Source: Octopus sinensis
Taxonomy: Eukaryota
Assembly (NCBI RefSeq): GCF_006345805.1
Contig: NW_021832916.1
Span: forward strand, 1-29,948
DNA: 29,948 nucleotides
Reading direction: 5' to 3'
In this document: positions 1 to 29,948 of the stretch, piece after piece
Numbering within the stretch: position 1 is the first letter of the stretch
How the letters are laid out: every line of letters begins with the position of its first letter
The notes under the pieces: generated by a model
What the model was told of the DNA's origin: nothing
Seen by the model: the letters and a program-made list of their open reading frames with translations, nothing else
Databases searched by the model: none
Program-made: the position numbers and the translations under genes

Positions 1-38
1 TACACATACACTTGCACACACACGGAGATGTCACTCAG

Positions 39-1509
39 ATAAAAGGCAAAGTCGACTCCGGCGGAATTTGAACTCAGAAGGTAACAGCAGACGGAATACC
101 TATTTCTTTACTACCCACAAGGAGCTAAACACAGAGGGGACAATTGAAGAGAGACAAACGGATTAAGTGGATTACATCGACCCCAGTGCGTAACTGGTAC
201 TTAATTTATCGACCCCGAAAGTATAAAAGGCAAAGTCGAACTCGGCAGAATTGGAACTCAGAACGTAACAGCAGACGGAATACCTATTTCTTTCTACCCA
301 CAAGGGGCTAAACGAAGAGAGGACAAACAAGGACAGACAAATGGATTAAGTAGATTATATCGAAACCAGTGCGTAACTGGTACTTATTCAATCGACTCCG
401 AAAGAATAAAAGGCAATGTCGACCTCGGTGTATTTTTGAACTCAGAACGTAACAGCAGGCGGAATACCTATTTCTTTCTACCCACAAGGGGCTAAACGAA
501 GAGAGGACAAACAAGGACAGACAAATGGATTAAGTAGATTATATCGAAACCAGTGCGTAACTGGTACTTATTCAATCGACTCCGAAAGAATAAAAGGCAA
601 TGTCGACCTCGGTGTATTTTTGAACTCAGAACGTAACAGCAGGCGGAATACCTATTTCTTTCTACCCACAAGGGGCTAAACGAAGAGAGGACAAATAAAG
701 ATAGACAAACGGATTAAGTAGATTATATCGAAACCAGTGCGTAACTGGTACTTATTCAATCGACTCCGAAAGAATAAAAGGCAATGTCGACCTCGGTGTA
801 TTTTTGAACTCAGAACGTAACAGCAGGCGGAATACCTATTTCTTTACTACCCACAAGGGGCTAAACACAGAGAGGATAAACAAGGACAGACAGACGGATT
901 AAGTAGATTATATCGACGCCAGTGCGTAACTGGTACTTATTCAATCGACTCCGAAAGAATAAAAGGCAATGTCGACCTCGGTGTATTTTTGAACTCAGAA
1001 CGTAACAGCAGGCGGAATACCTATTTCTTTACTACCCACAAGGGGCTAAACACAGAGAGGATAAACAAGGACAGACAAACGGATTAAGTAGATTATATCG
1101 AAACCAGTGCGTAACTGGTACTTATTCAATCGACTCCGAAAGAATAAAAGGCAATGTCGACCTCGGTGTATTTTTGAACTCAGAACGTAACAGCAGGCGG
1201 AATACCTATTTCTTTACTACCCACAAGGGGCTAAACACAGAGAGGATAAACAAGGACAGACAAACGGATTAAGTAGATTATATCGAAACCAGTGCGTAAC
1301 TGGTACTTATTCAATCGACTCCGAAAGAATAAAAGGCAATGTCGACCTCGGTGTATTTTTGAACTCAGAACGTAACAGCAGGCGGAATACCTATTTCTTT
1401 ACTACCCACAAGGGGCTAAACACAGAGAGGATAAACAAGGACAGACAAACGGATTAAGTCGATTATATCGACGCCAGTGCGTAACTGGTACTTAATTTAT
1501 CGACTCCCA
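39..1509 (-). repeat. Tandem array 1 of a ~184-185 bp satellite derived from a tRNA-type SINE (family B), 8 units
   Basis: Marker GAACTCAGAA recurs at 70, 254, 438, 622, 806, 991, 1176 and 1361. The minus strand reads ...GTTACGTTCTGAGTTCAAA (B-box region)...GTCGAC..TGCCTTT...AAGTACCAGTTACGCACTGG...TTGTGGGTAGTAAAGAAATA, homologous to the dispersed SINE copies at 9984-10147 and 23551-23752. Confidence 0.93.
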
Positions 1510-2200
1510 AATGGTGAAAAGCTATGGTGGTATATGTGGTCGAAGTGGAAGCAATGATAATACTGATGATAATGTTTGTAGTCGTAGTGGTGGTGTTAGT
1601 GGTAGGATATTTGTGGTGGTGGTGGTGGTGGTGGTGGTGATGTATTTAATTGCTTCAAATGATTCCTGTTTTGAAAGGGTTTTTTTTTTTTAATTATATG
1701 GCCGTGTTATCTTTTTTTACCCTCGCCAAGGAGGTTATATTTCTGCTGATGTTTGTTTGAGAAATTGGCTATTTTTGGGGCATTCGTGTATATGGGTGGA
1801 AATGGGTTGCTTGGCGGAGGTCTGCGCTCTTTGGGTGCCTTTCTAGTTCATTCTAATTTATTCTTTTATTTATTCGATATTCTCTCGCTTCGAACCAAGC
1901 AGTTTCGTCTGCGCACATGCATCAACATGTGAACACCGTCTGCTGCACATTTAGACGCATTCTTTTATTGTATTAGGTTCGCCCGGCTTGAAACAAACTT
2001 TCCCACACTATGAATAGTTGATTGTGTTGAATATATTTTCTTTGAAAAGCCGGAAAGCTTTGCGAGAGAATAAGACATGAGGCTATTCTTTCATTTAACA
2101 GGGGTGTGCGTACATACTTGCATGCGCACCAATATATAAGCGTATACATAGATATACACACTTACACATACACTTACACACACACGGAGATGTCACTCAG
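1510..2200. repeat. Spacer of the higher-order repeat, copy 1 (near-identical to 4770-5438; its end also matches 1-38)
   Basis: ATGGTGAAAAGCTATGGTGG...ACACATACACTT(A/G)CACACAC is present twice, with few substitutions and different (GGT)n and poly-T lengths. Confidence 0.92.
1717..1848 (+). mobile_element. Short non-autonomous Helentron/HINE-like element
   Basis: Subterminal inverted repeat CCCTCGCCAAG (1720-1730) / CTTGGCGGAGG (1810-1820), 3' hairpin GCGCTC-TTT-GGGTGC, and terminus CTAGTT in a T-rich site. This is the HINE/DINE-1-type architecture. Confidence 0.7.
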
Positions 2201-4769
2201 ATAAAAGGCAAAGTCGACTCCGGCGGAATTTGAACTCAGAAGGTAACAGCAGACGGAATACCTATTTCTTTACTACCCACAAGGAGCTAAACACAGAGGG
2301 GACAATTGAAGACAGACAAACGGATTAAGTGGATTACATCGACCCCAGTGCGTAACTGGTACTTAATTTATCGACCCCGAAATTATAAAAGGCAAAGTCG
2401 AACTCGGCAGAATTGGAACTCAGAACGTAACAGCAGACGGAATACCTATTTCTTTCTACCCACAAGGGGCTAAACGAAGAGAGGACAAATAAAGATAGAC
2501 AAACGGATTAAGTAGATTATATCGAAACCAGTGCGTAACTGGTACTTATTCAATCGACTCCGAAAGAATAAAAGGCAATGTCGACCTCGGTGTATTTTTG
2601 AACTCAGAACGTAACAGCAGGCGGAATACCTATTTCTTTCTACCCACAAGGGGCTAAACGAAGAGAGGACAAATAAGATAGACAAACGGATTAAGTAGAT
2701 TATATCGAAACCAGTGCGTAACTGGTACTTATTCAATCGACTCCGAAAGATAAAAGGCAATGTCGACCTCGGTGTTTTTTGAACTCAGAACGTAACAGCA
2801 GGCGGAATACCTATTTCTTTCTACCCACAAGGGGCTAAACGAAGAGAGGACAAATAAAGATAGACAAACGGATTAAGTAGATTATATCGAAACCAGTGCG
2901 TAACTGGTACTTATTCAATCGACTCCGAAAGAATAAAAGGCAATGTCGACCTCGGTGTATTTTTGAACTCAGAACGTAACAGCAGGCGGATACCTATTTC
3001 TTTACTACCCACAAGGGGCTAACACAGAGAGGATAAACAAGGACAGACAAACGGATTAAGTAGATTATATCGACGCCAGTGCGTAACTGGTACTTATTCA
3101 ATCGACTCCGAAAGAATAAAAGGCAATGTCGACCTCGGTGTATTTTTGAACTCAGAACGTAACAGCAGGCGGAATACCTATTTCTTTACTACCCACAAGG
3201 GGCTAAACACAGAGAGGATAAACAAGGACAGACAAACGGATTAAGTAGATTATATCGAAACCAGTGCGTAACTGGTACTTATTCAATCGACTCCGAAAGA
3301 TAAAAGGCAATGTCGACCTCGGTGTATTTTTGAACTCAGAACGTAACAGCAGGCGGAATACCTATTTCTTTACTACCACAAGGGGCTAAACACAGAGAGG
3401 ATAAACAAGGACAGACAACGGATTAAGTAGATTATATCGAAACCAGTGCGTAACTGGTACTTATTCAATCGACTCCGAAAGAATAAAAGGCAATGTCGAC
3501 CTCGGTGTATTTTTGAACTCAGAACGTAACAGCAGGCGGAATACCTACTTCTTTACTACCCACAAGGGGCTAAACACAGAGAGGATAACAAGGACAGACA
3601 ACGGATTAAGTAGATTATATCGAAACCAGTGCGTAACTGGTACTTATTCAACGACTCCGAAAGAATAAAAGGCAATGTCGACCTCGGTGTATTTTTGAAC
3701 TCAGAACGTAACAGCAGGCGGAATACCTATTTCTTTACTACCCACAAGGGGCTAAACACAGAGAGGATAAACAAGGACAGACAAACGGATTAAGTAGATT
3801 ATATCGAAACCAGTGCGTAACTGGTACTTATTCAATCGACTCCGAAAGATAAAAGGCAATGTCGACCTCGGTGTATTTTTGAACTCAGAACGTAACAGCA
3901 GGCGGAATACCTATTTCTTACTACCCACAAGGGGCTAAACACAGAGAGGATAAACAAGGACAGACAAACGGATTAAGTAGATTATATCGAAACCAGTGCG
4001 TAACTGGTACTTATTCAAACGACTCCGAAAGAATAAAAGGCAATGTCGGCCTGGGTGTATTTTTGAACTCAGAACGTAACAGCAGGCGGAATACCTATTT
4101 CTTTACTACCCACAAGGGGCTAAACACAGAGAGGATAAACAAGGACAGACAAACGGATTAAGTAGATTATATCGAAACCAGTGCGTAACTGGTACTTATT
4201 CAATCGACTCCGAAAGAATAAAAGGCAATGTCGACCTCGGTGTATTTTTGAACTCAGAACGTAACAGCAGGCGGAATACCTATTTCTTTACTACCCACAA
4301 GGGGCTAAACACAGAGAGGATAAACAAGGACAGACAAACGGATTAAGTAGATTATATCGAAACCAGTGCGTAACTGGTACTTAATTTATCGACACCGAAA
4401 GAATAAAAGGCAATGTCGACCTCGGTGTATTTTTGAACTCAGAACGTAACAGCAGGCGGAATACCTATTTCTTTACTACCCACAAGGGGCTAAACACAGA
4501 GAGGATAAACAAGGACAGACAAACGGATTAAGTCGATTATATCGACGCCAGTGCGTAACTGGTACTTAATTTATCGACTCCGAAAGAATAAAAGGCAATG
4601 TCGACCTCGGTGTATTTTTGAACTCAGAACGTAACAGCAGGCGGAATACCTATTTCTTTACTACCCACAAGGGGCTAAACACAGAGAGGATAAACAAGGA
4701 CAGACAAACGGATTAAGTCGATTATATCGACACCAGTGCGTAACTGGTACTTAATTTATCGACCCCGAA
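2201..4769 (-). repeat. Tandem array 2 of the same SINE-derived satellite, 14 units
   Basis: Marker GAACTCAGAA at about 2232, 2416, 2600, 2781, 2965, 3148, 3332, 3515, 3697, 3881, 4065, 4250, 4435 and 4620. Same order of unit variants as array 1. Confidence 0.93.
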
Positions 4770-5438
4770 ATGGTGAAAAGCTATGGTGGTGTATGTGGTC
4801 GAAGTGGAAGCAATGATAATGCTGATGATAATGTTTGTAGTCGTAGTGGTGGTGTTAGTGGTAGGATATTTGTGGTGGTGGTGGTGGTGGTGGTGATGTA
4901 TTTAATTGCTTCAAATGATTCCTGTTTTGAAAGGGTTTTTTTTTTTAATTATATGGCCGTGTTATCTTTTTTTACCCTCGCCAAGGAGGTTATATTTCTG
5001 CTGATGTTTGTTTGAGAAATTGGCTGATTTTGGGGCATTCGTGTATATGGGTGGAAATGGGTTGCTTGGCGGAGGTCTGCGCTCTTTGGGTGCCTTTCTA
5101 GTTCATTCTAATTTATTCTTTTATTTATTCGATATTCTCTCGCTTCGAACCAAGCAGTTTCGTCTGCGCACATGCATCAACATGTGAACACCGTCTGCTG
5201 CATATTTAGACGCATTCTTTTATTGTATTAGGTTCGCCCGGCTTGAAACAAACTTTCCCACACTATGAATAGTTGATTGTGTTGAATATATTTTCTTTGA
5301 AAAGCCGGAAAGCTTTACGGGAGAATAAGACATGAGGCTATTCTTTCATTTAACAGGGGTGTGCGTACATACATGCATGCGCACCAATATATAAGCGTAT
5401 ACATAGATATACACACTTACACATACACTTGCACACAC
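4770..5438. repeat. Spacer of the higher-order repeat, copy 2
   Basis: Direct repeat of 1510-~2185. Confidence 0.92.
4972..5103 (+). mobile_element. Second copy of the Helentron/HINE-like element (duplicated with the spacer)
   Basis: Same sequence as 1717-1848. Confidence 0.7.
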
Positions 5439-5439
5439 G

Positions 5440-5851
5440 CAAAAATTCACCTACATTCTCTCTCCCCTCCCACTGCTCTCTCACCTTGTCTCACCTCATT
5501 ATATATTACTGTATGCTCCCCCTTTCTTGCTTTCTCTCTCCCCCTCCCACCTCATTATATATTACTGTATGCTCCCCCTTTCTTGCTTTCTCTCTCCCCC
5601 CCTCCCACCTCATTATATATTACTGTATGCTCCCCCTTTCTTGCTTTCTCTCTCCCCCTCCCACCTCATTATATATTACTGTATGCTCCCCCTTTCTTTT
5701 CTCTCTCTCTCCTTTCGATCTGTATATTGCTACGTCATTCCGCTTTTCTTAATCTCCCTCCTACCTCATGCTCTCTCTATCCTCTCTCCCCCACTCATAT
5801 GTATTACTATATCATTCCGCCTCATCTATTCTCTTACCTTATTCCCTCTCG

Positions 5852-5900
<49 letters not shown>

Positions 5901-6215
5901 CCCTCCCTCCACAACACAACAACAATCGACACATCCCTCTTTGTCTCTCAGCCCCTCATAATATATCTTTTTTAACCACTCCGCCTCCCTTGCTTTATCT
6001 CTTACCTCACCCTTACCCTCAATTTCTCTATCTCAGTCTCTCCCTGTCCCTTCATATGCAAGTCTGTCTGTCTGTCTCTCCCTCTCCCTCTCTCCCTCTG
6101 TCTGTCTGTCTCTCTTTCTCCCTTCCTTTCTTTCTTCTTCTCCCTCCCCTCTCTCTTTATTACCTCATTATATATTAACACTTTTTTCTCTTTGTCTCTC
6201 TACTCATACTGCCCC
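5440..6215 (-). repeat. Inverted copy of the purine-rich part of the unclassified composite repeat
   Basis: The reverse complement of 5915-5993 (GCAAGGGAGGCGGAGTGGTTAAAA...GAGACAAAGAGGGATGTGTCGATTG) aligns with 11367-11445 and 16667-16740. Confidence 0.65.
5494..5700. repeat. 56-58 bp minisatellite, about 3.6 copies
   Basis: CCTCATTATATATTACTGTATGCTCCCCCTTTC starts at 5494, 5550, 5608 and 5664. Confidence 0.9.
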
Positions 6216-6217
6216 CC

Positions 6218-6562
6218 CTCTTTTACTTTTATTCTGTGGCCATGCTGGAGCACCGTCTTTAGTCGAGCAAATCGACCCCAGGACTTATTCTTTGTAAGCC
6301 TAGTACTTATTCTTTCTTTCTCTTTTTCCGAACCGCTAAGTTACGGGGACAAACACAAACAAACATATACACTCACATACATATATATATACATATATGC
6401 AACGGGCTTCTTTCAGTTTCCGTCTACCAAATCCACTCTCAAAGCATTGGTCGGCCCGAGGCTATAGTAGAAGACACTTGCCCAAGGTGCCACGCAGTAG
6501 GACTGAACCCGTAACCATGTGGTTGGTAAGCAAGCTACTTACCACACAGCCACTCCTGCGCC
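6218..6562 (-). mobile_element. tRNA-derived SINE family A (CORE-like), internally deleted copy
   Basis: Minus-strand head GGCGCAGGAGTGGCTGTGTGG (A box)...GGTTCAGTCC (B box), then CACCTTGGGCAAGTG (CORE-like). AGTAAA-type tail. The segment between two GGGGAC words is lost. Confidence 0.9.
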
Positions 6563-6564
6563 CC

Positions 6565-6955
6565 CTCTTTTACTTTTACTTTTATTCTGTGGCCATACTG
6601 GAGCACCGTCTTTAGTCGAGCAAATCGACCCCAGGACTTATTGTTTGTAAGCCTAGTACTCATTCTTTCGTTCTCTTTTTCCGAACCGCTAAGTTACGGG
6701 GACGTAAACACACCAGCATCGGTTGTCAAGCGATGTTGGAGGGGGGACAAACACAAACAAACATATACACTCACATACATATATATATACATATATGCAA
6801 CGGGCTTCTTTCAGTTTCCGTCTACCAAATCCACTCACAAGGCTTCGGTTGGCCCGAGGCTATAGTAGAAGACACTTGCCCAAGGTGCCACGCAGTGGGA
6901 CTGAACCCAGAACCATGTGGTTCGTTAGCAAGCTACTTACCACACAGCCGCTCCT
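6565..6955 (-). mobile_element. SINE family A, near-complete copy in tandem with the previous one
   Basis: Same A/B boxes, central (AT/AC) microsatellite and tail. Shares private variants with 6218-6562. Confidence 0.9.
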
Positions 6956-6957
6956 AA

Positions 6958-7333
6958 GTTTCTTTCCTTATTTCTTTCTCTCTTCCTTTAATTCTTACTT
7001 CATTATTTACTTTCTGTCTTTCCTCTCCCTCCCTTTCCTTGTTTCCTTCTTCCTTCCTTCCTTACCTCCTTTCTTCTTTCCTTCATTTATTTCCTTCTTT
7101 CTTCCTTTAATTATTTCTTTCATTCTTTTTTCTCTTCTTTATTTCTTTCTTTCTCTCATTCTCTTTCTCATTTTTTCTTTCACTCTTATGTCATACTTTA
7201 TGACAGAATAACGTCGCGTTTTCCCCTCCCTCCTCTCTCCTTCTTTCTTTCTTCATTTCATTCTTTTCCTTTCTCTTCTTCTTCCTTTAATTCTATTTTC
7301 CTTCCTTTCTTTCTCCCCCTCTCTCTCTCCCTC
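6958..7333. repeat. Polypyrimidine low-complexity tract
   Basis: Mostly C/T (TTTC, TTCC). Confidence 0.85.
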
Positions 7334-7341
7334 ACGCAATC

Positions 7342-7599
7342 TATTGGGTTGGGGCATAATTATTGCAGCTTTTTTTAACAAATTTTATTCAATAAAAATA
7401 TTATAACAACATGTAACAAACCATCTTTAAATGATTATTCCGGAGCATATTCACCATCTACCTCAGTTACTACTGCTTGCCATTTGCTTGACAGACGGTC
7501 AGACCGTCATTTAAAGATGTTTTTGTTAAATATTGTTATTGTTTTCGTTGAATAAATTTTTTGGAAAAAAAAAGACAATAATTACACCCTAACCCAATA
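7342..7599 (-). mobile_element. Mariner-derived MITE with ~90-bp inverted arms and a transposase C-terminal remnant
   Basis: TA|TTGGGTTGGGGCATAATTATTG ... CAATAATTACACCCTAACCCAA|TA. The minus strand of 7435-7500 translates DRLSSKWQAVVTEVDGEYAPE*, like the mariner C-terminal L..RWQ.V....GEY motif. Confidence 0.8.
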
Positions 7600-8050
7600 A
7601 TTATCTCCTTCGCATAATTATTTCGGCCTTTGTTAGAGAACCTGACCTCTATATTGTCTCGCATCATTCCGGAAGCAGCAAGCAACGACTTGTAGCGGCA
7701 CAAGCAGCAAGCACCATATTGGATGAGATCTCGCGGCAGCCATTGCCATCTACGAGACCTGAGCGATACCCCACCTGCATCCATTTGCCATGCGCGAGGT
7801 CACAACGAGGCTCGCGATGGAAACTATATAAACGGAAAACCGATTCAGACCTGTCTCTTTTGGCGCCACCCCCACAGCAGCACTGGCTGAGGCTTTCTAC
7901 CTGTCCATCTTCAGAGGCAATGCGCCCACACTATCGGAGCTTAAGATGGTAGCTGAGAGCAGCACACTTCATTTTGCCTTCCATTATTAAAGACTTTCAA
8001 ATTTGTAATGTTTTTCATATTGTTTGGTCTGTCCTTTTTGTAAATTCTAA

Positions 8051-8053
<3 letters not shown>

Positions 8054-8081
<28 letters not shown>

Positions 8082-8338
8082 GTGCGTGTTTGTGTGTGTG
8101 TGTATGTGTGCGTGTGTGTGTGTGTATGTTTGTGTGTCTGTGTTTGTCTCCCCAACATCGCTTGACAACCAATGCTGGTGTGTTTATGTCTCCGTAACTT
8201 AGCGGTTAGGAAATAGATACTCATAGAATAAGTACTAGGCTTACAAAGAATAACTCCCGGGGTCGATTTGCTCTAGTGAAGGCGGTGCTTCAGCATGGCC
8301 ACAGTCAAATGACTGAAACAAGTAAAAGAGTAAAAGAG
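8054..8338 (+). mobile_element. SINE family A, 3' half with an expanded (TG)n tract
   Basis: GCTTGACAACC...CAGCATGGCCACAGTCAAATGACTGAAACAAGTAAAAGAGTAAAAGAG. Confidence 0.88.
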
Positions 8339-8383
8339 CACAATATGCTTAAGCCATGTTAAAAAAGAAAAGCAGTTATTGTT

Positions 8384-8803
8384 TTATACAGTCGTCACAA
8401 TTGTCCAGAGCCTCTTTGAACAGGGGAGTGGTGGGCAGTTGAATGACATCTTGTGGTAGCTTGTTCCACGGGGCTGCGATACGGATGGAGAATGTAGCCT
8501 TTTGCCTGTTGAGTCGAAAGTGTCGGGGATAGAGTTTCCAATCGTGCTCACGAAAACCCTATCCGGCGCAGGGGTGAAAAACTCCGCAAATGGTAGATTT
8601 ATATTCCCGTTGAAGATGTTGAAAGCTGGGATGAGTTCTCCCCGCATTCTCCGTTGTTCGAGTGAAGGTAATGCCAGCCGTTGTAGACGTTCCTCATCCG
8701 TAAGCTTAGACAGGCCCACGATCATTCCGTTGGCTAAGTGTTGAACCCGTTCTAGGTGCTGAATGTCTTTCTGGAGATATGGGTTTGAGGCCTGGATGCA
8801 TAG
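8384..8803 (-). pseudogene. CR1-clade LINE ORF2 C-terminal fragment (frameshifted)
   Basis: Translates CIQASNPYLQKDIQHLERVQ...EERLQRLALPSLEQRRMRGELI.. then, after a frameshift, FSIRIAAPWNKLPQDVIQLPTTPLFKEALD. These are canonical CR1 post-RT motifs. Confidence 0.9.
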
Positions 8804-8869
8804 TTACCGTTTTTATTAAATATTTTGAGATCATTTGGAGATCAATTGCTTTTATAAATACTTTGGAAA

Positions 8870-9174
8870 CCTTTCGAGCGTGATCGTTACCAACGTCACG
8901 TCACTGACCTCCTGTGCCGGTGGCATGTGTAAAAAGATTTGCGTGAGGTCATTGCCAGTACCGCCTGACTGGCCCCCGTGCCGGTGGCACGTAAAAATCA
9001 CCTACTACACTCTCGGAGTGGTTGGCGTTAGGAAGGGCATCCAGCTGTAGAAACTTTGCCAGATCAAGATTGGAGCCTGGTGCAGCCATCTCGTTCGCCA
9101 GCCCTCAGTCAACACCGTCCAACCCATGCTAGCATGGAAAGCGGACGTTAAGCGATGATGATGATGATGATGAT
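8870..9174 (+). mobile_element. SINE family C, 3' part with (GAT)n tail (RTE-type tail suspected)
   Basis: Internal duplication of GTGCCGGTGGCA(T/C)G..TAAAA, the motif GGTTGGCGTTAGGAAGGGCATCCAGCTGTAGAAAC, terminal palindrome CCATGCTAGCATGG, and (GAT)7. Confidence 0.75.
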
Positions 9175-9179
9175 AATTT

Positions 9180-9560
9180 GGAAACATCCTTCAATTCTTA
9201 TATGAAAAACAAACAAAATTTGAAGTCATTTGGTTTCTGTTTCTAGCGTGAAGATTGACCACATATAGGAAATGTTCTAATACATGCTTCTTAAACTGTC
9301 CTTCAATTGAAAGTAAATGCAAGTTTGAAGGTAATTGGTTGTATTTTCTAGCAGGATATGAAATCATGGGTGGGGGAATATTTTTGTAGTTGATCTGTAA
9401 AGTGTCCTTTAGAGAGAGAGAGAAAGATATGGGGAGAGAGATAAAGTGAGAGAAGAGAGAGAGAGAGAGAGAAGGAAAAGAAAGTGGAACATAAAGAGAC
9501 AGAGGGTGAGAGAAGGGGAGGGATATATAGTTTAGCGAGAGCGGGAGGGGGTAAAAGTAT
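9180..9560 (+). repeat. Partial copy of the unclassified composite repeat (TTTCTAGC/GTCCTTCAAT subrepeats plus purine-rich part)
   Basis: ATGCTTCTTAAACTGTCCTTCAAT and TTTCTAGC units match 10695-11060 and 14988-15390. Confidence 0.7.
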
Positions 9561-9571
9561 ATATATATATA

Positions 9572-9970
9572 CTCTTTTACTCTTTTACTTGTTTCAGTCA
9601 TTTGACTGCGGCCATGCTGGAGCACCGCCTTTAATCGATCAACTCGACCCCGGGACTTTTTCTTTTGTAAGCCCAGTACTTATTCTATCTGTATCTTTTG
9701 CCGAACCGCTAGTTGACGGGTACATAAACTCACCAGCATCGGTTGTCAAGCAATGCTAGGGGGACAAACACAGATACACAAACACACACACGCATATATA
9801 TACATATATACGACGAGCTTCTTTCAGTTTCCGTCTACCAAATCCACTCACAAGGCTTTGGTCGGCCCGAGGCTATAGCAGACAACACTTGCTCAAGATG
9901 CCACGCAGTGGGACTGAACCCGGAACCATGTGGTTGGTAAACAAACGACTTACCACACAGCCACTCCTGC
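9572..9970 (-). mobile_element. SINE family A, full length
   Basis: A box, B box GGTTCAGTCCC, body and AGTAAAAG tail. Confidence 0.92.
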
Positions 9971-9983
9971 ATCGAAATACATA

Positions 9984-10147
9984 TATTTCGTCTGTGTCAA
10001 CGTTTTGAGTTCAAATTCCGCCGCAGTCAACTTTGTCCTTTACCTTTTCGGGGTCGATAAACTAAGTACCAGTTGCTTACTGGGGTCGATCTATTCAACT
10101 GGACTCCTCCCCCAAAATTTCGGGCCTTGCGCCTAGAATTTAAAAGA
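9984..10147 (+). mobile_element. SINE family B, 5'-truncated, alternative tail
   Basis: TATTTCGTCTG...GAGTTCAAATTCCGCCG...GGGGTCGATAAACTAAGTACCAGTT...CCCCAAAATTTCGGGCCTTG. Confidence 0.85.
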
Positions 10148-10150
10148 CTC

Positions 10151-10164
10151 TGTGTGTGTGTGTA

Positions 10165-10248
<84 letters not shown>

Positions 10249-10250
10249 AG
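10151..10250. repeat. Compound (TG)n(AG)n microsatellite
   Basis: Directly visible. Confidence 0.95.
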
Positions 10251-10257
10251 AAAGAAT

Positions 10258-10512
10258 GTGTTTTGAAAGGCACAACAAAGCACTATAATAACTGTTATAA
10301 TTTAATCATCCATAGTTTGATACAAAATTTCGGGATATAAAAATTCCTTCTTCAGATATCCCTAGGAATTGATCGAGTCACTGCTACAATCGGTTTTCCA
10401 ATGGTTTTTTCTATATTCCGAAATGTTGTATCAGACTATGGATGATTAAATTATAACAGTTATTATAGTCCATAGTTGTTATTATAGTGCACTGTTGTGC
10501 CATTCAAGACAC
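10258..10512. mobile_element. MITE with ~90-bp terminal inverted repeats, superfamily uncertain
   Basis: GTGTTTTGAAAGGCACAACAAAGCACTATAATAACTGTTATAATTTAATCATCCATAGTTTGATACAAAATTTCGG is inverted at 10415-10512. The right arm has a ~19-bp internal duplication. Confidence 0.82.
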
Positions 10513-10578
10513 TTTATATTTTTTACAAACAACTACAATGCTTCAAGCGAATGACAATACACTCCTCTCTCTCTCTTT

Positions 10579-10612
<34 letters not shown>

Positions 10613-10694
10613 CAGAGAAAGAGAGAGAGAGAGAGAGCAAATGATATAAAGGTTTTAGTAAGAGTGTGGGAGAATGTTGTGTTGGAGAGAAGGT

Positions 10695-11876
10695 GTTTCT
10701 CGAAGTGTCCTTCCAGTTACAACTGAAAAACTATAAACTTTGAAGGACTTGCTTTCTGTTTCTAGTAAGATGTGAGAAAATATGTTGGTCTCTTTCTTTT
10801 ATAAATTCTTCTCAATTGTCCTTCAAATTTTTATATGACAAACATAGTGAATTGAAAGTCACACGGCTTCTATTTCTAGAATGAAGAATACCACATATGG
10901 GAAAAGATTTTTAAAATGCTTCTTAATGTCCCTTTTAATTATTTAATGGAAACAAATGTAAATTTGTGTGCAGTTGGCTGTTATTTCTAGCATAATGTGA
11001 AATCATGTAGAGGACAATTATTTTAATAAATGCTTCTTAAATTGTCCTTCAATGCTTGCACTATTTAATTTCTTCAATTATAAACTTACAAAGTATTTAT
11101 GTAATTAGTCATTAGTTAAATAATTAATTATTTAAATTAAGCTGCACCAAAATTTAAATCAGAGAAGTTGTTAGAAATAAAAGGAGAGGAAGAAGGAGAG
11201 GGTAATAATATAATGAAGAGGAGGAGGGAGATAGAGAGGAAGAAAGGAAAATAGAGAGGGATACCTAGGGAAGGGGAGGGACACGTTAATGTATGAGGTT
11301 AGAGAGAGGAAGAGAAACTGATATATAGTATCAGTAAGTGAGGGAGGGGATGAGGTGAGCGGTATGGCAAGGGAGGCGGGGTTTAAAATAAATATATAAT
11401 GAAGTGGAGGAGGGAGAGAGGAGACAAAGAGGGAGAAGTCGATTGCTATGTTTTGTAGGCGAGAGAGAGAGAGAGAGAGAGAGAGAAAGGGGATGGAAAT
11501 AGAAGGCAAGAGAGGGAGAGGCACTGTAATATATAATGAGGCGGGAAGAGAGATACTGTTAGCTACAGAGAGAGAAGGCAAACGATAAATACATTTACTA
11601 ATAGAGGAAGGGTAAGAGGTAAGAGGGGCGGAGTCAATCCACATTAAATGGGGTGAGAGTGTTTACTGAGAGAGGGAGAGTCAGAGGTAAGGAATATATA
11701 ACGAAGGGCGGGGAAGTAGAGAGTCAGAGCAAGGATAATAACTCTTACCACAACCCTTTTTGCTTTAAACTGTTTTCCTTTTTATTGAGTCTAATGAAAT
11801 CTGTTTTCTTGCGCAAACTCTACAGGTTTCCAAATATGATTTAATGAGAATAACACATCGAAGTGTTTATAACACA
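10695..11876 (+). repeat. Unclassified composite repeat, compact copy
   Basis: Colinear with 14985-17140: ~115-bp subrepeats, TATGTAATTA..TTAGTTAAATAATTA block, purine-rich region, GGGCGGAGTCA, and ATAACTCTTA..TTCTTGCGCA..TTTCCAAA.ATGATTTAATG..ATCGAAG. Confidence 0.78.
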
Positions 11877-12250
11877 CTGGCAGTATCGCCCGGCGTTGCT
11901 CGGGTTTGTAAGGGAAATAACTATATAAGCATTTTTAGAGAGTTATAGCCAAAAAATAGCAAAAAATGCATTATAATTTTTTTTTAAATCGTTGACTCAT
12001 CGAAGACATTTCTAGAGAGTTACTTCCCTTATATAATAGCGAAAAATGCATTAAAATGGAAAAAAATGATGGTAATTTTTTTTTTTAATCGTAGACTCAT
12101 CGTAGACGTACGCTAATACCCAGAAGGGATCGATATGAATCACGACTATAAGATACCCGGTTTTGGTTAAACTGCACCGCAAAATGTGGGAGTAGTTAGG
12201 AATCTAAATCGTAGGAGACAGACACACAACCTTACTTTTATATATAAAGA
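11877..12250 (-). mobile_element. Non-autonomous Helitron
   Basis: The minus strand starts A|TCTTTATATATAAAAG and ends with hairpin CCCGAGCAACGCCGGG followed by ...CTGCCAG|T (CTAG variant). Inserted between A and T with no TSD. Internal duplication TAGAGAGTTA...AAAAATGCATTA. Confidence 0.85.
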
Positions 12251-13126
12251 TTATCAATAAATATCGAACACTTTTCTACGTCACTGATTCGTTTTTCGCT
12301 TGACATCTCACAATTTCGCTTTTTTACACTTTCGTTTCTTAGTCTTTAATTAGTTTCCAGGGAACACAAATTAAGGAAAAGTATTAAGTTAGCCTCTCTT
12401 AGCAACACACAACACACGCTTTCTGTCTCGCAACCCCCATCGACACATACACACATCCATATCCATTTCCTCTCTCTTTCACTTTATGCTGCCTTCGAAG
12501 TCTGTCAATTTTCACCTACGAAAATAAATAAATAAATTTTAATGAATTTACCGAGCGCTGTAACTTAACAGTTGATTAAAAGTGACATTTCCCCGAGTTA
12601 TATCGAAGGATCGCCTATATGTGTGTATGTAGTAGTTGAGAAATGTATCATAAGATTTATAAATGTATTATTATCAGCTGATTAAGAGAAATTCACTCAA
12701 AGGACATTTCCCCAGGTGTCAACAGCAAGTAGGAATCACGTTCAATCTCCTCTGAAATATTTATGACAGTTAACCTTTCTTATGCCATTAATTATATTTA
12801 TATGTTTCTTTGAGTATTAATATCTGACTGTACTGATTCATTCTATCGGATGCTGTTACACGTCGCTGCTCACGATGCCCTTCCAGTTCTTTCTTGATTG
12901 GGTCATTCTGTGCCATCTTCGCCCAAATATTTCAACTGTCTTGATGTCTTCATTAAATCATTCTCGCAAAATCATGTCCTAACTAGACATGTCTGTATTG
13001 TTATGAGAACATAACTATATAAATGTGACACTTCAAAACGATAGGCATTTTTACCTCCGCCTAAATTCGGGGGTTAGTTTCGTAGATTTTAAACACAGCA
13101 ACAATTAATCCATTCGTTGTAGCTCG

Positions 13127-14984
13127 GAAAGAAAGAAAGAAAACACAAAGAGAGAAAGAAAGAAAGAAAGAAAGCAAAAAGAAAGAAAGGAAGAGTAAAG
13201 AAAGAAAGAAAAAAAGAAAGATAGAAAGAAAAAAGAAATTAAGTAAAAGGGAAACAAAATGAAATAAATAAAAAGAAAGAAAGAATGAGATTAAGGGAAA
13301 GAATGAGAGTGACAGAGAGAGAGAGTAAAAAGAAGGAAAGAATGAAAGAGAAAGAGAGAGGGAGGAAGAAAGAAAAGAGAAAAAGTAGGAATGATAGAAG
13401 GGAGGGGGGAAGGAAAAAAGTAATGTGATTCTGTAATAATACATGAAATGAGAGCGGAAGAAATAAATAAAGAAAGAAAGAAAGGAAAAAAGAAAGAAAG
13501 AAAGGAAAAAAGAAAGAAAGTAAGAAAGAAATTAAGAAGAAAGAAAAAGGGAGAAAGAAAGGAGCAAAAAAAGAAGAGGAAGGAAGGAAAGGTAGAAAGA
13601 AAAGAAAGATAGAAAGGGAAAAGAAGGAAATTTAGAAAGAATGAAACAAAAATAGAAAGGAGGAAAGGGGAAAGAAAGGAAAGAAGAAAAGATAGAAGGA
13701 AAAAGAAGGAAAGATAGAAAGAATGAAGGGAAGAAAGAAGGAAAAAGAAGGAAAAAGAAGGAAAGAAAGAGAGAAAGATAAGAGCTGGGCGAGAGGGAGA
13801 GAGAGAAAAAGGAGAAAAGGAAAAGAAAACAAAGAAAAGCAACGAAACAACGACGAAAAAAAGAAAGGAAGAAAAAGAAAAGAAGCAAAGGAGAAGGAAA
13901 GATAAGAGCGAAGAAAGAAAAGAGAATGAAGGGAAAGAAGAAGGAAATGAAAAACTGAAAGAAAACTAAAGAAATAACGAAAATGAAAGAAGGAAACAGA
14001 AAAAGATGAGAGAAATGAAAGAAGAAATAAAGAAAGAAAGAAAGAAAGGAAGGGGAATGAATGAAAGAAAGAAAGAAGAAAGAAAAGAAGAAAGAAAAAA
14101 GAAGAAAGAAAGAAAGAAAAAAGAAAGAAAGAAAGGAAATTGAAAGAAAGAAAGAAAGGAAATTGAAAGAAAGAAAGAAAGAAAGGAAGAAAGAAAGGAA
14201 GAGAGGAAAATGAACGAAAAAAAGGAAGAAAGAAAGAATAAGAGAGAGATAGAAAGGAAGGTGACGTAATTCTGTAAAAATGATAAGATGTAAGAGGGAG
14301 AGGGAGAGAGAGAGGAGGAGTATGAGATGAGAGAGAAAGAGTAAAAAGGTGGAGCATTAATATATAATAAGGTGATAGAGAGAGGGAGAGGGAGAGAGGG
14401 AGAAAGAGAGAGACAGACAAACAGAGACACGGAGACAGAGAGAGAGACATGAGAAGCGAGAGGGCGAAAGAGAGAGACTGAAATAGAGAAATGGAGAGAG
14501 CAAAGAGAGAGAAAGACAGACAAAGAGAAAGAGAGGGAGAGGGAAAGGGAGGAGAAAGGGAGGGAAAGAATGAGGTAAGAGAATCAGAGAATATTATATA
14601 AGGAGGTGGAGGGAGAGAGAGAAGGATACATAGGTTTAGAAAGAGAGGGAGAGTGTGACGTGGGGCGGAGCGCAAAAGAGGTAGAGGGAGAGTATGAGAT
14701 ATGAGGTGGTAAAGAGGGAGGGAGAGAGAGACAAAAAGTGAGCGGGGGAGGAAACAGAGGTGATGTATGAGATATATGCTTTGTGAGGGAGGGAGAGTAA
14801 GAGTTGAGAGAAAACGAGGGATGAGGGAGGCGGGGTTAAACAATAACATAAATAAGTGAAAGAGGGGGGAGTTGAGAAGGAGAGGGAATGATGTGTGTGA
14901 TAAGAGAGGGAGTCTATCATGTATTAGAGAAAGGAAGAGGGGAAGGAAGAGGTATTAATACAGAATGGGGAAGGAGAGAGAAGA
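13127..14984. repeat. ~1.9-kb polypurine low-complexity tract ((GAAA)n grading into (GA)n)
   Basis: Almost exclusively A/G on the + strand, especially 13127-14260. Confidence 0.92.
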
Positions 14985-15864
14985 GTTTCGAAGTGTCCTT
15001 CATTTTCATATGAAACACAAAACCAAACTTTAACATACTTGGCTGTTATTTCTAGCATCACATTTGATCCCCATTTGGACTATATTTCTCCACATGCTTC
15101 TTAAAGTGTCCTTCATGAAAACAATATAAATTATAGTGTGGTGGGCAGTTATTTCTAGCAAGATAACAGACCACCAATACGTTTTATAGACGCTTCTTCA
15201 CTTGGTTTCTCTTTCGATGAAGAAGTCTGACCAGATCCGGGAAAAAGTTTTATAAATGCTTCTTAAATTGTCTTTCAATTTCGTATGAAAAACAAAGCAA
15301 CTTTGAGTGTAGTGGGCTGTTATTTCTAGCATGATGTCAAACCAGGTGTAGGAGGATTCTTTGAATAAATGCTTCTTAAATTGTCCGTCAATGTCTCGGC
15401 TATTTATTTGCTCATTAAGGACTACACAGTAATTATGTAATTAATGGTTAGTTAAATAATTAGCTTCTGGTAAAATAATTAGCGAGAGAGAAATTTGAAG
15501 TAAATCTGAAAATATAATTTATTTGTAAGAAAGTAAGGTTTCTTAGGGATAAGGGGAGAGGAAGAGGAGAGGGTGAGATATAAGGGATGGGGGATAGAGA
15601 GAAGAGAAAGGAAGAAAGAGTGAGAGAGAGAAGGCCTAGGGGAGGGAGGATATTTAATATATTATTAGAGGACAGAGAAAGAATGAGAGTGGGAGAGAGA
15701 GAGAGAGAGAGACAGAATGCGTGAGAGAGAGAGATAGAGAGAAAGAAAGGAAGGAAGAGTGAGAGAGAGAAGCCCTAGGGAAGAGGAGGGATATATTAAT
15801 GTATGAGGAAGCAGAGAGGGGGAGTGAGAGTGGGAGAGAGAGAGACAGAATGCGTGAGAGAGAA

Positions 15865-15897
<33 letters not shown>

Positions 15898-17140
15898 AAG
15901 AAAGGAAGAAAGAGTGGGAGAGAGAAAGCCTAGGGAAGGGGAGGGAATTATTAATGATTGAAGAAGCAAGAAAGAAGAGTGGGAGAGAGAGAGAGAGATA
16001 GAAAGGAAGAAAGAGTGAGAGAGAGAAAGCCTAGGGAAGATGAGGATATATTAATGTATGAGGAAGCAGAGAGAATGAGAGTGTGAGAGAGAGGAGCAGA
16101 ATGCGTGAGAGAGGAGAGAGAGAAAAAAGGGAAGAAAGAGTGAGAGAGAGAAAGCCTAGGGAAGGGGATATATATATTATGTAGAAAGCAGAGAAGAAGA
16201 GAAGTGGGAGAAAGAGAGAGAGACAGAAGCGTGAGAGAGAGAGAGAGAGAAAGAAAGAAGAAAGGGTGAGAGAGAAACACTAGGAAGGGGAGGGATATAT
16301 TAATGTATGAGGAAGCAGAGAAAGAATGAGAGTGGGAGAGAGAGAGACAGACAGAATGCGTGAGAGAGAGAGAGAGAGAGAAAGAAAGGAAGAAAGAGTG
16401 AGAGAGAGAAACCCTAGGGAAGGGGAGGGATATATTAATGTATGAGGAAGGAAAGAAAGAATTAGAGTGGGAGAGAGAGAGAGAGAGAGAGAGAAAGAAA
16501 GGAAGACTGAGTGAGAGAGAGAAACATATTAATGTATGAGGAAGCAGAGAAAGAATGAGAGTGGAGAAGAGAGAGAGACAGAATGCATGTGTGTGTGAGA
16601 GAGAGAGAGCGAGAGAGACAGACATATATACAGTTAGTGAGGGAGAGGAAGAGGTGAACGCTTTTCCAAGGGAGGTGGGCGGTGATTAAAATGAATATAT
16701 AATGAGGTTCTGAGAGAAAGGAGACAAAGAGGGAGAAGTGGGAGGATATGTTTCGTAGGGGGGAGAGAAAGAGTATGAAAGGCATTAAGGTTTCAGTGAG
16801 GTACAGACAGAGGAATTAAGAGAAAAGCAAGGGAGGGGGAAGCATTGGGTAATATATAGGAGGGTGGAGGGAGGCGAAGAGAAAGAGACAAAGAGGGAGA
16901 GCGCGCTTATTGGACGATATATATTTAGTAATAGGGGAAGGGTATGAGTTAATAAAGAAAGCAAAATGGGCGGAGTCAGTCTACGTTATGCAAAGTGGTG
17001 GGAGGAGTCAACGTTGAAAGGGTAAGAACAATAACTCTTATTGCATCCCTTTTCGCTTTAAATTGTATTTTTTTCTTGCGCAGAATTTGAAGATTTCCAA
17101 AAATGATTTAATGTAAATAATAGATCGAAGGGTTTAATAT
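14985..17140 (+). repeat. Unclassified composite repeat, expanded copy with an internal purine-rich minisatellite
   Basis: Colinear with 10695-11876. The unit CCTAGGG(G)AAGGGGAGGGATATATTAATGTATGAGGAAGCAGAG..CAGAATGCGTGAG is repeated about 7-8 times in 15600-16620. Confidence 0.78.
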
Positions 17141-17282
17141 TGCAATTCTTGCCCCTTAATTTCCTCCTCGTAATCTTCACACTGCACCCTGCATCTATTG
17201 TGGATGCAGCTGCTAGAAATAGCAGCCAAACATCGCATACTAAATGAAACCTCTTATTTCTTTAATTGCTTCAAAATTTATT

Positions 17283-17411
17283 TATTAAGTTGAGGAAAAA
17301 GTTCGTGCGTTTGGTCTTTATTTTGAAGAATATTTGTTGCTTTTGAATAAATTCTTGCATAAAACAATCATTATTTTAACACGACGCACAGACTTTTCCC
17401 TCAATCTAATA
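17283..17411. mobile_element. 129-bp mariner-type MITE (MADE-like)
   Basis: TATTAAGTTGAGGAAAAAGTTCGTGCGT versus the reverse complement of the right end TATTAGATTGAGGGAAAAGTCTGTGCGT (23/28 identical). TA at both ends. Confidence 0.78.
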
Positions 17412-18117
17412 GTTTCTATTTTATAATTGGCATTTGGTCAGATAACTGCAAAGATTAGCCATTGACTGTCCACTACAAAGAGAAGGGAGCAAGAATATGC
17501 AATGAAAGTGCAGTTTAGTGCAGCCGTGCACTGGTTGTCGTCCTATTTTAAGCTGCAAAAATGTGAAAGTAAACTTCGAGAAGGAAAGGGATCAGACCGG
17601 AAGTGATGAGAATAGAACAGGAAACAAGTGAATGCCATCTAACGGAGAACAATTCAGCTCATAGTGACCACGCCTCTACCACCGAAACATCTCGACACAC
17701 TGTTTTTACTCATCGCAGGCCGGTCTCATGGATGTGTGACGGAGCTGTGTTGCCGGGAAAGAGCTACGAGAACGGAAATCGACGGAAATTGACGCATCTC
17801 GACGGTTATGAAGGAGTTCAGTGTGAAGATATTAAATGCCTTTCGCTATTGCTTCAGATGTTTGACACCCGAATTTCCTGCCTCAGAGCTTCCAGAAAAT
17901 GGAGATTTTAAATTATATTTTCTAAAACTGAGCTTCTGATGCTGTAAATTGCGATTATATCGGAATATTTGATGAAAACATTTTTCCTTCTTCGATGTGA
18001 GGAGTTTTGGAAAACTCACACAAGGCGTCTGGCTTTTGTCACAACTTTCAGAAAATTAGTAAATTTTTTATGGACTTTTCGATAAATGCCTTTCAGAGTG
18101 TGTCGATTACAATTATA

Positions 18118-18636
18118 AAATAATAATAATAATGAAATTATTGTATACAGTGCTCAGGTGCACCACAACTTGTCAGAAAGTGCGTATAAGGTGTATGCAG
18201 TAATGTACAAATGTCTGGAAAGCGAACAATGTATGAGTCAAATACATGCTTGTGTGTGTATGGAGGGGAGAAGATCAGGTGTAGTGTTGGCGAATCTCAG
18301 AAAGCATGGAAGTTCTGAAGGATGCAGTGCTCCGACAACTAACAACTGATGCCGGCAGTTTGTTCCATGCTTGTGTGTGTATGGAGGGGAGAAAATCAGG
18401 TGTAGTGTTGGCGAATCTCAGGAAGCATGAAAGTTTTGAAGGATGCAGTGCTCAGACAATTAACAACTGATGCCGGCAGTTTGTTCCATGCTTGTGTGTG
18501 TATGGGGGGGAGAAAATCATGTGTAGTGTTGGCGAATCTCAGGAAGCATGAAAGTTTTGAAGGATGCAGTGCTCAGACAATTAACAACTGATGCCGGCAG
18601 TTTGTTCCATGCTTCAGCAACTCTCAGCGTGAAAAA
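18118..18636 (-). mobile_element. CR1-clade LINE 3' end with a triplicated 121-bp segment
   Basis: Minus strand FFTLRVAEAWNKLPASVVNCLSTASFKTFMLPEIRQHYT*, then 3' UTR and (TTA)n tail. Units start at 18245, 18366 and 18487. Confidence 0.88.
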
Positions 18637-18850
18637 TCATATCGGAAATGAATAAGAGAAAATTAATTTGGTGGATTATTACACATGCATAGTACAACAG
18701 GTCACATATCGACAAAAGGAAACTTGAAATTTCGAAGGAAATTATGATGTGCGCCAGTGTGTGTGTGTGTGTGTGTGTGTGTGTTCATTATTTTTTCTTT
18801 CCAAATTAAATTCCAATATAATCGCATTTTACACACACTGTAACGGATTT

Positions 18851-19250
18851 CTCTTTTACTCATTTACTTGTTTCAGTCATTAGACTGTGGCCATGCTGGA
18901 GCACCGCCTTTAGTCGAGCAACTCGATCCCGGGACTTATTCTTTTGTAAGCCCAGTACTTATTCTATCGGTGTCTTTTGCCGAACCGCTAAGTAACGGGG
19001 ACATAAACACACCAGCATCGGTTGTCAAGCATTGCTAGGGGGACAAACACAGACACACAAACAGGCATATATATATATACATATATACGACGGGTTTCTT
19101 TCAGTTTCCGACTACCAAATCCACTCACAAGACTTTGGCCGGCCCGAGGCTATAGTAGAAGACACTTACCCAAGGTGGCACGCAGTGGGACTGAACCTGG
19201 AACCATGTGGTTGGTAAGCAAGCTACTTACCACACAGCCACTCTTGCACC
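18851..19250 (-). mobile_element. SINE family A, full length
   Basis: A/B boxes, body and tail as above. Confidence 0.92.
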
Positions 19251-19389
19251 TGTAGAAAATTACGTTAGAAAATAACCCATTTTGTTAAAGTTCTGAGCAA
19301 ACACAGACAATTCGTGTGAATTTTACGAAACTCATCTTTCTGCCCACAGACAAATTTGTTTCGCTACAAATTCCGATATAATCAGAATG

Positions 19390-19642
19390 ATCACCATCTG
19401 AAGCGTATTTACAGAAACTTTAATCAAATAATGTCTGTTTGTCGGGGAAACAAATGAGGAAACAAATTCGGTGCCTCGCACACATCTGTGAGAATGGCTG
19501 CCTTCTCAACACGGATCTTCTGCTAGAAATCGCTGTTCCAGTCGGAAAACTTCTCGGCTGTCCTCTTCCGCATCTGTGCGTGTCGGTGGGACATTACCGT
19601 CAAATCCAAGCACCATCTGAGTCGTCTCTTTTCCTCACTAAC

Positions 19643-19686
<44 letters not shown>

Positions 19687-20000
19687 AATTCTTTCTTTCT
19701 TTCTCTCTGAGTGTTATGTTGCAGCCCTACCCAACCATCAGAATCCTCCTCACCTGACCTAAGACCGACAATGACAGAGAAAGTAGCTGTCCATCTGCAG
19801 CTGACATGTACCCTAAGCCTCGACTCCTTGAAGCATCAACGGCTTAAAATGTGTAAGAAGCCGGTTCCCATTGTTAACAGCATGTAGGTCGACGGCAGAA
19901 ATATCTGGTCGGTTGTGAAAGATTGAGACAGATGCACAGGTATCTCGACGAAATTCAGCTGCGGGGAAGTGGCATCTGTCTTTACGATCAACCATGTGTT
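19390..20000. promoter_or_regulatory. Candidate bHLH E-box cluster (putative enhancer)
   Basis: Seven CATCTG/CAGATG sites plus CAGCTG x2, CACCTG, CAAATG and CATGTG in ~610 bp of otherwise unique sequence. Confidence 0.4.
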
Positions 20001-20072
20001 TCATTTTTCTTGAATCTTTTATTTAAATAAGAAATTTCAGTGTTTTTCCCTTTTGTACAGACATATTACGTT

Positions 20073-20250
20073 TATTAAGTTGTCCAAAAATGTCTGACAA
20101 ATAGAATAATTTGTATAACGAATCTTCATTGTGGAACAAATCTGAATTTAATCCCAGCAGGAATATTATGTCTTCATTTTCTTAAAGTTCTAACAATTGT
20201 TTCAAAGCTTCTCCATTTCAGATTCATCACACTTCTGTTCTTCATAAAAC
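20073..20250 (-). mobile_element. Possible highly decayed mariner 3' end
   Basis: TIR-like TATTAAGTTGTCCAAAAATGTC resembles the end at 17283. Minus-strand ESEMEKL* weakly resembles mariner GIEKL. Confidence 0.3.
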
Positions 20251-20530
20251 TTTGCTGAAATTGGATGCCATTTCGTCAAAGAAGAGGAAACTATTGAGAA
20301 CAAGAATTTTAATAACGTTAATAATTTTAACCACTTCTTGTAATATTGCAAAAGTATCTGGAAATATTTTGTGAGAAACAAACACCTCTCAGTGAAGATT
20401 GTAATAAGTGACAGAAATAGGGTTTTTATCTTACAGTTAACTTGAACCCCAATTTCCCTCCTTATCATAGCTTCTGCACCTTTATTACATACTACATTAA
20501 ATTTATACCATCCAAGGCCTAGTTCTATCT

Positions 20531-20929
20531 CTCTTTACTCTTTTACTTGTTTCAGTCATTTGACTGCGGCCATGCTGGAGCACCGTCTTTAATCGAGCAA
20601 CTCGACCCCGGGACTTATTCTTCGTAAGCCCAGTACTTATTCTATCGGTCTCTTTTGCCCCCCCGCTAAGTGACGGGGACGTAAACACACCAGCATCTGT
20701 TGTCAAGCAATGCTAGGGGACAAACACAGACACACACACGCACATACACATATATATACATATATACGACGGGCTTCTTTCAGTTTCCGTCTACCAAATC
20801 CCCTCACAAGGCATTGGACGGCCCGGGGTTATAGCAGAAGACACTTGCCCGAGATGCCACGCAGTGGGACTGAACCAGGAACCATGTGGTTGGTAAGCAA
20901 GCTACTTACCACACAGCCACTCCTGTGCC
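20531..20929 (-). mobile_element. SINE family A, full length
   Basis: A/B boxes, body and tail. Confidence 0.92.
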
Positions 20930-20937
20930 TATATATA

Positions 20938-21079
20938 TGTTATTTTATTTTACTTGTTTCAGTCATTTGACAGTGGCCATGCTGGAGCACCGCCTTTAGT
21001 CGAGCAAATCGATCAGGCCGTCAAGAAGGCTATCCATATGCTAGAAATGGCAGCCAAAGCTAACGAAAGTTCGATAAAA

Positions 21080-21150
<71 letters not shown>

Positions 21151-21190
21151 GCTAGAAATGGCAGCCAAAGCTAACGAAAGTTCGATAAAA

Positions 21191-21239
<49 letters not shown>

Positions 21240-21332
21240 CTCTCTCTCTCTCTTCTTCATCATCATCATCATGATATATATGAATATATATGTCTGAGTC
21301 ACTTTTCATTGACGAAAATCTGAGCTGCCTCT
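20938..21332. repeat. Composite module copy 1: SINE-A tail fragment + TCAGGCCGTCAAGAAGG...GATAAAATAAG + (CT)n + CATCAT...GAGCTGCCTCTG
   Basis: Repeated at 22212-22378 (truncated) and 23099-23378. 21148-21195 is an internal re-duplication. Confidence 0.85.
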
Positions 21333-21954
21333 GAGAAAATACGAATTAGATCGTCATATATATATACGTATGTATGTGTGTGTGTATGCATGCATTTGTG
21401 TATACGCCTGTGTATGCATGCATGCATGTATGTATGTATGTATGTATGTATGTATACATGTATGTGTGTGTATATACACTTGTTTTGGCAGAAGAGTAAG
21501 GTATTTTAATTACATTTTAATTACATTTGCAGCCACAGCCAATTTACGCTTCAATTAACATCCTGTTGTCCAGTTAAGTTGCTGCGAAGGGCGACAACAC
21601 ACCCCTCATCGGTATTAAAAAATAGGTATTTCGTCTAAAGCTAAGCTACACACACACACACACACAGATATATATATATATGTGTGGTGTGTGTGTGTGA
21701 GTCTGTATATATGTATGTATGTGTGTATGTATGCATGTATCTATCTATCTAACTATCTATCAATCTATCCATATATATATATATATATATGCGGACAATA
21801 CACGCAGACAAATACACACGCACACATACACACACACACACACACAAATATATATATGTTTATATATTTCAAAATAGAATATTACCCTTTAACAGGTAAT
21901 TTTAACTTGCTAAAAATAGCAGCCATATATGTATATATATATTCTCTTTCTCTT

Positions 21955-22378
21955 TCTCTTTTACTTGTTTCAGTCATTTTGACTGCGGCCATGCTGGAGC
22001 ACCGCCTTTAATCGATTAACTCGACCCCGGGACTTATTCTTTGTAAGCCCAGTACTTATTCTATCGGTCTCTTTTTTGCCGAACCGCTAAGTGACGGGGA
22101 CGTAAACACAGCAGCATCTGTTGTCAAGCAATGCTAGGGGGACAAACACAGACACACACACGCACATACACATATATATACATATATACGACGGGCTTCT
22201 TTCAGTTTCCGTTATTTTATTTTACTTGTTTCAGTCATTTGACAGTGGCCATGCTGGAGCACCGCCTTTAGTCGAGCAAATCGATCAGGCAGTCAAGAAG
22301 GCTATCCATATGCTAGAAATGGCAGCCAAAACTAACGAAAATTCGATAAAATAAGTCTCTCTCTCTCTCTTCTTCTTC
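21955..22378 (-). mobile_element. Headless SINE-A fused to composite module copy 2
   Basis: The SINE breaks at CAGTTTCCG|TTATTTTATTTTACTTG. The same junction recurs at about 22841 and 23098. Confidence 0.85.
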
Positions 22379-22795
22379 CGGCTGGCTAATTTTTGCCTGT
22401 TGTTCACCCCCTAATATTGTCTGGGCCCCCTTGGGGTGCGACGGTCACCTAGAGCGTGACTATCCAGCCGGGGCCGATCCGTTTGCTTGCGGTCCGAGCA
22501 CCTCCTACGACTTTCGGGTGGGACCACGTCGCTGTTTTTACCCGGTACGTGGACGATACCGCGCGCTTAGTTTCGTGCTTTCGATTTCACGCACCGTGTG
22601 GCGGCGGAGACGCGGGCGACCGGCGTGCGACGGTCACTAGAGCGTGACTATCCAGCGTGGGCCGATCCGCAAGCTTACGGGTCTGATTTTTTTTCATTAC
22701 GGGTCAGTCCACGTATGTGTATTTTCCCGGTGCATATCGTAAGGTGAAGGATGAATTTACCGGATGTTTACGTTTTGATATACGACAACGCGGCG
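22379..22795. other. CpG-rich island containing two diverged ~189-bp units, origin unknown
   Basis: GTGCGACGGTCAC(C)TAGAGCGTGACTATCCAGC..GGGCCGATCCG at 22436 and 22625. Similarity continues through CGGGT....CCACGT...TGT.TTT.CCCGGT. Confidence 0.7.
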
Positions 22796-23378
22796 TATAC
22801 ACATATATACATATATACGACGGGCTTCTTTCAGTTTCCGTTATTTTATTTTACTTGTTTCAGTCATTTGACAGTGGCCATGCTGTAGCACCGCCTTTAG
22901 TCGAGCAAATCAACCCCGGGACTTATTCTTCGTTAGCCCAGTACTTATTCTATCGGTCTCTTTTGTCGACCCGCTAATTGACGGGGACGTAAACACACCA
23001 GCATCTGTTGTCAAGGAATGCTAGGGGGACAAACACAGACACACACACGCACATACACATATATATACATATATACGACGGGCTTCTTTCAGTTTCCGTT
23101 ATTTTATTTTACTTGTTTCAGTCATTTGACAGTGGCCATGCTGGAGCACCGCCTTTAGTCGAGCAAATCGATCAGGCCGTCAAGAAGGCTATCCATATGC
23201 TAGAAATGGCAGCCAAAGCTAACGAAAGTTCGATAAAATAAGTCTCTCTCTCTCTATCTATCTCTCTCTCTCTCTCTATCTATCTCTCTCTCTCTCTCTC
23301 TTCTTCATCATCATCATGATATATATGAATATATATGTCTGAGTCGCTTTTCTTTGACGAAAATCTGAGCTGCCTCTG
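22796..23378 (-). mobile_element. Tandem headless SINE-A pieces plus composite module copy 3
   Basis: Near-identical to parts of 21955-22378 and 20938-21332. Confidence 0.85.
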
Positions 23379-23391
23379 TTTTATAATTTAG

Positions 23392-23545
23392 AGTTGAGGA
23401 ATTATGTATGATATTTGAATTGGACGGGTAGATGTCTACACTTTATTGTTGAGAGGACATCTGAAGAAGGCTGGAGAATTCCTCAGCCGAAACGTTGTAG
23501 TAACAACTAACAAGATGAGGACACCTGTCCGTCGATTGTAATTAT
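23392..23545 (+). mobile_element. Penelope-like element terminal-repeat remnant, partly inverted
   Basis: Contains a minimal hammerhead motif. 23421-23450 is an imperfect inverted copy of 23502-23535. Confidence 0.65.
23457..23500 (+). ncRNA. Minimal hammerhead ribozyme motif (Penelope type, probably decayed)
   Basis: CTGAAGA (23461-23467)-A-GGCTG/CAGCC stem II-GAAA-CGTT with palindromic AACGTT. Stem I is imperfect. Confidence 0.6.
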
Positions 23546-23550
23546 TCTTA

Positions 23551-23752
23551 TCTACTCTAGTCACAAAGCCCGAAATTTTGGGGTAGGGCCCAATTGATTA
23601 GATCGACCCCACTATGCAACGGGTACTTAATGTTTCAAACCCGAAAGGATGAAAGGTAAAGTCGAAATCGGCGGAATTTTGAACTCATAACGTAAAAACA
23701 GAACGCTAAGCATTTTGCCCTGCGTGCAAACGTTTCTGCCAACTCGGCGCCT
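23551..23752 (-). mobile_element. SINE family B, full-length diverged copy with probable TSD
   Basis: Head AGGCGCCGAGTTGGCAGAAACG..GAGTTCAAAATTCCGCCG. Flanked by GTCGATTGTAATTA / GTCAATTGTAAATA. Confidence 0.85.
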
Positions 23753-24650
23753 TGTCAATTGTAAATATTGCAATAATTTGACATGTCAAACTGAAGGAAA
23801 TTCGTGTGTTTATGGTGGAAAGAGGGAAACCAAAAATAACGTCTCATGTGCAATTCCATAGCGGGAGCTCAACGTTATTCCTGACACGGTGTATAATACG
23901 GTCAATAATGCATTAACTAACTCGACCCAAATCGGATTTTCTGAGGCAAATGAGTCGGACGGAAAGCCTAGAATAGAACTTATAACCTCCCTCTCAAACC
24001 CTTATCTGATATCGAACCGCTTAAGTCCATCCTTTTTTCACTAATTTAACTTGGACATAAACTAATCCACTTTCTACCACTCTCACCTTTAATACCCTCA
24101 GTGGTCTTATGATCTTGAAATCTATTTTCTCCATACTGCAAATATTCTCTGTCTAAACATCCCTAACTCCCCTTCCTATTAAATATAGCCCTCTATAAAA
24201 TCAATCAGTCTTTAACCAATATCATGACAACATTTTAAATGCAAAACCTTTAATATAAATTTCTTCCCCCGGAGAGGTGATGTTATCCAACAATGGTCCC
24301 TGATATCTGTCATATATCAGGACCACACAAGATCCCTGAAACGGCCGTAGAACATTTAAACTCTACCTATACTATTTGTGATACTGTTTATCTGAAAATT
24401 GGACTATTTCTTCTTAATATCCACACGTTTTACCTTTTTAATTTCCATTCAATGTATCTTCATATGTAAATGTAGATAAATATCTAGCTTGCTTGTCGTT
24501 TCTTTACGTATCTAAAGTCTCATGTTCTAATCTCTTCAGCACTTCGAAGTGTTTCTATATACAGTGAACACCTGTATCTAAAACAGAAAATAAAATATAT
24601 ATATGAATATGTATATATATACATATAAACACATATACATACGCACGTCG

Positions 24651-24682
<32 letters not shown>

Positions 24683-24709
24683 TATATTACATGTATTTAT
24701 TTATATTAA

Positions 24710-25040
24710 GGGCATTACTATATAGAAATGCCTCGCGCTAAGAGGGACTCTTGAAGTCAAAACTACTATAATAACCACATTGTATCAAACGCAAGGATAC
24801 AAGAGTTCGTCTGGTACGTTGATTTTTGTTAAATTTTATGTCTTGACAAAGGCTGCGCTGATGAGTGAAAAGTGCATTTTGTGCACTAATTACGGAATCA
24901 TATGATGTTCAGCTACGTCTGTTTCTGGAGGCTCGTTTTGAGAGTTGCATTCCCTCGCGTTTTGTACAATGTGGGCATTATAGTAGTTTATACTTCAAGA
25001 GACCCTCCTAGCGTGAGGCATTTATGTATAAGTAATGCCC
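24710..25040. mobile_element. 331-bp MITE with ~90-bp TIRs and TTAA TSD (Kolobok-like)
   Basis: TTAA|GGGCATTACT...AGTAATGCCC|TTAA. The arms match through AAATGCCTC.CGCTA.GAGGG.CTCTTGAAGT..AAACTACTATAAT..CCACATTGTA. RR termini with a TTAA TSD fit Kolobok rather than piggyBac (CCY termini). Confidence 0.85.
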
Positions 25041-25544
25041 TTAATATACGTAAATATATTCATAGGGAATAATTAATAAGTTATCCCTTCTGAGGTTTTT
25101 CACGATAACTACTTGATAAATCCTCGTAAAAATTTTATCCTATATTTCAATTATATATATTTATTAGTAGCCCCAAACTTACTTTGTTATATATATACAC
25201 ACACACACACACACACTTATGTATATATATATATATATATATATTACATATATGTATATTTCTATGTATATGTGAGCGTGTGTATGTATATGTGTATGTG
25301 TTTCAGTTTATCCACTAGGACCGCTTGGGAACAGGTTCCGGTTTTTTATGTCCCAGTAATTTGGCCGATCGGTATCGGTAACTTGTTAAATTCCTTACAA
25401 CCACTTGAAACTTTTCACATTTTTACCACATCATTTTCAAAGCATTTACGTCTGATGTAGAATTGCCTGCCGCTGACGATAATTGCATTCATGTTTTTCT
25501 TTTTTCTGGTAAGTAATAAAAAAAAAATCAAAAGTATAAAGTTG

Positions 25545-25690
25545 CGTAACTGTAGGCAAATCAGCGGAAAGGATCGCGAGAATACGCAGCAGGCTTAACA
25601 ACAAATACTGGGGCCGATTTGTGCGACTAAAACACTTTAAGGCAGTGCCCCAGCATAGGCGCAGCCCAATGGATGACAAACGTAAGGAAT
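25545..25690 (+). mobile_element. Old, diverged 3' half of a SINE-A-related element
   Basis: TACTGGGGCCGATTTGTGCGACTAAA...AAGGCAGTGCCCCAGCATAGGCGCAG aligns with the family A 3' region. Confidence 0.65.
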
Positions 25691-25821
25691 TGTTTACAGC
25701 TATGGTTTAAATTCTACGCCATAAATTAGAATTGTCGGATCTCATCGAAGACAGCGAACGGGAATTGAAGCTCTATGGTTTGTGTTCCTGAAATTTTAAA
25801 GGATGCAACAATAGAAAATGA

Positions 25822-25860
25822 TCTATCTATCGATCAATCAATCGATCTTTTATCTATATC

Positions 25861-25916
<56 letters not shown>

Positions 25917-25947
25917 CCTATATATCTACATATCTATCTATCTATCT
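25822..25947. repeat. (TCTA)n microsatellite, left part
   Basis: Directly visible. Confidence 0.95.
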
Positions 25948-27164
25948 GGAACGAGATAACGAGTAGGGTGGTCACTCTCGCCCAGCAATGGGCCGAGAGG
26001 AAAGTGTCCCTAAAAGGTCGGGCGGAGGTGGCGAAAGCCTACATCGCGTCCATCATCTACTACCGCCTGACCGTCGTACCTTGTCCCGACCCTACCATCA
26101 CCAAACTAGAACGCATCCTCTTCCGCTTCTTGTGGAAAGGATGCGTCCCGATGGTCAGGCGATCCATTTGCTGCCAACACCCGTTAAAAGAAGGGCTGGG
26201 CATGCCGTGGTTGATGATGCGCAGACACGCGCTGAGACTGCGACATCTCCGGCTCTATGTAGACGACGGTGAACAGGTGTGGTCACCGTTTGTGAGGCAC
26301 GCATTCCCGCAACTCGTCTCCATGACCGAACAACAGTCGTGGGGCAAAAGGAGGCCGAGGAAGGGCGAATGGCACCGCGAGTGTCGCGTTGCTCTCAAGC
26401 AACTCTGCCGTCCCAGGTCGACCTTGAGTGACTTCAACACAACCAAAGAATTCTATAGGGGATTAGTGGAGGGGAGGTACGACGACGATCTCGTGGCAAA
26501 CCTGGGCGTCGACGAGGAATACCTGACCCGCCTGTTTCAAACGACTTTCGGCCCGGAAGAGCTATTTTTATCATCCTTGTGGCTATGGCGAAAGAATGTA
26601 TCTGGTGGACGCGCCCGAAAGGATTGGAGACAAACACTTTCCTCTCTGGTCAATCTCTCATCAACTTCTTCAAGTATCACATGAAGAGGAAAGTGAGAGT
26701 AGAGAGGCAAATTTTGTCTAGCGAATGTTTTAAAAAAAGATGGGTGAATGTAGCAAGATGGCACGTATGATTGACGAAGCCACCTTGACTATGATTCTAT
26801 GAACCGTAAAAATTAATACAGAGTGTTGCTTATTTGCAAAAAAAAAATAAAAGAAAGAAATATAACATGTGACTTCATTGACCGAGGTTACCATGGTCTT
26901 TTCCGTAGGCTTTTCTTTACACTTCATATTGACATTTCTGTGATTACGATCCCTATTGATCAACTTTTTTTCCTCCCCCCTTTAATTTTATTTTTTTCCC
27001 TCTCCCCCCTTTTTTAAAAAAATCCTCCCCTTTTTTTGTCCTCTTTCTTTCCTTTTACGATCCCTTTTGATCGAAACCCAACACCCTTTTTTTTACCCCC
27101 AAAAGAAAAGCTCTACCCTGTAATTTGTTCTATCTGTGTGCAGCCCTGTGTGGCTAATAAAGAA
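25948..27164 (+). mobile_element. 5'-truncated, internally deleted Tx1/L1-clade LINE with 20-bp TSD
   Basis: ORF2 motifs W..RKVSLKGRAEVAKAYIASIIYY...P...LERILFRFLWKG...VRR......EGLGMP, then a frameshifted AMAKECIWWTR C-terminus, a pyrimidine-rich 3' UTR and end AATAAAGAA. Flanked by ACATATCTATCTATCTATCT at 25928-25947 and 27165-27184. Confidence 0.9.
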
Positions 27165-27351
27165 ACATATCTATCTATCTATCTTTCTATGTCCATCTAT
27201 CTCTATCTATCCATCTATCTATCTATCTATGTATCTATTTATCTATCTATCTATCAATCTGTCTATCTATCTATGTCTATATATCTCTATCTATCTATCT
27301 ATCTATCTATCACTGTCTATCAATGACTATCTATCTCTATCTTTCCATCTT

Positions 27352-27405
<54 letters not shown>

Positions 27406-27500
27406 AATCTATCTATCAAACTATCATGTGTCTGTCTAGCTATCTCTCTATCAATCAATGTCTGTATCTTTATCTTTCTATCTCTCTATCTATTACGTCT
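27165..27500. repeat. (TCTA)n microsatellite, right part
   Basis: Directly visible; degenerate distally. Confidence 0.95.
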
Positions 27501-28122
27501 CTCCATATATCGATATACATATATATATACATACACACATATATACATTCATTTACATTTACTTATTTTCACACACACAAACACGCACGCAGACACACAC
27601 TTTCACACACACATATACATAATATAAAGGGAGAGGAAAATCAAATCATGGAACGCAACTTACAAGCATTGTACTACAATCCAGGCTCTGGTAAACCACA
27701 TCGAATGGTCCGGTAAAACGGGAAAATCTTTATGGTAAACAATCATTGTCTTTCACTTAGTTCCAAAATTCCGAGTTCACTATTTCGGGTTTTATCCTGT
27801 GTAAAAGACATTGAAATAAGAATTAAATGTTACACATGAAGTAACTTACTTTTTAGCATATTTTATATACAATGCAATTTAGTTATTTTAAACCTGTGAA
27901 CGACACGCCTTTCTGCTGCATGTATATCATAAGCATTAGCATCAGGTTACATCCTGCTGGTTGAAAACTGTACCACCAGTATGCAGTAATTATAACTTTA
28001 GACTCAGATACTGATACCGGTGGAATGTAAAATATTAATATTATCATTTGATATTATCATTAGTATTCACTTCAGTTTTATATTAAAGAAACTTATTGGC
28101 ATGGTTATGTATCTCATTGCAT

Positions 28123-28131
28123 CACACACAA

Positions 28132-28162
<31 letters not shown>

Positions 28163-28217
28163 CACAGACACACACACACAGACACACACACACACACGCA
28201 CACAGACACACACACAG
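28123..28217. repeat. (CA)n microsatellite
   Basis: Directly visible. Confidence 0.95.
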
Positions 28218-28430
28218 ATACTGGAAGACAATTAGTTTTTTTTCCAATTTCCTTTTTTATCTTTCACTTTTTGCAGAAGGCATCAAGAATACTGGAGACT
28301 TTCTCAGATACAAATACGTTAAACAGTTTAGAGGCCCCTGCATGTCTTCCTCTCCCTCTTCCCCTCACTCCTATGAAAATAGGACATCAAACTATTGAAT
28401 GTTTGGGTACAGATGAGCTCTCTCTCTCTC

Positions 28431-28838
28431 TTTTTTACTCTTTTACTTGTTTCAGTGATTTGAATGTGGCCGTGCTGGAGCACCGCCTTTTGTCGAGTAA
28501 ATCGACCCAAGGACTTATTCATGTAAGCCTAGTACTTCTTCTATCGGTCTCTTTTGCCGAACCGCTAACTTACAGGGACATAAACACACCAGCATCGGTT
28601 GTCAAGCGATGTTGGGGGAAGCGGGACAAACACTGACACACAAACACACACATAGAAATATATATATGCATATATACAACGGGCTTCTTTCAGTTTCCGT
28701 CTACTAAATCCACTCACAAGTCTTTAGTCGGCCGAGGCTATAGTAGAAGACGCTCGCCCAGAGTGCCACGCAGTGGGACTGAACCCGGAACAATGTGGTT
28801 GGTAAGCAAGCTACTTACCACACAGCCACTCCCGCGCC
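28431..28838 (-). mobile_element. SINE family A, full length
   Basis: A/B boxes, body and tail. Confidence 0.92.
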
Positions 28839-28915
28839 TATAGAAGTTTGGAATATAATTGTGTCAATTATTATAATCGTTATATATCTCAGTGCATAAC
28901 ACACACACAGGCAGA

Positions 28916-28955
<40 letters not shown>

Positions 28956-29607
28956 CAGACCAGGACATATACAATTGAAGACCCTTCGCACCACAAAATC
29001 CTCGCCTGTCATCCTTCTTTCGTATAAAATATTGCTACTTTGATAACGAAAATCCTTTTCCCATAACTTTAAAGCTGCTAAAACCTTTAATTCCTCTTCA
29101 GAATTGTTATAATTTCTCTATCATATACTTTATTTCACAAACGTAATTTTCAGAAACGAACTATTGTTAAATGAATTTGTATCGTTTGCTTCCATGTCAA
29201 TCATTATATATACCATTTAAATTATTATCGTTATTGATAACTTGATTTTCTGAAGTGACACTAACGTTAAATGAATCTATCGTCTGCTCAGAGGAAATAT
29301 TTGGCTGCTATTTCTAGCACATCCAGCTTAAGCTTCAGAGATTCTTCAGGAAGAGAATGGTGGATGACAATGTGAACACTGGAGGGTCTAACAAAGAATT
29401 TAGAAATGTACTTCATTTTAATGTTGGCTTTTGACATTGTATTTGGGAAGAGATCGATGATCAATAGTTATCGAGCAAAAGTGAGATGATTCTAACAGAT
29501 GAAAAATCTATCGTCTGATCGTATAACAATATTTTAATCATTTCCGCTTAATGTCGCTTTTAAACGATTTTATGTTCCATAGCTACTAAATTTCTTTGAC
29601 GTATATA

Positions 29608-29608
<1 letters not shown>

Positions 29609-29693
<85 letters not shown>
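29609..29693. repeat. Perfect (TA)n microsatellite, about 42 units
   Basis: Directly visible. Confidence 0.97.
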
Positions 29694-29697
<4 letters not shown>

Positions 29698-29948
29698 CTC
29701 TATAACACGCACGATCAAACACACAGACACAAATTTCACACCTTACTACTAAGTATATTTCACGTTTGTCTACCTCACACACACAATACACATACACACA
29801 CAGACACAAATGCAGTTATATACACACTCATACACATACACAATCACTCGCAATCATTAACACAAGCACACACCCGCACATCATCATACATACAGCATAC
29901 ATATTGTCCCCTACCTATTTTTACTACTCCCTCCTTCTACCCATTTTT

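Follow-up and report, generated by a model that had tools for sequence, protein, structure and literature searches.

The window, by which we mean the whole analysed stretch of 29,948 bp of Octopus sinensis contig NW_021832916.1, carries a 5'-truncated LINE of the L1/Tx1 group (25947..27167, plus strand), recognised by BLAST to the full-length copies L031 and L034. This element, a member of what we call family A, retains the end of ORF2 and the 3' UTR, has an internal deletion of ~280 bp near position 26555, and is flanked on its 5' side (25821..25947, plus strand) and on its 3' side (27168..27493, plus strand) by a (TATC)n microsatellite, the target of its family. Two arrays of head-less SINE units lie on the minus strand: the first (39..1511) holds eight units of 184-185 bp, each tail being joined to head position 49, and the second (2201..4770) comprises 14 units and lies within a duplicated copy of the block containing the first. 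Another SINE (23560..23752, minus strand) stands alone and is more diverged; its head and body are of the same kind but its tail is a different one, and it is an older relative. A run of SINEs is broken at 22370-22800 by GC-rich sequence containing an internal repeat, a possible MITE with 78 bp inverted arms (85% complementary, 156 bp apart) occupies 24719-25030, and the minus strand of 8384-8803 reads like what we take to be the end of a CR1-type ORF2, although a Pfam search of this fragment gave no match.

An earlier note on this DNA had pointed out that the 3' end of the LINE matches the tail of the satellite unit, and this match is real. Compared without gaps with the array units on the minus strand, positions 27124-27165 are identical at 33 of 42 bases in 10 units (e.g. 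839-880), with 11 additional units scoring 27-31, whereas the best of 1,000 dinucleotide shuffles compared with the whole window reached 28. The note was also right that both stretches are extreme 3' termini: LINE copies at independent loci stop two bases past the matched stretch (30/30 loci), and dispersed SINE copies stop at the same distance and continue into a target-site duplication. The family A terminus (27124..27167, plus strand) is composed of a pyrimidine-rich block, a hairpin, AATAAA and the terminal bases, and the hairpin is predicted to fold as previously drawn, with a 4-bp stem and a 6-base loop (-4.5 kcal/mol). One SINE tail, at 837..880 on the minus strand, has a 4-bp stem, a 5-base loop and terminal bases, followed by the fixed junction. 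As the matched stretch is short and T- and A-rich, chance, or a SINE fragment inserted at the LINE end (the note's own alternative), might be suspected; we regard either as scarcely credible in view of the shuffles, of the identical end in thousands of family A copies with subfamily variants (6,731 exact tails in the genome), and of the same architecture in all other families sampled.

Each array unit corresponds to a SINE of 232 bp, found dispersed in the genome, without the first 48 bases. The complete element is short, non-coding, dispersed and abundant, with 61,832 exact 29-base tails in the 2.72 Gb of genome searched, and solitary copies are flanked by target-site duplications, 14-18 bp long in 9 of 17 copies and at least 10 bp long in 11 of 17. 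Its head contains what we take, by eye, to be Pol III A- and B-box-like motifs, and it is on these that a presumed tRNA origin rests; ARAGORN detected no tRNA in the window and Rfam gave no match on SINE locus L049. The element may resemble the MetaSINE superfamily with its Meta central domain. Exact tails run directly into the SINE's own head from position 49 in 29,178 of the 61,832 cases (47%), and the same joint was found for 39 of 76 tails in 60 loci not selected for that feature. A second, rarer SINE-in-SINE joint lies upstream of this one, close to the first promoter box of the head (L040, L047, L066, L208, L244, L260). The two SINE families could not be told apart by head diagnostics.

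Relatives of the window LINE were collected by a zf-RVT search and a protein search, yielding about a dozen families, with tails read in 30+40 of the 150 matches from each search and in a few long loci. Their assignment to the L1 group follows from an AP endonuclease, an RT and a C-terminal zinc-binding domain in ORF2, found by Pfam in L031 (family A; EN, RT and zf-RVT) and L152 (family B), and for family G from the identity of its ORF2 to that of B. The closest match among solved structures is human L1 ORF2p (E 2e-68, compared with 2e-24 for R2), and the closest named protein relative comes from an argonaut. An ORF1 with a CCHC zinc knuckle is a feature of the Tx1 clade; zf-CCHC was detected in four of five ORF1s scanned, three of them above the cut-off, in a set drawn from families other than A and G. 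Family-specific targets (multicopy RNA genes, microsatellites, other repeats) are a further mark of the Tx1 clade and are present as well: (TATC)n for A, the SINE head for G and U1 for one further family. We use Tx1 as a label for elements that would work like that clade, a usage supported by the target specificity and the CCHC ORF1s.

The U1 case is a LINE whose end directly abuts the 5' end of a U1 snRNA gene or copy (L117:2228-2391; Rfam RF00003), and U1 was the sole named Rfam family among 20 flanks. Family F (L290, L302, L305), as judged by eye, is attached at a single site to the head of the other SINE that is abundant in this genome, and a copy of the array-type SINE with a 17-bp duplication is located at about the same site in L214. 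Several LINE families are arranged head-to-tail with a spacing of ~3.6-5.7 kb (G000 C3:72.50-72.53 Mb, C9:76.60-76.62 Mb and C6:112.82-112.84 Mb), which suggests insertion at their own 5' ends.

Nearly all LINE tails that we read close with a pyrimidine-rich block, then a hairpin, then AATAAA. A hairpin immediately before AATAAA is predicted in 13 of 14 LINE ends with differing stem sequences, and an alignment of eight tails contained no two-sided compensatory change. When aligned to the last 62 bases of the SINE, 13 of 14 L1/Tx1-group representatives gave z scores of 3.8-8.1, compared with -1.0 to 2.1 for one CR1-like end and two other SINEs; the control for other LINE clades, at or below 2.1, is that single CR1-like end with a guessed terminus. 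The SINE and these LINEs share 3' terminal sequence, as in stringent SINE/LINE pairs. We conclude that the SINE tail is homologous to, and derived from, that of an L1/Tx1-group LINE, and that it is common to the whole L1/Tx1-group radiation instead of being a private link to the window LINE.

Identity to the last 28 bases of the SINE amounts to 26-28 in B, 23-24 in E, 22-23 in G and 19-22 in A, and SINE copy L211 and B copy L137 are identical over this length. Over the last 44 bases the scores overlap (31-37 in A, 33-37 in B, 31 in G), so that A is not excluded by tail identity. The SINE type of hairpin, with a loop of five bases, is also present in B, E, G and H, and these four form one clade without A (SH-aLRT 99) in a quick RT tree of unnamed relatives, from which family C and an R4-like copy were left out as their open RT frames were too short. 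In the RT region, protein identity to B is 77% for G and 58.5% for A.

The earlier note, taken literally, would have family A mobilise the SINE, and A is indeed abundant and, with 34-37 of the last 44 bases matching in its better copies, as similar to the SINE as B. We nevertheless find this very hard to uphold, given that A inserts in (TATC)n, a sequence that follows none of 47 SINE tails, that its loop has six bases, that its last two bases are unlike those of the SINE, and that it falls outside the clade bearing the SINE-type hairpin. Distinct 3' flanks of family A consist of (TATC)n in 21 of 25 cases and apparent 5' joints in 12 of 21, the latter being a floor value as some of the 21 are alignment breaks. 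Most close matches to the window LINE (21/29) are duplicates of its own insertion, with the same deletion and flank, and L036 is a repeat of window positions 18820-28932 at ~97%. The microsatellite-targeting family A of the window is likely no more than a cousin that carries the ancestral tail. The proposal that a Tx1-like LINE mobilised the SINE holds as far as the L1/Tx1-group origin of the tail is concerned, and is not supported for the window family as the partner, the target, terminal dinucleotide and hairpin loop all being different. The 5' UTR of full-length family A copy L031 (L031:3093-3122) contains a perfect 12-bp hairpin, the loop and inner stem of which equal the SINE tail hairpin; no such hairpin turned up in the upstream region of B, E and G, each represented by a single copy.

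The two halves of the SINE tail are matched best by different families: the upstream half by the old families C and F, with ~29 bases identical in C copy L169, and the downstream half by B and H. This would be expected if the partner were an extinct or unsampled family possessing the entire 60-base tail, with several members of the clade cross-mobilising the SINE, and the partial coverage of the LINE matches (30+40 of 150 for zf-RVT, 70/150 for the protein search) leaves room for such a family. C and F, however, have other hairpins and other targets, and the proposal overlaps with the explanation that we prefer below if such a family was ancestral to G; as a separate explanation we consider it decidedly improbable.

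The insertion sites point to family G. The first copy of family G was encountered inside a SINE head at locus L040, and a search with the 3' UTR of this copy returned 383 first-look candidates, of which 40 were scored and 30 loci fetched. In all 30 fetched loci G is joined to one identical base of the SINE head, and this is the base at which 47% of SINE tails join another unit. All 20 longer stretches retain the upstream half of the SINE head, with a duplication of 11-17 bp, the first base of which (G or C) agrees on both sides. In 19 of the 20 the LINE is ~5.3 kb long, with an open ORF2 of 1,134 aa in six; the one truncated copy has a 14-bp duplication. In full-length copies (L379-L398) the upstream duplicate is often without the private variants of the host, as if the LINE RNA brought its own copy of the landing site. 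Contigs of four runs cover the G 3' end and one X1 contig spans the G-SINE joint, an indication of presence only and not of expression. Non-SINE tails at the junction were also sought with two exclusion patterns, which gave 12 and 178 matches (of the latter, 29 of the 30 read were SINE bodies) and recovered no LINE; the first missed G because it demanded the SINE's last base.

SINE tails are followed by TA at positions 3-4 past the end in 41 of 47 cases (20/24 at non-self sites), as are 25 of 25 G tails, compared with 3/21 for B, 1/7 for E, 0/25 for A and 0/14 for C. This NNTA preference separates the SINE from B (Fisher p 4e-6) and from A (4e-10), in a count that includes (TA)n sites and assumes that every family ends two bases past the common motif. 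The other landing sites of the SINE fit G, and not A or B. Duplication length does not discriminate between families, since B and E also have ~13-19 bp. In age, sampled G copies, which were chosen as best hits, differ by 0-1.4% substitutions and SINE bodies by 3-5%, so that today's G did not make most SINE copies.

Family B had been our first reading of the partner, and was lowered by this target test. One can still propose that B (or H) was the source of both tail and enzyme, G merely exploiting an abundant SINE as a safe target. The perfect 28-base match between L211 and L137, the intact B copies (L152) with similar duplications and 2-4% pairwise divergence, and a B-like variant upstream of the hairpin in some of the window's SINE units all speak for this. 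Flanks without the NNTA preference of the SINE (3/21), the absence of any joint to the SINE head among 25 B loci and a total of just 25 exact B tails speak against it, and we consider B an unlikely partner.

The same junction base recurs in the chains of SINE units. The earlier note had suggested that a site-specific LINE might account for the fixed tandem junction; a LINE that inserts there does exist in family G, but most junctions are not plain target-site duplications made by today's G enzyme. The first base of the junction is G in 29,178 cases and C in 310, while 16 of 42 SINE heads have C at this site and 13 of 71 chains combine a C head with a G junction. Units do not have private variants in common at the site more often than at other positions (shared: 5; unshared: 29 and 33). 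A plain duplication model for all chain junctions was rejected on account of this imbalance and the unshared variants. Most junctions were likely carried on RNA, since they nearly always begin with G, irrespective of the base in the head. Some direct self-insertion does occur, as the rare C junctions are mostly found with C heads (9/15, against 14/71 elsewhere). The first unit of a chain is also less diverged than the last (3.6% vs 4.75%; 27 vs 16 of 47 chains, p 0.008), and many chains end in the older SINE family, copies of which, like that at window positions 23560..23752, are often found as terminators. The lower divergence of first units, these older-family ends and the pairing of C junctions with C heads count for direct insertion. 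Whole-chain duplications (11/26) are compatible with both models, correlations between head and body divergence were not significant, and for chains that end in the older family no valid contrast in divergence could be drawn, as that family has another consensus.

The arrays of the window consist of a whole number of units, with ends within the body, no head and no duplication, a circular permutation as expected from an inserted circular intermediate. They likely grew at the DNA level, since they are head-less, have both their ends at almost one and the same point of the body and lie within a duplicated block.

Taken together, we think it probable that the SINE, which shares its tail with the L1/Tx1-group clade, has been copied by an ORF2 protein from the B/E/G/H subclade, the G lineage being its most likely source, with A a likely cousin. 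What can be observed directly is that the tails are homologous, that targets are specific to families, that G occupies the SINE head, that SINEs are joined to each other at that very base and that the duplications have similar lengths. The ORF2 protein would recognise the hairpin and AATAAA end of the SINE RNA, nick a loose NNTA site, the best version of which would lie in the SINE head between both promoter boxes, and use the nick to prime reverse transcription. A SINE inserted in a SINE in this way would lose the guest's first 48 bases, giving rise to chains with one head and many bodies. Most junctions would be RNA-borne, either through read-through chains re-copied whole or through an RNA end running a few bases into the junction, and the long arrays of the window would reflect later growth by DNA-level duplication. 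Against this explanation, no sampled family combines the best tail with the SINE target, the G tail being no better than that of A, and B, with its closer 28-base match, landing at other sites. C is present at 8 of 25 G insertions, yet at only 310 of ~29,500 SINE junctions.

One of the closest precedents is the crocodilian SINEU, for which mobilisation by Tx1 was inferred because SINE and LINE have a common target within another repeat and are of concurrent age (Kojima 2015, PMC4494074). The present SINE is similar in that Tx1 mobilisation is inferred via a shared target within a repeat. The target of SINEU/Tx1-Mar is a Mariner transposon and its heads are derived from snRNA, whereas in the present case the SINE is hit in its own head; in the accessible text of that paper the case is argued from target, age and 5' ends and not from the 3' tail, which the present SINE does share with its LINEs. 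SINEs with L1-clade tails account for three of 58 pairs in one survey, in plants and an alga (maize ZmSINE2/3, Chlamydomonas SINEX-3_CR; Ohshima 2013, PMC3747384), and such stringent pairs, like ours, share ~45-80 terminal bases with a hairpin. The partners reported for mollusc SINEs in the accessible portions of three papers are CR1, CR1-Zenon, L2 and Nimb (PMC11481361, PMC4824008, PMC4758252), L1-Tx1 being listed for cephalopods without a SINE link in the part of a further study open to us (PMC8967140); the literature searched contained no L1-clade tail on a mollusc SINE. Target-specific Tx1 families include Kibi and Koshi (microsatellites), Keno (U2) and Tx1 in Tx1D (PMC4494074). The families described here likewise target (TATC)n (A), U1 snRNA (L117) and non-autonomous repeats (F, G), but the G target, unlike any of theirs as given in that text, is a SINE head.

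Insertion at one base of other copies is shared with Alu, where Alu-in-Alu insertion has a single-nucleotide hotspot (Levy et al., PMC2836564). In the jerboa Dip SINE, multimers make up as many as half of the copies and satellites arise from SINE parts, but those multimers are full-length, whereas the present chains have one head and many bodies (PMC10702118). As far as the accessible text of these two papers goes, neither describes a partner LINE with an equally strict target (PMC2836564, PMC10702118). The openly accessible literature listings searched contained no LINE whose target is its own passenger SINE.

We offer, as a tentative possibility that may well prove wrong, that the relationship is a closed loop. 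A LINE lineage would target a single base, located between the promoter boxes, in the same SINE by which it is parasitised, and the SINE would borrow the enzyme and at the same time make landing sites for it. SINE-in-SINE insertion would keep one promoter, to be read through, re-copied and so to seed satellites, and the drifted loop of the LINE hairpin would represent an escape from the parasite. Intact young LINEs, distinct targets and graded tail differences occur here in one system, so that RNA recognition and target choice of an L1/Tx1-group ORF2 protein can be tested separately. The partnership may explain the spread of one major SINE in this genome, as well as the conversion of dispersed repeats into tandem arrays.
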